Shown: positions 1 to 64,000 of the stretch, in pieces
Layout: the number at the start of each line of letters is the position of its first letter
How positions within the stretch are numbered: the stretch's first letter is position 1
From: Obrimoposthia wandeli
Lineage: Eukaryota
Direction of reading: 5' to 3'
NCBI GenBank assembly: GCA_977020255.1
Contig: CDROCS010000372.1
Location: 496,001 to 560,000, forward strand
Length of the DNA stretch: 64,000 bases
The notes under the pieces: generated by a model
What the model was told of the DNA's origin: nothing
Database searches by the model: none
What the model saw: only the letters and a program-made list of their open reading frames with translations
Position numbers and translations under genes: made by a program

Positions 1-93
1 ACTAAAAATTCCAACTGTGACTTTAAAACTGAAAACTGTTACTTTGGCTACTACTATAAATTGTAACTGCAAACTAAAAAACAACAACCAAAA

Positions 94-1518
94 TCAACAA
101 TCTACAATTCTAACATTTACAGCTAAACCTCCTTCAGAAGTTTCTTTATAGTTTTTATTCATGTCTTTTGCGGTTTCCCACATGGTATCAATTACTTTAT
201 CTAAAGGAACTTTTACATCTTTTGGGTCTGTTTCTAATGCCATTTCTGCAGCATTAATCGCTTTTATAGCACCCATTGCATTTCTTTCTATACAGGGTAT
301 TTGTACTAAACCACCAATTGGGTCGCAGGTTAAACCTAAATGATGCTCCATGGCAATTTCCGCTGCAACCAAACATTGTGCTGCTGTTCCGCCTAATAAT
401 TCTGTTAATGCTGCTGCAGCCATTGCAGAAGAAACGCCTATTTCTGCCTGACAACCTCCCATTGCTGCAGAAATTGTAGCATTTTTCTTAAAAATACTGC
501 CAATTTCACCTGCAACTAATAAGAATTTTTTAATTTCCTTAAAATCTGCTTCATGATTTTCTATCACTAAATAATACATTAAAACTGCCGGAATCACACC
601 CGCACTTCCGTTTGTTGGCGCGGTGACAACTCTACCTAAAGCTGCGTTTACTTCGTTTACAGAAAGCGCAAAACAACTTACCCATTTTAAAATTTCTCTA
701 AATTTAACTTCTGTACTTCTTATAGCAGTTAACCATTCTTTAGGATTGGAATAAACAGAATCTTTAATTAATTTCTCATTAATTCCGAAAGCTCTACGTT
801 TTACATTTAAACCTCCAGGAAGTTTTCCTTCTGTATGACAACCAATGTACATACACTCTAACATGGTGTCCCAAATTCTATGCAATTCGAAATCTATTTC
901 TTTGGATGAACGAAGTTCTAACTCGTTTTTTAGAACAATATCAGAAATCATTAAATTTTCTTTCTCGCAATATTCTTCTAATTGAATTGCTCTATTTACA
1001 GGAAAAGGGAAATTTTTCTTATTAATTTCAATTTCTTCTTCTAAATTATCATTTTCTTGTACAATAAAACCTCCTCCGATCGAGAAATAGGTTTGTTTAG
1101 AAATTTCTTCACCTTTAGAAAAACCAGTAAAAGTCATTCCATTTGCGTGAAAAGGTAAAAATTCTCTATTAAAAACAATTGAATCTTTAAAAAACGGAAT
1201 TGTTTTTCCTCCCTTAAAAATAATTTCTTCTTGTGTATTTATTCTATCAACAATTATAAAAACATCTTCAATTGGTATGTATTCTGGATCTGCTTCACTT
1301 AAACCTAATAAAATTGCCAAATCTGTTGCATGTCCTTTTCCAGTTAAAGAAAGAGAACCGTATAAATCAACTTGAACTTTATCAATCAAATCGAAATTTC
1401 CATTTTCTCTAATTTTAGAAATATACTCTTGTGCTGCTCGCCAAGGACCTAATGTATGTGAACTTGATGGACCAACACCAATCTTCAACATATCAAAAAC
1501 ACTAATAAATTGCGACAT
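94..1518 (-). CDS. sdaA: L-serine ammonia-lyase (Fe-S dependent, single chain)
   Basis: N-terminal ISVFDMLKIGVGPSSSHTLGP, APTNGSAG, GGCQAE and LTCDPIGGLVQIPCIERN motifs typical of SdaA. Confidence 0.95.
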   Translation of the reverse strand: MSQFISVFDMLKIGVGPSSSHTLGPWRAAQEYISKIRENGNFDLIDKVQVDLYGSLSLTGKGHATDLAILLGLSEADPEYIPIEDVFIIVDRINTQEEIIFKGGKTIPFFKDSIVFNREFLPFHANGMTFTGFSKGEEISKQTYFSIGGGFIVQENDNLEEEIEINKKNFPFPVNRAIQLEEYCEKENLMISDIVLKNELELRSSKEIDFELHRIWDTMLECMYIGCHTEGKLPGGLNVKRRAFGINEKLIKDSVYSNPKEWLTAIRSTEVKFREILKWVSCFALSVNEVNAALGRVVTAPTNGSAGVIPAVLMYYLVIENHEADFKEIKKFLLVAGEIGSIFKKNATISAAMGGCQAEIGVSSAMAAAALTELLGGTAAQCLVAAEIAMEHHLGLTCDPIGGLVQIPCIERNAMGAIKAINAAEMALETDPKDVKVPLDKVIDTMWETAKDMNKNYKETSEGGLAVNVRIVDC

Positions 1519-1552
1519 TCTTAAAATTGATTAAAATAATTGCCGTAAATGT

Positions 1553-1584
1553 AAAAAATCCAACTCAATTGAGTTGGATTTTTT
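1553..1584. terminator. Perfect 32-bp palindrome, likely intrinsic terminator
   Basis: AAAAAATCCAACTCAA/TTGAGTTGGATTTTTT just downstream of the 1607..1948 gene. Confidence 0.7.
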
Positions 1585-1606
1585 TATATTAATAAAAAGA
1601 TAAACT

Positions 1607-1948
1607 TTAGAATCCGTAAACAGCTTCTTTATCAAACTTCTTCATTAGCATATAGTAAACTACTGCTCTATATTTTTTTCTTTCAGATTTACCAATTCTT
1701 TCCATTACTTCCTCAATACCAGCATCTAATTCTTTACTATCTGTTAAACCTAATTTTTTGATTAAAAAGTTATTTTTAACAGTTGCTAATTCTTTAGCAT
1801 CAGAACCAGAAACAGTTTCTGCATCTGCTTTATAAATAGAAGGTCCTAAACCTTTTGTAACTGCAGCTAATAATTCTGAATTAGAACGTAGGTCTCTATC
1901 GTCCATAAATTTCTTGTATAAAGCTACTTTTTCGTCAAATTTACTCAT
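1607..1948 (-). CDS. DUF2853 family protein
   Basis: KGLGPSIY..DAETVS.SD..EL.TVK.NFLIKKLGL signature recognised. Confidence 0.8.
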   Translation of the reverse strand: MSKFDEKVALYKKFMDDRDLRSNSELLAAVTKGLGPSIYKADAETVSGSDAKELATVKNNFLIKKLGLTDSKELDAGIEEVMERIGKSERKKYRAVVYYMLMKKFDKEAVYGF

Positions 1949-2195
1949 TGTGTTTTGTTTAATTGTTAGTATAAGATTATGATTCTAAAAGAACTATCCA
2001 AATATATGAAAATAATTTAGGAAATCAAATATTGTTTTCTTTCTATACTTTAGATACAAAATATGTCAACATGTCACATTCATATTTCAAAAAATAAAAT
2101 AAAACTGACATTTTACAAGCAAAAAAGCGGTTGGCACACAGTTTGACTAATAGAAAATGTAAAATTGAATTAAAAAAATTATTAAAATAAATATT

Positions 2196-4091
2196 ATGAG
2201 TAAAATAATTGGAATTGATTTAGGTACAACAAACTCTTGTGTTTCTGTAATGGAAGGAAATGAGCCAGTTGTAATTCCTAACGCAGAAGGAAAAAGAACT
2301 ACACCATCTATTGTTGCCTTTGTTGAAGGAGGAGAACGTAAAATCGGTGACCCAGCTAAAAGACAAGCTGTAACAAACCCAACAAAAACTGTTTATTCTA
2401 TTAAACGTTTTATGGGTAACAAATTTTCTGAATCTACTAAAGAAGCTAAAAGAGTTCCTTATAAAGTAGTAAGAGGAGATAATGATACACCAAGAGTAGA
2501 TATTGATGGTCGTTTATATACGCCACAAGAAATTTCTGCAATGGTGTTACAGAAAATGAAAAAAACTGCTGAAGACTATTTAGGAACTGATGTTACTGAA
2601 GCAGTTATTACTGTACCAGCATATTTTAACGATGCACAAAGACAAGCTACAAAAGAAGCTGGTGAAATTGCAGGTTTACAAGTAAAAAGAATTATAAACG
2701 AGCCAACTGCTGCTGCATTAGCTTATGGATTAGACAAATCTCATGACGATAAAAAAATCGTTGTTTTTGATTTTGGTGGTGGAACACATGATGTTTCTAT
2801 CTTAGAATTAGGAGATGGTGTTTTTGAAGTATTAGCTACTGATGGAGATACGCATTTAGGTGGTGATGATGTTGATGAAAAAATAATTAACTGGTTAGCA
2901 GAAGAATTTAAATCTGACGAAGGAATTGATTTACGTGATGACCCAATGTCTTTACAACGTTTAAAAGAAGCTGCAGAAAAAGCGAAGATTGAATTATCTT
3001 CTTCTGCTTCAACAGAAATTAACTTACCATATGTTACTGCTACTGCTAGTGGACCAAAACACTTGGTAAGATCTTTAACTAGAGCTAAATTTGAGCAATT
3101 AATTGACGATTTAATTAAAAGAACAATAGAACCTTGTCAGACTGCATTAAAAAATGCTGATTTAACAATTGCTGATATTGATGAAGTTGTTTTAGTTGGT
3201 GGTTCTACAAGAATACCTGCTGTACAAGAAGCTGTTGAAAAATTCTTTAAAAAAGCACCAAGTAAAGGTGTAAACCCTGATGAAGTTGTTGCTTTAGGAG
3301 CTGCAATACAAGGTGGAGTTTTATCTGGAGATGTTAAAGATGTATTGTTATTAGACGTTACACCTTTATCTTTAGGAATTGAAACAATGGGGAATGTTTT
3401 CACAAAATTAATTGATGCAAACACAACGATTCCTACAAAAAAATCTCAAGTATTTTCTACAGCAGTAGACAATCAACCATCAGTAGAAATTCACGTTTTA
3501 CAAGGTGAAAGAGCAATGGCTGCAGATAATAATACAATTGGTCGTTTCCATTTAGATGGTTTACCTCCAGCACAAAGAGGTGTACCTCAAGTAGAAGTAA
3601 CTTTTGACATAGATGCAAATGGTATTATTAAAGTTTCTGCTTTAGACAAAGGAACAAACAAATCTCATGAAATTAGAATTGAAGCTTCTTCTGGTTTATC
3701 TGAAGATGATATCGCTAAAATGAGACAAGAAGCAGAAGAAAATGCTGATGCTGATAAAGCTGCAAAAGAAACTGCAGAAAAAATCAACGAAGCAGATTCT
3801 ATGATTTTTCAAACTGAAAAGCAATTAAAAGAATTTGGTGAAAAATTATCTGATGATAAAAAAGGACCAATTGAAGCTGCTTTAGTTGAATTAAAAGCTG
3901 CACATGAATCGAAAGATTTAACATTAATTGATACTGCTTTAGCTAGTATTAACGAAGCTTGGCAAGCTGCATCTGAAGAGATGGCTGCTCAACAAGGTGG
4001 TGCTGATGCTGGTGCACAACAAGGAGAACCTGAAGCTGCAGATGCTCAAGGAGACAATGTTGAAGATGTAGATTTCGAAGAAGTAAAGTAA
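2196..4091 (+). CDS. dnaK: Molecular chaperone DnaK (Hsp70)
   Basis: [16 protein letters not shown] and [11 protein letters not shown] Hsp70 motifs. Confidence 0.99.
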
Positions 4092-4266
4092 GCAGAGAAC
4101 AGAAATTCTATTAAGAATTTCTTGTGAATCGCTTATGCCTGTGAAAACAGGCATCTTTACAAAGTTCGTAATTGAACTTATCCAGTTGAAAAACGGGACC
4201 TCATAATAAGTTTTGAAACTTGATTTGGGATCTTCAAAAAGAAAAACAAATTTTATTAAAATAAGT

Positions 4267-4299
4267 AAAACGCAATCATTCATTTGGTTGCGTTTTTTT
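4267..4299 (+). terminator. Intrinsic terminator after dnaK
   Basis: AAAACGCAATCA...TGGTTGCGTTTT stem followed by a T run. Confidence 0.7.
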
Positions 4300-4326
4300 A
4301 TGTGCAATTATCCAGAAAGAATGACT

Positions 4327-4375
4327 GAAGCAATCTGTTATTTAAAAAAGAGATTGCTTCGTTCCTTGCAATGAC
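4327..4375. repeat. REP-like element, GTCATTGCGAG/AGATTGCTTCG family
   Basis: GAAGCAATCT...AGATTGCTTCGTTCCTTGCAATGAC; near-identical halves at 23889 and 24118. Confidence 0.75.
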
Positions 4376-4409
4376 GTTTTAATTATCTTTACAGAAAGTA
4401 ATAGTCATT

Positions 4410-4934
4410 TTGAAAACCTACAACCAAACCAATTTTTTTAAACATACTTTTTGTGAATTCAAGCAAATTGATAACTTTGAATTTCCAGAAAACACCAATT
4501 ATAAAAGTAAATCTGAAAGTTTATATTTTTACACAAAAGAAGGTGTTTATAGAAAATCGAATCATTGGGGACGTGTTGCATATTGCAGGTGGAGATTAAT
4601 TTCTGATGAGAATTACAAAAATCAACAAATAATTATTGGTTTTGCAAAATGGCAGGACTTCTACCCTATTAATTCGTCAGAAAAAATATTTTTTATAGCT
4701 ATTAATTTTGAAGAAAAAACAGCAACACTTCAACCTAAAAAAGAGATTTCTAAAAACTTTGCACTTACTTTTACTGAAGCACAGCATAAAATAAAACAAA
4801 TAGCACATTTATTTAAAGATGATAAATGGGCAAAACATTTTGATCTAGAAGCAGATGAACTGCGTTTTAAAGTTATTTCTGAATTTATAAATTCAGAGAA
4901 AACATTGCAAGAAATAAAGAGGGGTTTCAAATAA
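4410..4934 (+). CDS. Hypothetical protein (TTG start)
   Basis: 174-aa ORF with host-like codon use; YRKSNHWGRVAYCRW segment. Confidence 0.7.
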   Translation: MKTYNQTNFFKHTFCEFKQIDNFEFPENTNYKSKSESLYFYTKEGVYRKSNHWGRVAYCRWRLISDENYKNQQIIIGFAKWQDFYPINSSEKIFFIAINFEEKTATLQPKKEISKNFALTFTEAQHKIKQIAHLFKDDKWAKHFDLEADELRFKVISEFINSEKTLQEIKRGFK

Positions 4935-4952
4935 GAAATCATCTCTTTTCCG

Positions 4953-4960
4953 TAAATTTG
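4953..4960 (+). promoter_or_regulatory. Bacteroidetes -7 promoter element upstream of ndh
   Basis: TAAATTTG matches TAnnTTTG about 40 bp before the ATG. Confidence 0.55.
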
Positions 4961-5000
4961 TTATCTAAATTCTAATCATCTAACAATCCAAAAACCTAAT

Positions 5001-6287
5001 ATGAACATTCCACAAACTAGTTTTCCAAGAGTTGTAATTATTGGTGGTGGATTTGCAGGTTTAGCAGCTGCAAAAGGATTAGAAAAACAAGAATTACAAG
5101 TTGTTTTAATAGACAAACACAATTACCATACATTTCAACCTTTATTATACCAAGTTGCAACCGGCGGTTTAGAACCAGATTCTATTGCATTTCCTTTAAG
5201 AAAGCGTTTTAATGATGTAGATAATTTTTACTTTAGACTTGCTGAAGTAAATAAAATCAATCCTGATAAAAATACGATTGAAACGACTATAGGAACATTA
5301 GATTATGATCAATTAATAGTTGCAACAGGTTCTACAACTAATTTTTTTGGTAATACAAATATCAAAAAACATACGATGGAAATGAAATCCATTCCGCAAT
5401 CTTTAAACATTAGAAGTTTAATTTTAGAAAATTTTGAAGAAGCTTTATTAACATCAAACATTGAAGAAAGAAATGCTTTAATGAATTTTGTAATTGTTGG
5501 TGGTGGACCAACAGGAGTTGAATTAGCTGGAGCTTTGGCAGAAATGAAAAAAGGAATTCTACCAAAAGATTACCCGGATCTAGACATTCGTCAAATGCAG
5601 ATTAACTTAATACAAAGTTCTGAATGTATTTTAAAAGGAATGAGTGCAAAAGCATCTGAAAAAGCCGAAGATTTTCTAATTAAACTAGGCGTTAATGTTT
5701 GGAAAAATTTACGTGTTTTAGATTATGATGGCAAAACAGTAACTACAAATGGGGAAGACCATTTTAAAGCTGAAACTGTTATTTGGGCTGCAGGAGTAAA
5801 AGGACAAATGATTGATGGTTTAACTAAAGAATGCGTTATTGAAAGAGCTGCAAGAATTAAAGTTGATGAATTTAGTCAAGTTTTAAACCATTCAAACATC
5901 TATGCAATTGGTGATGTTGCTTGTATGTCTTCAGAGAAAAATCCTTATGGTCATCCAATGATGGCACAACCTGCAATTCAACAAGGAAAATTAGCAGCCA
6001 AAAACATTTTAGCAAAATTATTCAATAAAAAAACAAAGCCTTTTATTTATAATGATAAAGGTTCTATGGCAACAATTGGTAGAAATAAAGCTGTTGTAGA
6101 TTTACCAAAATGGAAATTTCAAGGAGTTTTTGCTTGGTTTGTTTGGATGTTTGTACACCTGTTTTCTTTAATCGGTTTTAGAAACAAAGCCATTGTTTTT
6201 CTAAATTGGGTCTATAATTATATTCGTTTTGATAGAGAAACACGTTTGATAATTCGTCCTTATAAAAACAAAAAAAAAGTTTCGTAA
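5001..6287 (+). CDS. ndh: Type II NADH dehydrogenase (FAD-dependent oxidoreductase)
   Basis: VVIIGGGFAG, FQPLLYQVATG, VVGGGPTGVELAG and YAIGD motifs. Confidence 0.9.
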   Translation: MNIPQTSFPRVVIIGGGFAGLAAAKGLEKQELQVVLIDKHNYHTFQPLLYQVATGGLEPDSIAFPLRKRFNDVDNFYFRLAEVNKINPDKNTIETTIGTLDYDQLIVATGSTTNFFGNTNIKKHTMEMKSIPQSLNIRSLILENFEEALLTSNIEERNALMNFVIVGGGPTGVELAGALAEMKKGILPKDYPDLDIRQMQINLIQSSECILKGMSAKASEKAEDFLIKLGVNVWKNLRVLDYDGKTVTTNGEDHFKAETVIWAAGVKGQMIDGLTKECVIERAARIKVDEFSQVLNHSNIYAIGDVACMSSEKNPYGHPMMAQPAIQQGKLAAKNILAKLFNKKTKPFIYNDKGSMATIGRNKAVVDLPKWKFQGVFAWFVWMFVHLFSLIGFRNKAIVFLNWVYNYIRFDRETRLIIRPYKNKKKVS

Positions 6288-6596
6288 ATGAGTAATACAA
6301 GAATCATAAAATGTTCTAATTGTGGTGTTTTTAACACCAATAAAGAATATTGTGAAAATTGTAATACCTTAATTTCTGATGCAAAAAAAAGAGAACTAAA
6401 GATTGCTGAAGTAAAACAAAAAGAAGTTGACAAAGTAATTCACGAGTTAAAGAATCCTAATTTTGCTGAACGTCTAAAAAAGCATCCTTTTTTCTTATAT
6501 AAAATTATTGGTTGGGTTTTATATTCTGCAATTATGATTGTTACAACAATTGGTGCAGGTTTAGCTTGGTTTATTGCAATGGTTGCAGCAGGTTAA
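6288..6596 (+). CDS. Hypothetical membrane protein with N-terminal CxxC/CxxC zinc ribbon
   Basis: CSNC...CENC and a C-terminal hydrophobic helix; ATG directly follows the ndh stop. Confidence 0.75.
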   Translation: MSNTRIIKCSNCGVFNTNKEYCENCNTLISDAKKRELKIAEVKQKEVDKVIHELKNPNFAERLKKHPFFLYKIIGWVLYSAIMIVTTIGAGLAWFIAMVAAG

Positions 6597-6597
6597 C

Positions 6598-6951
6598 ATG
6601 AAAAAAACGCTGTTTTATTACTTTTTATTGTCTTTATTTACAGGAACATTAATTTATTATTTGCAATATTTCTCGGTTCCATTACCAAGAATTATTCGTT
6701 TTTATTTTAATGATTTTTTTATAATTCCTATTGTTCTTTATATCTGTTTACAAGTTTTAAAACGGACTAAAAACAATAAAGACTATTCATTAAGCTTACC
6801 CATAATTTTATACTTATGCTTTTTATATAGCTTATTATTCGAATTTATATTTCCAAAATATATAGCAAGATATACCAAAGACTTTGTTGATGTTATTGTT
6901 TATTTTGCAAGCGGATTTGTATTCTATTATCTTCAAAAAACTAAAAAATGA
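6598..6951 (+). CDS. Hypothetical membrane protein
   Basis: Several hydrophobic helices; ATG at 6598 preferred over the ORF-track start at 6574, which overlaps the upstream gene. Confidence 0.7.
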   Translation: MKKTLFYYFLLSLFTGTLIYYLQYFSVPLPRIIRFYFNDFFIIPIVLYICLQVLKRTKNNKDYSLSLPIILYLCFLYSLLFEFIFPKYIARYTKDFVDVIVYFASGFVFYYLQKTKK

Positions 6952-7865
6952 ATTCTATTAAAATTGCTAAAGAAAATATTGCACGTTTAAATACTGCAAT
7001 TACTTTTATTGAAGCAAATTTATCAGAAAAACTGTCTCTAGAAGTTATTGCGGAAAAAGCATACTTCTCTCCTTTTCATTTTCATAGATTGTTTAAAATT
7101 GTTGTTGGAGAAACGGTACATAATTTTATCAATAGAAAAAGAATTGAAAAATCTGCAGCATATTTATTACATCAAAATGAAATAAATACCACAGAAATTG
7201 CATTTAAAGTAGGTTTTAGTTCTTTATCAGCTTTCTCAAAATCTTTTAAAAAATTCTACGGAATGTCTCCTAGTAAATTCAAAAAAGAAAGTCCAGAAAA
7301 ATATAGCAAGATTAGCAAAACTGAAAGCAAGAATGGAAAAGTATCGGTTACATTTGAACAATATATTTGCAATATTAATAACGCTTTAAAATGGTTACAA
7401 ATGAATGCAAAAACAGAAATTAAAAAAGTTCCTAGATTAGATTTAGCTACTATTTCTCATAAAGGAAAAATGGACGCAATTGGCAGTATTTATAATAAAT
7501 TAGTAAAATGGGCAACTCCAAAAGGTTTGATTAATGATCAAACAAGAATGGTTACCATTTATCATGACAGTCCTAAAATTACAGATCCAAATAATTTAAG
7601 AATGAGCGCTTGTATTGTTCTAAATGATCCTATTGAACTTGATGGTGAAGTAAATTTAAGAATTTTAAGTCCTACAAAATGTATTGTTTCTAGATTAGAA
7701 ATTACTCCTTTTGAGTTTCAAAAAGCATGGGAATCTTCTTTTGCTTTTATGGTTGAAAACGGGTGCAAAAAATCTGAAATTGATCCTTTTGAAATTTATT
7801 ACAATAATGCAGAAGAACATCCAGAAAATAAATTTATTGTTGATTTATGTATTCCTATTTTGTAA
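6948..7865 (+). CDS. AraC family regulator with C-terminal GyrI-like small-molecule binding domain
   Basis: FSPFHFHRLFK..VGET and VGFSSLSAFSKSFKK AraC HTHs; YHDSPKIT...SAC and PFEIYYN GyrI-like motifs. Confidence 0.9.
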   Translation: MNSIKIAKENIARLNTAITFIEANLSEKLSLEVIAEKAYFSPFHFHRLFKIVVGETVHNFINRKRIEKSAAYLLHQNEINTTEIAFKVGFSSLSAFSKSFKKFYGMSPSKFKKESPEKYSKISKTESKNGKVSVTFEQYICNINNALKWLQMNAKTEIKKVPRLDLATISHKGKMDAIGSIYNKLVKWATPKGLINDQTRMVTIYHDSPKITDPNNLRMSACIVLNDPIELDGEVNLRILSPTKCIVSRLEITPFEFQKAWESSFAFMVENGCKKSEIDPFEIYYNNAEEHPENKFIVDLCIPIL

Positions 7866-7880
7866 AAACTTAACATTACT

Positions 7881-7938
7881 TGTCCGTTCGAGCGCAGTCG
7901 AGAACTCAATTAAGGTCTCGACTGCGCTCGACCAGACA
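7881..7938. repeat. REP-like hairpin (TCGAGCGCAGTCGAGA family)
   Basis: TGTC..TCGAGCGCAGTCGAGA-N12-TCTCGACTGCGCTCGA..GACA inverted repeat. Confidence 0.8.
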
Positions 7939-7984
7939 TAATTATTTTATCAATACCATTTATATTATTCCTAAAGTTTTTATG

Positions 7985-8055
7985 ACAATTGAGATATTAA
8001 AATCAACAACTCGGTATTTGTTTTTATTTTAAAATTGAATAACGCTACATCTTTG
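7985..8055 (+). promoter_or_regulatory. LytTR-type direct repeats plus weak -7 box (TonB receptor promoter)
   Basis: ACAATTGAG at 7985 and ACAACTCGG at 8006 (21-bp period); CATCTTTG with TTTG at 8052. Confidence 0.6.
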
Positions 8056-8077
8056 TATCATCAAAAAACAAACACAG

Positions 8078-10252
8078 ATGAAACGCATACTATTTATTCT
8101 ATTTACAATTTGTCAATTTTCATTAATTGCACAAACCACCATTTCTGGTAAAGTTACAGACTCAAAAAACAATCCTATATTTGGAGCAAATGTATATTTA
8201 GATGGAACTTACGATGGAAGTTCTACAAACGAAAAAGGAGAATTCTCTTTTAAAACTCAAGAAATTGGGTCACAAACTTTGGTGATTTCTTATGTTTCTT
8301 TTGAAACTTTCATAAAAACTGCCAATGTTTCATCTTTCAATAATTTAAAAATAAAATTAAGAGACGATGTAAACTCTTTAGATGCTGTAATTATAAACGC
8401 TGGTACTTTTAAGGCTGGTGAAAAAGCAAAAGTTACCGTTTTAAAACCTTTAGACATTGTAACAACAGCAAGTGCAGTTGGTGATGTTTTAGGTGCTTTG
8501 CAAACTTTACCAGGAACGTCTGCTGTTGCAGAAGATGGACGTCTTTTCGTAAGAGGTGGAAGTGCAGATGAAACAAAAATCTTTATTGATGGTGTTCGTG
8601 TTTTTACTCCTTATAGCCCAACTCCAAACAATGCTCCAACTCGTGGACGATATTCACCTTTTTTATTCAAAGGAATTTCATTTTCTACAGGTGGTTATTC
8701 TGCAGAATATGGACAAGCATTATCTGGTGTATTAGATTTAACAACCATTGATAAACCAGATCAAGAGAAAACAGAAATCTCTTTAATGACATTAGGAGTT
8801 GGTCTTGGAAACACACAAATTTGGAATAAAAATTCATTAAGCGTAAAAGCGTCATACATAAATCTAGGTCCTTACACAGAAGCTTTTACAGACAGAAATA
8901 CTTGGTTAAGTCCTTATCAAGCAAGTAGTGGCGAAATGGTTTACAGACACAGTTTTAAAGATGATTCTATGCTAAAAATCTATGGCGCTTTCAGTTATAC
9001 AGATTTAGAAGTGATACAAGATGATATAAATTTTGCTGATGGTTTTCGTTTCGGATTAAACAATAGAAACCTTTATCTAAATAGTTCTTACAAAAATAAA
9101 ATTGGTAATAATTGGCGAATTGAAAGTGGTTTGAGTTTTACCAATGACAATTCAGAAGTTAAAATAATTGATGATAAAATTGATAATAATGAAAACTCTG
9201 CACATTTTAAAATAAAATTGAAAAAGCAATTTACAAGCAGATTTAGAGTAAGTTTTGGTTCTGAATATTTTATCACAAAGTTTGATGAAACTTACAAACC
9301 AATCAATAATCAATCTTTCAATTACGGATTTAAAAATAACCTATTTGCATCCTTTGTAGAAACAGACATCTTTTTCTCTAAAAATTTAGCAACAAAAATA
9401 GGAATTAGAGCAGAACATTCAGATTTGTTAAATGAGTTTACAATTTCTCCAAGGTTATCTTTATCATATAAAACTAACAAAAACTCCCAGGTTTCATTGG
9501 CTTATGGTCAGTTTTATCAAAACCCAAGCAACAATTATTTAAAGTTCAATCAAGATTTTAAAGCTGAAAATGCATCACATTTAATTGCCAATTATCAACA
9601 TACCAAAAAAGATCAGATCTTCAGAATTGAAGCCTATTATAAAGATTATAGAGATTTGGTAAAGTTCGATACACAAATGGCAAATTTTAATTCTAACTAC
9701 TCAAATGATGGAAGTGCGTATGCAAAAGGAATCGATATTTTTTGGAGACAAAATGGTAAAATAAAAAACACAGATTATTGGGTTTCGTATTCGTATTTAG
9801 ACACCCAAAGAGATTTTAGAAATTACACAAAAACTGCAACTCCCAATTTTGCATCAACGCACAATTTATCTGTTGTTGGTAAACATTGGATTCAGAGCTT
9901 AAAAAGTCAAGTTGGTTTTGCATACAATTTTGCATCAGGCAGAACCTATACAAACCCAAATGAACCTGGCTTTATAAAAGGTGAGACAATACTAAATGAT
10001 AAAACAAAAAATTATAACTCTGTTAGTTTAAATTGGGCGTATTTAATCGATCAACAAAAAATATTATATTTTTCTGTAAACAATGTTTTAGGCACAAAAA
10101 ATGTGTTTGGCTACAATTACAAAAACACTCCAGAATCTAATAAAAAATTCGATAGACAAGCAAGAGTTCCCAACGCAGACAGTTTCTTTTTTGTAGGTTT
10201 CTTCTGGACAATTAGCGACGACAAAAAATCTAACAACTTAAATAATTTATAA
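8078..10252 (+). CDS. TonB-dependent receptor with carboxypeptidase-like regulatory N-domain
   Basis: Signal peptide; ISGKVTD..NPIFGANV N-domain, LQTLPG...LFVRGG..DET.IFIDG plug, beta-barrel-like body. Confidence 0.9.
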   Translation: MKRILFILFTICQFSLIAQTTISGKVTDSKNNPIFGANVYLDGTYDGSSTNEKGEFSFKTQEIGSQTLVISYVSFETFIKTANVSSFNNLKIKLRDDVNSLDAVIINAGTFKAGEKAKVTVLKPLDIVTTASAVGDVLGALQTLPGTSAVAEDGRLFVRGGSADETKIFIDGVRVFTPYSPTPNNAPTRGRYSPFLFKGISFSTGGYSAEYGQALSGVLDLTTIDKPDQEKTEISLMTLGVGLGNTQIWNKNSLSVKASYINLGPYTEAFTDRNTWLSPYQASSGEMVYRHSFKDDSMLKIYGAFSYTDLEVIQDDINFADGFRFGLNNRNLYLNSSYKNKIGNNWRIESGLSFTNDNSEVKIIDDKIDNNENSAHFKIKLKKQFTSRFRVSFGSEYFITKFDETYKPINNQSFNYGFKNNLFASFVETDIFFSKNLATKIGIRAEHSDLLNEFTISPRLSLSYKTNKNSQVSLAYGQFYQNPSNNYLKFNQDFKAENASHLIANYQHTKKDQIFRIEAYYKDYRDLVKFDTQMANFNSNYSNDGSAYAKGIDIFWRQNGKIKNTDYWVSYSYLDTQRDFRNYTKTATPNFASTHNLSVVGKHWIQSLKSQVGFAYNFASGRTYTNPNEPGFIKGETILNDKTKNYNSVSLNWAYLIDQQKILYFSVNNVLGTKNVFGYNYKNTPESNKKFDRQARVPNADSFFFVGFFWTISDDKKSNNLNNL

Positions 10253-10260
10253 TTTTTTTA

Positions 10261-10363
10261 GAAGCTATTTCCAGCTTTCCATTATATCTTTTTTCTGAAA
10301 AAGAAAAAAGGTTAAAAATATCAGCAGATATTTGAACGGTTTCAATCTGGGCTAAACTTGTTT
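10261..10363. repeat. MITE/REP-like element (GAAGCTATTTCCAGCTTTC...CAATCTGGGCTAAACTTGTTT), no inner insert
   Basis: Ends match the reverse complement of the element at 23922..24055. Confidence 0.75.
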
Positions 10364-10381
10364 AAAAGCTAGTTTAATAAT

Positions 10382-11101
10382 TTATAACAACGTTTTATTT
10401 TCTAAAGCATTTACAAATTTTCCTTTTGTTAACCATGCAATACTAAAAGCAACTAAAGCAATCACTTCTAAGTAAAAAAGCAAGTTCAAATCCCCTACTT
10501 TAGCTTCAATTTTAGCTTCAAATATTAAGAATAAGGCAATTGCAATTATAGCAAAAAGCATCATAAAACCACAAAAACGAATTAATGAGTTTTTAGTTTT
10601 CTCTTCTTCGTATTTTTCTGAACGTTTGTTATTTGTAAAAAGGAATAAACAAATATAAGTTAGCGTACCAAAAAAGAATAAAGCGCCAGTTGCATGAATC
10701 CATTGAGAAACATTAAAATTTCTGTTTCTTGTAACAATTTCTTTACAAGAATCTAAAGCGTCTAAATCTAAAGCTGTTGGAAAAAAAGCAACTAACAACA
10801 CAGAAAAGCCAGCAATTTTAAACGGAATTTTATCTTTTGGATATCCTTGATACGTAATAAAAAACAAACCTATTAAAACAATAAGTCCAACCAAAACATC
10901 TCTCATATACGTATGATAATAATGACTTATAGAATCTTGAACTTGAGAACAACCAAAAAATAAATTACCAACAATTAATAAAACAGGAATTGATAAACCT
11001 AAATATCCAATAATTTTCCGATGTTGGTTTTTTTCGATACTAAATTGTGAGAATTCTTTCATAATTTTAAATAATGAGGTTAAAATAAAAATAACATCCA
11101 T
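10382..11101 (-). CDS. DUF998-like membrane protein
   Basis: Multi-helix protein with SISHYYHT..RDVLVG, VAFFPT and WIHATGALFFF motifs. Confidence 0.65.
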   Translation of the reverse strand: MDVIFILTSLFKIMKEFSQFSIEKNQHRKIIGYLGLSIPVLLIVGNLFFGCSQVQDSISHYYHTYMRDVLVGLIVLIGLFFITYQGYPKDKIPFKIAGFSVLLVAFFPTALDLDALDSCKEIVTRNRNFNVSQWIHATGALFFFGTLTYICLFLFTNNKRSEKYEEEKTKNSLIRFCGFMMLFAIIAIALFLIFEAKIEAKVGDLNLLFYLEVIALVAFSIAWLTKGKFVNALENKTLL

Positions 11102-11150
11102 AAAACTAATGATTTATCTAATACAAAAACTAACTACAAATAAGTAAATT

Positions 11151-11221
11151 ACAATTCATCAATAAAAAAGTACAATTCAGTAATTCATTTTTCAATAATG
11201 CTTACAACTATCTGATATTTG
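11151..11221 (+). promoter_or_regulatory. LytTR-type direct repeats plus weak -7 box (hydrolase promoter)
   Basis: ACAATTCAT at 11151, ACAATTCAG at 11172; GATATTTG with TTTG at 11218. Confidence 0.6.
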
Positions 11222-11242
11222 CTTTAAATTAAAAAACATACA

Positions 11243-12046
11243 ATGAAAACCTTAAAAATTACCATAATATTTTTAGCAATTTTTCAATTGACAAATGCAC
11301 AATTCGAAGAAAAATTTTATTTTCCAAAAAAAGAATGGAAAGAAGTTAAAATTCCTTTTTCAGAAGAATTTATTCCTGTAGAAAAAGACACTCTACATAC
11401 TGCTTTTTTTCAACCTAAAACTTCTCCAAAAGCAACAATTCTATTTTTCCATGGAGCTGGTGGAAATATCTCTACTTATATGTATATGATAAAAACTATG
11501 GTAGAAAACGAATATCAAGTTTATGCGGTAGATTTTAGAGGTTATGGTAAATCTACAGGGAAACCAACACATTTAAATGTAGCAAAAGATGTCGAGCTAG
11601 TTTATGCTCAAATGAAAAAGAACAAAGCTATAAAAAATACAAAGTTAATTGTTTACGGAGCTTCATTGGGTTGTCAAATTGCAACAAATTTCACAAATCT
11701 ACATCAAAAAGAAGTAGATGGTTTGGTTTTAGATGGTGGCTTTGCTTCTTTTGCAGATGTAGCCAAATTATATGCTCCAAAAGAAGTACATATATATCTT
11801 GAGAATGCATTAGGAAAAATATATCCTTCAAAAGAAGAAATTAAAGAAATCAAAAATGTACCAAAACTAATTATTCATGGAAAAAAAGATGCATCAATTC
11901 CAATAAAGCATTCTGAAATAGTATTCAAAAACGCACAAGAACCAAAAGAATTCTTTGTTTCTGAAAAAGATCATTTAGAAGCATTAACATTAGAAACTGA
12001 TTCAGTTTTTAAACAAATTGACAAGCTTTTAACAGTTCAGCAATAA
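11243..12046 (+). CDS. Secreted alpha/beta hydrolase
   Basis: Signal peptide; FFHGAGGN, DFRGYG, GASLG nucleophile elbow, IHGKKD, terminal His region. Confidence 0.9.
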   Translation: MKTLKITIIFLAIFQLTNAQFEEKFYFPKKEWKEVKIPFSEEFIPVEKDTLHTAFFQPKTSPKATILFFHGAGGNISTYMYMIKTMVENEYQVYAVDFRGYGKSTGKPTHLNVAKDVELVYAQMKKNKAIKNTKLIVYGASLGCQIATNFTNLHQKEVDGLVLDGGFASFADVAKLYAPKEVHIYLENALGKIYPSKEEIKEIKNVPKLIIHGKKDASIPIKHSEIVFKNAQEPKEFFVSEKDHLEALTLETDSVFKQIDKLLTVQQ

Positions 12047-12102
12047 AAAGTTACAATTCGGTATGTTTCTTGTTTAAAGTTGAGAGAAACATCAGATATT
12101 TA
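12032..12102 (+). promoter_or_regulatory. LytTR-type direct repeats plus weak -7 box (DUF2141 promoter)
   Basis: ACAGTTCAG at 12032, ACAATTCGG at 12053; GATATTTA with TTTA at 12099. Confidence 0.6.
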
Positions 12103-12131
12103 CATCATCAATAAAACATAAAACAACAATC

Positions 12132-12551
12132 ATGAAAAAAATACTTTTAATATTCGCTTTCGTTTTTAGTGGAATTCTAACTACAAACGCACAAGAAGAA
12201 ACATTTAATTTAACTGTAAACATTGCCGGTTTAAATTCTAATAAAGGAACGTTATTGGTTGGGCTTTACAACAAAAAAGAAAGCTTCTTAAACAAACAAT
12301 TTAAAGGTGATGTTGTTAAAATTATAGATAAAAAATCTGTAGTTATTTTTAAAAATTTGCCAAAAGGAGAATATGCAGTTTCTTTTGTACATGATGAAAA
12401 TAACAACAATAAAATGGATACTAATTTCTTCGGAATACCAAAAGAAGATTATGGTTGTTCTAACAATGCAAGAGGTTTTATGGGACCTCCAAAATACGAT
12501 GATGCAAAATTTCAATTAGAATCAAACAAAACAATAGATATTAAAATATAA
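12132..12551 (+). CDS. DUF2141 domain protein
   Basis: GEYAVSFVHDENNN.KMDTNFFGIPKEDYGCSNN..GFMGPP signature; signal peptide. Confidence 0.9.
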   Translation: MKKILLIFAFVFSGILTTNAQEETFNLTVNIAGLNSNKGTLLVGLYNKKESFLNKQFKGDVVKIIDKKSVVIFKNLPKGEYAVSFVHDENNNNKMDTNFFGIPKEDYGCSNNARGFMGPPKYDDAKFQLESNKTIDIKI

Positions 12552-12552
12552 T

Positions 12553-13182
12553 ATGAAAGCTAAAAAAACACTTTATTATTTATTAGCTATTTCAGCTGTC
12601 GCGATTGGTTTATACCCGGCAATTTACTTTACTATAGATAGAAAATTCGGTTTACTAGCAAGCAAATCAGAAATACTTTTAGCAGACACACTTTGGAACA
12701 CAATGTTCTATACACATATTATTTTAGGTGGAATTACTTTATTAATAGGTTGGATTCAATTCAATAAAAAGTTTAGAAATAAGAATTTAGAGTTGCACAA
12801 AAAAATAGGAAAAATATATGTTTTGTGTTGCTTGTTAAGTGGAATTGCAGGTTTCTATATAGCATTACATGCAACAGGAGGAATTAGTCCTAAATTAGGT
12901 TTTGCATGTATGGCAATCTTCTGGTTTTTCTCTACACTTTTTGCTTTCACAGCTATTAAAAACGGAAAAATTATCAAGCATCAAAAATTAATGATTTACA
13001 GTTATGCTGCCTGTTTTTCTGCAGTAACCTTAAGAATTTGGTTGCCAATTTTATCAGCAACTTTAGGCGGTTTTTTACCAGCTTATAGAATTGTAGCTTG
13101 GTTATCTTGGGTTCCAAACATTATAGTAGCCTATTTTATTATTAAATATCAATTTAAAAATCAACAACTTAAAACGAACTAA
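12553..13182 (+). CDS. DUF2306 membrane protein
   Basis: FYTHIILG, HKKIGKIYV, HQKLMIYSYA and AVTLRIWLP motifs. Confidence 0.85.
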   Translation: MKAKKTLYYLLAISAVAIGLYPAIYFTIDRKFGLLASKSEILLADTLWNTMFYTHIILGGITLLIGWIQFNKKFRNKNLELHKKIGKIYVLCCLLSGIAGFYIALHATGGISPKLGFACMAIFWFFSTLFAFTAIKNGKIIKHQKLMIYSYAACFSAVTLRIWLPILSATLGGFLPAYRIVAWLSWVPNIIVAYFIIKYQFKNQQLKTN

Positions 13183-13183
13183 A

Positions 13184-13807
13184 ATGAAAAAATCAATCTT
13201 AATTATCGCACTTTTATTTGCAGGAATTATAACTGCACAATCTAAATACCAAACAGGAATGCAAAAAGCTTTTGGACTTTGGGAAAATGGAAAAATGACT
13301 GAAGCGTCTCAAATGTTTGAGAGAATTTCTAAAGCAGAACCTACAAAATGGAAACCTGCATATTATGCCGCAACAGTAGAAATACTAGGAAGTTTCGGAA
13401 TGAAAGATGAAGCAAAACTGACAGAAAAATTAAACAAAGCACAAGAGTTTTTAAATACTGCAACCTCAAATTCAGTAAATAATCCAGAAATATTAATCAC
13501 ACAGGCATTATTAAACCTTGGTTATATTGCTTTTGACGGACAAAAATACGGAATGACATTGTCAGGAAAAAACAACCAATTATATGCGAAAGCACTGGCA
13601 ATTACACCAAATAACCCAAGAGTAATTTTAGGGTTTGCAGAATGGAATATGGGTGCTGCTAAATTCTTTGGGAAATCTACAAAACCTTATTGTGATGAAA
13701 TTAAGCGCGCTATTAAATTAGGAAAAGAAGAAAAAATTGAAGAGGAATTTTATCCAAAATTTATGGAATCTAGAGCTTTAGAAGTTTTAAAACAATGTGA
13801 GAAATAG
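13184..13807 (+). CDS. Secreted helical (TPR-like) hypothetical protein
   Basis: Signal peptide; PNNPR motif and helical repeats; type of protein usually found next to this class of TonB receptor. Confidence 0.7.
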   Translation: MKKSILIIALLFAGIITAQSKYQTGMQKAFGLWENGKMTEASQMFERISKAEPTKWKPAYYAATVEILGSFGMKDEAKLTEKLNKAQEFLNTATSNSVNNPEILITQALLNLGYIAFDGQKYGMTLSGKNNQLYAKALAITPNNPRVILGFAEWNMGAAKFFGKSTKPYCDEIKRAIKLGKEEKIEEEFYPKFMESRALEVLKQCEK

Positions 13808-13810
13808 TAT

Positions 13811-13857
13811 TCAGTTTTCAGTTGCAGTTTTCAGTTCTCACTGTTAACTGCTACTGA
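13811..13857. repeat. Low-complexity (T)CAGT/ACTG palindromic repeat
   Basis: TCAGTTTTCAGTTGCAGTTTTCAGT...ACTG; related tracts at 1..90 and about 15085..15120. Confidence 0.5.
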
Positions 13858-13871
13858 ATGTTTTCAAAACC

Positions 13872-13905
13872 TGTCATTTCGAACGAAGAATGAGGAGAAA
13901 TGACA
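13872..13905. repeat. TGTCATTTC...GAAATGACA REP-like hairpin
   Basis: 9-bp terminal inverted repeat 1 nt after the ACMSD stop; related to 23757..23863. Confidence 0.7.
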
Positions 13906-13906
13906 A

Positions 13907-14995
13907 CTATACTTTCAAAATCTTACTAATCAAATCTTCTTTCGTTTTTTCATCATCACCAAACAACCATTGTAGGGTATTATCTTCCCAAATTTGATCA
14001 TATTGTGTTTGATTAATAATATTTCGGTCTTTAGCCAAGTCTAAAATTTTACCAGGATAAGAAGATTGCTCATCACTTTCCATTTCGCCTAAAGGATATG
14101 GATCATCTAAACCCATTAAAACTTGATTGGAACCTTGTCTATCAATCATTAAATTTAATGAATCTGTATCATGTACAAGTGTATCAAAAAAGATATTTGG
14201 GTGCCCAACGGCTTTTCTAGGATGCGTTTTTCCTTCAAATAAATCTGGTCTTCCATCAAAACCTTGAATTCTTCTTCCTAAATTCATTTGCGCCAATTGA
14301 CCTCCGTGCGCAAAACAAGTTCTAATATTTTTAAAACGTTCTTGCATTCCGTTTAAGGTATAAAAATGATACGCATCGCCACATTGTGCTAGCATCCAAA
14401 TTAAATGAAAACGCCAGTTGGTGTTTTCTAATTTTATCATTTTATCTCCATCATAAGGATGAATTTCAATCGCTAATTTATATTTATCTGCTAGTTCAAA
14501 AATTCGATCATTTTCTTCATCAAAAACACAACGCCATTGCCCAATTGAATCCATAAAATGAGTTGGCAAACACAAAACTTTCAACCCTAATTCTTCTACA
14601 CAACGCTTCATTTCGTCTAGTGCGCCATAAATAAAACCTGGATGTACAACAAAACCACAGGTAAATTTACTAGGATGTTCTCTTTGTACTTTAGCGTTAA
14701 AATCATTCTGAAAACGCAACGCTTTTTTCATTTCTTCTAAACGCAAACCGTTTCCATATAATTGAGAAAGATTTAAAACAACAGCATGATCTATTTTGTT
14801 TTTTTCCATCCAAATTAACTTCTCATCAAGAAAAAAACTAGAATCAGTTACAGGTCGTTTCCATCCTTTTTGCAACATGTGTTTACGCTCATTATCTACC
14901 CAAAAGATTTCCTTTTCCCTCATAAAATCAGGAATTTCTTCTGGATAGGGTAATAAATGTGAATGTCCGTTTATGCGTAGTTTTCTTTTTGTCAT
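13907..14995 (-). CDS. Amidohydrolase, likely 2-amino-3-carboxymuconate-6-semialdehyde decarboxylase (ACMSD)
   Basis: N-terminal HSH, IHP, FAHGG and MGLDDPYPLGE motifs of ACMSD-like amidohydrolase_2; kynurenine cluster context. Confidence 0.8.
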   Translation of the reverse strand: MTKRKLRINGHSHLLPYPEEIPDFMREKEIFWVDNERKHMLQKGWKRPVTDSSFFLDEKLIWMEKNKIDHAVVLNLSQLYGNGLRLEEMKKALRFQNDFNAKVQREHPSKFTCGFVVHPGFIYGALDEMKRCVEELGLKVLCLPTHFMDSIGQWRCVFDEENDRIFELADKYKLAIEIHPYDGDKMIKLENTNWRFHLIWMLAQCGDAYHFYTLNGMQERFKNIRTCFAHGGQLAQMNLGRRIQGFDGRPDLFEGKTHPRKAVGHPNIFFDTLVHDTDSLNLMIDRQGSNQVLMGLDDPYPLGEMESDEQSSYPGKILDLAKDRNIINQTQYDQIWEDNTLQWLFGDDEKTKEDLISKILKV

Positions 14996-15000
14996 CTTTC

Positions 15001-15077
15001 TGTCATTCCTGCGTAGGCAGGAATCTATTTTTAATTTAACGATATAATTATGGATTCCTGTCTTTGCAGGAATGACA
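15001..15077. repeat. Dimeric GTCATTCCTGC...GCAGGAATC REP/MITE, copy 1
   Basis: TGTCATTCCTGCGTAGGCAGGAATC-spacer-GGATTCCTGTCTTTGCAGGAATGACA. Confidence 0.9.
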
Positions 15078-15110
15078 ATTTAGTTGTTTTTTGCTGTTTA
15101 CTGCAACTAA

Positions 15111-15644
15111 TTAACTGCTAACTTTATTCGGAGCTTCCATTACAGTACCACAATTGTCACAAGTACATTTCTTTTTATCTGAATAATATGTATCAAAAAT
15201 CACTGGCATATCAGTTTCAATATTATCTAACTTAAATTTCTTTCTGTACAATTGATTTCCACAATTTTCACAATACCATTCTAGAGCATCTTTCATCTTC
15301 TTTTTACGAGGATACTCAATTACCAAACCAACTGTATTCGCTTTTCTTTGCGGAGAATGTGGCACTTTTGCTGGCAATAAATAAATATCGCCTTCATTAA
15401 TTTCTACATCAATCATTTTGCCTTTATCATCTATAATTTTCAAAATCATGTCTCCTTCTACTTGGTAGAAAAATTCTGGAGTTTCATTATAATGATAATC
15501 TTTTCTATTATTTGGCCCACCAACAACCATCACAATATATTCACCATTATCCCAAACTTGCTTGTTCCCAACTGGTGGTTTTAATAAATGACGATTTTCA
15601 TCAATCCACTTTTTAAAATTTAAAGGTTGTACTAAATTGCTCAT
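15111..15644 (-). CDS. nbaC: 3-hydroxyanthranilate 3,4-dioxygenase
   Basis: LLKPPVGNK, GGPN.RKDYH, EFFYQ, PHSPQR motifs and the C-terminal rubredoxin-like CENC/CDNC pair. Confidence 0.95.
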   Translation of the reverse strand: MSNLVQPLNFKKWIDENRHLLKPPVGNKQVWDNGEYIVMVVGGPNNRKDYHYNETPEFFYQVEGDMILKIIDDKGKMIDVEINEGDIYLLPAKVPHSPQRKANTVGLVIEYPRKKKMKDALEWYCENCGNQLYRKKFKLDNIETDMPVIFDTYYSDKKKCTCDNCGTVMEAPNKVSS

Positions 15645-15659
15645 ATAGTTATTTTTTTG

Positions 15660-15777
15660 GCGTTCCCTAAAGGTCGGGCTTTTTGCTATATCTTTTTATT
15701 TGTTCTCGATACATTTTTCAAAAAAAAGAAAAATACTCGAACTGACATAAAAAGGATGTCGCTTCAATCCCTAACGC
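15660..15777. repeat. GCGTT...AACGC MITE-like element carrying an inner TCGAG element (15702..15747)
   Basis: Reverse complement of the elements at 32983 and 40866. Confidence 0.8.
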
Positions 15778-15791
15778 AAGATTCGTTAAAT

Positions 15792-16568
15792 TTATAAAGA
15801 TTTTGTTCTTCCACCATCAACAGGAACATTAATTCCGTTAATATAACTTGCTTGTTTACTTGTTAAAAATACAATTGCTGCAGCAACTTCTTCTGGTTTT
15901 GCAAAACGTTTTGCAGGCGAAGCACTTTTCATAGCTTCTGCAACTTCATCAAAAGACTTTCCTGTTTTGTCCGCTTTATTATTTATAATTTCATTTAAAC
16001 GCCCTGTTCCTGTTGCACCTGGTAAGACATTATTTACTGTAATTCCGAATTGACCGAGTTCATTTGCCAACGTTTTAGACCAACTTGCAACTGCGCCACG
16101 AATTGTATTCGAAACACCCAAACCATCTAAAGGTTGTTTTACAGAAGTAGAAATTACATTTACAATTCTACCAAAATCTTGCGTTTTCATAAACGGAACC
16201 AAGGCTTGTACCAAAACATGATTACATTTTAAATGTTGTGTAAAAGCACTTTCAAATTCTTCTATTTTAGCATTAAGTATTGGACCTCCTGCTGGACCTC
16301 CAGTATTATTTATCAAGATATGAAACTGCAAATCTGAAGCTTCCAAAACCGATTTCAATTCAGTTGGTTTTGAAAAATCTGCAATCAAATAATTATGCTT
16401 TTGATTTTTGTTTGGTAATTCTGCTAAAACAGTTTTCAATTTTGCTTCATTTCTAGCAATTAAAGTTACGTTTGCTCCTTCTTCTGCTAATAAAATTGCA
16501 GTTGCTTTTCCTATTCCTTGTGTGCTTCCACAAACTAATGCGTTTTTATTTTTTAAGTGTAATTCCAT
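15792..16568 (-). CDS. SDR family oxidoreductase, atypical (no YxxxK)
   Basis: CGSTQGIG Rossmann motif, NNTGG; SNTIR at the position of YxxxK. Confidence 0.85.
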   Translation of the reverse strand: MELHLKNKNALVCGSTQGIGKATAILLAEEGANVTLIARNEAKLKTVLAELPNKNQKHNYLIADFSKPTELKSVLEASDLQFHILINNTGGPAGGPILNAKIEEFESAFTQHLKCNHVLVQALVPFMKTQDFGRIVNVISTSVKQPLDGLGVSNTIRGAVASWSKTLANELGQFGITVNNVLPGATGTGRLNEIINNKADKTGKSFDEVAEAMKSASPAKRFAKPEEVAAAIVFLTSKQASYINGINVPVDGGRTKSL

Positions 16569-16573
16569 ATTTC

Positions 16574-16650
16574 TGTCATTCCTGCGAAGGCAGGAATCTA
16601 TTTTTATTTTGTTGTCTTGCTTATGGATTCCTGCCTGCGCAGGAATGACA
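16574..16650. repeat. Dimeric GTCATTCC REP/MITE, copy 2
   Basis: TGTCATTCCTGCGAAGGCAGGAATC...GGATTCCTGCCTGCGCAGGAATGACA. Confidence 0.9.
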
Positions 16651-16655
16651 ACATG

Positions 16656-16874
16656 TTATTTATTATCTAATACCATTTGTTTAATCTTAACAGCTTTTTC
16701 AAAGTGATCTAATTCGTGTATTTCTATCCACCACTTTGCGACTTCCATTAATATCTTTGGATTGTCATTTTTGTTTTTAAAAAACGCATAAAAAGACAAA
16801 CCTACATTTGTTCCCTTTTTTGCAATTTTTTCATCACAAACTTCAATTATTTTTTTTCTTATTTCTTTATTCAT
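16656..16874 (-). CDS. Small hypothetical protein (DUF6500-like)
   Basis: KKG.NVGLSFYAFF.NKND.P..LMEVA.WWI..H.LDHFEKA; ATG at 16874 preferred because the 16883 ATG lies inside a repeat. Confidence 0.7.
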   Translation of the reverse strand: MNKEIRKKIIEVCDEKIAKKGTNVGLSFYAFFKNKNDNPKILMEVAKWWIEIHELDHFEKAVKIKQMVLDNK

Positions 16875-16877
16875 TTC

Positions 16878-16956
16878 TGTCATTCCTGCATAGGCAGGAA
16901 TCTATTTTTAATTTTGTTTTATTTTTATTTGGATTCCTGCCTTCGCAGGAATGACA
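16878..16956. repeat. Dimeric GTCATTCC REP/MITE, copy 3
   Basis: TGTCATTCCTGCATAGGCAGGAATC...GGATTCCTGCCTTCGCAGGAATGACA. Confidence 0.9.
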
Positions 16957-16957
16957 A

Positions 16958-18397
16958 CTAATACTTTATACAAATATTTTTAGGTTCAGTAAAAAAACGT
17001 AATGCTTCAAAACCACCTTCACGTCCAACTCCACTTTCTTTTTGTCCACCAAAAGGTGTTCGTAAATCCCTAATCATCCATGTATTAACCCAAACAATTC
17101 CGCTATGTAATTGTTTAGAAAATTGCATAGTTCTATTTAGGTTGTTTGTCCATAAGGTAGCTGATAATCCGTATTTTACGTCATTTGCTAATTGCAATGC
17201 TTCTTCATCCGTTTTAAAAGGCATAATAGTTACAACAGGTCCAAAAATTTCTTCTTGATTCAATCTGCATTGATTGCTTTCTACTTCTATAATTGTTGGT
17301 TGTAAATAATAACCATTTTCACTTCCTTTTACCTCAACTTTATTTCCGCCGAAAAGGATTTTTCCGCCTTCATCTTCTGCAATATCAATATAACTTTTTA
17401 CTTTCTCTAAATGTTGTTTTGAAACTAATGCTCCTATATTTGTGTCACTTTTAGCTGGATTCCCAACTTTTAATTGAGATACTTTTTCAGCAAAATCTTT
17501 CTTAAATTTATCATAGATTTTTTCTTCTACAAAAATTCTACTTCCGCATAAACAAATTTGACCTTGATTTGCAAACGAAGAGCGAACCGTAGTTTCTAAC
17601 ATTTTATCATAATCGCAATCTGCAAAAATGATATTCGGATTTTTACCTCCTAATTCCAACGATAATTTCTTAAACATTGGTGCAGCAACTCGCGCAATAT
17701 GCGCGCCTGTTGTTGTTCCTCCTGTAAAAGATATTGCTTTAATCTTTTTATGTTCAACAATTGCTTGTCCTGTTGATGTTCCTAATCCGTGAACAATATT
17801 CAACACTCCTTTTGGAAGGCCAGCTTCTGTACAAATCTCGCCTAATAAATAGGCTGTCATTGGTGTAACTTCACTTGGTTTTGCAATAACGCAATTTCCT
17901 GCGGCGATTGCTGGAGCAATTTTCCATGTGAATAAATACAACGGTAAATTCCACGGAGAAATACAACCCACAACACCAATTGGTTGACGCAATGTAAAAT
18001 TAACAGCATTTAAACCAACACTTTCATGTGCTTCTGATGAAAACTGTGTAATTGCATTTGCAAAAAATTGAAAGTTTGCTGCTGCTCTTGGAATATCTAT
18101 TTGCGTTGCTAAACTTACCGGTTTTCCGTTGTCTTTACTTTCTGCTTCTGCTAAAAAAGTTAATTTTTCTTTTATTAAATCTGCAATTTTAGACAAGATT
18201 TTACTTCTTTCTTCTAAAGTTGTGTTAGACCATTTTGGAAAAGCTTTTTCTGCAGCTTCAACTGCTTTTTCTACATCTTCTTTTGTTGAGTTTGGTATTT
18301 GTCCGTAAACTTCTCCTTTTGATGGATTGTAATTATCTATGTAATTACCCAAAATTGGATTTACAAATTCGCCGTTGATGTAGTTTTGAATTTTCAT
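16958..18397 (-). CDS. Aldehyde dehydrogenase, likely 2-aminomuconate-6-semialdehyde dehydrogenase
   Basis: ISPWNLPL, FTGGT, LELGGKNP, GQICLC and EEIFGP motifs; cluster context. Confidence 0.85.
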   Translation of the reverse strand: MKIQNYINGEFVNPILGNYIDNYNPSKGEVYGQIPNSTKEDVEKAVEAAEKAFPKWSNTTLEERSKILSKIADLIKEKLTFLAEAESKDNGKPVSLATQIDIPRAAANFQFFANAITQFSSEAHESVGLNAVNFTLRQPIGVVGCISPWNLPLYLFTWKIAPAIAAGNCVIAKPSEVTPMTAYLLGEICTEAGLPKGVLNIVHGLGTSTGQAIVEHKKIKAISFTGGTTTGAHIARVAAPMFKKLSLELGGKNPNIIFADCDYDKMLETTVRSSFANQGQICLCGSRIFVEEKIYDKFKKDFAEKVSQLKVGNPAKSDTNIGALVSKQHLEKVKSYIDIAEDEGGKILFGGNKVEVKGSENGYYLQPTIIEVESNQCRLNQEEIFGPVVTIMPFKTDEEALQLANDVKYGLSATLWTNNLNRTMQFSKQLHSGIVWVNTWMIRDLRTPFGGQKESGVGREGGFEALRFFTEPKNICIKY

Positions 18398-18411
18398 CTA
18401 TTATTTATAAA

Positions 18412-18444
18412 AGACCTCACAGGTTTTTAAAACCTGTGAGGTCT
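18412..18444. repeat. Perfect 16-bp inverted repeat, REP-like
   Basis: AGACCTCACAGGTTTT-T-AAAACCTGTGAGGTCT. Confidence 0.8.
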
Positions 18445-18447
18445 AAA

Positions 18448-18846
18448 TTATTTCTTTTTATAAGCCGTAACCTTAATCTCTACCACCAAATCTGGATGTG
18501 GTAATTGATGCACAGCAACGGTTGTTCTTGTTGGTCCGGTTTCTTTGTCAAAAAATTCTGCGTATGCTTTATTATAACCTGCAAAATCGTTCATGTTTAC
18601 TAAAAAAGTAGAAACATCTACAACGTCTTTTATACTTGCACCAACAGTTTTTAAATTTTTATCGATGTTTTTTAAAACTTCTCTTGTTTGTGTTTCTACG
18701 TTAAGATATTTTGTTCCCATTTCGTCAATAATATCAACTCCTGCAATGGTATTGTCTGCTCTTCTAGAACTTGTTCCTGACACAAAAATAAAATCTCCCA
18801 CAACTTTTACGTGTGGATATGCGCCTCTTGGTGTTACTTCACTCAT
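18448..18846 (-). CDS. RidA family protein, likely 2-aminomuconate deaminase
   Basis: PRGAYPH, FVSG, N..YAEFF, PTRTTV (conserved Arg) and VEIK motifs; context. Confidence 0.8.
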
Positions 18847-18855
18847 AATATAAAA

Positions 18856-18886
18856 CCCATCCTAACCTTCCTAAAAGGAAGGAACT
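18856..18886 (+). repeat. CC(T/C)A(T/C)CC-AACC-hairpin palindromic element, solo copy
   Basis: CCCATCCTAACCTTCCTAAAAGGAAGGAACT. Confidence 0.75.
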
Positions 18887-18930
18887 CCAAACTGGGTGGA
18901 ATTTGAAATTCTTTATTAATTTTCTTTTTT

Positions 18931-18998
18931 TGTCATTCCTGCGAAGGCAGGAATCTATTCTTTATTTATTATGGATTCCTGCCTTCGCAGGAATGACA
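18931..18998. repeat. Dimeric GTCATTCC REP/MITE, copy 4
   Basis: TGTCATTCCTGCGAAGGCAGGAATC...GGATTCCTGCCTTCGCAGGAATGACA. Confidence 0.9.
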
Positions 18999-19005
18999 AC
19001 TACAA

Positions 19006-19584
19006 TTAATCTTTGGCCAATTCTAACAGTTTTAATGTTGTTCTTAAATTTCTTGTAGTTGCAATAACATTCAACTTTTTTTCTATGATGTTATTGGTTA
19101 ATTTTGTTTTACCAAAACCTGTTGGACAATTTAAATAAACAACATCATCTACTATTTTATATTTATCTTCTCCAAGATTTTTAATATCAATAGTTGTTTC
19201 TTTTGATACTTTATTTAAAAATGAAAAAGCAACAATTTTTTCATTTTCTATTGAAAAAGAATAGTTCTCAATTACTTTTTTCCATTCAGGAATTGTTCTT
19301 GCTATTACAGGAACGTCATATCCAAATTTAGTAAAAATTCCGTCTTTTATTATTTTACAAATTTCTGATTTCGCTTTTTCTGATTCTAAAATTATATTCC
19401 CACTTTGAATATACGTTTGCACGTTTTGAAACTGTAAATCGTTTAATAATTCACGTAGTTCTGCCATTGGAAGTTTGTTTTTTCCTGACACATTAATTCC
19501 GCGTAATAAAATGATAAAAGCCTCTCCTAACCTCTCCGAAGGAGAGGAACTCATACTCTTGAGCTTAAAATCTATATCTTTCAT
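19006..19584 (-). CDS. DUF1697 domain protein with repeat-derived N-terminal extension
   Basis: ILLRGINVSGKNKLPMAELR, VQTYIQSGN and TTRN motifs. Confidence 0.85.
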   Translation of the reverse strand: MKDIDFKLKSMSSSPSERLGEAFIILLRGINVSGKNKLPMAELRELLNDLQFQNVQTYIQSGNIILESEKAKSEICKIIKDGIFTKFGYDVPVIARTIPEWKKVIENYSFSIENEKIVAFSFLNKVSKETTIDIKNLGEDKYKIVDDVVYLNCPTGFGKTKLTNNIIEKKLNVIATTRNLRTTLKLLELAKD

Positions 19585-19639
19585 TTATTTTTTTCTTCGT
19601 AAACTTACTACTCCTTCCCTTCGGGAAGGTTGGGATGGG
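19521..19639. repeat. Inverted pair of CCxAxCC-AACC palindromic elements (19521..19551 +, 19608..19639 -)
   Basis: CCTCTCCTAACCTCTCCGAAGGAGAGGAACT and the reverse-oriented CCCATCCCAACCTTCCCGAAGGGAAGGAGTAG. Confidence 0.8.
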
Positions 19640-19643
19640 ATTT

Positions 19644-21104
19644 TTACAATCCAGCAATTTTATCTTCCTCTAAAATGTTATTTGTTTCAATTTTTACTAT
19701 TTCTAAAATGACTTTCAATTCGGCTGTCGTCATATTTAAATGTGTATTTACTTTATCGTCTGCAATTAAATTAAGTAAAGCTTTGTCTTGCGCTCTTCCT
19801 TTTTTCATTGCTTCATTATAACCAATATTTTCATTAAAAGTGACTAAAGAATATTTAGAGAAATATTCTTTTGGAAACGTTTTTTCTAAATCCATTTCTA
19901 TCTTTCTTTTTTCTTTAAATAATGGATTTGCAACATGACCTTTCATTTCATGAAAATTATCTAACGCTAAATCTGCAATGGCATCTGTATTTTCTTTTCT
20001 TGCTTTTTCATATGCCTTGAAAACGGTTTTCCAATCACTCAAATTTTGATTTAGAATTTCATCAAGAACAGTTACATCCTCAAATGAAGCATTCATTCCT
20101 TGTCCGTAAAACGGAACAATTGCGTGTGCAGAATCTCCCACTAAAATGGTTTTATTTTTATACGACCATGGCGAACATTTTATAGTTCCTAAAGGTCCTG
20201 TTGGATTGTTTAAAAACTCGGCTGTTATATTCGGAATTAACGCCAACGCATCTGGAAACTCATTCTCAAAAAATGTTGTAATTTTTTCTTCGGAGGTTAA
20301 ATTATTGAAATTATATTCGCCTTCATCATAACTTAAAAATAAAGTTACCGTGAAACTTCCATCCATATTTGGCAATGCAATTAGCATATAATCGCCACGA
20401 GGCCAAATGTGTAAATGACCATCACTAATTTGATGTTTTTCGTTTTTATCCGCAGGAATTTCTAATTCTTTATATCCGTGTGTTAAATAATTTTGAGAAT
20501 AGCTAAACAAGAATTTACGCTCTGAAACGTAACTTTTTCTTAAAATTGAACCTGCACCATCTGTTCCAAAAATAACAGTTGCATCAACAGAAAACTCTTC
20601 TTTGGTTTTATAATCTTTAAAATGAGCTTCTGTGTTTTCAATATCTACTGAAATACATTTTTTATTAAAATGAATGTTTACATTTTCATGTTTTTCTGCT
20701 TCTGTTAATAGAATTCCGTTTAAATCTCCACGAGAAATTGAGTTGATATATTCATTTTCTCTTCCTGAATAATTAGAAGCAAATGTATTTCCTTCTCTAT
20801 CATGCATTAATCGTCCATACATTGGAATGCAAATTTCTCTCGCTTTCTCTTCTACTCCACACAAACGCAAGGCTTTAAATCCACGGTCTGACAATGCTAA
20901 ATTGATTGATCTTCCTGCAGAAATATCTGTAGTTCTTAAATCAGGTCTACTTTCATATACCTCAACTTTATAACCTCTTTGGGCTAGTCTTAATGCTAGT
21001 AAACTTCCGCAAAGTCCAGCTCCAATTATTAGAATCCTATCCCAACCCTTTCCAGAGGAAAGGGCTTTCTTACTCTTATGTAAATTATTATTTTTTAAAT
21101 TCAA
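19644..21104 (-). CDS. kmo: Kynurenine 3-monooxygenase (TTG start)
   Basis: IIGAGLCG, GRSINLALSDRG, LHIWPR, GDSAHAIVPFYGQGMNASFED motifs. Confidence 0.93.
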   Translation of the reverse strand: MNLKNNNLHKSKKALSSGKGWDRILIIGAGLCGSLLALRLAQRGYKVEVYESRPDLRTTDISAGRSINLALSDRGFKALRLCGVEEKAREICIPMYGRLMHDREGNTFASNYSGRENEYINSISRGDLNGILLTEAEKHENVNIHFNKKCISVDIENTEAHFKDYKTKEEFSVDATVIFGTDGAGSILRKSYVSERKFLFSYSQNYLTHGYKELEIPADKNEKHQISDGHLHIWPRGDYMLIALPNMDGSFTVTLFLSYDEGEYNFNNLTSEEKITTFFENEFPDALALIPNITAEFLNNPTGPLGTIKCSPWSYKNKTILVGDSAHAIVPFYGQGMNASFEDVTVLDEILNQNLSDWKTVFKAYEKARKENTDAIADLALDNFHEMKGHVANPLFKEKRKIEMDLEKTFPKEYFSKYSLVTFNENIGYNEAMKKGRAQDKALLNLIADDKVNTHLNMTTAELKVILEIVKIETNNILEEDKIAGL

Positions 21105-21161
21105 AATATTGTTATTTTTCTAAATTAAGCTTCCTTTCCTTCGGAAAGGATTGAGGATAGG
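21036..21161. repeat. Inverted pair of CCxAxCC-AACC palindromic elements (21036..21068 +, 21129..21161 -)
   Basis: CCTATCCCAACCCTTTCCAGAGGAAAGGG and the reverse-oriented CCTATCCTCAATCCTTTCCGAAGGAAAGGAAGC. Confidence 0.8.
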
Positions 21162-22402
21162 ATTTTAACCATTTGATAGACATCCTCAAAACTTGTATAC
21201 ATTGGTACTGGTGCACAACGTATAACATCTGGTTCTCGCCAATCTGTAATAATATTATTTTCTGTTAGCTTTTTATGCAAACTTTTATCGGCGTTTTTTA
21301 CTTGAATAGATAATTGACATCCTCTTTCTTTTGGATTTGAAGGAGTAATGATTTTAATACCATCAGAATTAATTTGATTTATTAAATACTCGAAATAACC
21401 TGTTAGCTTTTCTGATTTTTCACGCAATGCTTCCATTCCAACTTCATCAAATAAATCTAAAGAAGCCTTAATTGCTGCCATTGATAATATTGGCGGATTA
21501 CTTAATTGCCAACCTTCTGCACCTTCCATTACATCAAATGGCTGACGCATATTAAAACGTGTGTCTTTGTTGTGATTCCACCAACCAGCAAAACGTGGTA
21601 ACTCTTTATTTTTTGAATGTTTTTCGTGAACAAATAATCCGCCCAAACTTCCTGGGCCAGAATTTAAATATTTATACGTACACCAAGCTGCAAAATCGAC
21701 CCCTGAATTGTGTAATTCTGGCGAAATATTTCCTGCTCCGTGTGCTAAATCGATTCCGACAATACAGTTTTTTGAATGCCCTATTTCTGCAATTCGTTTT
21801 AAATCTAAATATTGACCAGTATAATAATTTACTCCGCCAATTAATAATAAAGCTATTTCATCTCCTTGTTCAGAAACAATTGTTTCTAAATCTTTAATAT
21901 TTAATAATTCTTCTCCTTTTCTTGGTTTCCATTCAATTACATCATCATCCGAAAATCCGTGAAATTTTAATTGACTTTGCACTGCATATCTATCTGATGG
22001 AAAAGCATCCGACTCAATAACAATTTTATATTTTGTTTTTGTAGGTCTATAAAAAGACACCATTAACAAATGAAGATTTGTTGTAAGTGTATTCATAACC
22101 ACAACTTCAATTGGTTTTGCACCTACAATTTTTGCCAATTTATCCGTTAAAAATTCATGGTAATTTAACCACGGATTCTTTGCTTCAAAATGACCTTCTA
22201 CACCAAGATTTGCCCAATCTTCTAATTCCTGATTGATATATTCTTTGGTTGCTTTTGGTTGTAAACCCAAAGAGTTCCCTGTAAAATATAACCAGTTATT
22301 CCCATTTTTGTCTTTAGGAATATGAAATCGATTTCTTAAATGAGAAAGAGAATCCTCTTTATCTTGCTGTTGTGCGTAGTCTAGATTATTTTGGTATTTC
22401 AT
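21125..22402 (-). CDS. kynU: Kynureninase
   Basis: YFTGNSLGLQP, DLAHGAGN, WCTYKYLNSGPG (PLP Lys) and QLSNPP motifs. Confidence 0.95.
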   Translation of the reverse strand: MKYQNNLDYAQQQDKEDSLSHLRNRFHIPKDKNGNNWLYFTGNSLGLQPKATKEYINQELEDWANLGVEGHFEAKNPWLNYHEFLTDKLAKIVGAKPIEVVVMNTLTTNLHLLMVSFYRPTKTKYKIVIESDAFPSDRYAVQSQLKFHGFSDDDVIEWKPRKGEELLNIKDLETIVSEQGDEIALLLIGGVNYYTGQYLDLKRIAEIGHSKNCIVGIDLAHGAGNISPELHNSGVDFAAWCTYKYLNSGPGSLGGLFVHEKHSKNKELPRFAGWWNHNKDTRFNMRQPFDVMEGAEGWQLSNPPILSMAAIKASLDLFDEVGMEALREKSEKLTGYFEYLINQINSDGIKIITPSNPKERGCQLSIQVKNADKSLHKKLTENNIITDWREPDVIRCAPVPMYTSFEDVYQMVKILSSILSEGKEA

Positions 22403-22552
22403 CTAATAAAAAAATGATTGTCTTCAAATATAAAACATTCCTTTTTAGATTTCAATTTTAAGAAGTATATTTAACAGAATAATCATACTCTATAGCGTCT
22501 ATTCGCAAATTAAAAAAGATTAAGTTTTGTATTTTAGCAAAAAATAGTTCTA

Positions 22553-23740
22553 ATGAAATTAATTAAATACTTTTCGTTTTTATTGCTAGTCGTTTTATTT
22601 TCTTGTAAAAATAACAGTACAATAACTTCAGAATTAGAGAATATTCATTCATCAATAAAAGCTGAATTCGCGCCAGATAAAAGAGTTGAATTATTTGATG
22701 TTAACTTTAATTCTTCTAATAATAAGATAATTTTAGAAGGAGAAACTACTTCTAAAAAAGCATTTTCTATGCTGTTGGATAGTTTGAATAATAGAAAAAT
22801 AAAGTTTACAAATAACGTTCGTGTTTTACCAGATTCTGCTGTTGGAAATTTACAATTTGCTGTTGCTAGAAATTCTGTTATTAATATTCGCTCTAAACCA
22901 AAACATTCTGCTGAATTAGGAACGCAAGGTTTGTTAGGCATGTCTTTAAAAGTATTAGATAAAAAAGGTGATTTTTATAGAATTCAAACTCCAGATAATT
23001 ACATTTCTTGGGTTGACAAAGGTGGAATAACTAGAATGAACAAAAGCGAATTTGATAATTGGAACGCTTCTAAAAAAGTAATTTTCACAAAAAACTTTGG
23101 TTACGTTTATACCGCAAAAAATAAAAATGCTAACATTATTTCTGATATAACTTTAGGTGGAATTTTAAAGTATTTGTCTGAAGATGCTACTTTTTACGAA
23201 GTGAGATATCCTGATAATAGAACTGGTTTTATAAAGAAAAAGGAAGCTGTTATTTATGAAAATTGGTTACAGAAATTAATTCCATCGCAAGAAAACATTG
23301 AAACAATTGCAAAAAAAATGGAAGGTTTCCCTTATTTATGGGGCGGAACTTCTTCGAAAGGAATCGATTGTAGCGGATTTACAAAAATAGTGTATTTAAT
23401 GAACGGCTTTGTAATTCCAAGAGATGCATCGCAACAAATTAATGCAGGTAAAAGTGTTGATAAAGATTTAGATTTTAAAGATTTAGAAAAAGGCGATTTA
23501 TTATTCTTTGGAAGAAAAGCTACAGCAGAAAAGAAACAACGTGTTGTTCATGTTGGTATTTGGCTAGGAAATAACAAAATGGAATTTATTCACGCTTCTG
23601 GGAATGTTCATATGAACTCTATGGATTCTGAACAACCTAATTATGATGATTTTAATAAAAACAGGTATTTAGGTAGTAAACGTTATTTGAATGTTAAAGA
23701 CAAAAATATTATTGACTTGAAAGATAAAATTAAACTTTAG
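22553..23740 (+). CDS. NlpC/P60 (C40) peptidase lipoprotein with SH3-like domains
   Basis: Lipobox LFSC; PYLWGG..SKGIDCSGF, HVGI and FIHAS motifs. Confidence 0.9.
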   Translation: MKLIKYFSFLLLVVLFSCKNNSTITSELENIHSSIKAEFAPDKRVELFDVNFNSSNNKIILEGETTSKKAFSMLLDSLNNRKIKFTNNVRVLPDSAVGNLQFAVARNSVINIRSKPKHSAELGTQGLLGMSLKVLDKKGDFYRIQTPDNYISWVDKGGITRMNKSEFDNWNASKKVIFTKNFGYVYTAKNKNANIISDITLGGILKYLSEDATFYEVRYPDNRTGFIKKKEAVIYENWLQKLIPSQENIETIAKKMEGFPYLWGGTSSKGIDCSGFTKIVYLMNGFVIPRDASQQINAGKSVDKDLDFKDLEKGDLLFFGRKATAEKKQRVVHVGIWLGNNKMEFIHASGNVHMNSMDSEQPNYDDFNKNRYLGSKRYLNVKDKNIIDLKDKIKL

Positions 23741-23756
23741 TTATTAAATAGACCAA

Positions 23757-23863
23757 TGTCATTTCGACAAAGTGAAGAATGAGCGCCGAGAAATCTCATT
23801 AAGTTAAGTAAATTTTTGTTTGAGATTCCTCAATCGACTAAAAAGCCTCATTTCAGAATGACA
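23757..23863. repeat. TGTCATTTCG...GAGAAATCTC...GAGATTCCTC...GAATGACA REP/MITE
   Basis: Terminal TGTCA/TGACA and internal inverted repeats. Confidence 0.75.
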
Positions 23864-23888
23864 GAACAAAAAAATATTTAATAAAAAA

Positions 23889-23911
23889 TTGCTTCGTTCC
23901 TCGCAATGACA
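23889..23911. repeat. TTGCTTCGTTCCTCGCAATGAC half-element
   Basis: Identical core at 24121..24142, near-identical at 4354..4375. Confidence 0.75.
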
Positions 23912-23921
23912 TAGCGTTAGC

Positions 23922-24055
23922 AAACAAGTTTAGCCCAGATTGAACGGTCTGTTTGAGCTCTTTTTTAGTGTCAGTTCGAGTGAATTTTGAAGGATGAAAA
24001 ATTTGTATCGAGAACAAGCTAAAAAAAGCGAGTAGTGAAAGCTGGAAATAGCTTC
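23922..24055. repeat. AAACAAGTTTAGCCCAGATTG...GAAAGCTGGAAATAGCTTC element with inner TCGAG element (23969..24015)
   Basis: Ends match 10261..10363 inverted; inner part matches 15702 and 33016. Confidence 0.8.
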
Positions 24056-24091
24056 AAAAAAAAACACCCTTCAATTTAAAAACTGAAGGGT
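24056..24091 (-). terminator. Intrinsic terminator downstream of serA
   Basis: ACCCTTCA/TGAAGGGT stem with an adjacent A tract (U tract on the minus strand). Confidence 0.6.
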
Positions 24092-24117
24092 ATTTATAAT
24101 ATTTAATTTTAATCAAC

Positions 24118-24142
24118 AGATTGCTTCGTTCCTCGCAATGAC
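24118..24142. repeat. AGATTGCTTCGTTCCTCGCAATGAC half-element
   Basis: Matches 23889 and 4351. Confidence 0.75.
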
Positions 24143-24151
24143 GATTATTAA

Positions 24152-26044
24152 TTAATACAAAACTCTAAATTTAATTGTGCCTTCTATTTTTCTTAATTCG
24201 TCTATAACTTCTGTATTATATTCTTTGTCTAAATCTGTAATTACATATCCAACTTTAGGATCTGTTGATAAATATTGACCAGTAATATTCAAATTGTACT
24301 CTGCTAAAACCTTATTGATTTTTGCCATAACGCCAGGTACATTTTTGTGAATATGTAAAAATCTGTGCGCTTTTGTTTGTCTAGGCAAACGAATATTTGG
24401 GAAATTTACAGCATCTACAGTATTTCCAGAATTAATATATGCCATAATTTTACTTGGTACAAAATCTGCAATATCTCTTTGCGCTTCTTCTGTACTTCCA
24501 CCAACGTGTGGCGTTAAAATTACGTTTGGCAATCCTTTTAATTCTGTTAAGAATTCTCCATTTTTTCTTGGCTCTTCTGGATACACATCTACTGCAGCTC
24601 CTGCTAATTTACCGCTTTTTAAAGCAGCTGCTAACGCTTTAATATCAACTACAAAACCACGAGAAAGATTTACTAAATGTGCGCCATCTTTCATCTGTGA
24701 GATTTCTTTTTCTCCGAAGAAATTCTTGTTTGCAGCATTGTCATCTACGTGTAAAGTAACCACATCAGATAGTGCTAATAAATCTTCTAATTTAGCTACT
24801 TTGGTTGCGTTTCCTAACGCTAATTTATCTTCAACATCGTAATAATAAACATCCATTCCTAAAGCTTCTGCTAAAATTGATAATTGCTTACCAATATTAC
24901 CATAACCAACAATTCCTAGTTTTTTACCACGAACTTCTTTAGAACCTTCTGCTGTTTTATTCCATTGACCGTTATGAATTTCTGTACTTCTTTGAAAAAC
25001 AGAACGCATTAACATAATAATTTCTCCAATTGCTAATTCAACCACAGAACGTGTATTGCTATAAGGAGCGTTAAAAACAACGATTCCTTTTTCTTTACAC
25101 GCTTCTAAATCGATTTGTTTGGTACCAATACAAAAAGCACTTACTACCATTAATTTATCTGCAGCATCCACAACTTTTTGAGTTACATTCGTTTTAGAAC
25201 GAATTCCTAAAACGTGTACATCTTTTATTTTTTCTATCAACTCGTCTTCAGACAAACTTTTAGAAACTGTTTCTACAGAAAAACCGTCTGTAGATAACTT
25301 CTTAAAAGCATCTGCATGTACGTTTTCTAATAATAATATTTTAATTCTGTTCTTTGGGTATGAGATATTTCTTGGCAAATCGTTTACGTATAAAAATTCA
25401 TCTAAATTAGGTGCAATATGGTCTGCGTTTTCTGTTGTTTTTATTCTTGAAACATTTTCTGTGTACGCAAAAAACTTATCTGCGACACCAGCTTCACGAG
25501 TTACATAATCGCTATAACCATCTCCAATAACTTGTATTTCTCCTTCTAAATTCATGTCTTTTAAACATTGAATTTTTCCGTTGTGTTTAGAAAGTGGGTT
25601 ATTAGCATCAAAGCTAACAATTTTTCCGACGTTATCAAACTCAAAAGTATTTGCAAATACTCTTTCTGAAGGAATGTTGTATTCTTTTACAATAGGATCT
25701 ATAAATTCTTTGAATCCGCAAGAAATTACATAAATATCTTCTGCAAATTCTTCAAAAAATTCTTTATTACTTTCTATGGATTTTGAAACTTGCTTTTTTA
25801 AAGCAGCTATTAAACCATCTAAATCAGACTTATTAGCGTTTAATAATTTAATTCTTTTCTCTAAAGACTCTGTAAAAGAAATTTCACCATCAATTCCTAA
25901 ATTAGTAATGTCAATTATTTCTTGAATAATTTCATCCTTTTTAGGATTGTCTTGCAAAGTAATTTCTGCTAAAACATCTAATGCTTCTACACGAGTTAGT
26001 GTGCTATCAAAATCGAAAATATAATTTCTTTTTATTGTACTCAT
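24152..26044 (-). CDS. serA: D-3-phosphoglycerate dehydrogenase with N-terminal HAD (SerB-like) domain and C-terminal ACT
   Basis: IFDFDSTL and IGDGYSD HAD motifs; LGIRSKT, FCIGT, GIVGYGNIG, LTPHVGGST PGDH motifs; HKNVPGVM ACT domain. Confidence 0.93.
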   Translation of the reverse strand: MSTIKRNYIFDFDSTLTRVEALDVLAEITLQDNPKKDEIIQEIIDITNLGIDGEISFTESLEKRIKLLNANKSDLDGLIAALKKQVSKSIESNKEFFEEFAEDIYVISCGFKEFIDPIVKEYNIPSERVFANTFEFDNVGKIVSFDANNPLSKHNGKIQCLKDMNLEGEIQVIGDGYSDYVTREAGVADKFFAYTENVSRIKTTENADHIAPNLDEFLYVNDLPRNISYPKNRIKILLLENVHADAFKKLSTDGFSVETVSKSLSEDELIEKIKDVHVLGIRSKTNVTQKVVDAADKLMVVSAFCIGTKQIDLEACKEKGIVVFNAPYSNTRSVVELAIGEIIMLMRSVFQRSTEIHNGQWNKTAEGSKEVRGKKLGIVGYGNIGKQLSILAEALGMDVYYYDVEDKLALGNATKVAKLEDLLALSDVVTLHVDDNAANKNFFGEKEISQMKDGAHLVNLSRGFVVDIKALAAALKSGKLAGAAVDVYPEEPRKNGEFLTELKGLPNVILTPHVGGSTEEAQRDIADFVPSKIMAYINSGNTVDAVNFPNIRLPRQTKAHRFLHIHKNVPGVMAKINKVLAEYNLNITGQYLSTDPKVGYVITDLDKEYNTEVIDELRKIEGTIKFRVLY

Positions 26045-26184
26045 TACTTCAAAATCTTGTTTGAATTTAAGTGAGTAAATCTACAAATATAGTAGGGATT
26101 TATGAAGTAGATTTTAAATTTTATGATATATGTTTTATTTACTATAAATAGCATGATACTTTATAAAAAAAGGTCTTTTAAAAC

Positions 26185-27006
26185 TTAAATATTATGGAAT
26201 CCTAAAAGAAGTAGCCACCACGCAATTGGTAATGACTCTACAAAAAAAGAAGTATAGTATTTAGATTGGTCTTTTTTAGCTCTCATTAGGAATAATATCG
26301 TCATAAAAAAGAAAATCATAAACGGAGTTTTTACCATATTTGAAGAAGAAACGAAATACTCTAATACCAATGAAAAAACGAGTAATGCCAACCCTAATTT
26401 CTTGGTTTTTTCTATGCCTATTTTCTTCGGAATTGTTTGCAAAGAAATAGCGTCATATTTTACATCTCTTATATCAAAAGGTAATATTAAAACTACTACA
26501 ATTAAAAAGCGTTGCAGTATTAAGAAAATAACGTTTAGAGAAATTTCCTTATCAGCATCTATTAAAGGAATTAAAACAGTAAATCCTGCCCAAACCAAAG
26601 CCACAACTATAATTTTTAAATAACTAACTTCTCTTAGATTTTTATGAAATCCGCTTAAAAAAGGAATGGCGTATAGAACGGTTAACACTACAAAAGGTAT
26701 TGTAAAACAAAGTGTTTTTAAGGAAACTTGATATGCAAAATAACACAAAGCTAAAAAACAGAAAAATGAAAAAACCTGAATAATTTTTAGTCCATTTGTT
26801 AAACTTTTGTGATGCAATTTTGCAACACCTGCATATTTTACAAAATTATAACCTGTAATCGTGCCAAAAAACATAAAATAACTCACATTCTGATTATAAG
26901 GAAGCTCAAAATAAATCTCTGTAATTCTTAGGAATGCATATACTGAAAATGCGACATGAATACTCGCATTTAAATAAAAATCGAACGCTAATTTTAAGAA
27001 TTTCAT
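26185..27006 (-). CDS. Hypothetical membrane protein, UbiA prenyltransferase-like
   Basis: About 8 hydrophobic helices; PFDIRDVKYD Asp-rich motif and TIP..IG..KTK. Confidence 0.6.
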   Translation of the reverse strand: MKFLKLAFDFYLNASIHVAFSVYAFLRITEIYFELPYNQNVSYFMFFGTITGYNFVKYAGVAKLHHKSLTNGLKIIQVFSFFCFLALCYFAYQVSLKTLCFTIPFVVLTVLYAIPFLSGFHKNLREVSYLKIIVVALVWAGFTVLIPLIDADKEISLNVIFLILQRFLIVVVLILPFDIRDVKYDAISLQTIPKKIGIEKTKKLGLALLVFSLVLEYFVSSSNMVKTPFMIFFFMTILFLMRAKKDQSKYYTSFFVESLPIAWWLLLLGFHNI

Positions 27007-27193
27007 ATCACAAAAATAGGTTTTCTGTTCATAACATCCTTTTTTAGTTAATAATTAACCCTTTTTTGCTTAAGAAATAAACTAAATTATTTTTATTAAT
27101 TACTTATTTTTGTTGAGTACAATTTTACATATTTAGCGTTTAAAAAAACACACGCTAAATCGATTGAAATATATCTAAACAAAACTTTATTTA

Positions 27194-30031
27194 ATGAATA
27201 CAAATTTGTTTCAAAACAGACACATTGGTCCTAATAAAGAGGAGCAAGAAAAAATGCTATCAGCAGTAAAGGTTGATAGTTTAGATCAGTTGATTTTCGA
27301 AACTGTTCCTGATAATATTCTTCTAAAAAGCAAATTAGATTTAGCTCCAGCAATGAGCGAATATCAATATTTGGCGCACATAAAAGAACTTTCAGAAAAA
27401 AATAAAGTTTTTAAAAGTTACATTGGTTTGGGGTATAATGAAGCAATTGTACCAAGTGTAATTCAGCGTAATATTTTAGAAAATCCGGGTTGGTACACAG
27501 CTTATACACCTTATCAAGCAGAAATTGCACAAGGTAGATTAGAAGCATTGTTAAATTACCAAACAATGGTTTGCGATTTAACAGGAATGGAATTGGCAAA
27601 TGCCTCTTTATTAGATGAATCTACAGCTGCTGCAGAAGCAATGGCTTTATTATACGATGTTAGAGAACGTGCAAAGAAAAAAGCGGGTGCAAATAAGTTT
27701 TTTGTTTCTGATGAAATTTTGCCTCAAACATTATCACTTTTACAAACAAGATCAATTCCTATTGGTATAGAATTGGTAATTGGCAATCATGAAAATTTTG
27801 CTTTTTCTGATGATTTTTTCGGAGCAATTTTACAATACCCTGGTAAATTCGGACAAATATTCGATTACGAAGGTTTTGTTGCAAAAGCAAACGAAAACAA
27901 TATAAAAGTTGCAGTTGCTGCCGATATTTTATCCTTAGTGAAGTTAAAAGCTCCTGGAGAATTTGGAGCATCTGTAGTTGTTGGAACCACACAACGTTTT
28001 GGAATTCCTTTAGGTTATGGAGGTCCTCATGCAGCCTATTTTGCAACCAAAGAAGCGTACAAAAGAAGTATTCCTGGAAGAATTATTGGTGTTACTAAAG
28101 ACATGAATGGTAAGCAGGCTTTAAGAATGGCGCTACAAACCAGAGAGCAACATATTAAACGTGAAAGAGCAACTTCTAACATTTGTACTGCACAAGTTTT
28201 ATTAGCTGTTATGGCAGGAATGTATGCTGTATATCATGGTAAAGACGGTTTGAATTTTATTGCAAAAAACGTTCATAGATACGCAAAACTACTTTCAGCT
28301 ATTTTAGAAAACTTCGGTTTTAAACAACTAAACACTACTTATTTTGATACTATTTTAGTTGAAGTTGATGCTGAAAAATTAAGAGCTACTGCAGAAGCTA
28401 AAAAAATAAACTTTAATTATGTTGATGCAAATCATGTTTCGATTTCAATAAACGAAACGATAGACATTAAATCTTTTAAGGCAATTGTTTCATGTTTCGA
28501 AGATGCTTTTAATGTAAAGTTTGAAAGCTTACCTGTTACAACAGAAATACTTCCAGAAAACGTACAAAGAAATACACCGTTTTTAGAAAACGAAATCTTT
28601 AACACGTATCAATCTGAAACAGACATGATGCGTTATATTAAAAAGTTAGAACGTAAAGATTTAGCACTAAATCATTCTATGATTTCTTTGGGTTCTTGTA
28701 CAATGAAATTAAATGCAGCTTCAGAAATGTTGCCTTTAAGCAATCCTCAATGGGGAAATATTCATCCTTTTGTGCCTTTAAATCAGGCGGAAGGGTATCA
28801 AGTGGTTTTAAAGAAGTTAGAACATCAATTAAATATTATTACCGGTTTTGCTGGTACTTCTTTGCAACCAAATTCTGGTGCGCAAGGAGAATTTGCTGGT
28901 TTAATGACGATAAGAGCTTATCATCAATCAAGAAATGATTCACATAGAAATATTTGTTTAATTCCTGCTTCTGCTCATGGTACAAATCCTGCTTCTGCTG
29001 TAATGGCGGGTATGAAAGTTGTGGTTACCAAAACTGCAGAAAATGGAAATATAGATGTAAATGATTTACGTGAAAAAGCAATTTTACACAAAGATAATTT
29101 AGCAGCTTTAATGGTAACATATCCTTCAACACACGGAGTTTATGAAAAAGAAATTAAAGAAATCACCAAAGTTATTCATGATAATGGAGGGCAAGTTTAT
29201 ATGGATGGCGCAAACATGAACGCACAAGTTGGTATCACAAATCCTGCAACAATTGGCGCAGATGTTTGTCATTTAAACCTACATAAAACATTTGCAATTC
29301 CTCATGGTGGTGGTGGTCCTGGAGTTGGTCCAATTTGTGTGGCTCCACAATTAGTTCCTTTTTTACCATCAAATCCTATTATAAAAACTGGTGGAGAAAA
29401 CGCAATTACAGCTATTTCTGCAGCTCCTTGGGGTTCTGCATTGGCGTGTTTAATTTCTTACGGATACATTACAATGTTAGGCGCAGAAGGATTAACAGAT
29501 TCAACAAAAATGGCAATTTTAAACGCAAATTATATTAAAGAGCGTTTAAACGGACACTATGATACTTTATATACTGGTGAAAAAGGTCGTGCAGCACACG
29601 AAATGATTATTGATTGCCGTGATTTTAAACAAAACGGAATTGAAGTTGTAGATATTGCAAAACGTTTAATGGATTATGGTTTTCATGCACCAACAGTTTC
29701 TTTTCCTGTAGGTGGAACCATGATGATAGAACCAACAGAATCTGAATCTATTGCGGAATTAGACCGTTTTTGTGATGCCATGATTTCTATTAGAAAAGAA
29801 ATTTCTGAAGCTACAAAAGAAGATGAAAACAATCCTTTAAAGAACGCACCGCATACACAAGAAATGTTAACTTCAGATAATTGGGATTTACCTTACTCAA
29901 GAAAACAAGCTGCTTTTCCTTTAGAATATATTGCTGATAATAAATTTTGGCCTTCTGTTAGAAGAGTTGATGATGCTTTTGGAGACAGAAACTTAATTTG
30001 TTCTTGTAACCCAATTGAAGATTATATGTAA
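27194..30031 (+). CDS. gcvP: Glycine dehydrogenase (decarboxylating), P protein
   Basis: [27 protein letters not shown] (PLP Lys) and MIEPTESE motifs. Confidence 0.98.
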
Positions 30032-30080
30032 ACACAATTGTAAACGTGTAATTGTTTATGCGTTTATTTGTTTAAAAATT

Positions 30081-30131
30081 AAAACCGTTTCCTTGTGCTG
30101 CACTTGTTTCAGTATTTGAAACGGTTTTTTT
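30081..30131 (+). terminator. Likely terminator after gcvP
   Basis: AAAACCGTTTC...GAAACGGTTTT stem with T run; long loop. Confidence 0.55.
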
Positions 30132-30155
30132 ATTGTAAAAACAGGTGTTTTCACT

Positions 30156-30187
30156 GTTGATTTTCTCCTTGAAAAAAGCTAAATTTG
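30156..30187 (+). promoter_or_regulatory. Housekeeping-type promoter of the fic gene
   Basis: GTTG-N20-TAAATTTG, close to TTTG-N19-21-TAnnTTTG. Confidence 0.5.
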
Positions 30188-30268
30188 CTAACTACTTATA
30201 TAAGTCATTAAAACGGACATCTTATCAGTGTTAACGTTATAGATAATTAGAAGAACAAAACAGTCAAT

Positions 30269-31198
30269 ATGGGAAAAATGAAAGAGATTGATGAATGTCG
30301 AGATAAAATTCAATTTTATAATTCATATGACCCTGTTATATCGATAATAAAAGATAACTTTCAATTACATATTACCCAACACCTTGCTTCGCTTAAATCT
30401 ACTAACAGAATAGACCCTAAGGAAGATATTCGAAAATCAGCAACATCTAAAGGTACTGAACTTGAAAATTCAACAGAAATTCAAAAAGAAATATACTTAA
30501 ACATTGGGAGAAAGTATTCTTGTACACTATTTATGTTTGATATGGTTGATAAACCAATTGAACAATCCGACATTAAACTCTTTTATGAGATATTATTCAA
30601 TGTAACAGAATATAGAACTGATGAAGTCTTAGTTCAAAGACAAGATGGGGAAATACATAATTTCGCAAGACCAACTCATATTAGAGAAAAAATGAAAAAT
30701 CTAATTGAATGGTTAAAATCGAATAGAGAAAAAAGTGATTTGCACTCTCTCGAAATAGTAACTAAATTCCATTATGATTTTCTCGAAATTCATCCATTCT
30801 TAGATGGAAATGGAAGAATTGGAAGATTACTAATGAATATCTTATTAATGAACTATGGTTATTTACCGATTCTAATTCAACAAACAGATAGTTTAAGATA
30901 TTATGAAGCACTTCAATCAGCAGATGATGGAGATTCAAATATTTTACTTGATTTTTTTTGTGACAAACAATTAGAAACTCAAAATGACTTCGTTTCAAGT
31001 CCTGAATATCTTTCCATTGTTTCTAAATATGAACTTGAAGAACAATTAAAACAAATCAAAGGAACTGAAAAATGTTTCATACTTACGGAAGACACTAAAA
31101 CAGGAAACCTTATCAAAGTAGTTTTTGAATCAAATGGTTTTAACCTTTCTGAAACTACTTTTATTTCCTATGAAGGCTTTCATTACAATAATTATTAA
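30269..31198 (+). CDS. Fic family protein (AMPylase-type motif)
   Basis: Canonical HPFLDGNGRIGR motif, FHYDFLEIH, YYEALQSADDG; extra C-terminal segment. Confidence 0.88.
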   Translation: MGKMKEIDECRDKIQFYNSYDPVISIIKDNFQLHITQHLASLKSTNRIDPKEDIRKSATSKGTELENSTEIQKEIYLNIGRKYSCTLFMFDMVDKPIEQSDIKLFYEILFNVTEYRTDEVLVQRQDGEIHNFARPTHIREKMKNLIEWLKSNREKSDLHSLEIVTKFHYDFLEIHPFLDGNGRIGRLLMNILLMNYGYLPILIQQTDSLRYYEALQSADDGDSNILLDFFCDKQLETQNDFVSSPEYLSIVSKYELEEQLKQIKGTEKCFILTEDTKTGNLIKVVFESNGFNLSETTFISYEGFHYNNY

Positions 31199-31393
31199 AA
31201 AAAATAAATTAGTGCTTTTAAATCACAGAAGTAATCATTTGGACTTTGAAATGATGCAATTGAAATCCAAATATTGTTTAAAAACCTCCCAAGATCAGGC
31301 TACAAAGAAGAAAATAATTTTCACTAACAATTTAAGAAAACTAAAGCAGTTCAAATTATTTTTTATAAAAAAATCTTTAGCGGCAAAATAAAC

Positions 31394-32905
31394 CTAATAT
31401 AAACTAAAAACCTCCTCTATACTTACAACCTCTTCATCTTTTCTTCGTCTAAAAACTTGGTTTGCTTTTATGTTTGTAATTGAATCAAGACCAATTGCAC
31501 CCACAACTTCTTTAACAGCAACAATAGTTTTATTGTGGTAATTTTTTACACGAATATTTTTCTTTTCTACAACCAATGCTTTTACTAAATCGTCATCTTG
31601 TGTGGCAACACCAACAGGACAAGTATCTAAATTACATTCTCTTGCTTGTATACAACCTAGACTTAGCATAAAACTTCTTGCCATTCCTATAGCATCTGCG
31701 CCTAAAGCTAAAAATTTTACAACATCAAAAGCATCAATTGCTTTACCAGCAGCTATAATTTTAATCTGCTCTTTTAATTTATGTTCAATTAAGAGCTTGT
31801 TTATAAAAACCAAACCTTCAATTAATGGTGTTCCTATATAATTGGTAAATTCCATTGGTGCAGAACCTGTACCTCCTTCTCCTCCATCTACAGCAATAAA
31901 ATCTGGATAATTTTTAGCATCTGCAAACGCTTTTATCATTTGTTTTATTTCTTCGTTATTACCAACACATAATTTTACTCCCACTGGTTTTCCTTCGGAT
32001 AAATCTCTTACTCTTTGAATGAAAACAATCATTTCTTCGAAATTAGAAAACGCAGAATGACTTGGTGGTGAATCTACTTGTGTACCAGGTTCTACAGAAC
32101 GAATTTTTGCAATTTCTGCTGTATTTTTCTTAGCAGGAAGAATTCCTCCATGACCAGGTTTTGCACCTTGAGAAAACTTAATTTCAATCATTTTTACTTC
32201 TGTACGAATGGCATTTTCTTTAAAAATAGCATCGTCGAAAACACGTTTTCCATCTACAGATTTTCCTGCACCAAAATAACCTGTACCTACTTGAAAAATT
32301 AAATCCCCTCCTTGTAAATGGTAAGGTGAAATTCCTCCTTCACCAGTATTATGAGCAAAATTACCCATTTTTGCACCTTGATTTAATGCCATAATTGCGT
32401 TTTTACTCAAAGAACCAAAAGACATGGCAGAAATGTTTATAATAGATCCATTGTATTTTTGGGTACATTTATCGGAACCAAAAACAACTCTTTCTCCTGT
32501 AACTTGATGATGATTTTTAGGAAACAAAGAATGTTTTACAAACTCGTATCCTTTTTTATAAACGTCGTGTTGTGTACCAAAAGGAACTGTATCTTTTTGC
32601 AGTTTTGCTCTTTGATATACAATACTTCTTTTTTCTCTGTTTATTGGCGTTCCGTTTAAATTGTCTTCTATAAAATATTGCTGAATTTTATCTCTTTCTT
32701 CTTCAAAAAACCAACGCAAACGTGCAATTAAGGGAAATGCCCTTAAAAGCGAATGTTTGGTTTGTAAACTATCGTGAATTACAATTACTGTTAAAACACC
32801 AGATATTGATAGTAATATAATAGTTCCTATTTGAGGAATAAAATAAACTAAAACTCCTAATAAAATGGTTATTACTATGAATATTGAAAGAATTGTATTT
32901 CTCAT
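31394..32905 (-). CDS. FMN-binding glutamate synthase family protein with N-terminal membrane anchor
   Basis: ISAMSFGSLS, NTGEGG, IEIKFSQGAKPGHGG, DGGEGGTG and GCIQARECNLDTCPVGVATQD motifs. Confidence 0.9.
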   Translation of the reverse strand: MRNTILSIFIVITILLGVLVYFIPQIGTIILLSISGVLTVIVIHDSLQTKHSLLRAFPLIARLRWFFEEERDKIQQYFIEDNLNGTPINREKRSIVYQRAKLQKDTVPFGTQHDVYKKGYEFVKHSLFPKNHHQVTGERVVFGSDKCTQKYNGSIINISAMSFGSLSKNAIMALNQGAKMGNFAHNTGEGGISPYHLQGGDLIFQVGTGYFGAGKSVDGKRVFDDAIFKENAIRTEVKMIEIKFSQGAKPGHGGILPAKKNTAEIAKIRSVEPGTQVDSPPSHSAFSNFEEMIVFIQRVRDLSEGKPVGVKLCVGNNEEIKQMIKAFADAKNYPDFIAVDGGEGGTGSAPMEFTNYIGTPLIEGLVFINKLLIEHKLKEQIKIIAAGKAIDAFDVVKFLALGADAIGMARSFMLSLGCIQARECNLDTCPVGVATQDDDLVKALVVEKKNIRVKNYHNKTIVAVKEVVGAIGLDSITNIKANQVFRRRKDEEVVSIEEVFSLY

Positions 32906-32982
32906 TTTTTAATATTTATTTTTAAGGAAAGCTAAAAATAAACTATTCGTTTGAGAAACTAAAAATAGTAGGCAAATATGTT

Positions 32983-33100
32983 GCGTTAAGGATTGAAACG
33001 ATATCCTTTTTGCCTAGTTCGAGTGAATTTGCTTTTTTGCAAATTTGTATCGAGAACTCTGCAAAAAGATTTAGTGTAAAGCCTGACCTTTAGGTAACGC
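32983..33100. repeat. GCGTT...AACGC element with inner TCGAG element (33016..33057)
   Basis: GCGTTAAGGATTG..ATCCTTTTT[AGTTCGAGTG..GTATCGAGAAC]AAAAAGAT..AAAGCCTGACC..AACGC. Confidence 0.8.
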
Positions 33101-33224
33101 CCATACTTGAACAAGCTCAGTATTTAATTTTAATATGTTAAGATGCTGAAATAAATTCAGGGCAAAGAAAAAACTCCAACAAATAAATGTTGGAGTTTTA
33201 AGTATGTTTAAAATTCTAAAAGAA

Positions 33225-33479
33225 TTACTCTTTTTTGAATTTTGCATATTTGTTTTTGAACTTGTCAATACGTCCTGCAGCATCGATAAGTTTAGATTTA
33301 CCAGTGTAAAATGGGTGAGATGTTCTAGAAATCTCTAATTTTACTAAAGGATACTCTACACCATCAACATCTAAAGTTTCTTTTGTCTCTGCAGTAGAAC
33401 GTGTTATAAATACATCTCCGTTAGACATATCTTTAAAAGCCATCATTCTATAATTTTCTGGATGAATTCCTTTTCTCAT
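33225..33479 (-). CDS. rpmE2: 50S ribosomal protein L31 type B (no Zn-binding Cys)
   Basis: MRKGIHPENYR...LEISRTSHPFYTGK...GRIDKF. Confidence 0.95.
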   Translation of the reverse strand: MRKGIHPENYRMMAFKDMSNGDVFITRSTAETKETLDVDGVEYPLVKLEISRTSHPFYTGKSKLIDAAGRIDKFKNKYAKFKKE

Positions 33480-33741
33480 TTTAATATATTTTAATACTTT
33501 AATGTTATGTTTGTAAGAGCAAAATTGGTAAAGTTTTACTCGATCTTCTAAATAGCTGTTATTAACTATTTTGAGGATGCAAATTTAACCTTATTTTTTA
33601 ATTTACAAATAAATTATTCGTTTTTATTTGACATAAAAGTGTCTTTTAGCAAAATTAGTGTTCTTTTAAGTATTTAAAGTTGCTTTTTGTCACCTTTTTT
33701 TTGAATATTTACATTCTAATACATTGAAATCTATATAAATA

Positions 33742-34782
33742 ATGAAGAATCATTCTATCTTAATATCATTTTTAGCTGTTTTTTTACTGGCAGTTTCTTG
33801 TACTAACAATTATAACTTCTCTTTTGAGAAGCCTAAAAAAGTTGTTTTAAATGAGATTATAACTGTAAAATTGATTGAAGAGAATGGGAAACCTGTTAAT
33901 AAAATTCAGTTTTATGTAAACGGAAAAGAGGTTACTAGTAATGGGAACTCTGTAAGTATTAATACAGCAGATTTAGGTGTTGGAAAACATTCGATTAACG
34001 CTTTGGCTTTTTTAGAAGGAAAAACAGAAAAAGAAAATGGTACTATAGAGGTTTTTGCAAATAGCAAACCTGCTATTTATAAATATAAAATTATAAATGA
34101 GTACCCACACGATACGAAAGCTTATACACAAGGTTTAGAATATTATAATGGTTTTTTATATGAAACTACAGGAAAAAGAGGACAATCTTCTTTAAGAAAA
34201 GTAGAAATTAAAACAGGTAAAGTTTTACAAAAAATAGATTTAGATAAAAAGTATTTTGGTGAAGGAATGACAATTGTAAATAACAAAGTTATCTGGTTAA
34301 CTTGGCAAGCTAAAAAAGGTTTTGTGTACGATTTAGAAACTTTTAAACAAGAGAAAGAGTTTGCATATAATAAAAGTAAAGAAGGTTGGGGTTTAACGCA
34401 GAATGAAACTGAATTGATAAAATCTGATGGAACAAATAAAATTTGGTTTTTAAACAAAGAAACTCAAAAAGAAAAACGTTCTATACAAGTTTATAGTCAT
34501 GACAGAGCTGTAGGTCAATTAAATGAATTAGAATTAATTAATGGAAAATTGTACGCAAATAAGTATACAAATAATACAATTATAATTGTTAATCCAAAAA
34601 CAGGAGTTGTAGAAGGTCTTGCAGATTTAAGACCCTTAGAAAAAGAAATGGCGAAAACTCAAAAATTAAAGGCGCAAGACGAAGTTTTAAATGGTATTGC
34701 TTTTGATGCAGAAAATAACAGATTATTTGTGACTGGAAAAAATTGGGGTAAATTGTTTGAAATTGAATTGGTAAAGCAATAA
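33742..34782 (+). CDS. Glutaminyl-peptide cyclotransferase (lipoprotein)
   Basis: Lipobox AVSC; AYTQGLEY, YFGEG, EGWGLT, LNELE and VLNGIA QC motifs. Confidence 0.92.
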   Translation: MKNHSILISFLAVFLLAVSCTNNYNFSFEKPKKVVLNEIITVKLIEENGKPVNKIQFYVNGKEVTSNGNSVSINTADLGVGKHSINALAFLEGKTEKENGTIEVFANSKPAIYKYKIINEYPHDTKAYTQGLEYYNGFLYETTGKRGQSSLRKVEIKTGKVLQKIDLDKKYFGEGMTIVNNKVIWLTWQAKKGFVYDLETFKQEKEFAYNKSKEGWGLTQNETELIKSDGTNKIWFLNKETQKEKRSIQVYSHDRAVGQLNELELINGKLYANKYTNNTIIIVNPKTGVVEGLADLRPLEKEMAKTQKLKAQDEVLNGIAFDAENNRLFVTGKNWGKLFEIELVKQ

Positions 34783-34850
34783 TTAAATTATTTAAAAGTT
34801 CTATTTTAATAAAACATAAAATCGAGTTCAATCGAGACACAACAAAACGT

Positions 34851-36362
34851 ATGCGTTACTTTATTACTTTTATTATTTGTATTGTTATTATTTCTATAAG
34901 TTCTTGTAGAAAAGATTTTTCTACAATACCAAGTTCTGGAGTTTTAGAATTCTCTAAAGACACCGTATTTTTAGATACCGTTTTTACAAATATTGGTTCT
35001 GCAACCTATAATTTAAAAGTTTATAATAGAGGAAATAACGCAATTACAATTCCTAGTATTCAATTAGAAAAAGGCTCTTCTTCTAGTTATAGATTAAATG
35101 TTGATGGAATACCTGGTAAATCTTTTAGCAGCATCGATATTCTTGCTAAAGACAGTATTTTTGTATTTATTGAAACAACAATAAATGTTTCTGGTGAACC
35201 AAATCCTTTATACACAGATCGAATTTTGTTTGATAATGGAGATGAACAACAAGATGTAGATTTAGTTACTTTGGTAGAAGATGCTAACTTCATTTTCCCT
35301 GGTAAAGATGCTATTTCTATGAAGATTGATAGTTTGACTTTAGACGGAAAACCAACAACAATTAAAGGACGTTTTTTAGAAGATACTGAACTTACTTTTT
35401 CAAAAACGAAACCAACAGTTATTTATGGTTATGCTGCAATTCCTGCAAATAAGACATTAACTGTAGAAGCAGGTGCAAGAGTTCATTTTCATGATAATTC
35501 TGGTTTAATTGTAGATGACAAAGCTACTTTAAAAGTAAACGGAACTTTAACCGAAAAAGTAATTTTTGAAGGAGATCGATTAGAAAATGGTTTTAGTAGA
35601 ATCCCAGGGCAATGGGGAACAATTTGGATGCGTGCAGGAAGTAAAGACAACGAAATAAAACACGCTTTAATTAAAAACGGAATTATTGGAATTCTAATTG
35701 ACAGTATTGGATCTACTTCTACACCAACTTTAAAATTGCAAAATACAGAAATTTACAATCATTCTAACTTCGGAATTCTAGCAAGAGAAACCAATATAGA
35801 AGCGCACAATGTTGTTATTGGCTCTGCAGGACAAGCTTCTTTGGCAGCAACAATTGGTGGAACATACAATTTTACACACAGTACTTTTGCAAATTATTGG
35901 AATAATGGAATTAGACCTTTACCAGCAGTTTTAGTAAATAATCATTTTACATATACAAATGCTAGCCGACAAGAAATTACAGAAACAAGAGATTTAATAG
36001 CGGCTAATTTTACCAATTGTATTTTTGATGGAAATAACAACATCGAATTTATAATTGATAAAGTTGATGGTGGAGGACTATTTAATTACACAATCAAAAA
36101 TTGTATGATTCAATTTAACGATTCTAGTAATTCTTTAGATGGAGTTGCTGAAGTTGATTTTAATAATAATTCAAATTATAGCAACTTAATTTTAAACGGA
36201 ACTCCTAACTTTAGAGATACTCAGAAAAGCGATTTTATTATTGGTGAAAAAAGTGACGCCATAAATAGCGCTATTACAACTCCTTTTTCTTTAGATATTT
36301 TAGGAATCGATAGAACTACAAAACCAGACATTGGCGCTTACCAACACATTATTTTTAATTAG
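34851..36362 (+). CDS. Hypothetical lipoprotein (Ig-like and beta-helix-like regions)
   Basis: Lipobox ISSC; FS.DTVFLDTVF, GDRLE and GQWG segments. Confidence 0.75.
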   Translation: MRYFITFIICIVIISISSCRKDFSTIPSSGVLEFSKDTVFLDTVFTNIGSATYNLKVYNRGNNAITIPSIQLEKGSSSSYRLNVDGIPGKSFSSIDILAKDSIFVFIETTINVSGEPNPLYTDRILFDNGDEQQDVDLVTLVEDANFIFPGKDAISMKIDSLTLDGKPTTIKGRFLEDTELTFSKTKPTVIYGYAAIPANKTLTVEAGARVHFHDNSGLIVDDKATLKVNGTLTEKVIFEGDRLENGFSRIPGQWGTIWMRAGSKDNEIKHALIKNGIIGILIDSIGSTSTPTLKLQNTEIYNHSNFGILARETNIEAHNVVIGSAGQASLAATIGGTYNFTHSTFANYWNNGIRPLPAVLVNNHFTYTNASRQEITETRDLIAANFTNCIFDGNNNIEFIIDKVDGGGLFNYTIKNCMIQFNDSSNSLDGVAEVDFNNNSNYSNLILNGTPNFRDTQKSDFIIGEKSDAINSAITTPFSLDILGIDRTTKPDIGAYQHIIFN

Positions 36363-36552
36363 ATTCTTTCTCTCTTCTTTTTAAAAAACTTGCTAAACTT
36401 CCACCAGCAATTAATGCCCAAATTGCTCTGTAAACCCAAATATTTAATTCAAAACCAAAAAGAGCCTTGGTCTCACTTCCATCTAAAAAAGAATAAACTA
36501 CAATTGCGATTCCAATAACTACCCAGACTAAATTCCAATTATTATTTCTCAT
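36355..36552 (-). CDS. Small two-helix membrane protein
   Basis: 65-aa ORF with two hydrophobic helices, 8 nt after the amidohydrolase stop. Confidence 0.6.
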   Translation of the reverse strand: MRNNNWNLVWVVIGIAIVVYSFLDGSETKALFGFELNIWVYRAIWALIAGGSLASFLKRREKESN

Positions 36553-36560
36553 AATCTATT

Positions 36561-37841
36561 TTATTTTTTATAAACAATTCCATCTTTCATTACAAAAACA
36601 ACATTTTCCATTGTAGAAATCTTTTTTGTAGGATCGTCATCTACAGCAATAATATCTGCAAAAAAACCTTTCTTAATTTGTCCTAACTCGTTTTCCATTT
36701 TTAACAACATCGCGTTTGTAATGGTCGCAGATTGTATAGTTTCCATTGCTGGCATTCCTGCTTCCACCATAAAACCAAACTCTTTTCCGTTATTTCCGTG
36801 TTTAAAAACACCAGCATCTGTTCCAAATGCAATTCCAACTCCTTGTTTATAAGCTTTTGCAAAAGTTCCTTGAATTTGTGGACCAACTGCCAAAGCTTTA
36901 GGAACTACAATTGCAGGATAAAAACCTGGTATTTTTGCTTTCTCCTCTACTTCTTTTCCTGCAGTAATTGTTGGCACTAAATAAGCATCGTGTTTTTTCA
37001 TTAATTCCATTGTTTCAGAACTCATATAAGTACCATGTTCAATTGTTTTTACACCACCAATAATTGCCCTTTGCATTCCTTCATCTCCATGAGCATGAGC
37101 AGCAACGTGCATTCCGTAATCTTTTGCCGTTTCACAAATTGCTTTTACTTCTTCTATTGTAAATTGCGGATTATCTCCTGATTTCGCAACACTTAAAACG
37201 CCTCCTGTTGCAGTAATTTTAATACAATCCGCGCCATTTTTATAACGTTGCCTCACAGCTTTTTTAGCATCTTCTACAGAGTTTACAACACCTTCTTTTG
37301 GCCCAGGATCTCCTATTAATTTTCTACTACTTCCGTTTGTTGGGTCTGCATGACCACCAGTTGTTGCTAAAGATTTACCAGCAGTAAAAACTCTTGGTCC
37401 AGGAATTTTACCTGCATTTATTGCATTTCTAACAGAAATATTAACACCACTTCCACCTAAATCTCTAACAGTTGTAAACCCGTTTAATAATGTTGTTTTT
37501 GCAAAACCTACAGAATTAAAAGCAACATCTGCTTCGTTTAAAATATATTTATTAATTCTGGTGTTTCTATTAAATTCTTGCTCAATGTGCACATGAAAAT
37601 CAATTAAACCAGGCATTACAACTTTATCTTTTAAGTCTATAGTAATTGCAGTTCTGCTTTTTGGTGAAACATAACCATCCATTACATTGTAAATTTTATT
37701 TTCTTTTACAATAATGGTTTTTTTAGATTCGATTTTTCCTGACTTGGTATCTACTAATTTTCCGCATAAAATATAGGTAGTTTGTGCCATAGAAGTTTGT
37801 ATTGTAAATACTGTTATAAAAAGCAAAAATAATTTCTTCAT
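36561..37841 (-). CDS. Secreted metal-dependent amidohydrolase (Xaa-Pro dipeptidase-like)
   Basis: MPGLIDFHVH, GFTTVRD, IKITATGG, VAAHAH, IEHG and FGTDAG motifs. Confidence 0.88.
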   Translation of the reverse strand: MKKLFLLFITVFTIQTSMAQTTYILCGKLVDTKSGKIESKKTIIVKENKIYNVMDGYVSPKSRTAITIDLKDKVVMPGLIDFHVHIEQEFNRNTRINKYILNEADVAFNSVGFAKTTLLNGFTTVRDLGGSGVNISVRNAINAGKIPGPRVFTAGKSLATTGGHADPTNGSSRKLIGDPGPKEGVVNSVEDAKKAVRQRYKNGADCIKITATGGVLSVAKSGDNPQFTIEEVKAICETAKDYGMHVAAHAHGDEGMQRAIIGGVKTIEHGTYMSSETMELMKKHDAYLVPTITAGKEVEEKAKIPGFYPAIVVPKALAVGPQIQGTFAKAYKQGVGIAFGTDAGVFKHGNNGKEFGFMVEAGMPAMETIQSATITNAMLLKMENELGQIKKGFFADIIAVDDDPTKKISTMENVVFVMKDGIVYKK

Positions 37842-37905
37842 TTGTTTAATTTTAGTCTTTAAATGTATGAAAAAATACCTAATTTGCTACTTTAAAATTC
37901 ATATA

Positions 37906-38586
37906 ATGAAAAATGTTGTTATTACAGGAACAAGCAGAGGAATTGGATTTGAGCTCGCAAAACAGTTTGCAGAAAACGGACACAATGTTTTGGCCTTGTC
38001 TAGAAATTCGAAACCTTTATTAGAAATAAACCATAAAAACATTACTGTTTTATCTGTTGATATTTCTAAGTCTGATGATTTAAATAAAGTTTCTGACTTC
38101 ATAAAAAAGACTTGGCAAAAGGTTGATATTTTAATCAATAATGCAGGTAAATTAATAAACAAACCTTTTACAGATTTAACTTCAGGTGATTTCTTAGACG
38201 TTTATAAAGTTAATGTTTTTGCAGTTGCAGAAATTACAAAATTAATGATTCCGTTTTTACAAAAAGGAAGTCATGTTGTAACCATAAGTTCTATGGGAGG
38301 AATTCAAGGAAGCATGAAATTCCCTGGTTTAGCGGCTTATTCTTCTGCAAAAGGCGCAGTAATTACCTTATCAGAATTATTAGCAGAAGAATACAAAGAA
38401 CAACAAATTGCTTTTAATGTTTTGGCTTTAGGCGCAGTACAAACAGAAATGCTAGAAGAAGCTTTCCCTGGTTATCAAGCACCACTTTCTGCAGAAGAAA
38501 TGGCAGATTATATCTATAATTTTTCTTTAACAGGAAATAAATTTTATAATGGCAAGGTTTTGCAAGTTTCATCTTCAACACCGTAA
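37906..38586 (+). CDS. SDR family oxidoreductase
   Basis: TGTSRGIG, NNAG and YSSAK; start taken at MKNVVITG rather than 37867. Confidence 0.88.
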   Translation: MKNVVITGTSRGIGFELAKQFAENGHNVLALSRNSKPLLEINHKNITVLSVDISKSDDLNKVSDFIKKTWQKVDILINNAGKLINKPFTDLTSGDFLDVYKVNVFAVAEITKLMIPFLQKGSHVVTISSMGGIQGSMKFPGLAAYSSAKGAVITLSELLAEEYKEQQIAFNVLALGAVQTEMLEEAFPGYQAPLSAEEMADYIYNFSLTGNKFYNGKVLQVSSSTP

Positions 38587-38602
38587 ATAAATAAGTTTAA
38601 AT

Positions 38603-39196
38603 TTGGATTCAAACTATCAAAATTTCGTTCCTCAAAAAGCAATTCCGTTTATGGAATTTTTAATTAATGAACATAATTTTACACTAAAAATAGTAAATCA
38701 AAGACAAACAAAACATGGTGATTTTAGACAATTACCAACTGGTAAATTTCAAATTACTGTAAATAACAACCTCAACAAACATCAGTTTTTATTAACGTTG
38801 GTTCATGAAATCGCACATCATGTTACGCATCAAAAATTTGGTAGAGTGCAACCTCATGGAAAAGAATGGAAAGCAATTTTTCAACATTTAATGTTGCCTT
38901 TTCTGAATCCAGAAATTTATCCGAAGCAAATATTACCTTATTTGGCAAATTATTTAAAAAACGCCAAAGCAAGCACAGATGCAGATGTAAACTTATCATT
39001 AGCTTTAAAAGGCAATGTTGCAGAAACAGGAAAAAACTTTATTTTTGCCATTCCTTTTGGCAGTCTTTTTATTTTTAAAGATGTTATTTATAAAAGAGGA
39101 AACAAAAGAAGAACACGCTACGAATGTTTAAATATGACAAATAAAAAAGCGTATCTCTTCAATCAAAATGTTGAAGTAAAAAGTTACGACAGATAA
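38603..39196 (+). CDS. SprT-like zinc metalloprotease domain protein
   Basis: R.TKHGDFR, TLVHEIAH (HExxH) and PHGKEWK motifs. Confidence 0.88.
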   Translation: MDSNYQNFVPQKAIPFMEFLINEHNFTLKIVNQRQTKHGDFRQLPTGKFQITVNNNLNKHQFLLTLVHEIAHHVTHQKFGRVQPHGKEWKAIFQHLMLPFLNPEIYPKQILPYLANYLKNAKASTDADVNLSLALKGNVAETGKNFIFAIPFGSLFIFKDVIYKRGNKRRTRYECLNMTNKKAYLFNQNVEVKSYDR

Positions 39197-39213
39197 ATAA
39201 ACTTTATTTAAAT

Positions 39214-39243
39214 AAAAAAAACTCCTTTTCAGGAGTTTTTTTT
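39214..39243. terminator. Bidirectional terminator
   Basis: A-tract ACTCCT TTTC AGGAGT T-tract between convergent genes. Confidence 0.75.
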
Positions 39244-39244
39244 G

Positions 39245-40768
39245 TTACTTATCTCTCTTAATAAAGAGCGTATCTAAATTCATTTCTTTTTGAAGCCAGC
39301 TTCTTAATTCTCTTTCTTTAGGAGAAATAATACTATCTGGTAATTTTAAATTCCATTTTATTGTAGCTACTGGTATTGTATCAATTTTGATAAAATCTTT
39401 TGAAGATAAAACACTTGCAAAACCAATTTCTTCGATATCGATATATCTTATTTTAGCATCTTTTGCAATTCTACTAAACGCTATTACTTTTTGATTTTTA
39501 TTTTGTGCATCTTGTTCTATTCTAGTATTCAAAGAAGATATTGTTTCTTGTAAACCTGTTATTTGCTTTTGCAAACCGTTAATAATATTTTTGCTTTCTT
39601 GAAGCTCTTCTCTTTTTTCTTTATAAGCAGTTGTTATTAAAGAAAAACTCTTGGTATCACTACCTTTAATTACTATTTTAAAATCTTTTATTTTGGCATA
39701 ATTAATATCATTAGTCAATTGATTATTTAAAATATTCTCTTCTCCTTCACTAACTTCATTAAAAAAGTTTAAATTAATTACTTTATCATCAAGATTAAAA
39801 GAATCATCAATTAATTGAAAACTCTTAATTGTTTTTACTTCATATTTTATAAAATTACTTACTTGAGAAGTCATTTTACTTTCATTTAATGCATTAATAA
39901 AAGTATAAACTGCAGGAACCATAACTGCAATACCTAAAATAGTTGCAATTGTAGAGAAACGTTTTCTTCTAGCTGCATTTGCATATTTATGCATTGGAAA
40001 CCTTAAAAACTTAAGAACTATAAATGTTGCTAATGCAATAAAAATGGTATTAATTATAAACAAAAACATTGCTCCTAAAGCAAATGTTAAACCAATTGTT
40101 TCTCCAGAAACCCATTTAGCCAAACCAAAACCTGCTGTACAAAGTGGAGGCATTAAAGCAGTTGCAATAGCTACACCAAAAATTACAGAAGCAATTGTTC
40201 CTTTTTTAGTTCTAGCAACCATTAAAGCCAAACCACCAAAGAAAGCAATTAAAACATCTCTAATATCTGGTTTTGTTCTTCCTAAAAGTTCTGAAGTTTC
40301 TTCTCCTCCTCCGGGAAAAAAATAAAAGTATACAAATGAAGCCAATAAACTTAACACAATCATTGTACTTAAGTTAATTAATGACTTTTTAAAAGTATCA
40401 ATATCATTTAATGCGAAAGACATACCAATTCCTAAAATTGGCCCCATTAAAGGTGAAATTAACATGGCTCCAATAACTACAGCAGTTGAGTTTGCATTTA
40501 ATCCTACAGAAGCTACAAAAACGGCAAAAATAAGAATCCATGCAGTTGCACCTTTAAAAGGAATATCTGCTTTAATAGCTTCTACAGTTGCTACATGATC
40601 TGTATCGTGCCTAAAGTCGAAAAGTTCCATTAGAAACTTTTTTAGACTTTCAAATAAACCTTTTGCATCTTTTTGAACATTCTGTTTGGATTCTTCTGTT
40701 GAATTTGATGCTATATTTTTTTTAATATCTTCTTCCATCTTTGTTATTTGAATTTCGGAAAGATACAA
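39245..40768 (-). CDS. DUF389 domain membrane protein
   Basis: VGLNANSTAVVIGAMLISPLMGPI and GVAIATALMPPL motifs. Confidence 0.9.
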   Translation of the reverse strand: MYLSEIQITKMEEDIKKNIASNSTEESKQNVQKDAKGLFESLKKFLMELFDFRHDTDHVATVEAIKADIPFKGATAWILIFAVFVASVGLNANSTAVVIGAMLISPLMGPILGIGMSFALNDIDTFKKSLINLSTMIVLSLLASFVYFYFFPGGGEETSELLGRTKPDIRDVLIAFFGGLALMVARTKKGTIASVIFGVAIATALMPPLCTAGFGLAKWVSGETIGLTFALGAMFLFIINTIFIALATFIVLKFLRFPMHKYANAARRKRFSTIATILGIAVMVPAVYTFINALNESKMTSQVSNFIKYEVKTIKSFQLIDDSFNLDDKVINLNFFNEVSEGEENILNNQLTNDINYAKIKDFKIVIKGSDTKSFSLITTAYKEKREELQESKNIINGLQKQITGLQETISSLNTRIEQDAQNKNQKVIAFSRIAKDAKIRYIDIEEIGFASVLSSKDFIKIDTIPVATIKWNLKLPDSIISPKERELRSWLQKEMNLDTLFIKRDK

Positions 40769-40865
40769 AAAAAGACGAAAAACTCTTTCGTTAAAAATTT
40801 AGAAAACTAGACAAAGCAAAACTAATTTAGGTTGCTCTATTTGCTTTAAAATAATAAGTAAGCCC

Positions 40866-40968
40866 GCGTTAAGGATTGCAATGGAAATCCTTTTTCTGAA
40901 GTATGAATAAAAAGATTGAAATGAAAAGCCTGACGCAATTATTTTTTTCAAATAATTGGGAAACGCCC
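40866..40968. repeat. GCGTT...AACGC element without the inner TCGAG element
   Basis: GCGTTAAGGATTGCAATGGAAATCCTTTTT..AAAAAGATTG..AAAAGCCTGAC..AAACGCCC. Confidence 0.75.
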
Positions 40969-40999
40969 AAAAAAACTTTTTTTGTTTTAAAAATAGTAT

Positions 41000-41034
41000 A
41001 AAAAAAAAGAACTCCACAGATTGTGAAGTTCTTT
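41000..41034 (-). terminator. Terminator downstream of tRNA-Lys
   Basis: AAAGAACT-CCACA/TGTG-AGTTCTTT stem with an A tract. Confidence 0.65.
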
Positions 41035-41038
41035 AAAG

Positions 41039-41111
41039 TGACCGGGCTGGGGCTCGAACCCAGGACCCTCTCCTTAAAAGGGAGATGCTCTACCAACTGA
41101 GCTACCAGGTC
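41039..41111 (-). tRNA. tRNA-Lys (UUU), CCA not encoded
   Basis: GACCTGGTAGCTCAGTTGGTAGAGCATCTCCCTTTTAAGGAGAGGGTCCTGGGTTCGAGCCCCAGCCCGGTCA folds into a cloverleaf with anticodon TTT. Confidence 0.95.
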
Positions 41112-41133
41112 TTTCTTTTTGCCTTAGCGGGTG

Positions 41134-41164
41134 CAAATATATACCTTATTTTTAAAAATCCAAA
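41134..41164 (-). promoter_or_regulatory. Consensus Bacteroidetes sigma-70 promoter of tRNA-Lys
   Basis: TTTG-N19-TATATTTG on the minus strand. Confidence 0.8.
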
Positions 41165-41171
41165 CATTTTT

Positions 41172-41939
41172 TTATTTTGTTTCATTTAAATAAACTTGTC
41201 TTACTTTTTTTAATAAATTAGAAGAATAAACAAAACTTACAACCGCTTCATTATCAGTAGAAAATATGTCTTCACTTGTGCCTTCCCAAGCTTTTAAACC
41301 TTTATTTAAAAAAATAATTTTTTCTCCAATTTCGATTACAGAATTCATATCATGCGTATTAATTACTGTAGTAATTTTATACTCGTCTGTGATTTCTTGA
41401 ATTAAATTATCGATAACAATAGCTGTTTGTGGGTCTAAACCAGAGTTTGGCTCATCACAAAACAAATATTTAGGATTCATTACAATAGCTCTTGCAATGG
41501 CTACCCTTTTTTGCATTCCGCCAGATAATTCTGCAGGCAATTTATTATTTGAATTTTCTAAATTCACACGTTTTAGAACCGTATTTACACGATCTAACAT
41601 TTCTTGCTGAGATTTGTTTGTAAACATTTTTAAAGGAAACATTACATTTTCTTCTACTGTTTGAGAATCGAACAATGCACTTCCTTGAAAAACCATACCA
41701 ATTTCTTGTCTCCATTGCATTTTCTGTTCTTGAGAAAATTCAGTATTAATTCTTCCATCAAAAGAAACGGTTCCTTTTTCTGGAACATGAAGACCAATTA
41801 AAGATTTTAAAAAAACCGTTTTCCCAGAGCCACTTTGACCAATAATTAAATTTGTTTTTCCTGGTAAAAAAGTGGTAGAAATTCCTTTTAAAACTTCTAC
41901 ACCGTTAAAACCTTTGTGTAAATTTTTAACTTCTATCAT
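41172..41939 (-). CDS. mlaF: ABC transporter ATP-binding protein (MlaF-like)
   Basis: GQSGSGKT, LSGGMQKRVAIARA and FCDEPNSGLDP; paired with MlaE. Confidence 0.8.
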   Translation of the reverse strand: MIEVKNLHKGFNGVEVLKGISTTFLPGKTNLIIGQSGSGKTVFLKSLIGLHVPEKGTVSFDGRINTEFSQEQKMQWRQEIGMVFQGSALFDSQTVEENVMFPLKMFTNKSQQEMLDRVNTVLKRVNLENSNNKLPAELSGGMQKRVAIARAIVMNPKYLFCDEPNSGLDPQTAIVIDNLIQEITDEYKITTVINTHDMNSVIEIGEKIIFLNKGLKAWEGTSEDIFSTDNEAVVSFVYSSNLLKKVRQVYLNETK

Positions 41940-41943
41940 AGCT

Positions 41944-42684
41944 TTAAGTTAGTAATAATTGAGTTAAAATATAATTTGCAATCACTATTAAAATGGTTGT
42001 CCAAACCACAGCTTGTGTACTTGCTCTACCAACTGCAATTGAGCCACCTTTTACATAATAACCTTGGTAAGAAGGCACTGTTGCAATTAAAAAAGAGAAA
42101 ATTAGCGTTTTTGTTAAAGCATATACAATTAAAAATGGCTTAAAATCTGTTTGAATTCCGGTGATGTAATCTGCTCCGGTAAATAAACCCGAAAGAACGC
42201 CTGCAAGCCAGCCTCCAAAAATACCTAAAACCATTGCCAAAGTGATTAAAAAAGGATAAAAGAACAAAGCAGCTAAGATTTTGGGTAGCACTAAAAAGTT
42301 TAAGGAATTTATTCCCATAACTTCTAGTGCATCTATTTGTTCTGTAACTCGCATTGCACCAATACTAGAAGTTATATAAGAACCTACTTTACCAGCCAAA
42401 ATAATACAGCAAAAAGTAGGTGCAAATTCTAAGATTATAGATCTTTTTGCAGCGAAACCAATTAAAGAATCTGGTATAAAAGGACTCTCTAAATTTAAAG
42501 CTGTTTGTAACGCTATTACACCACCAATAAAGAAAGAAATAAACATAATTATTCCTATAGATTTAAGACCTAAATCTTCTATTTCTTTCATTAAAGCTTG
42601 GTAAAAGATACGACCTTTTTGTGGCTTTTTAAAAACACGCCCCAACATCATAAAGTACTTACCAACATGTTCTAAATACGTCAT
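41944..42684 (-). CDS. mlaE: MlaE family ABC permease
   Basis: EFAP, GKVGS.ITSSIGAMRVTEQIDALEVMG and VGRAST.AVV motifs. Confidence 0.88.
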   Translation of the reverse strand: MTYLEHVGKYFMMLGRVFKKPQKGRIFYQALMKEIEDLGLKSIGIIMFISFFIGGVIALQTALNLESPFIPDSLIGFAAKRSIILEFAPTFCCIILAGKVGSYITSSIGAMRVTEQIDALEVMGINSLNFLVLPKILAALFFYPFLITLAMVLGIFGGWLAGVLSGLFTGADYITGIQTDFKPFLIVYALTKTLIFSFLIATVPSYQGYYVKGGSIAVGRASTQAVVWTTILIVIANYILTQLLLT

Positions 42685-42794
42685 TCAAACAAATTTTAGG
42701 CTAAAGTATTAAAATATGATTAATTGAATGTTAATTATTGCACATCAAAATAAAAAATAATTACTTTTGATAAAATTTAAATTATTTTCTACTC

Positions 42795-44435
42795 ATGAAA
42801 AGAGCTGTTTTTTACTTGTTATCATCTATCATTTTGTTTTCTAACTTTTCTTACAGTCAATCGAAAACAGAAAAACCAAAATTAGTAATTGGTATTGTTA
42901 TTGACCAAATGAGATATGATTATTTAACGCGTTACGCAGATAGATATGGAGAAGGTGGTTTTAATAGAATTTTAAATAACGGATTTTCTTTAGAAAATGC
43001 ACACTACAATTATATACCAACTTATACTGCAGTTGGGCATACTTCTATTTTTACGGGTACAACACCTAGCAATCATGGTATTATTTCTAACAATTGGTAT
43101 GATAAAATTTTGAAGAAAAGTATTTATTGTGTTGATGACGCTACTTATAAAACCGTTGGAAATAATGGTTCTGTTGGGCAAAAATCACCAAAAAGATTAT
43201 ATACAACAACAATTACAGATCAACTTCATTTAGCACAGAATATGCGTGGAAAAACGATTGGAGTTTCTATAAAAGATCGTTCTGCAATTTTACCTGTAGG
43301 TCATACAGCAAATGCAGCTTATTGGTACGATGCTGGAAATAAAAATCAATGGATTACCAGTTCTTTTTATATGGATAAATTGCCAAATTGGGTAACAGAA
43401 TTTAATAGCAACAATAAAGCTGACGAATATTTAAATACTACTTGGGAAACTTTATATGATATAAAAACATATCAAAATAGTAGAACAGATGATAATATTT
43501 ATGAAAGAAATTTAAATGGTAAAGAAAAACCTAATTTTCCTAAAAATTTAAAAGAATTAAGAAAGAAAAACGGAAATTATAATTTGATAAAAACTGTGCC
43601 TGCAGGTAATACCTACACAGTCGATTTTGCAAAAGCTGTAATTAAAGGCGAACAGTTAGGAAAAACTAAATTCACAGACTTTTTAGCACTTAGTTTTTCT
43701 TCTACAGATTATGTTGGTCATAGATATGGTGTTTCAGCTGTAGAAACTGAAGATACCTATTTGCGTTTAGATAAAGATTTAGCAGACTTTTTCAACTTTT
43801 TAGATACTGAAGTTGGTAAAGGAAACTACACTTTATTTTTAACAGCAGATCATGCAGCTGTTCATATTCCTTCTTATTTACAATCTTTAAAAATTCCTGC
43901 ACATTATTTAGATATTAAAAAATTTAGAGATTCTCTTTTAGAAATTACCCATAAGTATTTTAATTCTAAAGAGTTAATAGAAAACGTTTCTAATTATCAG
44001 ATATTTTTAAATAAAGTTAAAATTGAAGCTTTAGGTTTAAATAAAAATACAGTTGCACAAAGATTGGCAGATGAAGTGATGAATTTTGATAAAATATACA
44101 AAGCTGTTACTGCAAGAACATTACAGACTGCTAATTTTACAGAAGGTATTATGAATTCTTTACAAAACGGATACAACCAGAAGTTTTCTGGAGATGTTTT
44201 AATGATTCCTTATCCAGCAACTTTAATTAGCGATAGAAAAGGGACAAGTCATGGTTCTGGTTATTCTTATGACACTCATATTCCTATTATTTTCTATGGA
44301 AATGGAATTAAAAAGGGTTCATCAGCAAAAAAATATGATATTATAGATATTGCACCAACAATTTCTAATTTATTAAAAATTGAATCTCCAAATGGAACTT
44401 CTGGAAAAGTGATTGAAGAAGTTTTAGAGAAATAA
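42795..44435 (+). CDS. pafA: Alkaline phosphatase PafA
   Basis: VIDQMRYDY, PTYTAVGH (Thr nucleophile), SIKDR, STDYVGH, TADH and HGS motifs. Confidence 0.92.
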   Translation: MKRAVFYLLSSIILFSNFSYSQSKTEKPKLVIGIVIDQMRYDYLTRYADRYGEGGFNRILNNGFSLENAHYNYIPTYTAVGHTSIFTGTTPSNHGIISNNWYDKILKKSIYCVDDATYKTVGNNGSVGQKSPKRLYTTTITDQLHLAQNMRGKTIGVSIKDRSAILPVGHTANAAYWYDAGNKNQWITSSFYMDKLPNWVTEFNSNNKADEYLNTTWETLYDIKTYQNSRTDDNIYERNLNGKEKPNFPKNLKELRKKNGNYNLIKTVPAGNTYTVDFAKAVIKGEQLGKTKFTDFLALSFSSTDYVGHRYGVSAVETEDTYLRLDKDLADFFNFLDTEVGKGNYTLFLTADHAAVHIPSYLQSLKIPAHYLDIKKFRDSLLEITHKYFNSKELIENVSNYQIFLNKVKIEALGLNKNTVAQRLADEVMNFDKIYKAVTARTLQTANFTEGIMNSLQNGYNQKFSGDVLMIPYPATLISDRKGTSHGSGYSYDTHIPIIFYGNGIKKGSSAKKYDIIDIAPTISNLLKIESPNGTSGKVIEEVLEK

Positions 44436-44436
44436 T

Positions 44437-45111
44437 TTAAGGCTTAAAAATAGAACTATTTTGATGTCTCTTTATCGCTTTTTTAGATAGCATAATTGCT
44501 ACTACTAAAGAGATAAATGCTCCAATAGATATTCCTGGAATAAAGTTGATGAATAAGAAAAAATCATATGCTCCATGAAACAGTGTTGCAAATAAAAGGC
44601 CTAATAAGTTCAATTGAATTCTATTTTTAGAAAACTTAGCTTTTCCCATAAAATAGCCCATCAAAATACCAAAAGTAGCATGTGCAGGAACTGCTGTAAA
44701 TGCTCTTAACAAACCAGTTCCTGCTCCATATTGAAAAGTATATAAAACATTTTCTAATGCTGCAAAACCCATAGAAACCATTACTGCATATACAATACCA
44801 TCAAAAGGCTCATTAAATTCTTTATTTTTTTGAGCATAGAATTTCACAATAATATATTTCGAAAATTCCTCTACCAAAGCAACTACAAAAAATGCTTTTA
44901 AAAATTGCTGAAATATACTTTTAGCATCTGTTAAAGGAATAAGAATTGAAGCAATATAACCTAAAATAAAAGTTAAAACGATACTTACAGTTGCACCCAA
45001 CAAAAAAGTCTTCGTTAAAAGTTTTATAGGCTCTTTTTCGTATTTATCTTTAAAATAAATATAGAGAATAACAATTGTTACTGGAGCAATAGCTAATAGT
45101 AGCAAGTTCAT
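44437..45111 (-). CDS. PrsW family intramembrane metalloprotease
   Basis: EEFSK, GFAALEN, AVPAH and HGAYD motifs. Confidence 0.9.
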   Translation of the reverse strand: MNLLLLAIAPVTIVILYIYFKDKYEKEPIKLLTKTFLLGATVSIVLTFILGYIASILIPLTDAKSIFQQFLKAFFVVALVEEFSKYIIVKFYAQKNKEFNEPFDGIVYAVMVSMGFAALENVLYTFQYGAGTGLLRAFTAVPAHATFGILMGYFMGKAKFSKNRIQLNLLGLLFATLFHGAYDFFLFINFIPGISIGAFISLVVAIMLSKKAIKRHQNSSIFKP

Positions 45112-45159
45112 TTTGTAAATATATTAAAAAAGAACTTTTTCATTTTTAAAAATTGAAAA

Positions 45160-46092
45160 TTAAGATTTTGGTAAAAAAACTTCTGCCATCATACAACGTG
45201 CACTTCCACCACCACAAGTTTCTATTGTTTCTAAAGAACTAGAAACTATTTTACAATGGTTGCTTATTTTTGAAACTTGACTTTGCGTTAAACAATCATG
45301 AGCAGCTTTACTCATTATTAACAATAATTCATCATTCTCGCCACGAACCTGCAACATATTTCCTGCGAAACTGTGCATTTGTTTTTCAGTAATATCAATT
45401 ATTTGTTTACCATCTTCTTTTAAATGTTTTAATACATTTTTTCTTTCAGATTTATTATCTATTGTATCTAGACAAATTACAGCAAAAGTTTCTGCAACAC
45501 ACATCATTACATTGGTATGATAAATAGCTTCTCTTTTATCATTTACAGTTTGGTTAGCAATAAAAACTACAGGTGTATATTCAAAATCTTCACAGAACTC
45601 AATAAATAATTCTTCATTTGCTCTTGCAGACAAAGCACAATATGCTTTTTTATTTACTCTATCTAAAATAATACTTCCTGTTCCTTCTAAATAGACTCCT
45701 TCATCTTCTGCAGAAGTATAATCTACAACGTTATCTATTACAAAGTTTTGCTTTTCTAATTCCTCTAGAATATCTTCTCTACGCTCTAAACGTCTGTTTT
45801 CTGCAAACATTGGGTACAAAGCTACAGTACCATCAGCATGAAAAGAAACCCAATTATTAGGAAAAACTGAATCTGGCGTATCAAATTTATCAGTATCTGA
45901 AACGACAACTACATTTACACCATAACTTTTCAATTTAAACACATAGGCATCAAATTCTTCTTGTGCTTTTTTGTTTATTTCAGCATTCTTTAAATCAATA
46001 TCTTCTTGAAAATAATTGTTTACAGCTGTTTGTTCATTCTTCCTAAAGTTTATAGGACGAATCATTAATATAGTATTGGTAGTTTGTTTCAT
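45160..46092 (-). CDS. ctlX: Amidinotransferase-family hydrolase (CtlX-like)
   Basis: PDSVFPNNW, LEGTGS, YHTNVMM and GGGSARCM motifs. Confidence 0.85.
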   Translation of the reverse strand: MKQTTNTILMIRPINFRKNEQTAVNNYFQEDIDLKNAEINKKAQEEFDAYVFKLKSYGVNVVVVSDTDKFDTPDSVFPNNWVSFHADGTVALYPMFAENRRLERREDILEELEKQNFVIDNVVDYTSAEDEGVYLEGTGSIILDRVNKKAYCALSARANEELFIEFCEDFEYTPVVFIANQTVNDKREAIYHTNVMMCVAETFAVICLDTIDNKSERKNVLKHLKEDGKQIIDITEKQMHSFAGNMLQVRGENDELLLIMSKAAHDCLTQSQVSKISNHCKIVSSSLETIETCGGGSARCMMAEVFLPKS

Positions 46093-46273
46093 TTATTCTA
46101 TGGATAAGATACAAAATTACCTCTTTTTTTGATGATAACATAAATTGTTGAACATAATTTGGTTTGTTTTTATACTTATAAAAAAGTAACTTCGTAATTG
46201 ATTGATGTAAAATATTAAAACGATTTTATATCATTAAACTGTAAATACGCGGACCAAACTACACCAAAATCGA

Positions 46274-46951
46274 ATGAACAGAGTTGATCGCTTAATGAAT
46301 ATAATACTAACGCTACAATCTAAAAAGTTTGTAACTACAAACACATTTTCAGAAAAATATCAATTAAGCGAAAGAACTATATATAGAGATATAAAAGCAT
46401 TAAACGAAATAGGTGTGCCCATTTATTTTGAACCCAATAAAGGATATGTTTTAATGGAAGGTTATTTTTTACCTCCACTAACATTTACAATTGAAGAAGC
46501 AAACTCTTTATTATTATTACAAACTTTAGCAGATAAATTTACCGATAAATCTATACTACAAAAATCAAATTCTGCTCTTGAGAAAATTAAAGCAGTTTTA
46601 AAATATAATGATTGGAAAAAGTTTGAAGAAATATCTTCTAAATTAGAAGTTTATATTCCCATAGATACGAATAATAAAAATGATTTTTTATCAAAAATTC
46701 AAAACTCCATTCTTGAAAAAAGTGTTTTGAAAATCTCATATACAGATAATAACAACAATAAAACTCAAAGAGAAATAGAACCTTTAGGGTTAATCTTTTA
46801 CACAAATCGATGGCATTTATTAGCTTGGTGCACGTCAAGAGAAGATTATAGGGATTTTATAGTAAATTCAATCAATCAATTGAGTATATCTCCAAAGCAT
46901 TTCACAAAAGAACATTCTTATACTATTCAGGACTATATGAAAATATTTTAA
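46274..46951 (+). CDS. YafY-type HTH-WYL transcriptional regulator
   Basis: MNRVDRL...SERTIYRDI..L wHTH; LPPLTFT.EEA linker; REIEPLGL...WHLLAWC WYL domain. Confidence 0.9.
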   Translation: MNRVDRLMNIILTLQSKKFVTTNTFSEKYQLSERTIYRDIKALNEIGVPIYFEPNKGYVLMEGYFLPPLTFTIEEANSLLLLQTLADKFTDKSILQKSNSALEKIKAVLKYNDWKKFEEISSKLEVYIPIDTNNKNDFLSKIQNSILEKSVLKISYTDNNNNKTQREIEPLGLIFYTNRWHLLAWCTSREDYRDFIVNSINQLSISPKHFTKEHSYTIQDYMKIF

Positions 46952-46966
46952 TTTTTCTCTTTTTAC

Positions 46967-47001
46967 TGACATAGGGTTGTCATATCGGGTCCTTATGTTT
47001 G
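46967..47001 (+). promoter_or_regulatory. Candidate WYL operator plus -7 box
   Basis: TGACA-TAGGGT-TGTCA (46967..46982) 11 nt upstream of TATGTTTG (46994..47001). Confidence 0.55.
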
Positions 47002-47021
47002 TGTTATTAAATAGCACAGAT

Positions 47022-47615
47022 ATGAGGATTTTAATTTTAGTCATCACAATTGCATTAACATATACCGATCAAACTATGGCACAGGAAAAGGAGTATTTTA
47101 AATATTCAGAAAACGGAGAACTAATAAACTTACCCTCCTCGACTTCATCTAAAGACGATTTTAATTTTTTAATGGGGAATTGGACAGTTAAAAATAGGAA
47201 ACTTAAGACGCGATTGAAAAACAGTAACGATTGGGATGAGTTTGAGGCTAAATGGAAAATAAATCCCATACTTAACGGACTTGGAAACATTGAAAATTAC
47301 TATTCAAGTTTCGATGATGAACCATTTGAAGGAGTTGCTCTTCGGTTTTTCGATCAAAAAACTAAACTCTGGAGTATTTATTGGTCCGACATAAATAGCA
47401 CAGGAGTTTTGGGAACTCCAATAACAGGATCATTCTACGGAGACTTAGGCGTTTTCTATATGAAAGACATATATGAAAATAAAGAAATTTTAGTCAAATA
47501 CGAATGGGACAAATCCGATTTGAACCATCCTACATGGCGGCAAGGTGTTTCTTTAGACGATGGAGAGACTTGGGAGTGGAATTGGTATATGACTGGAACC
47601 AAAGTTGAAGAGTAA
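47022..47615 (+). CDS. DUF1579-like protein with putative signal peptide
   Basis: DFNFLMGNW..KNRKLK.RL, WSIYW and WEWNWYM; ATG at 47022 lies downstream of the -7 box (ORF-track start 46977 overlaps the operator). Confidence 0.7.
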   Translation: MRILILVITIALTYTDQTMAQEKEYFKYSENGELINLPSSTSSKDDFNFLMGNWTVKNRKLKTRLKNSNDWDEFEAKWKINPILNGLGNIENYYSSFDDEPFEGVALRFFDQKTKLWSIYWSDINSTGVLGTPITGSFYGDLGVFYMKDIYENKEILVKYEWDKSDLNHPTWRQGVSLDDGETWEWNWYMTGTKVEE

Positions 47616-47675
47616 AATTGTAACTTAAACAAGAATTTTTGGTATAAAACCATTAGAAATATTAAAAGTAATTAT

Positions 47676-48146
47676 ATGGAAAAATTCAAAAAAAGGGCGG
47701 TCAAATACTTAGATATAATCGAATTCGGTGATTGGAAATTCAAATTGTATCGCATGAAATATGATGAATTAAGAGCTACACCGGAAATAGAAAATATAGT
47801 AAGAGCGATTCTGCCAGAATGGATAAAGGTTAAATCTCAAATAAATAATTTTCCTAATTATAAAATTGGTACTGTAATCATTCATGAAGCAAAGGATAGT
47901 ATTCTAGTTGTTGTAAATTGGTGGGTATACGAAAATGTCGTTCAAAATCATGTATATATTGCTGATTATGAGAATCCCAATAAGTTTTCAGATTTTACGA
48001 GTAAGGGATTACGGTTTTGCGTTTGGGAGATGAACATTTTGTGGCATGAGAGAAATTTGTGGGTGGAACATGTCTTAAAAAAATCAGACAACCCAGATTG
48101 GGATTCATATCTAAATCATTACTATAAATTGGAGTATGCAGATTAA
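47676..48146 (+). CDS. Hypothetical protein (CVWE..ILWHER family)
   Basis: 156-aa ORF; VIIH, NWWVYEN and CVWEMNILWHER..W..HVL...PD...YL motifs. Confidence 0.75.
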   Translation: MEKFKKRAVKYLDIIEFGDWKFKLYRMKYDELRATPEIENIVRAILPEWIKVKSQINNFPNYKIGTVIIHEAKDSILVVVNWWVYENVVQNHVYIADYENPNKFSDFTSKGLRFCVWEMNILWHERNLWVEHVLKKSDNPDWDSYLNHYYKLEYAD

Positions 48147-48167
48147 GAAACACGATATCAAATCATT

Positions 48168-48245
48168 ATGAAACATATTTTGATGAAAAATGAAAAGCCT
48201 GATTTTGAAGCCTATTTAATGGAACATCTCAATGGTGAATTTTAA
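48168..48245 (+). pseudogene. Remnant resembling the C-terminus of the preceding gene
   Basis: MKHILMKNEKPDFEAYLMEHLNGEF aligns by eye with VEHVLKKSDNPDWDSYLNH. Confidence 0.45.
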
Positions 48246-48255
48246 ATTTTAAAAA

Positions 48256-48795
48256 ATGAAAAAAATGAAAAAAAATGACATTCAAATAATGCCAGACTAT
48301 TTTGACAAATACATAAACTTAGCAGAAGATGATGTATCGGTAGTAGAGGCTTTACAAATTAGTTTGCAAGAATTAGAAAATGCTCCAATAGATAAATGGG
48401 AGGCTTTGGGCGAAAAAGTATATGCCCCAAATAAGTGGACGGTAAAAGATATTTTGCAACATTATATTGACACCGAAAGAGTGTTTACGTATCGAATAAC
48501 GGCAATTGCCCGAGGCGATAAGCAAAAAATGATTTCTTACGATGAAAATATTTTTGCTGAAAATGCACAAGCCAATCGCAGAACAATCACTGATTTGATG
48601 GAAGAACTTATACTAATCAGAAAAGCGACTATAAAACTCTATCTGTCTTTTACAGAAAATATGCTACACCAACAGGGCATTAGTTATAACAATATACACT
48701 ACTGTCCATTAGCATTAGGTTTTGTGCTTACAGAGCATCAGCGTTGGCATTTTAGAGTTTTGGAGGAAAAATATTATCCACTCTTAATTGAATAA
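48256..48795 (+). CDS. DinB family protein
   Basis: YAPNKWTVK.ILQH..DTERVF.YR, YDEN and EHQRWH motifs. Confidence 0.9.
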   Translation: MKKMKKNDIQIMPDYFDKYINLAEDDVSVVEALQISLQELENAPIDKWEALGEKVYAPNKWTVKDILQHYIDTERVFTYRITAIARGDKQKMISYDENIFAENAQANRRTITDLMEELILIRKATIKLYLSFTENMLHQQGISYNNIHYCPLALGFVLTEHQRWHFRVLEEKYYPLLIE

Positions 48796-49306
48796 CTTTT
48801 TACTGAATATGGACTTAAACCCAAAAACAAATAATGCGCTTATTGAAATTCAAAACTTTGATTTTTTAATAGGAAAATGGAATGTACTTAACCGAAAACT
48901 CAAAGTACGACTCAAAGATTGTAATGAATGGATCGAGTTTCCTGCCAAAATGGAGACTAAACCATTTCTTAATGGATTGGGTTTAATGGACGAAATGAAA
49001 TCATCTCATTTTGGAGACGATTTTATCGGATTTAGTATCAGAATGGTTAACCCCAAAACAAATATTTGGACAATTTATTGGGCTGACACATCAAGTCCCG
49101 AAAACTATTTAAAAGAGCAAGTGATTGGAGAGTTTAAAAATGGAATTGGAGAATTTTATGGCAAAGAATTATATCAAGGAAAAGAATACAAATTAAAGTT
49201 TACTTGGAAAAATAAATCTAAAAATACTGCTCTTTGGGAACAAGCCTATTTCGATGAAAAAGCAACAGAATGGGAAACAAATTGGACAATGGAATTTACC
49301 CGATAA
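48788..49306 (+). CDS. DUF1579-like protein (second paralog)
   Basis: FDFLIGKWNVLNRKLK.RL, WTIYWAD and WETNWTMEF; start may be the internal Met. Confidence 0.7.
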   Translation: MNNFLLNMDLNPKTNNALIEIQNFDFLIGKWNVLNRKLKVRLKDCNEWIEFPAKMETKPFLNGLGLMDEMKSSHFGDDFIGFSIRMVNPKTNIWTIYWADTSSPENYLKEQVIGEFKNGIGEFYGKELYQGKEYKLKFTWKNKSKNTALWEQAYFDEKATEWETNWTMEFTR

Positions 49307-49346
49307 TTAAATCATAAGTACTAAACATAACAAATACTTGTATAAT

Positions 49347-49386
49347 TAATAAGACTGAATTTCCTCTCGGAAACTCAGTCTTATTA
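49347..49386. terminator. Strong hairpin between convergent genes
   Basis: TAATAAGACTGA.TTTCC-TCTC-GGAAA.TCAGTCTTATTA. Confidence 0.65.
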
Positions 49387-49462
49387 TATCATTGGGTCTA
49401 GCAGTAAATTCTCATGTATTTTCTCGCAACAAACCATACATAAACACGATAACGAAACCATA

Positions 49463-50377
49463 CTAATCTCTAATCAATGGCATTGTAGAACAACGCAATA
49501 AACCTTCTTGTTTTGCAATTTCTGAATACGAAACTTCTTCTACAGTAAAACCTTGCTCTCTTAACCAAGTATTTAATCTTGTAAAGTTTTTTTCTGATAT
49601 AATAACATCTTCAGAAATAGAAAAAATGTTACTATTCATGTTATACATTTCTTCTTTATCAATTTCGAAAACATTTTCTTTTCCGAAGAAATCTAACAAC
49701 CAATTATATTCTTTTTCTACTAAAAAACCATTTTTATGCAAAATAGCTTTATCACTCCCTATTGGTTGAAAACAACAATCTAAATGCAATGCATTCTCTT
49801 TCGCCTCTGTATTCGATTTTCTTAACTCAAAAGATTTTACAATTTTATCTGGAAAAAATTCTTGCAACGCAATAACTGCATCAGTATTTGTTCTAGCTGT
49901 TATAAAATCTGGATAATCTTCACCAGAATACGTTCCCACAAAAATATAATCATTCCAAGGCATTACATCTCCGCCTTCTACATGGCATTCTTCTGGTAGT
50001 TCTATAATATTATCTGGGTTTATTTTAGAAATCACATGATTTATCGCTTCAATTTCTTGATCTCTATCTGGTAAAATATTTGCTTTCACTAATTTATCAT
50101 CAATCACAAAAGCAATATCTCTAGAAAAAATCTGATTGTAATTCTCTATAATATCTGGCCTAAAAACTTCAACATCATATTTTTTAAAAATAGTTGCAAC
50201 AGCTTCCATTTCTAAAACCATGTCTTCTTCTTTTGGGTATGTTCCTGCCAAAACATGTATTACACTTTTAGGATCGTAACAATCTTCTACTTTTGGCGTT
50301 GAACCGTTATTTTTTGCAGTTCCTAAAACAACTGCTCTTAATCGAGAAGTTTCGTTTTTTACATTTAATTTTAGCAT
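49463..50377 (-). CDS. Arginine deiminase / dimethylargininase family amidinotransferase
   Basis: QIFSRD, VEGGD, LHLDC and GLLRCSTMPL motifs. Confidence 0.85.
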   Translation of the reverse strand: MLKLNVKNETSRLRAVVLGTAKNNGSTPKVEDCYDPKSVIHVLAGTYPKEEDMVLEMEAVATIFKKYDVEVFRPDIIENYNQIFSRDIAFVIDDKLVKANILPDRDQEIEAINHVISKINPDNIIELPEECHVEGGDVMPWNDYIFVGTYSGEDYPDFITARTNTDAVIALQEFFPDKIVKSFELRKSNTEAKENALHLDCCFQPIGSDKAILHKNGFLVEKEYNWLLDFFGKENVFEIDKEEMYNMNSNIFSISEDVIISEKNFTRLNTWLREQGFTVEEVSYSEIAKQEGLLRCSTMPLIRD

Positions 50378-50390
50378 AAGTGATGAGATT

Positions 50391-50419
50391 AAAAAAGCTT
50401 CATTATTTATGAAGCTTTT
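50391..50419 (-). terminator. Hairpin after gltA
   Basis: AAAAGCTTCAT/ATGAAGCTTTT with an A tract. Confidence 0.6.
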
Positions 50420-50444
50420 AGTTTTATGTGTAAAAATAATAAAA

Positions 50445-51731
50445 TTATCTTTTTTCTATTGATTGAAATGGTCTTAAATTTTCACCTGTATAAATCTGAC
50501 GAGGCCTTCCTATTGGTTCTTTGTTCAATCTCATTTCTTTCCATTGCGCAATCCAACCAGGTAAACGACCTAAAGCAAACATTACTGTAAACATTTCAAC
50601 AGGAATACCCATTGCTCTGTATATAATACCTGAATAAAAATCTACATTAGGGTACAATTTTCTGTCTACAAAATAAGGGTCCCTTAAAGCTTCTTGCTCT
50701 AAATTTCTTGCGATCTCTAAAATAGGATCTTCAATTCCTAAATCTTTTAAAACTTCATCTGCAGCAACTTTAATTATTTTTGCTCTTGGATCAAAGTTCT
50801 TATAAACTCTATGCCCAAACCCCATTAGTCTAAATGGGTCTGATTTGTCTTTGGCTTTTGCCATGTATTTTTTAGTATCTCCACCATCTTCTTTAATAGC
50901 TTCTAACATTTCTAATACTGCTTGATTTGCACCACCATGAAGTGGCCCCCAAAGCGCAGAAATACCTGCAGATAATGAAGCGAATAAACCAGCGTGAGAA
51001 GAACCTGCAATTCTTACTGTAGAAGTAGAACAATTTTGTTCATGATCTGCATGTAAAATTAACAATTTATCTAATGCATCTTTTATAATAGGGTTTATTA
51101 CGTATTCTTCATTCGGCTCTTCAAACATCATTTTCATAATATTTTCGACATAACCCAAAGATTTAGAACCATAGTTTAAAGGTAAACCAGATTTTTTACG
51201 CATAGTCCAAGCTACTAACACAGGGAATTTACCCAATATTTTTACAATGGCATTGTACATTTCTTCTTCAGAATCTACGTTTACAGAAGAAGGATTAAAT
51301 GCTGTTAAAGCACTAGTTAATGAAGATAAAATCCCCATTGGATGTGCTGTCTTTGGAAATGCTTCTATAATTTTTCGAATATCATCATCTACAACAGATT
51401 TAGATTTTATGTCTGTATGAAATTTATCTAACTCTTCTTTCGTTGGTAATTCTCCAAAAATTAATGCATAAGCAACTTCTAAAAAATCGGCTTTTTCTGC
51501 TAATTCTTCGATAGAATACCCTCTATATCTTAAAATTCCTTTTTCACCATCTAAAAATGTGATAGCGCTTACACAAGAACCTGTATTTTTATATCCAGGA
51601 TCTATTGTAACAATACCTTTTGTAGCTCCTCGCAAAGATTTAATATCTATTGCAACTTCATTTTCTGTTCCTTTTACAAGAGGAAATTCATACGAATTTT
51701 CTCCTATTTGTAATTTAGCTATATCTGACAT
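50445..51731 (-). CDS. gltA: Citrate synthase
   Basis: HADHEQNCST, GPLHGGAN, MGFGHRVY and PNVDFYSG motifs. Confidence 0.97.
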   Translation of the reverse strand: MSDIAKLQIGENSYEFPLVKGTENEVAIDIKSLRGATKGIVTIDPGYKNTGSCVSAITFLDGEKGILRYRGYSIEELAEKADFLEVAYALIFGELPTKEELDKFHTDIKSKSVVDDDIRKIIEAFPKTAHPMGILSSLTSALTAFNPSSVNVDSEEEMYNAIVKILGKFPVLVAWTMRKKSGLPLNYGSKSLGYVENIMKMMFEEPNEEYVINPIIKDALDKLLILHADHEQNCSTSTVRIAGSSHAGLFASLSAGISALWGPLHGGANQAVLEMLEAIKEDGGDTKKYMAKAKDKSDPFRLMGFGHRVYKNFDPRAKIIKVAADEVLKDLGIEDPILEIARNLEQEALRDPYFVDRKLYPNVDFYSGIIYRAMGIPVEMFTVMFALGRLPGWIAQWKEMRLNKEPIGRPRQIYTGENLRPFQSIEKR

Positions 51732-51901
51732 TTATAATGATTTTAAGTATAATTTCTTAGTTGCACGAAGATACCAATTTTAAAGGTATTTTAAAATACG
51801 TTCTTATAGATTTTTAATATTTTAAAATAATATTAACTTATCTATTTACCTTCAATAAATATTTTTAAATTGATTTATGAAATAATTTATCAATTATTTT
51901 T

Positions 51902-54025
51902 TTATTCTTTAATAAGTTTTAAAGTTTTAATAGAGTTATCATTATAAAATACTTTTACAAAATAATTACCAAATGAAATATTTGAGATATCTACACTTTT
52001 ATTTGTAAAATACTTTTGACTTAGCACTCTTATACCTAGCAAGTTATAAACTTCAACATTATTAATAGTTTGATTATTATTAATTTCTAAATTAAATATA
52101 CTTTTTGCTGGGTTTGGAAACAAAATTATATCCGAAGTTTTAGAAATATCTAAGAGAGATAATGTTGAGTACATACAATTACTAGAATAATATGCTTCAT
52201 TATTTAAATCTTTCCAGTTTATAAAACTATATGAAGAGTCATCTACTTGAATACAACTTAAATTAGGGTTATTTTTTGAATTAAAAATGATAATATTTGA
52301 ATTATTACCATTCTTTATATCTAATTTTTGTAAATCGTTATTGGAGCAATCAAGAATTTTAAAATTTTTCATTGCACTAAGATCTAAAGCTGTAATTAAG
52401 TTATTTGAACACCATAAGTGCATTAAATTTTCATTTGAAGATATATTTAAAGTTTTTAATTGGTTATCAGATATGTCCAAAACTTTTAAACTACTATTAT
52501 TTGTAATATCTATGTTTGATAATTTATTGTTACTTAAAAATAATATTTCTAAACTATCATTTTTTGACACATCTATAGCCAATAATTGATTATTACTTAA
52601 GGCTAAATCTTTTAAATTAGTATTTATTGATACATCTATATTCAATAATTTATTATTATCTAAAGCTAAATCTTTTAAATTAATATTTGTTGATACATCT
52701 ATATTTAATAATTTATTATCACTTAAAGCTAAATCTTCTAGATTAATATTTATTGATATATCTACATCTAATAATTTATTACCACTTAAATTTAAATTTT
52801 CTAAAGCTGTATTCTTGGTAACATCAATTTTGGTTAATTGATTTTTAAACAAATCTAAATTTACCAAGGCAACATTTTTAGTAACATTAATTTTGGTTAG
52901 TTGATTAAAAGATAAAATTAGTTTTTTTAAGTTAATATTTTCTGTAATATCTATGCCTGTAAATTGATTTTTATCAAGAATTAACTCTTCTAATAATAGA
53001 TTTTTAGTTACATCAATTTTGGTTAGTAGATTAAAAGATAAAATTAGTTTTTTTAAGTTAATATTCTTAGTAATATCTACGTTTGTAAATTGATTGTCAT
53101 CAAGGATTAACTCTTCTAATAATACATTTTTAGTTACATTAATTTTAGTTAAAAAATTTCTCCTAACATTTAGGGTTTTTAACCCTATAAATTCTTCTAT
53201 TCCAGATAAATCCAAAATATTCTTATTAGAGATATCTAAAGAAGTAACTGTACTAATAATTTCTGTTGAAAGTAAATTATCTAAAACATCATCATATCCT
53301 AAATTTATTAGTACTTGCTCAAAATTATCATCTGGAATATAGGTGGTATTATCAATACATTTTTCATTAAAATACACTGAATCATCAATACTAGTCCAAT
53401 TTAAATTACTATAAATAGAATCATCTACAAGTACACAAATTAAATCAGGATTATCCTTTACGGAAAAATTAAGAACATTCTTATTATTCCCATTTTTAAT
53501 ATTTAAACTAGTTAATTTATTAAAACTAGTAATAAAATGATATAATTCACTATTGTTAGAGGCGTTAATAGTATCTAATTGATTGGTATGAGCATGAAAA
53601 ACTTCTAATAAAAGGTTTTTTGAAATATCTATAGAAGAAACATTGTTTGTAGAAATATCAAGAAATTCTAAATTTACATTATTTGACAAATTAATTGCAG
53701 ATAAATTATTATTAGAAACACTTATTCGTTTTAATGCTATATTTTTTGAAATATTGATTTCTTCTATACTATTGTCATTACAATTTAATATCTCTAATAC
53801 TTCAAAAGCTTCTATACCAATTAGATTTTTAATTTCTTTACCATCAAGATTTAGATTTTTTATAGTATTGATGTTTGTCGTTAATACAAAACCATCTAAA
53901 ACATCATCATAGCTTAAATCTATTAAAGCTTGTTCAAAATTAGTATCTGGAATAGCCGTTTTTTGCGCATAAGATGTATAAAAAACAGTAAAAATAAATG
54001 TGATTAAAATACTTATTCTTTTCAT
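51902..54025 (-). CDS. Leucine-rich repeat protein with T9SS C-terminal domain
   Basis: Signal peptide; two IPD.NFEQ.LI.L.YD caps; 21-aa LRRs; C-terminal LFPNPA..VYNLLG..GNYFVK..KLIKE. Confidence 0.88.
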   Translation of the reverse strand: MKRISILITFIFTVFYTSYAQKTAIPDTNFEQALIDLSYDDVLDGFVLTTNINTIKNLNLDGKEIKNLIGIEAFEVLEILNCNDNSIEEINISKNIALKRISVSNNNLSAINLSNNVNLEFLDISTNNVSSIDISKNLLLEVFHAHTNQLDTINASNNSELYHFITSFNKLTSLNIKNGNNKNVLNFSVKDNPDLICVLVDDSIYSNLNWTSIDDSVYFNEKCIDNTTYIPDDNFEQVLINLGYDDVLDNLLSTEIISTVTSLDISNKNILDLSGIEEFIGLKTLNVRRNFLTKINVTKNVLLEELILDDNQFTNVDITKNINLKKLILSFNLLTKIDVTKNLLLEELILDKNQFTGIDITENINLKKLILSFNQLTKINVTKNVALVNLDLFKNQLTKIDVTKNTALENLNLSGNKLLDVDISININLEDLALSDNKLLNIDVSTNINLKDLALDNNKLLNIDVSINTNLKDLALSNNQLLAIDVSKNDSLEILFLSNNKLSNIDITNNSSLKVLDISDNQLKTLNISSNENLMHLWCSNNLITALDLSAMKNFKILDCSNNDLQKLDIKNGNNSNIIIFNSKNNPNLSCIQVDDSSYSFINWKDLNNEAYYSSNCMYSTLSLLDISKTSDIILFPNPAKSIFNLEINNNQTINNVEVYNLLGIRVLSQKYFTNKSVDISNISFGNYFVKVFYNDNSIKTLKLIKE
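52875..53126. repeat. 126-bp tandem duplication within the LRR gene
   Basis: Two highly similar units start at 52875 and 53001. Confidence 0.85.
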
Positions 54026-54050
54026 ATTTTTTCAAAATACAAAGATAAAT

Positions 54051-54078
54051 AAAAAAGGCTGTCTTTTAAGACAGCCTT
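54051..54078 (-). terminator. Terminator after eno
   Basis: AAGGCTGTCT-TTTA-AGACAGCCTT with an A tract. Confidence 0.75.
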
Positions 54079-54103
54079 ATTAATAATGTATGTAAACAAA
54101 AAC

Positions 54104-55396
<1,293 letters not shown>

Positions 55397-55535
55397 CTAT
55401 TTTATTTAATTAATTTACTTTTTTAACATTGCTAATTTACAAAATAAGCTTCTGATTCATTTGACTTTAAAAGGATTCTTACGAAAACGTTTTCAATAAA
55501 TCTTTATAGCTATTCTAAATTGATACTTTAGCATG

Positions 55536-56633
55536 TTACTTAATCATATCGATAAATTGATCGAAAAGATATTCTGAATCATGTGGTCCAGGACTAGCTT
55601 CTGGATGATACTGTACAGAAAAAACATTTTTATTTTTCATTCTAATTCCAGCAACTGTATGATCATTTAAATGAACATGAGTAATCTCTACATTTTCATT
55701 TTTTTCTGTTTCTTCTTTATTAATGGCAAAACCATGGTTTTGAGAAGTAATTTCTCCTTTACCGGTTAATAAATTTTTAACAGGATGGTTAATTCCTCTA
55801 TGCCCATTATGCATTTTATAAGTAGAAATTCCGTTTGCTAAAGCAATTACTTGATGCCCTAAACAAATACCAAATAATGGCAAATCTCTTTTTATAATTT
55901 CTTTTGCAACTTCTTTTGCTTCTGTTAAAGGTTCTGGATCTCCAGGTCCGTTAGAAATAAAATATCCATTTGGTTTAAAAGCTGCTAAATCTTCAAACGA
56001 AGAATTATAAGGAAAGACTTTTATATATGCACCTCTCTTTACAAAATTTCTTAAAATATTCTTTTTAATTCCAATATCTAAAGCTGCAATTTTTACTGAT
56101 GAATTTTCATCACCTACAAAATAAGGTTCTTTTGTAGATACTTTAGAAGCCAATTCTAAACCTTCCATCGTTGGAACTTTAGATAACTGCTTTTTTAATT
56201 CATCTATATTATCTATCTCTGTTGAAATAATAGCATTCATTGCTCCATTGTCTCTAATATAAGCTACTAAAGCTCTGGTATCAACATCTGAAATTGCAAC
56301 AATATTATGTTTTTCAAACCAGTCTTTTAGATTCCCATCAGAATCTACTCTAGAATGTGTAAAACTAAAATTTCTACAAACTAAACCAGATATTTTAATT
56401 CCATCAGATTCTACTTCGTTATCATTTACACCGTAATTACCAATATGTGCATTCGCAGTTACCATAATTTGTCCAAAATAAGAAGGGTCAGTAAAAATTT
56501 CTTGGTAACCAGTCATACCAGTATTAAAACAAATTTCTCCAGTTGAAGTTCCTTCAATACCTACAGATTTACCGTAAAAGATAGTTCCATCAGCTAATAA
56601 AACTAATGCCTTTTTTCTAGTTTGATATTTCAT
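55536..56633 (-). CDS. carA: Carbamoyl-phosphate synthase small subunit
   Basis: FNTGMTGYQE, SNGPGDP, GICLGHQ and QYHPEASPGPHD motifs. Confidence 0.98.
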   Translation of the reverse strand: MKYQTRKKALVLLADGTIFYGKSVGIEGTSTGEICFNTGMTGYQEIFTDPSYFGQIMVTANAHIGNYGVNDNEVESDGIKISGLVCRNFSFTHSRVDSDGNLKDWFEKHNIVAISDVDTRALVAYIRDNGAMNAIISTEIDNIDELKKQLSKVPTMEGLELASKVSTKEPYFVGDENSSVKIAALDIGIKKNILRNFVKRGAYIKVFPYNSSFEDLAAFKPNGYFISNGPGDPEPLTEAKEVAKEIIKRDLPLFGICLGHQVIALANGISTYKMHNGHRGINHPVKNLLTGKGEITSQNHGFAINKEETEKNENVEITHVHLNDHTVAGIRMKNKNVFSVQYHPEASPGPHDSEYLFDQFIDMIK

Positions 56634-56667
56634 TGTTATATAATTGTGTTTGTTGATGTAAAAATAT

Positions 56668-56702
56668 AAAAAAAGGGATAAACGTAAACGCTTATCCCTT
56701 TT
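56668..56702 (-). terminator. Terminator of the alpha operon
   Basis: AAAAGGGATAA/TTATCCCTTTT stem. Confidence 0.75.
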
Positions 56703-56726
56703 ATATAATTAAAAAATTTTCATTTT

Positions 56727-57200
56727 TTATTCTTCAGATTTTTCTTCTGTTGCAGTTCCTTCTACTTGAGCAGATTCAGCTTTCTTGCTTCTTCCTCTTC
56801 TTGTAGTTTTCTTTGCTTTTTTACCATTAGGATTATAGATTTCGTTGTAATCAACTAATTCTACCATTGCCATAGGAGCATTATCTCCTTGACGATTTCC
56901 TAATTTGATAATACGAAGGTAACCTCCTGGTCTGTCTGCTACTTTTACAGAAATTTCTTTAAATAATTCTGTAACTGCAAATTTATCACGTAAATAAGAA
57001 AATACAATACGTCTATTGTGAGTTGTATCACTTTTAGATTTTGTAATTAATGGTTCAACAAAAACTCTTAATGCTTTTGCTTTTGCCACTGTTGTATTAA
57101 TACGTTTGTGTTCTATTAAAGAACAAGACATATTAGCTAACATCGCTTTTCTGTGCGAAGTTGTTCTTCCTAAATGATTGTGTTTTTTTCCGTGTCTCAT
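56727..57200 (-). CDS. rplQ: 50S ribosomal protein L17
   Basis: [27 protein letters not shown]. Confidence 0.98.
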
Positions 57201-57259
57201 GACGTTTATTTATAATTTCATCTTGCATCTACCCTTTATGGGGAGCAAAATATGAAAGG

Positions 57260-58252
57260 TTAATCTTTATCTAATTTGTATTTGCTTAAATCCATTCCAA
57301 AACTTAATCCTTTAACAATAACTAATTCTTCTAGTTCTGTTAATGATTTTTTACCAAAGTTTCTAAATTTCATTAAGTCACTTTTGTTAAAAGAAACTAA
57401 ATCTCCTAATGTATCTACTTCTGCAGCCTTTAAACAGTTTAAAGCTCTTACAGATAAATCCATATCGATTAATCTAGTTTTTAATAACTGACGCATATGT
57501 AATGATTCTTCATCATATGTTTCTGTTTGTGCAATTTCATCTGCCTCTAAAGTGATACGCTCATCAGAGAATAACATAAAGTGGTGGATTAATATTTTTG
57601 CAGCTTCAGTTAATGCATCTTTTGGATTGATTGATCCATCAGTATCGATATCGAAAACTAATTTTTCATAATCCGTTTTTTGCTCTACACGAAAATTTTC
57701 GATTGCATACTTTACATTCTTAATTGGCGTATAAATAGAATCTGTAAAGATTGTTCCTATTGGTGCAGAAGCTTTTTTATTTTCTTCGGCAGGTACAAAT
57801 CCTCTACCTTTTTCTATTGTAATTTCTGCGTTTAACTTCACAGATTTATCCATATTACAGATTACTAAATCCGGATTCAATACTTGAAAACCAGAGATAA
57901 ATTTCTGTAAGTCTCCTGCAGTAAACTGCTCTTGACCAGATACAGAGATAGAAACAGTTTCTCTATCAGTATCTTCTATTTGTTTCTTAAAACGAACTTG
58001 TTTTAAGTTTAAGATAATTTCTGTAACGTCTTCAACAACACCTGGTACAGTAGAAAATTCGTGTTCTACGCCATCTACTCTTAAAGATGTAATTGCAAAT
58101 CCTTCTAAAGAAGATAATAATACTCTTCTTAAAGCATTTCCTACAGTTAAACCAAAACCTGGTTCTAAAGGTCTAAACTCAAATCTACCAGAAAAATCTG
58201 TAGATTCAATCATTATTACTTTATCAGGTTTCTGAAAATTTAAAATTGCCAT
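57260..58252 (-). CDS. rpoA: RNA polymerase alpha subunit
   Basis: [37 protein letters not shown]. Confidence 0.99.
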
Positions 58253-58348
58253 TTTTTCTTCGTTTTAATTGTTATTTAGTTGCGCGAAATATAAATTTGA
58301 AGAAAGTATTTATAAATCCTTTGGCTAAATAGCAATATGATTAGTTTA

Positions 58349-58954
58349 TTACTTAGAATATAATTCTACGATTAATTGTTCTTTGATGTTTTCTGGTATC
58401 TGTAATCTTGCAGGTACTTTTACAAAAGATCCTTCTTTTTTATCAGAATTCCAAGTCAACCATTCAAATACATTACTATTAGATGCTAATGCATCATCAA
58501 TAGCTTGTAAAGATTTAGATTTTTCTCTTACTGCAACAACATCTCCTTCTTTTAATCTAAAAGATGGTACGTTTACTAACTCACCATTAACAGTAATATG
58601 TCTGTGAGAAACTAATTGACGTGCTCCACTTCTAGATTTAGAAACTCCCATTCTGTAAACCACGTTATCTAAACGACATTCACATAATTGTAATAAGATT
58701 TCACCAGTAATCCCTTGAGAAGATGATGCATCTTTAAATAAGTTTCTAAACTGACGCTCTAATATACCATAAGTATATTTTGCTTTTTGCTTCTCCATTA
58801 ATTGAGTAGCATATTCAGATTTCTTTCCTCTTCTTCTTGCATTTCCATGCTGTCCTGGAGGAAAATTTCTTTTTTCGAAGTTTTTATCTTCTCCAAAAAT
58901 TGCTTCGCCAAATTTACGAGCAATTTTTGTTTTTGGTCCTGTATATCTTGCCAT
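58349..58954 (-). CDS. rpsD: 30S ribosomal protein S4
   Basis: [24 protein letters not shown]. Confidence 0.98.
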
Positions 58955-59036
58955 TTCGTGTTTATTATAATTAGGGATTATGAATTAAGGCTAAACTCCT
59001 TCGATAATCTAATTCCTAATCGATTAAAATATTTAA

Positions 59037-59420
59037 TTATACTCTTCTTCTCTTTGGTGGACGACATCCATTATGAGGAATTGGTGTAACATCAATAATT
59101 TCTGTTACTTCAATACCTGAATTGTGAATAGATCTAATAGCAGATTCTCTACCATTACCTGGTCCTTTTACATAAACTTTTACTTTACGTAAACCTGCTT
59201 CCTTTGCAACGTTTGAACAATCTTCTGCTGCTAATTGAGCTGCATATGGAGTATTCTTTTTAGAACCTCTAAAACCCATTTTACCTGCAGATGACCATGA
59301 AATTACGTCACCTTTTTTATTTGTTAAAGAAATTATGATGTTGTTAAAAGATGCAGTTACATGCGCTTCTCCAACAGCTTCAATAATTACTTTACGTTTT
59401 TTCGAACTTGCTTTTGCCAT
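59037..59420 (-). CDS. rpsK: 30S ribosomal protein S11
   Basis: [29 protein letters not shown]. Confidence 0.98.
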
Positions 59421-59495
59421 AATTATTCAGTTTTAGTAATTTAGTTTTCTAATTTTATAGTGAAACTATTATTAGATCTTTATTACTTGTCTAAC

Positions 59496-59861
59496 TTATT
59501 TTTTCTTGTTAGCTACAGTTTTTCTCTTACCTTTTCTTGTACGAGAATTGTTCTTAGTTCTTTGTCCTCTTAAAGGAAGGCCAAGTCTATGACGAATTCC
59601 TCTTTGACAACCGATATCCATCAAACGTTTGATGTTTATCTGAACTTCTGAACGTAATTCTCCTTCAATTGTGAAAGATCCTACTTGTTCTCTAATTGCA
59701 GCGATTTGATCATCAGTCCAATCTTGAACCTTGATACTTTCGTCTACTTTTGCTTCAGCTAAAACCTGTTTAGATCTGCTGCTTCCTATACCAAAGATGT
59801 AAGTTAAAGCGATAACCCCTCTTTTATTCTTTGGAATATCAATACCTGCTATTCTTGCCAT
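59496..59861 (-). CDS. rpsM: 30S ribosomal protein S13
   Basis: [24 protein letters not shown]. Confidence 0.98.
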
Positions 59862-59977
59862 TACCCTTGTCTTTGTTTAAATCTAGGATTTTGTTTATTA
59901 ATTACATATAATCTACCTTTCCTGCGCACTATTTTGCAGTCGGCACTTCTTTTTTTAACTGATGCTCTAACTTTCAT
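59861..59977 (-). CDS. rpmJ: 50S ribosomal protein L36 (missing from the ORF track)
   Basis: Translates to [38 protein letters not shown]; TAA overlaps the rpsM ATG. Confidence 0.97.
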
Positions 59978-60040
59978 CGTTTCTAATTTTATTTAAAAAT
60001 TAAAAGATTTAATCCTTTCAATCTTTCAATTATTAATTCT

Positions 60041-60256
60041 TTAATATCTGTAAGTAATTCTTGCCTTTGTTAAATCGTATGGACTCATTTCTAATTTCAC
60101 CTTATCACCAGGTAAAAGTTTGATATAATGCATACGCATTTTACCAGAAATGTGTGCCGTAACAATATGTCCGTTTTCTAATTCTACACGAAACATAGCA
60201 TTTGATAACGCTTCTGTAATTGTTCCGTCTTGTTGAATTGCTGATTGCTTAGCCAT
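60041..60256 (-). CDS. infA: Translation initiation factor IF-1
   Basis: [26 protein letters not shown]. Confidence 0.98.
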
Positions 60257-60257
60257 A

Positions 60258-61580
60258 TTATTCTTTATTCGATTTTCTATTGCTGTTTCCCGCTTTCATT
60301 AAACCATCATAATGATTGTTTAATAAGTATGAGTTAATTTGTTGCATTGTATCAATTGCTACACCAACCATAATGATTAAAGATGTACCACCGTAAAACA
60401 TTGCCCAACCTTGTTGTACTCCAAACTGGCTTACAATTGCTGGTAAAATTGATAATGCTGCTAAGAATAACGATCCAGGGAACGTAATTCTAGATAACAC
60501 ACTATCTAATCTGTCTGCAGTATCTTTACCAGGTCTAATTCCTGGAATAAAACCACCACTTCTCTTTAAATCCTCAGCCATTTTATTCGTAGGAATTGTA
60601 ATTGCTGTATAGAAATAACTAAAAATGATAATTAACAATGCAAAAATAACATTATACTGCCAACCATTAGGATCTGTCAAACCTACCAAGGCAGGAAATC
60701 TTTGACCTAAAGCTAATGGTAAGAACATTATTGCTTGTGCAAATATAATTGGCATAACACCTGCTGCATTTAATTTCAAAGGAATATAATCTCTTGAACC
60801 TGCAACGTTTTGTATATTTCCTGCAACTGTTCTTCTAGCATATTGAACTGCAATCTTACGAACAGCAGTTACCAATAAAACAGTTAATAAAATTACAACA
60901 AACCAGATAAATATTTCAACTAAAATCATCATTAAACCACCATTACCTGGTAAAAGTTTAGATGTAACTTCTTGCAGAAATGCTGCTGGAAAATTAGCAA
61001 TAATACCTACAGTAATTAATAATGAAATACCATTACCAACTCCTTTGTCTGTAATACGCTCTCCTAACCACATTGCAAAAATTGTTCCTGCAGTTAAAAT
61101 AATTATTGATGAAACCCAAAAAGCAGGACCACTTACTAAAAAAGCTTCTGGCCCAAGTCCAAACTGAGTTTTAATAGCTGTAATATACGTTGGTGCTTGT
61201 ACCAAAGTAATAACTATTGTTAACCATCTTGTAATTTGTGTAATTTTCTTTCTTCCACTTTCTCCATCTTTCTGTAGTTTTTGTAAATATGGAACCGCGA
61301 TTCCCATTAACTGAACAACAATAGATGCAGAAATATAGGGCATAATACCAAGTGCCATTACTGACGCTCTAGCAAATGCTCCTCCCGTAAATGCATTCAA
61401 TAATCCTAAAAGACCTCCAGAAGTACTCTCTTTTAAAGCTGATAACTGTAATGGATCTATTCCAGGTAATGGAACAGCAGCCATAAAACGGTAAACAGCA
61501 ATTAAACCGATAGTAAGAAGAATTTTGTTCTTTAATTCTTCAATTTTGAATATGTCTCTTAAAGTATTAATAAATTTCAT
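60258..61580 (-). CDS. secY: Preprotein translocase SecY
   Basis: [25 protein letters not shown] and FIPGIRPG motifs. Confidence 0.99.
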
Positions 61581-61591
61581 ATTTACGTTTC

Positions 61592-62041
61592 TTATAAAGC
61601 AACAGCTTCACCTCCAGCTGCTTCAATAGCTGCTTTTGCTGATCCTGTAAATTTATGTACAGTTATGTTTAATTTAGCTTTTAACTCTCCGTTTCCTAAT
61701 ATCTTAACTAGGTCGTTTTTGCCTGCTAATCTATTAGCAACTAAAATATCTAAACTTACTGTATCTGTTATTTTTCCACTATCTACTAAAGATTGTAATT
61801 TATCTAAGTTGATTCCCTGATATTCCTTACGGTTTATATTAGTGAAACCAAATTTAGGTACACGTCTTTGAAGTGGCATTTGCCCTCCTTCAAAACCAAT
61901 CTTTTTAGAATAACCAGAACGAGATTTCTGCCCATTGTGACCTCTTGTAGCGGTACCACCTTTTCCAGAACCCTCACCTCTTGCAATTCTTTTTCCTTTT
62001 TTAATGGAACCTTCTGCTGGTGTTAAATTATGTAAACTCAT
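61592..62041 (-). CDS. rplO: 50S ribosomal protein L15
   Basis: GFEGGQMPLQRRVPKFGF. Confidence 0.98.
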   Translation of the reverse strand: MSLHNLTPAEGSIKKGKRIARGEGSGKGGTATRGHNGQKSRSGYSKKIGFEGGQMPLQRRVPKFGFTNINRKEYQGINLDKLQSLVDSGKITDTVSLDILVANRLAGKNDLVKILGNGELKAKLNITVHKFTGSAKAAIEAAGGEAVAL

Positions 62042-62054
62042 TTTTCTATATGTC

Positions 62055-62237
62055 TTATTTAATTTCTTCGAAAGAAACTAAGTGTTTAACTGTATTTACC
62101 ATACCAACTATAGATGGAGTTGCCTCGTGTTCTACAGTTTGGTTCATTTTACGTAAACCTAAAGCTTCTAAAGTTCTCTTTTGACTCTGAAGACGTCCGA
62201 TTTGACTTTTTACTTGTGTTACTTTTATTCTTGCCAT
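62055..62237 (-). CDS. rpmD: 50S ribosomal protein L30
   Basis: KSQIGR...TLEALGL, GMVNTVKHLV. Confidence 0.97.
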   Translation of the reverse strand: MARIKVTQVKSQIGRLQSQKRTLEALGLRKMNQTVEHEATPSIVGMVNTVKHLVSFEEIK

Positions 62238-62248
62238 CGTTCTTAGAT

Positions 62249-62770
62249 TTATCCGTTAAATACTTTTTCTAAAGATACACCTCTTTGCTTCGCAATTGCT
62301 GTAGCACTACGTAATTGTAATAAAGCATCAAATGTTGCTTTTACTGCATTGTGAGGATTAGAAGAACCTTGAGATTTTGATAACACATCATGTACACCTA
62401 CAGATTCTAATACAATACGTACTGCACCACCGGCAATAACTCCTGTACCAGCTGAAGCAGGTTTTATGAATATTTTTGCACCACCAAACTTACCTTTTTG
62501 TTCATGAGGTAATGTACCTTCTAAAATTGGTATTCTTACTAAATTTTTCTTAGCATCTTCAATTGCTTTTGCAATTGCTGAAGCTACATCTTTAGATTTA
62601 CCTAATCCATGTCCAACAACACCATTACCATCTCCTACAACTACAATTGCAGAGAAACCAAATGCTCTACCACCTTTTGTAACTTTGGTAACACGTTGTA
62701 CACCAACTAATTTATCTACAAGCTCTAACCCACTAGGTTTAACTCTTTCTACGTTTTTATAACCTTGCAT
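62249..62770 (-). CDS. rpsE: 30S ribosomal protein S5
   Basis: [21 protein letters not shown]. Confidence 0.98.
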
Positions 62771-62776
62771 AATTTC

Positions 62777-63127
62777 TTAAAATTTTAAACCAGCTTCTCT
62801 TGCAGCTTCTGCTAATACTTTAACTCTACCATGGTATAAATAACCATTTCTATCGAAAGCAATTGTTTCTAATCCTGCTTTAGTAGCTTTTTCTGCAATT
62901 GCTTTTCCAACTGCTGATGCTGCTTCTACTTTAGAACCTGCTTTTATTCCTTTATCTCTAGATGAAACTGAAGCTAATGTTACTCCGTTTACATCGTCAA
63001 CTAATTGAGCGTAAATTTCTTTGTTACTTCTATAAACCGATAATCTTGGTTTAGTAGCAGTACCAGAAATAATCTTTCTGATTCTACGCTTTATTCTAGC
63101 TCTTCTTTGTAGCTTTGATAATGCCAT
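62777..63127 (-). CDS. rplR: 50S ribosomal protein L18
   Basis: [22 protein letters not shown]. Confidence 0.98.
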
Positions 63128-63139
63128 AATACCTATATA

Positions 63140-63685
63140 TTATGCAGATTTACCTGCTTTTCTTCTTAATATTTCACCAACAAACTTAACTCCTTTACCT
63201 TTATAAGGCTCTGGTGCTCTGAAAGAACGAATCTTTGCAGCTATTTGACCAACTAATTGTTTGTCAAACGAAGATAATTTAATGATCGGGTTTTTCCCTT
63301 TCTCAGATACTGTTTCGATTTTTACTTCTGGAGCTATTTCTAAAACAATATTATGAGAGAAACCTAAAGCTAAATCTAATTTTTGTCCTTGATTAGAGGC
63401 TCTATAACCTACACCAACCAATTCTAAATCTTTAGTCCAACCTTTACTTACACCTTCAATCATGTTATTGATTAAAGCTCTCATTAAACCATGTTGTGCT
63501 TTATGGTTTTTGCTTTCCGATGTTCTATCTAAAGTGATAATACCATCTTCAATTTTAATTGTAATACCATCAGAAATTTTTTGAGTTAACTCACCCAATT
63601 TTCCTTTAACTGTTACAACATTGTCTTTTATGTTTACATCTACACCTTGTGAAATGCTAACGGGATTTTTTCCTATTCTACTCAT
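63140..63685 (-). CDS. rplF: 50S ribosomal protein L6
   Basis: MSRIGK, PEPYKGKG. Confidence 0.98.
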   Translation of the reverse strand: MSRIGKNPVSISQGVDVNIKDNVVTVKGKLGELTQKISDGITIKIEDGIITLDRTSESKNHKAQHGLMRALINNMIEGVSKGWTKDLELVGVGYRASNQGQKLDLALGFSHNIVLEIAPEVKIETVSEKGKNPIIKLSSFDKQLVGQIAAKIRSFRAPEPYKGKGVKFVGEILRRKAGKSA

Positions 63686-63695
63686 TTCTTATAGA

Positions 63696-64000
63696 TTAAT
63701 AAACGTAACATAAAACTTCTCCTCCAACATTATCTAGACGTGCTTTTTTATTTGTCATTACACCTTTAGATGTAGAAACAATAGCAATTCCAAGACCGTT
63801 TAAAACTCTTGGCATCTCTGTAGACCCAACATACTTACGTAAACCTGGTGTGCTAATTCGTTGAATTTTTCTAATTACTGACTCTTTTGTTTCCTTGTCA
63901 TACTTTAAAGCTATCTTAATTGTCCCTTGAACTTTATTGTCATTGAACTGATAACTTAAAATAAAACCTTGATCAAACAAAATTTTAGTCATTTCCTTCT
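63696..64000 (-). CDS. rpsH: 30S ribosomal protein S8 (5' end outside the window)
   Basis: RISTPGLRKY, VSTSKGVMT, VGGEVLCYVY. Confidence 0.97.
   Translation of the reverse strand, partial: KEMTKILFDQGFILSYQFNDNKVQGTIKIALKYDKETKESVIRKIQRISTPGLRKYVGSTEMPRVLNGLGIAIVSTSKGVMTNKKARLDNVGGEVLCYVY

What the first reader, a model, noticed from the sequence alone, without database searches (positions are those of the whole stretch)
7985..12102. Three promoters with identical geometry define an orphan LytTR-type regulon
Seen: pairs of 9-mer direct repeats at a 21-bp period upstream of three genes: ACAATTGAG/ACAACTCGG (7985/8006), ACAATTCAT/ACAATTCAG (11151/11172) and ACAGTTCAG/ACAATTCGG (12032/12053). 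In each case the TTT(G/A) of a degenerate -7 box starts exactly 46 bp after the second repeat (8052, 11218, 12099). Established: LytTR regulators such as AgrA bind 9-mer direct repeats with 12-bp spacers (e.g. ACAGTTAAG-N12-ACAGTTAAG). Inference: the TonB receptor, the hydrolase and the DUF2141-DUF2306-helical protein genes form an activator-dependent regulon whose regulator is encoded outside this window.
Basis: partly seen in the sequence, partly recalled or inferred. Interest (0 to 1): 0.7.

Follow-up and report, generated by a model that had tools for sequence, protein, structure and literature searches.

The report
LytTR regulon for HusA-like uptake genes
Three promoters in this Polaribacter-like contig carry a conserved pair of 9-bp repeats that marks a widespread, undescribed flavobacterial two-component (LytTR) regulon, which controls a TonB receptor and a relative of the P. 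gingivalis haem/porphyrin-binding protein HusA.

Summary
They are the only such sites in the window and on contig C372.

The same architecture recurs at orthologous promoters:
- 146 PWM hits in 80 public Flavobacteriaceae loci, against 1 in the reversed control.
- TTT(G/A) exactly at +46 in 142 of 146.
- Downstream genes: 65 TonB receptor, 65 DUF2141, 12 helical protein.

The motif also precedes the operon of one LytTR response-regulator ortholog group. That operon reads first gene (DUF2141 paralog or helical protein), PF06580 kinase with 2TM domain, small 2TM proteins, then the 251-aa regulator.

In 121 sampled family genomes:
- The strict pattern had no control hits.
- It occurred in 81 of 95 genomes with the regulator and 3 of 26 without.
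- In 51 genomes it lay within about 7 kb upstream of the regulator gene.

The regulator is not in the window. The nearest relative on C372 is only 39% identical. Close orthologs sit on other contigs of the assembly (C2018 or C1827).

The 'helical protein' is a distant homolog of the haemophore HusA (profile E 3.4e-14, TM 0.77). This suggests a porphyrin-like uptake function, which is unproven. The hydrolase site is lineage-specific.

No binding or transcription data exist, and I found no prior description. The mechanism is a known kind; the regulon is new.

The parts
7985..8014 (+). Repeat pair 1 (9 bp + 12-bp A-rich spacer + 9 bp), upstream of the TonB-dependent receptor gene
   Evidence: PWM score 29.5 bits. 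An orthologous site is upstream of the receptor in 65 public loci.
8048..8055 (+). -7 box CATCTTTG. The predicted transcription start is near 8060 (the A of the conserved cATCAA).
   Evidence: Sequence. The box sits at a fixed +46 offset in 142/146 sites. Its position relative to the TSS is inferred from the -12..-5 placement of TAnnTTTG in F. psychrophilum (PMC9723704). Not mapped experimentally.
8078..10252 (+). TonB-dependent receptor (CarboxypepD_reg + Plug + barrel), a regulon member and the positional analogue of HusB
   Evidence: Pfam. It is 46% identical to the receptor next to the motif-HEL-HK-RR operon on C6317 and 70-77% identical to the C2724 and C361 receptors.
11151..11180 (+). 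Repeat pair 2, upstream of the alpha/beta hydrolase gene. This site is lineage-specific.
   Evidence: PWM score 38.8 bits. There is no site upstream of the orthologous hydrolase in L093, L097, L105 or L132, and a weak one (19.5 bits) in L115.
11214..11221 (+). -7 box GATATTTG. The predicted transcription start is near 11226.
   Evidence: inferred.
11243..12046 (+). Exported alpha/beta hydrolase (Hydrolase_4/Abhydrolase_1) with a signal peptide. It is a regulon member in this lineage only.
   Evidence: Pfam, N-terminus.
12032..12061 (+). Repeat pair 3, upstream of the DUF2141 operon. Repeat 1 overlaps the 3' end of the hydrolase gene.
   Evidence: PWM score 40.5 bits. An orthologous site is upstream of DUF2141 in 65 public loci.
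12095..12102 (+). -7 box GATATTTA. The predicted transcription start is near 12107.
   Evidence: inferred.
12132..12551 (+). DUF2141 protein with a signal peptide. It is the first gene of the target operon, and a paralog heads the regulator operon in Polaribacter and Tenacibaculum.
   Evidence: Pfam E 1.4e-36. It is 39% identical to the first gene of the C5952 HK-RR operon.
12553..13182 (+). DUF2306 inner-membrane protein (four hydrophobic segments)
   Evidence: Pfam E 4e-48, hydropathy.
13184..13807 (+).
   Evidence: Family profile vs PDB 6bqs HusA: E 3.4e-14 over positions 20-206. AF2 model pLDDT 91.5. Foldseek TM 0.77/0.79. It is 36-48% identical to the first gene of the HK-RR operons on C6317 and C6821.

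Best explanation
The three repeat pairs are binding sites for a dimer of one specific LytTR-type response regulator. This is a 251-aa REC+LytTR protein whose ortholog group is present in about four fifths of the sampled Flavobacteriaceae.

Its partner is a membrane histidine kinase of the PF06580 type. The kinase has three N-terminal transmembrane segments and a C-terminal 2TM domain, and it is encoded together with several small 2TM proteins.

The proposed mechanism, which is inferred, runs as follows. The phosphorylated regulator binds two 9-bp direct repeats, ACA(A/G)TTC(A/G)G, one 21-bp period apart, at about -75 to -46. From there it recruits or repositions sigma-A RNA polymerase at promoters that have a near-consensus -7 box but only a T-run in place of the -33 element. 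The invariant 46-bp distance fixes the helical face and distance to the -7 box.

The regulon has five parts:
- the regulator's own operon (positive autoregulation);
- a TonB-dependent receptor;
- the DUF2141-DUF2306-HusA-like operon;
- lineage-specific recruits, which here means the exported hydrolase;
- in other Polaribacter genomes, a DUF2807 protein.

In this Polaribacter-like genome the regulator operon lies elsewhere, probably on contig C2018 or C1827 of the same assembly.

The helical protein is a distant HusA homolog paired with a TonB receptor. The most likely physiological role is therefore inducible capture and uptake of a porphyrin-like or other hydrophobic ligand. This step is the least certain (about 0.35-0.4).
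For: Site reality and geometry:
- establish the three sites.
- All 12 sites on 8 contigs of the assembly share the +46 box.
- There are 146 hits at 16 bits or more in 1.45 Mb of public loci, against 1 in the control.
- 142 of the 146 have TTTG or TTTA exactly at +46, and the downstream genes fall into 65 receptor, 65 DUF2141, 12 HEL, 2 kinase and 1 hydrolase.
- Information content peaks only at the repeats, the A-tract, the GTA after repeat 2, a T-run, the -7 box and cATCAA.

Link to the regulator:
- The motif heads operons ending in PF06580 kinase + LytTR RR on C5952, C6821 and C6317, and in L127, L136 and L144-L147.
- In four genomes with the unlinked layout, a 74-79% identical RR sits far away, with the motif about 4 kb upstream on the same strand at the head of its operon.
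- Those genomes have only 3-4 exact motif matches each.
- In the family sample the strict pattern has no control hits. It occurs in 81/95 RR-positive and 3/26 RR-negative genomes, and lies within about 7 kb upstream of the RR on the same strand in 51 (my tally).
- The HusA-like gene occurs in 67/95 RR-positive and 0/26 RR-negative genomes, and is adjacent to the RR in about 58/67.

Homology between window genes and the genes of linked operons.

HusA homology.
Against: - There is no binding, expression or TSS data. No RNA run holds this sequence.
Its assignment to C2018 or C1827 rests on identity patterns only.
- 14 of 95 regulator-positive genomes lack an exact pattern match and 3 of 26 negative ones have one. 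Strict matching and incomplete genomes may explain both.
- The genomes are phylogenetically related, so the co-occurrence counts are not independent events.
- HusA groove residues are only partly conserved: F80 is kept, while W130 and Y164 align to glycines.
- In P. gingivalis the hus regulator is reported as MarR-type, not LytTR.
- Activation versus repression is inferred from position only.
Confidence: 0.82

Rival explanations
1. A different LytTR paralog binds the sites in this genome, for example the kinase/regulator pair at C372:1501836-1503322, rather than the ortholog group identified here.
For: C372 carries at least ten LytTR genes. Its best relative of the cognate group is 39% identical and has an adjacent PF06580 kinase. 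The true ortholog was not seen on C372.
Against: Complete Polaribacter genomes carry both the 74-79% ortholog, with the motif at its operon, and 44-45% paralogs. Three close orthologs are present on other contigs of the assembly with the motif upstream: C1827, C2018 and C5952. No motif match was found near the C372 paralogs.
Confidence: 0.08
2. The regulator acts as a repressor or dual regulator at these sites rather than as a simple activator.
For: Nothing in the sequence alone fixes the sign of regulation. Some LytTR proteins can repress; AgrA at bsaA is mentioned in PMC4227749.
Against: The sites lie wholly upstream of the core promoter, at about -75 to -46. The -33 element is degenerate while the -7 box is good. 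The regulator's own operon carries the site. This is the usual layout of LytTR-activated, autoinduced promoters.
Confidence: 0.07
3. The neighbouring Rob-like AraC/GyrI regulator (6948-7865) binds the 21-bp-period repeats.
For: The gene lies directly upstream of the first site. From general knowledge, AraC-family proteins can bind direct repeats at a 21-bp period.
Against: All 53 full-length public loci have the motif, but only 14 have an AraC/GyrI homolog within 10 kb. The motif also occurs at the distant regulator operon and at DUF2807 genes with no such neighbour. The repeat sequence is of the LytTR type.
Confidence: 0.03
4. The repeats are chance similarities, or remnants of a repeated or mobile element, and have no regulatory role.
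For: The genome is AT-rich and the motif is short.
Against: There were no hits in reversed controls across 121 genomes. Each genome has only 3-4 copies. Conservation is confined to promoter-like elements at orthologous positions across genera.
Confidence: 0.01

Closest known systems
AgrA-type LytTR promoters (S. aureus agr P2/P3; also ComE and PlnC-type pheromone regulons)
   Same: - Two 9-bp direct repeats with a 12-bp spacer, bound by a dimeric REC+LytTR regulator just upstream of a suboptimal core promoter.
- The regulator's own operon is a target.
- The repeat sequence is close to the AgrA half-site.

   Different: - The host phylum is Bacteroidota, with a -33/-7 sigma-A promoter.
- The proximal repeat centre is predicted near -50, compared with about -60.
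- The kinase is PF06580 with 2TM domains, not an AgrC-type HPK10.
- There is no pheromone peptide or processing gene.
- The targets are envelope uptake proteins.
LytS/LytTR-type two-component systems (LytSR, BtsSR, YpdAB)
   Same: - A PF06580 kinase is paired with a REC+LytTR regulator. NCBIfam places the regulator nearest LytR/BtsR, below cut-off.
- The system controls a transporter for the presumed ligand.
   Different: - No 5TM-Lyt sensor domain was detected.
- The kinase instead has three N-terminal TM segments, a C-terminal 2TM domain and four to five separate 2TM proteins.
- The target is a TonB-dependent receptor, not an inner-membrane symporter.
Hus haem/porphyrin uptake system of Porphyromonas gingivalis (HusA haemophore + HusB TonB receptor)
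   Same: A HusA-family protein (profile E 3.4e-14, TM 0.77/0.79) is encoded beside, and co-regulated with, a TonB-dependent receptor and a membrane protein.
   Different: - Identity is only about 23%.
- Several porphyrin-groove residues differ.
- The reported P. gingivalis regulator HusC is MarR-type.
- DUF2141 and DUF2306 partners are not reported for hus.
- Homology of the receptor to HusB was not tested.

Membership tests
LytTR-regulator binding site (AgrA/ComE class) | Two 9-bp direct repeats separated by 12 bp (21-bp period) | tested here: met
   All three window sites and 146 sites in public loci.
LytTR-regulator binding site (AgrA/ComE class) | Half-site resembling the LytTR consensus (recalled from memory as [TA][AC][CA]GTTN[AG][TG]; AgrA ACAGTTAAG) | tested here: met
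The consensus here is ACA(A/G)TTC(A/G)G. It fits at 8-9 of 9 positions.
LytTR-regulator binding site (AgrA/ComE class) | A cognate REC+LytTR regulator genomically linked to the motif (autoregulated operon) | tested here: met
   In 51 of 95 genomes the strict motif lies within about 7 kb upstream of the regulator gene on the same strand.
LytTR-regulator binding site (AgrA/ComE class) | Sites immediately upstream of an activator-dependent core promoter | tested here: inconclusive
   A fixed 46-bp offset to a -7 box and a degenerate -33 region. No TSS data exist.
LytTR-regulator binding site (AgrA/ComE class) | Direct binding of the regulator to the repeats | not testable with these tools
   Needs EMSA, DAP-seq or ChIP.
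LytS/LytTR two-component system | PF06580 histidine kinase paired with a REC+LytTR regulator | tested here: met
   Pfam on the C5952, C6821 and C6317 operons. The same order is seen in Polaribacter and Tenacibaculum genomes.
LytS/LytTR two-component system | 5TM-Lyt (LytS-YhcK) membrane sensor domain | tested here: not met
   Only PF06580 and the 2TM domain (PF13239) were detected. Three N-terminal hydrophobic segments.
Hus haem/porphyrin uptake system | HusA-family haemophore-like protein | tested here: met
   Profile vs 6bqs E 3.4e-14 over nearly the full length. Foldseek TM 0.77/0.79, rmsd 3.0.
Hus haem/porphyrin uptake system | Adjacent cognate TonB-dependent receptor (HusB) | tested here: inconclusive
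   A receptor is adjacent and co-regulated. Homology to HusB itself could not be tested because no HusB sequence was on hand.
Hus haem/porphyrin uptake system | Conserved hydrophobic porphyrin groove (F80, M116, L122, L123, P126, W130, L157, Q160, Y164) | tested here: inconclusive
   F80 is conserved. M116 and L122 are replaced by L and I. W130 and Y164 align to invariant glycines with neighbouring Y122 and W154.
Hus haem/porphyrin uptake system | Porphyrin or haem binding and uptake | not testable with these tools
   Needs spectroscopy and growth assays.
Bacteroidota sigma-A promoter | -7 box TAnnTTTG at -12..-5 and a -33 TTTG-type element | tested here: inconclusive
   The -7 box is present as xAnnTTT(G/A). 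Only a T-run is found at the expected -33 position.

The most novel reading that the evidence does not exclude
The regulon may be a Bacteroidota counterpart of an autoinducing circuit. The TonB receptor and the HusA-like binding protein would be both outputs and the input route of the signal. A porphyrin-like or other hydrophobic molecule captured outside the cell would be delivered to the 2TM-type kinase complex, which then amplifies its own uptake machinery and its own regulator.

This would make it a family-wide, ligand-gated positive-feedback sensor. It would also give the first functional role to the 2TM domain proteins and to DUF2141 and DUF2306.
Probability: 0.18. Interest if true: 0.75.

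Novelty: new member of a known kind. Interest (0 to 1): 0.6.

Why it matters
LytTR regulators are among the most numerous transcription factors in Flavobacteriaceae, and this one contig has at least ten. Yet in the literature I could search, none has a defined binding site or regulon.

This finding provides several things:
- A precise operator and a strict promoter grammar (repeat, N12, repeat, then a fixed 46 bp to the -7 box).
- A named regulator ortholog group present in about 78% of the sampled family genomes.
- A compact regulon of 3-5 promoters that can be tested directly in cultured strains such as Polaribacter sp. Hel1_85, P. porphyrae or Tenacibaculum insulae.

It also links that circuit to a free-living relative of the P. 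gingivalis haemophore HusA. That gives a concrete hypothesis for four protein families of unknown function (DUF2141, DUF2306, 2TM, HusA-like) and for how abundant marine flavobacteria sense and import a porphyrin-like resource.

Tried and rejected
I rebuilt it from coordinates.
The window genome's own regulator operon therefore could not be read.
- Only two contig-type runs of unrecorded kind, from one study, hold the stretch, and none is on record as RNA. I did not use read laying because contigs cannot show transcription starts.
- A sequence search of solved structures with the regulator found only receiver domains and one distant LytTR domain. No residue-level comparison with AgrA-DNA contacts was possible.
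- NCBIfam gives no specific names for the regulon proteins.
- DUF2141 and the receptor have no informative solved relatives.
- Three literature leads proved irrelevant: the F. johnsoniae coevolution LytTR mutation, the PSP/Toastrack paper and the R. anatipestifer TCS, which is OmpR/PhoR-type.
- Full-text searches for LytTR with flavobacterial terms, DUF2141, 2TM or HusA found no description of this regulon.
- The AraC/GyrI neighbour was rejected as regulator on co-occurrence grounds.

Full report
**Observation**

The window sequence shows the three repeat pairs exactly where reported: 7985/8006, 11151/11172 and 12032/12053. Each pair is two 9-mers of the form ACA(A/G)(T/C)T(C/G)(A/G)(G/T) separated by 12 bp. 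TTTG, TTTG and TTTA start 46 bp after the first base of the second repeat (8052, 11218, 12099).

All three sites are on the + strand and precede + strand genes:
- a TonB-dependent receptor (8078-10252);
- an alpha/beta hydrolase (11243-12046);
- an operon of DUF2141 (12132-12551), DUF2306 (12553-13182) and a 207-aa helical protein (13184-13807).

A neutral consensus pair with up to three mismatches finds only these three sites in 64 kb, against 0.65 expected. A PWM finds only these three above 12 bits and none in the reversed sequence.

**Setting**

The window is G000:C372:496001-560000 in a 1.35 Gb assembly of 6,912 contigs. The assembly clearly holds several bacterial genomes besides its main organism. 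I worked only on the bacterial contigs.

The window's proteins are closest to Polaribacter. The helical protein is up to 88% identical to Polaribacter MAG proteins.

**The motif elsewhere in the assembly**

Exact matches to the motif pair are few in the whole assembly: 33, of which about 17 have the same A-rich spacer. When the +46 TTT(G/A) is included there are 19 exact matches, all on Bacteroidota-type contigs. The three window sites are the only ones on C372.

The matches fall into two kinds of locus.
- On C361 and C2724 the motif precedes orthologs of the window's receptor and of its DUF2141/helical-protein operon.
- On C5952, C6821 and C6317 it heads operons of a different form. These start with a DUF2141 or helical-protein gene, continue with a PF06580 histidine kinase (mostly with a C-terminal 2TM domain) and small 2TM proteins, and end with a REC+LytTR response regulator.

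The window genes are homologous to the first genes of those operons. The helical protein is 36-48% identical and DUF2141 is 39% identical. The window receptor is 46% identical to the receptor lying just upstream of the C6317 operon.

All 12 sites on these eight contigs have TTT(G/A) at exactly +46.

**Public genomes**

A scan of one genome per species with an alignment of the helical protein returned 80 loci from Polaribacter, Tenacibaculum, Maribacter, Muricauda/Flagellimonas, Pontimicrobium and others.
- The PWM gives 146 hits at 16 bits or more in 1.45 Mb, against 1 in the reversed control.
- The gene immediately downstream is the receptor in 65 cases, DUF2141 in 65, the helical protein in 12, a kinase in 2 and the hydrolase in 1, with one hit unassigned.
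- TTTG or TTTA sits at exactly +46 in 142 of the 146.

Per-column information content is high only at a few elements:
- the two repeats;
- an A-tract in the spacer;
- GTA directly after repeat 2;
- a T-run about 9-13 bp after repeat 2;
- the xAnnTTTG box;
- a cATCAA element 4-9 bp after the box.

The ATG follows the box by mostly 21-30 nt.

The gene order is motif-receptor-motif-DUF2141-(DUF2306)-helical protein. In L127, L136 and L144-L147 the helical-protein gene runs on into the kinase, 2TM and regulator genes.

**Finding the regulator of the 'orphan' layout**

I examined three Polaribacter genomes and one Tenacibaculum genome that have the unlinked layout. Each has a 74-79% identical ortholog of the linked regulator hundreds of kilobases from the receptor locus.

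Each of these genomes has only three or four exact motif matches:
- one about 4 kb upstream of that regulator on the same strand, at the head of an operon that reads DUF2141 paralog, kinase, four to five 2TM proteins, regulator;
- two at the receptor/DUF2141 locus.

One further A-tract site per Polaribacter genome (exact in one, one mismatch in the other two) precedes an orthologous 241-aa DUF2807 protein.

**Family-wide co-occurrence**

I sampled 121 genomes of the family.
- The regulator has a clear ortholog class (52% identity or more, 266 bits or more) in 95 genomes. Paralogs score 45% or less.
- The strict pattern has no hit in the backwards control in any genome and is found in 84 genomes.
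- By my tally, it occurs in 81 of 95 regulator-positive genomes and 3 of 26 regulator-negative genomes.
- In 51 genomes a match lies within about 7 kb upstream of the regulator gene on the same strand and contig.
- The helical-protein gene is found in 67 genomes, all of them regulator-positive (0 of 26 negatives). In about 58 of these it lies directly upstream of the regulator.

The linked arrangement is therefore the norm. The unlinked one, seen in this window, is a derived state of Polaribacter, Tenacibaculum and a few others.

These counts are not phylogenetically independent. Even so, the positional association is far beyond what roughly one site per 3.5 Mb could produce by chance.

**The regulator of this genome**

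No LytTR gene lies in the window. The best relative of the cognate group on C372 is 39% identical, at 1,502,579.

Close orthologs with the motif upstream are on three other contigs:
- C5952, which is 94% identical to T. insulae and therefore Tenacibaculum-like;
- C1827;
- C2018.

C361's locus is nearer to Polaribacter sp. Hel1_85 than the window's is. The C1827 regulator is 94.4% identical to the Hel1_85 regulator, against 90.8% for C2018. C2018 is therefore the tentative partner of C372. This is a weak inference, and I could not read those contigs.

**Promoter geometry**

In F. psychrophilum the sigma-A box TAnnTTTG occupies -12 to -5 (PMC9723704). Applying that here gives these positions:
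- repeat 2 at about -54 to -46;
- repeat 1 at about -75 to -67;
- the T-run at about -37 to -33, where a -33 element belongs;
- the start at the A of cATCAA, near 8060, 11226 and 12107 in the window.

[quoted passage not shown] This supports an activator model, but no transcript data exist.

**What the regulon may do**

The receptor, hydrolase, DUF2141 and helical protein all have signal peptides, and DUF2306 is an integral membrane protein. The regulon is therefore an envelope module.

The helical protein models with high confidence, pLDDT 91.5. Its best structural match, well ahead of generic TPR proteins, is the P. gingivalis haemophore HusA, with TM 0.77/0.79. The family profile matches HusA at E 3.4e-14 over almost the full length.

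HusA binds haem and, with higher affinity, metal-free porphyrins in a hydrophobic groove. It hands them to the adjacent TonB receptor HusB (PMC6173696, PMC11681262).

I mapped the published groove residues with a chain offset of 21, which fits all nine positions.
- F80 is conserved.
- M116 and L122 stay hydrophobic.
- W130 and Y164 align to invariant glycines, each next to a conserved aromatic residue.

The ligand may therefore differ. The P. gingivalis regulator HusC is described as MarR-type, so the LytTR control layer is not shared.

A fungal DUF2306 protein is required for an epoxidation step (PMC12895699). This hints at a membrane-bound modifying role, but no more than that.

**Rivals**

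- The Rob-like AraC/GyrI gene next to the first site fails co-occurrence. A homolog lies within 10 kb in 14 of 53 full-length loci, while all 53 have the motif.
- A paralogous LytTR regulator cannot be excluded for this genome, but nothing favours it.
- Chance or a mobile-element origin is excluded by the controls and by the low copy number.

**The hydrolase site**

This site is strong (38.8 bits). It is absent upstream of the orthologous hydrolase in four relatives and weak in a fifth. In the four without a site the hydrolase follows the receptor on the same strand.

In the window an oppositely oriented membrane-protein gene (10382-11101) separates the two. A separate promoter may therefore have been needed. 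This is an inference.

**Novelty**

Full-text searches found no description of this motif, regulon or regulator group. The scan's earlier notes hold nothing on it.

The mechanism is the known LytTR direct-repeat mechanism. Four things are new:
- the regulon itself;
- its strict grammar on a Bacteroidota promoter;
- the 2TM-type kinase module;
- the link to a HusA-like uptake system.

Noticed in passing
window 7881-7938: A GC-rich perfect-centre palindrome (29-nt arms, 86% complementary, no loop) lies between the AraC/GyrI gene stop and the first repeat pair. It occurs once in the window. It is probably a terminator or REP-like hairpin and is not part of the motif.
   Followed up: partly
window 6948-7865: A Rob-like regulator (AraC HTH + GyrI-like domain) is conserved next to the receptor in a subset of Polaribacter loci (14 of 53 full-length loci). 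Its target is unknown. It may add a second control layer on the receptor.
   Followed up: partly
window 10382-11101 (-): A 239-aa six-TM membrane protein (weak DUF998 match) is inserted on the opposite strand between the receptor and the hydrolase. It is absent from most relatives and may explain why the hydrolase acquired its own motif-bearing promoter.
   Followed up: no
window 13907-16568 (-): A kynurenine/3-hydroxyanthranilate cluster (amidohydrolase, 3-HAO, SDR) lies directly downstream. Public Polaribacter loci show similarly sized reverse-strand genes downstream of the helical-protein gene, which suggests conserved synteny; I did not check their homology. No motif is associated with the cluster.
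   Followed up: no
G000 contigs C665:67959 and C4489:25470; L162-L164: A fourth conserved target in Polaribacter is the motif upstream of a 241-aa DUF2807 (adhesin-head-like) lipoprotein-like gene. Two near-identical sites on other contigs of the assembly resemble these by motif sequence, but I could not read them.
   Followed up: partly
L066 (C1048) 4787 and L067 (C5849) 4953: In other flavobacterial contigs of the assembly the same motif and geometry precede a beta-lactamase-family serine hydrolase gene and an ABC transporter operon. Regulon content therefore varies between lineages.
   Followed up: partly
G000 as a whole: The assembly (1.35 Gb, 6,912 contigs) contains megabase-scale contigs of several Flavobacteriaceae (Polaribacter-like C372 and C361, Tenacibaculum-like C2724 and C5952, and others). 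The window comes from an associated bacterium, not from the main organism.
   Followed up: no

Follow-up and report, generated by a model that had tools for sequence, protein, structure and literature searches.

The closest described counterparts of the repeats considered here are the intrastrand triplex motifs known from Enterobacteria as BoxC, PIT and TM_ECO (Hoyne and Maher, 2000; Holder et al., 2015, PMC4666352). TM_ECO, reported from Proteobacteria, is of class II, has TTA as its second loop and occurs in inverted pairs (Holder et al., 2015, PMC4666352). More distant parallels are offered by RPEs, REP/BIME/REPIN elements and MITEs. Within the 64-kb window (the whole stretch of DNA analysed), whose host is a marine, low-GC member of the Flavobacteriaceae as opposed to the Proteobacteria from which TM_ECO was reported, repeats of this kind occupy the gene boundaries of a kynurenine operon. 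The original prediction had placed two inverted pairs of a palindromic element around the kynU–kmo (J1) and kmo–DUF1697 (J2) junctions; both pairs are present where it located them, spanning 126 and 119 nt, and a fifth copy that it had overlooked (unit E) lies unpaired near ridA. The features are:

kynU (kynureninase), 21125..22402, minus strand; the last 13 residues, after ..MV, are cassette-derived (7 residues in relatives).
Unit D, 21132..21161, plus strand; hairpin (pyrimidine arm, loop, purine arm) at 21132–21150, TTG linker, then mirror tail AGGATAGG at 21154–21161; 51.4 bits in the covariance model; the minus-strand reading gives (K)ILSSILSEGK, the KynU C-terminus.
J1 spacer, 21065..21131, minus strand; A-rich, between units C and D, with the kynU stop TAA at 21125–21127 and, 20 nt downstream, the sole kmo start, TTG at 21102–21104.
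Unit C, 21036..21064, minus strand; hairpin at 21046–21064, TT linker, mirror tail GGGATAGG at 21036–21043; 46.1 bits; translated as ALSSGKGWDR, immediately N-terminal to KMO ILIIGAG.
kmo (kynurenine 3-monooxygenase), 19644..21104, minus strand; 23-residue N-terminal extension from TTG (6 residues from ATG in relatives).
Unit B, 19613..19639, plus strand; hairpin at 19613–19629, TTG linker, tail GGATGGG at 19633–19639; 55.6 bits.
J2 spacer, 19548..19612, minus strand; with ATG at 19582–19584 and ATG at 19552–19554.
Unit A, 19521..19547, minus strand; hairpin at 19531–19547, TTA linker, tail GGAGAGG at 19521–19527; 53.1 bits; translated as SSPSERLGE(A), N-terminal to the DUF1697 core FIILLRGINV.
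DUF1697 gene, 19006..19584, minus strand; 21-residue (or 11-residue) N-terminal extension including unit A.
Unit E, 18856..18882, minus strand, unpaired; hairpin at 18866–18882, TTA linker, tail GGATGGG; 57.2 bits; tail 9 nt upstream of the ridA ATG (18846).

A covariance model built from family copies, the window's five units among them, scored these units at 46–57 bits (E 1e-12 to 2e-16) and gave no match above 15 bits elsewhere in the 64 kb. The tail motif occurs eight times against 1.8 expected, a count reached in none of 100 shuffles. No Rfam family at gathering score covers the units in a scan of 14.5–22.8 kb, which returned sub-threshold microRNA-precursor matches over the cassettes and nothing else. 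Independent Logan contigs (run X1) span both cassettes with 0–1 differences, a confirmation at the level of DNA only; the locus was found in no RNA run.

Judged by their architecture, the five units belong to a Flavobacteriaceae repeat family of putative class II triplex type, matched in 35 of 121 sampled genomes. Three relatives hold at least 14–34 copies per genome (lower bounds, with 50–150 candidates scored in each), and the covariance model found 96 copies in the DNA retrieved. Each unit, of ~45 nt, consists of a short leader, a pyrimidine arm of 6–8 nt and, across a loop of 3–4 nt, its purine complement; a linker of 3 nt (mostly TTA) then leads to a purine tail, which mirrors the purine arm, and to CTT. 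The 5/5 window units and 80 of the 96 aligned copies have a perfect stem (5 bp or more), with the 3-nt linker and purine tail after it. Units occur singly or in pairs with tails facing outward (40 singles and 28 pairs), the partners usually being of different variants and the spacers unrelated between loci.

The tail mirrors the purine arm in 53 cases and repeats it directly in two. Mean mirror identity between arm and tail is 0.887 versus 0.642 ± 0.022 after permutation (0/2000, a statistic inflated by relatedness among copies), with direct mapping not significant, and 430 of 481 positions form allowed triads (G.G 272, A.A 112, T.A 46). The conserved covariation thus resides within each unit, in the mirror tail. 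The blocks follow the class II order, with a mirrored third block of the kind predicted to be compatible with antiparallel pairing, and we infer that the units may form triplexes. Reading purine arm and tail as a G-quadruplex would leave the mirrored A and T positions unexplained.

Units are strongly polar with respect to genes. For single units the median gap to the ORF is 3 nt on the tail side and 75.5 nt on the hairpin side, the tail side being the nearer in 30 of 38. Among the 96 copies, 29 adjoin a start and 30 a stop, some of the stops belonging to opposite-strand ORFs, and ~30 overlap coding ends; none is inserted internally in an ORF. At some sites, such as upstream of ridA and of an FAH-like gene, units are kept at orthologous positions in different genera. 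Stops in all frames do not account for the flush ORF ends, since the frequency of closed frames matches that of mononucleotide shuffles (14/96 units closed in all three antisense frames versus 18% expected).

In the order of pyrimidine stem, loop, purine stem, 3-nt loop (type A TTA) and second purine stem, in tolerating T opposite A, in reaching tens of copies per genome, in forming inverted pairs of two different types without a known linked transposase, and in the variable sequence around loci, the family resembles BoxC/PIT/TM_ECO. The units nevertheless do not fit the TM_ECO pattern (CCCTCNCCC, N3–6, GGGNGAGGG, N3, GGGNGAGGG, with 9-nt stems), having stems of 6–8 nt and other sequences, e.g. 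CCTTCCC and CCTCTCC. We therefore assign them, on predicted architecture, to the same structural class as TM_ECO and to a different sequence family. That family differs further in its many asymmetric arm variants, which provide natural covariation of mirror versus direct type, and in its relation to genes: its tails lie flush with ORF ends and its units are repeatedly translated into protein termini, whereas BoxC/TM copies in E. coli are always intergenic, 10–310 nt away with no trend.

Other known repeats fit less well. The original prediction had likened the elements to RPEs, and the likeness holds insofar as both are palindromic repeats read in frame and tolerated in unrelated metabolic enzymes (reviewed in PMC10969869). 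It is a loose one, because the units lie at protein termini, measure ~45 nt and come from another family, one of triplex type: RPEs are insertions of ~100–150 bp inside ORFs that encode a family-specific, conserved peptide (PMC10969869), whereas the units, which are of unrelated sequence, sit at gene boundaries, add or replace terminal residues only, and bring new stop and start codons. Like REP/BIME/REPIN elements, they are short palindromes near gene ends, often in inverted doublets, but they lack the GTAG/CGTC tag and carry a mirror tail in place of a simple palindrome. A REPIN-like matched doublet is contradicted by equal duplex energies for cognate and non-cognate partners, and association with RAYT/IS200 by the Y1 family (PF01797), which two of the three element-rich genomes lack (no match in G001, with at least 17 copies, or G003, with at least 14; matched in G002 only); no linked transposase was found for the units. 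A pair does recall a MITE in its ~120 bp, terminal inverted repeats and folding as a long hairpin. A MITE was rejected, however, as no target-site duplication is present and the filled site replaces native sequence (L072 versus L046, below); spacers unrelated between loci and the many single units also set the family apart.

The coding consequences at the two junctions follow from the frames. The kynU frame runs through unit D to the TAA at 21125–21127. TTG 21104 is the sole canonical in-frame start of kmo, whose reading must cross unit C. Upstream of its core the DUF1697 gene has only ATG 19584, which has an in-frame ATG as its homologue in the J2 cassettes at L013, L036 and L072, and ATG 19554, within the 5′ leader of unit A, which is thus necessarily crossed; the DUF1697 profile match begins at residue 22. 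Our ORF check therefore agrees with the original prediction on the only available starts and on a kynU stop within the spacer, and no canonical start codon lies beyond the elements on their downstream side. Its proposal that the elements are translated stands for units D, C and A, which are in frame, but not for unit B, which is untranslated because the kmo stop (19644–19646) lies 4 nt outside its tail. Three proteins are accordingly predicted to begin or end with repeat-encoded peptides, probably as tolerated terminal appendages.

Orthologs without the element lack these peptides, reading MNKKDN-ILIIGAG in KMO, ...MV plus 7 residues in KynU and MKxYIV-LLRGIN in DUF1697. At cassette-free kmo loci the ATG lies 18 nt before the FAD motif in 68 of 74, and at the 43 with kynU directly upstream it immediately follows the kynU stop; DUF1697 starts six codons upstream of its core in 46 of 48 loci. 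KynU tails comprise 7–10 residues without a cassette versus 13–21 with one. Five relatives have a J1 cassette at the same junction, all five with an in-frame TTG at −75, and the reading frame through the element is maintained in five other species at J1 and three at J2. Even diverged cassettes preserve the spacer start codon and the frame through the unit, their length differences being whole codons, and across cassettes the distance from kynU stop to kmo TTG stays between −4 and 20 nt. By eye, the Bacteroidota −7 box TAnnTTTG was seen among J1 spacers at L015 only.

The manner of replacement is clearest in two near-identical operons, one filled (L072) and one empty (L046). The sequence displaced by the cassettes amounts to 44 nt at J1, 9 nt at J2 and, at a third junction, J3, the whole intergenic region; target duplication is absent. 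Homologous cassettes can be aligned over their spacers across genera, and species scattered through Polaribacter and Tenacibaculum carry them in the same frame at these junctions. A single origin was rejected on a quick KMO tree, where the 14 bearers are scattered and need 13 changes, at least nine of them forced. As judged from these alignments, the comparison shows that the two pair-cassettes of the window's kynurenine operon have supplanted ancestral stop-then-ATG junctions, and that the native starts were lost with these, as were a few codons at the termini. Open frames remain because the spacers provide the kynU stop, the kmo TTG and the DUF1697 ATG, and units D, C and A are therefore read as protein termini. 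The original prediction that the elements had taken over the translation junctions is borne out in this respect.

The explanation we favour, with a probability of roughly 0.65, is that a triplex-type repeat family has overwritten operon junctions with cassettes that spread by junction replacement and leave tolerated peptides behind. The family would be maintained or propagated via a DNA-level fold of each unit, a hairpin with a third strand. Its spread would depend on recombination or allele exchange and not on cut-and-paste transposition. Translational coupling would probably be retained simply because the kynU stop lies within −4 to 20 nt of the kmo TTG in the spacer.

Tail-to-ORF polarity and conservation of orthologous sites across genera could equally mean a selected cis-regulatory role. 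Units would then be mRNA punctuation, through which the cassettes would set how strongly kynU, kmo and DUF1697 are expressed relative to one another. A hairpin placed a few nt at most after the stop codon would impede termination or decay from the 3′ end, much as REPs of E. coli do when they lie within 15 nt of a stop, and one with a purine tail immediately ahead of a start codon would adjust initiation. Tails adjoining starts (modal gap 3 nt) or stops (0–11 nt) in ~60 of 96 copies agree with such a role, as do the units shared by separate genera upstream of ridA and the FAH-like gene, and REPs no farther than 15 nt from a stop codon have been reported to affect translation and to stall ribosomes (PMC12306157). 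Purine tails such as GGAGGGG lie at Shine–Dalgarno distance, but many others (GGATAGG, AGATGGG) match poorly, and Shine–Dalgarno use is rare in Bacteroidota. Very close relatives, moreover, do without the units. The mirror-tail rule, with T allowed opposite A, also agrees with a triplex of the purine motif, and such triplexes reportedly do not form in RNA (PMC4666352). We consider punctuation of this kind unlikely as the basis of the family.

The original prediction had gone further and proposed a ribosome-resolved switch, in which a long-range mRNA duplex between paired units hides the stop and start until the passage of a ribosome through the upstream gene opens it and so turns the downstream gene on. 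Folding programs, which use Watson–Crick pairs only, do give the long-range duplex as the minimum-energy fold in the window, at −53.2 versus −28.4 kcal/mol for local hairpins only at J1 (z −7.9) and at −40.8 kcal/mol at J2, advantages of 25 and 7 kcal/mol respectively. The kmo TTG is paired within the J1 fold, unit D lies inside kynU and so would have to be opened by a translating ribosome, and similar long-range folds are obtained for L015 J1, L072 J1 and L036 J2. For L036 J1, L013 J2 and L072 J3, however, the minimum-energy fold consists of local hairpins, and L021 J1 has a z of only −0.83. Pairs usually combine different variants, and over 28 pairs cognate partners are no more complementary than randomly re-paired ones (−35.0 versus −35.4 kcal/mol; 3059/5000 permutations). 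The same unit type also occurs as 40 singles and beside opposite-strand ORF stops, and the mirror tail, the conserved covarying part, has no role in a duplex. Thus a switch is possible in the window but is unsupported as a selected function, because tails abut ORF ends, partners are unmatched and the duplex is not conserved; we regard it as quite improbable. That the three genes are inactive, or start at non-canonical downstream codons so that the element peptides are never made, is very improbable: TTG is a weak start and ATT and ATA codons follow unit C, but the ORFs are intact with 77–91% identity to relatives, spacer start and frame persist through diverged cassettes with whole-codon length differences, and the kynU stop keeps its −4 to 20 nt from the TTG.

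On a bolder and rather unlikely reading, in which triplex-folding cassettes move by overwriting gene boundaries, the joint covariation of both arms and the tail would amount to the first comparative evidence for a selected bacterial intrastrand DNA triple helix. In E. coli, BoxC/TM repeats were described decades ago and still lack a function, and their near-identical symmetric copies are uninformative for comparison; the flavobacterial family offers such evidence because its many asymmetric variants change all three blocks together. Strict orientation of the tail to ORF ends and repeated replacement of stop/start junctions would be behaviours new for triplex repeats, as would the use of repeat-derived sequence at the ends of conserved enzymes (KMO, kynureninase, DUF1697 and a HemN-like protein). 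On the bolder reading, such cassettes would overwrite gene boundaries across Flavobacteriaceae and, by carrying their own stop and start codons, would remodel the flanking protein termini and re-set operon coupling, with the kynurenine operon as a recurrent target. Cultured bearers include Polaribacter porphyrae NBRC 108759, and cultured close relatives with and without cassettes, e.g. Tenacibaculum sp. A30 versus T. aestuarii, make effects on translation, coupling and genome stability testable.

The kynurenine gene cluster of the window lies on a flavobacterial contig of 1.7 Mb within a 1.35 Gb assembly of 6912 contigs that has several bacteria inside, and its KMO shares 91% identity with the enzyme of Tenacibaculum aquimarinum and 90% with one from an uncultured Polaribacter. 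The genes, in minus-strand order, are:

21125-22402, minus strand: kynU (Pfam KYNU_C and Aminotran_5)
19644-21104, minus strand: kmo (Pfam FAD_binding_3; solved KMO chains in a PDB search, E 5e-88)
19006-19584, minus strand: DUF1697 gene (Pfam DUF1697)
18448-18846, minus strand: ridA (Pfam Ribonuc_L-PSP)
16958-18397, minus strand: aldehyde dehydrogenase gene (Pfam Aldedh)

Upstream of the cluster, a Flavo-1 RNA (RF01705) matches at 15668-15782 (minus strand) with 49 bits against a gathering score of 42. The two inverted pairs of the original prediction are present at the positions it gives, units D (21132-21161) and C (21036-21064) at the kynU/kmo junction (J1) and units B (19613-19639) and A (19521-19547) at the kmo/DUF1697 junction (J2), and a fifth unit, overlooked there, occupies 18856-18882 at the DUF1697/ridA junction (J3), with the ridA ATG 9 nt downstream. 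Under a covariance model trained on 23 copies, these five among them, they score 46–57 bits, and a scan of the whole 64 kb gave nothing else above 15 bits. The tail motif of the unit is enriched in the window (8 matches versus 1.8 expected; 8 was reached in none of 100 shuffles), and both cassettes (a unit pair with its spacer) are spanned by independent contigs of a public run with 0–1 differences.

Each unit, preceded 5′ by a leader of ~12 nt resembling AAGAGTATGAGTT, begins with a 6–8-nt pyrimidine arm that a 3–4-nt loop separates from its purine complement; after a 3-nt linker, which reads TTA in 47 of 80 units, come the purine tail and CTT. The purine arm returns in the tail as a mirror repeat rather than a direct one, a rule followed by more than 12 arm variants, such as GGGGAGA with AGAGGGG, GGGAGGA with AGGAGGG, and GGAAAGGG with GGGATAGG. 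Where the arm is asymmetric, the mirror fits better than the direct repeat in 53 cases versus 2, and mean tail identity to the mirror is 0.887 versus 0.642 ± 0.022 in permutations (0/2000; unique units, 3-nt linker fixed, kinship among copies uncorrected), while direct-repeat mapping reached no significance in the same test. Position for position, a G in the arm meets G in the tail (272), and an A meets either A (112) or T (46), exactly the triads of the purine-motif triple helix, which points to triplex formation. Judged by sequence, the design is that of the class II intrastrand triplex repeats BoxC/PIT/TM_ECO of E. coli, in which a Y stem, a loop and an R stem are followed by TTA and another R stem (PMC4666352). 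TM_ECO has 23 copies in E. coli K-12, combines two types in its inverted pairs, lacks a linked mobile-element gene and sits at loci with elevated variability of the surrounding sequence; that account records it from Proteobacteria only, names G/C-rich triplex motifs also in Cyanobacteria without mention of Bacteroidota, and states that RNA does not form purine-motif triplexes (PMC4666352). Because the E. coli arm is itself mirror-symmetric, it cannot tell mirror from direct repeat, whereas the flavobacterial variants separate the two. At the orthologous site upstream of ridA, the window (18856-18882) and relatives' loci L036 and L005 carry GGGAAGG/GGATGGG, and L072, L021, L033, L031 and L025 carry GGGGAGA/AGAGGGG; either all three blocks changed jointly or the unit was replaced.

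Of 121 genomes sampled from the family, 35 contain covariance-model matches, at least 1–42 each, these numbers being lower bounds from 50 candidates scored per genome. At E ≤ 1, the genomes of L072, L036, L015, L013 and L007 hold at least 20, 34, 16, 5 and 4 matches. Further flavobacterial contigs of the 1.35-Gb assembly (C336, C361, C665, C124, C493, C1827 and others) bear the same family, and the sample thus holds several hosts of it. The kyn operon is strongly over-represented, with five of at least nine copies on the window's contig, 6 of ~30 in P. porphyrae, 5 of ~17 in Tenacibaculum sp. A30 and two of three strong hits in T. insulae. Units are found in 14 of 81 operons, at one or more of kynU/kmo, kmo/DUF1697 (or kmo/next gene), DUF1697/ridA and further downstream.

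We aligned 96 copies and called ORFs mechanically. Fifty-six copies form 28 pairs, with tails outward in every one and no inward or tandem pair, and 40 are single. The tail side adjoins an ORF end: an ORF of ≥80 aa begins 3–11 nt past the tail in 29 copies (typically GGG-CTT-ATG) and an opposite-strand stop 0–11 nt past it in 30; in ~10 the TAA formed by the linker is the ORF stop, in ~10 the ORF runs through the entire unit (kynU at J1; DUF1697 at J3 in L072, L033 and L036), and ~11 are read at an N-terminus, including that of a HemN-like radical-SAM protein of Tenacibaculum sp. A30. In 30 of 38 single units the tail side is the nearer to an ORF; measured to the closest ORF of ≥100 aa, the median gap of single units is 3 nt from the tail side and 75.5 nt from the hairpin side. 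Because of these positions, partial translation appears to be a general trait of the family, not one peculiar to the kyn operon. Two units are read N-terminally in the frame used in DUF1697, L082 (G001:C1:1280821-1280943; HemN-like radical-SAM protein, …SSSPSGRLGGA… before the CxxxCxxC motif) and L087 (G002:C1:55488-55535; 575-aa ORF, …SSSPLEKSGEA…). At L112 (G000:C361:1204626-1204674) the tail GGATGGG holds the ATG of a 230-aa ORF, so the T of a tail can double as a start-codon letter.

In the window, ORF logic bears out the proposed translation of the elements for units D, C and A, and goes against it for B. The kynU frame is open through D to its first stop, TAA at 21125-21127 beyond the unit; the sole canonical in-frame start of kmo is TTG 21104, 69 nt 5′ of the ILIIGAG motif; only ATG 19584 and ATG 19554 could initiate a product containing the DUF1697 core; and kmo stops 4 nt before reaching the tail of B. 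The decisive evidence comes from 80 Polaribacter and Tenacibaculum loci, of which those free of cassettes have a kmo ATG exactly 18 nt 5′ of ILIIGAG in 68 of 74 (MNKKDN-ILIIGAG), placed right behind the kynU stop or a few nt past it where kynU is directly upstream (n = 43). KynU ends 7 residues past ..MV in 35 of these 43, and in 46 of 48 loci the DUF1697 start stands six codons ahead of LLRGIN, mostly as TAA-ATG. Given these termini, the peptides attributed to the element are missing wherever the element is. A homologous J1 cassette occurs in five relatives (L015, L021, L036, L072 and L005, the last with the kmo-proximal half), all with a TTG 75 nt upstream as sole in-frame kmo start; kynU runs through unit D for 13–21 residues and stops −4 to 20 nt from that TTG. 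All three relatives with a homologous J2 cassette (L013, L036 and L072) have an in-frame spacer ATG ten or eleven codons 5′ of the unit, and their DUF1697 begins M-x9-x-SSP-x3-LGxA, followed by the core. Diverged cassettes thus preserve frame and start codons and differ in length by whole codons, the pattern of coding sequence, from which we infer translation.

Bearers are scattered over a quick KMO tree, 14 of them needing 13 changes (at least nine forced by well-supported branches), with no clustering relative to shuffles. Tenacibaculum sp. A30 (L072) is nested within a tight clade of cassette-free species, and its alignment with T. aestuarii (L046) reveals three replacements. The J1 cassette stands in place of 44 nt: kynU gives up its last six codons and stop, 5 nt beyond the stop are gone, and kmo gives up six codons, the start among them, of the seven ahead of IVIIGAG (MIKQEN). 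The J2 cassette takes the place of the ATG and two codons, and the J3 cassette that of the intergenic region, whereby DUF1697 ends within a unit. Flanking sequence is native right to the cassette boundaries, and no target duplication was seen in this alignment. In another metagenome, a relative (contig of run X3) carries unrelated DNA exactly between 21031 and 21167 (657 letters) and between 19516 and 19755 (121 letters), and the J1 spacer of L005 contains ~400 additional nt that include a small ORF (L005:186-590). The kyn-operon junctions are hot spots of replacement. Since J1 and J2 cassettes can be aligned across genera through their spacers, each junction allele would have either a single origin with lateral movement or arisen by the same cassette hitting the site recurrently. 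No Y1 transposase family match was found in two element-rich genomes.

That paired arms form a long-range duplex acting as a coupling switch, also part of the original prediction, is physically reasonable in the window, because D lies inside kynU and kynU translation would open the hairpin. The whole-cassette hairpin is indeed the minimum-energy fold at J1 (−53.2 kcal/mol, z −7.9; 25 kcal/mol better than local hairpins only) and at J2 (−40.8 kcal/mol; 7 kcal/mol better). However, this fold is not conserved: two local hairpins are the fold of L036 J1, L072 J3 and L013 J2, and L021 J1 folds no better than shuffles. Nor are partners matched, as pairs are mostly of different variants and, in 28 pairs, cognate complementarity does not exceed non-cognate (−35.0 versus −35.4 kcal/mol; as low or lower in 3059 of 5000 permutations). 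Selection is seen inside units, not between partners, and we consider such a switch improbable.

Other repeats share the cluster. A second palindromic family (GTCATTCCTGC, 4-nt loop, GCAGGAATC), with sub-threshold microRNA-precursor matches in Rfam, fills further junctions as one single copy and three inverted pairs (15005-15024, 16578-16646, 16882-16952 and 18935-18994). A third, a terminator-like hairpin with a 15-bp stem, lies between ridA and the aldehyde dehydrogenase gene (18412-18444), and its family occurs at the kynU/kmo or kmo/DUF1697 junction in other species (L013, L024, L041, L056, L028, L019, L030 and L076). With the triplex-type units, every operon junction in the window thus has some palindromic repeat.

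Our preferred reading is that Flavobacteriaceae harbour a BoxC/TM-like repeat family that settles at gene boundaries in a fixed polarity, and that in the kyn operon pair-cassettes overwrote two stop/start junctions. The genes survive because the cassette spacer supplies stop and start, the units being read as short terminal appendages of the proteins, and coupling is plausibly retained because stop and start adjoin in the spacer. By the precedent of E. coli REPs lying ≤15 nt from a stop (PMC12306157), the units might additionally tune termination or initiation.
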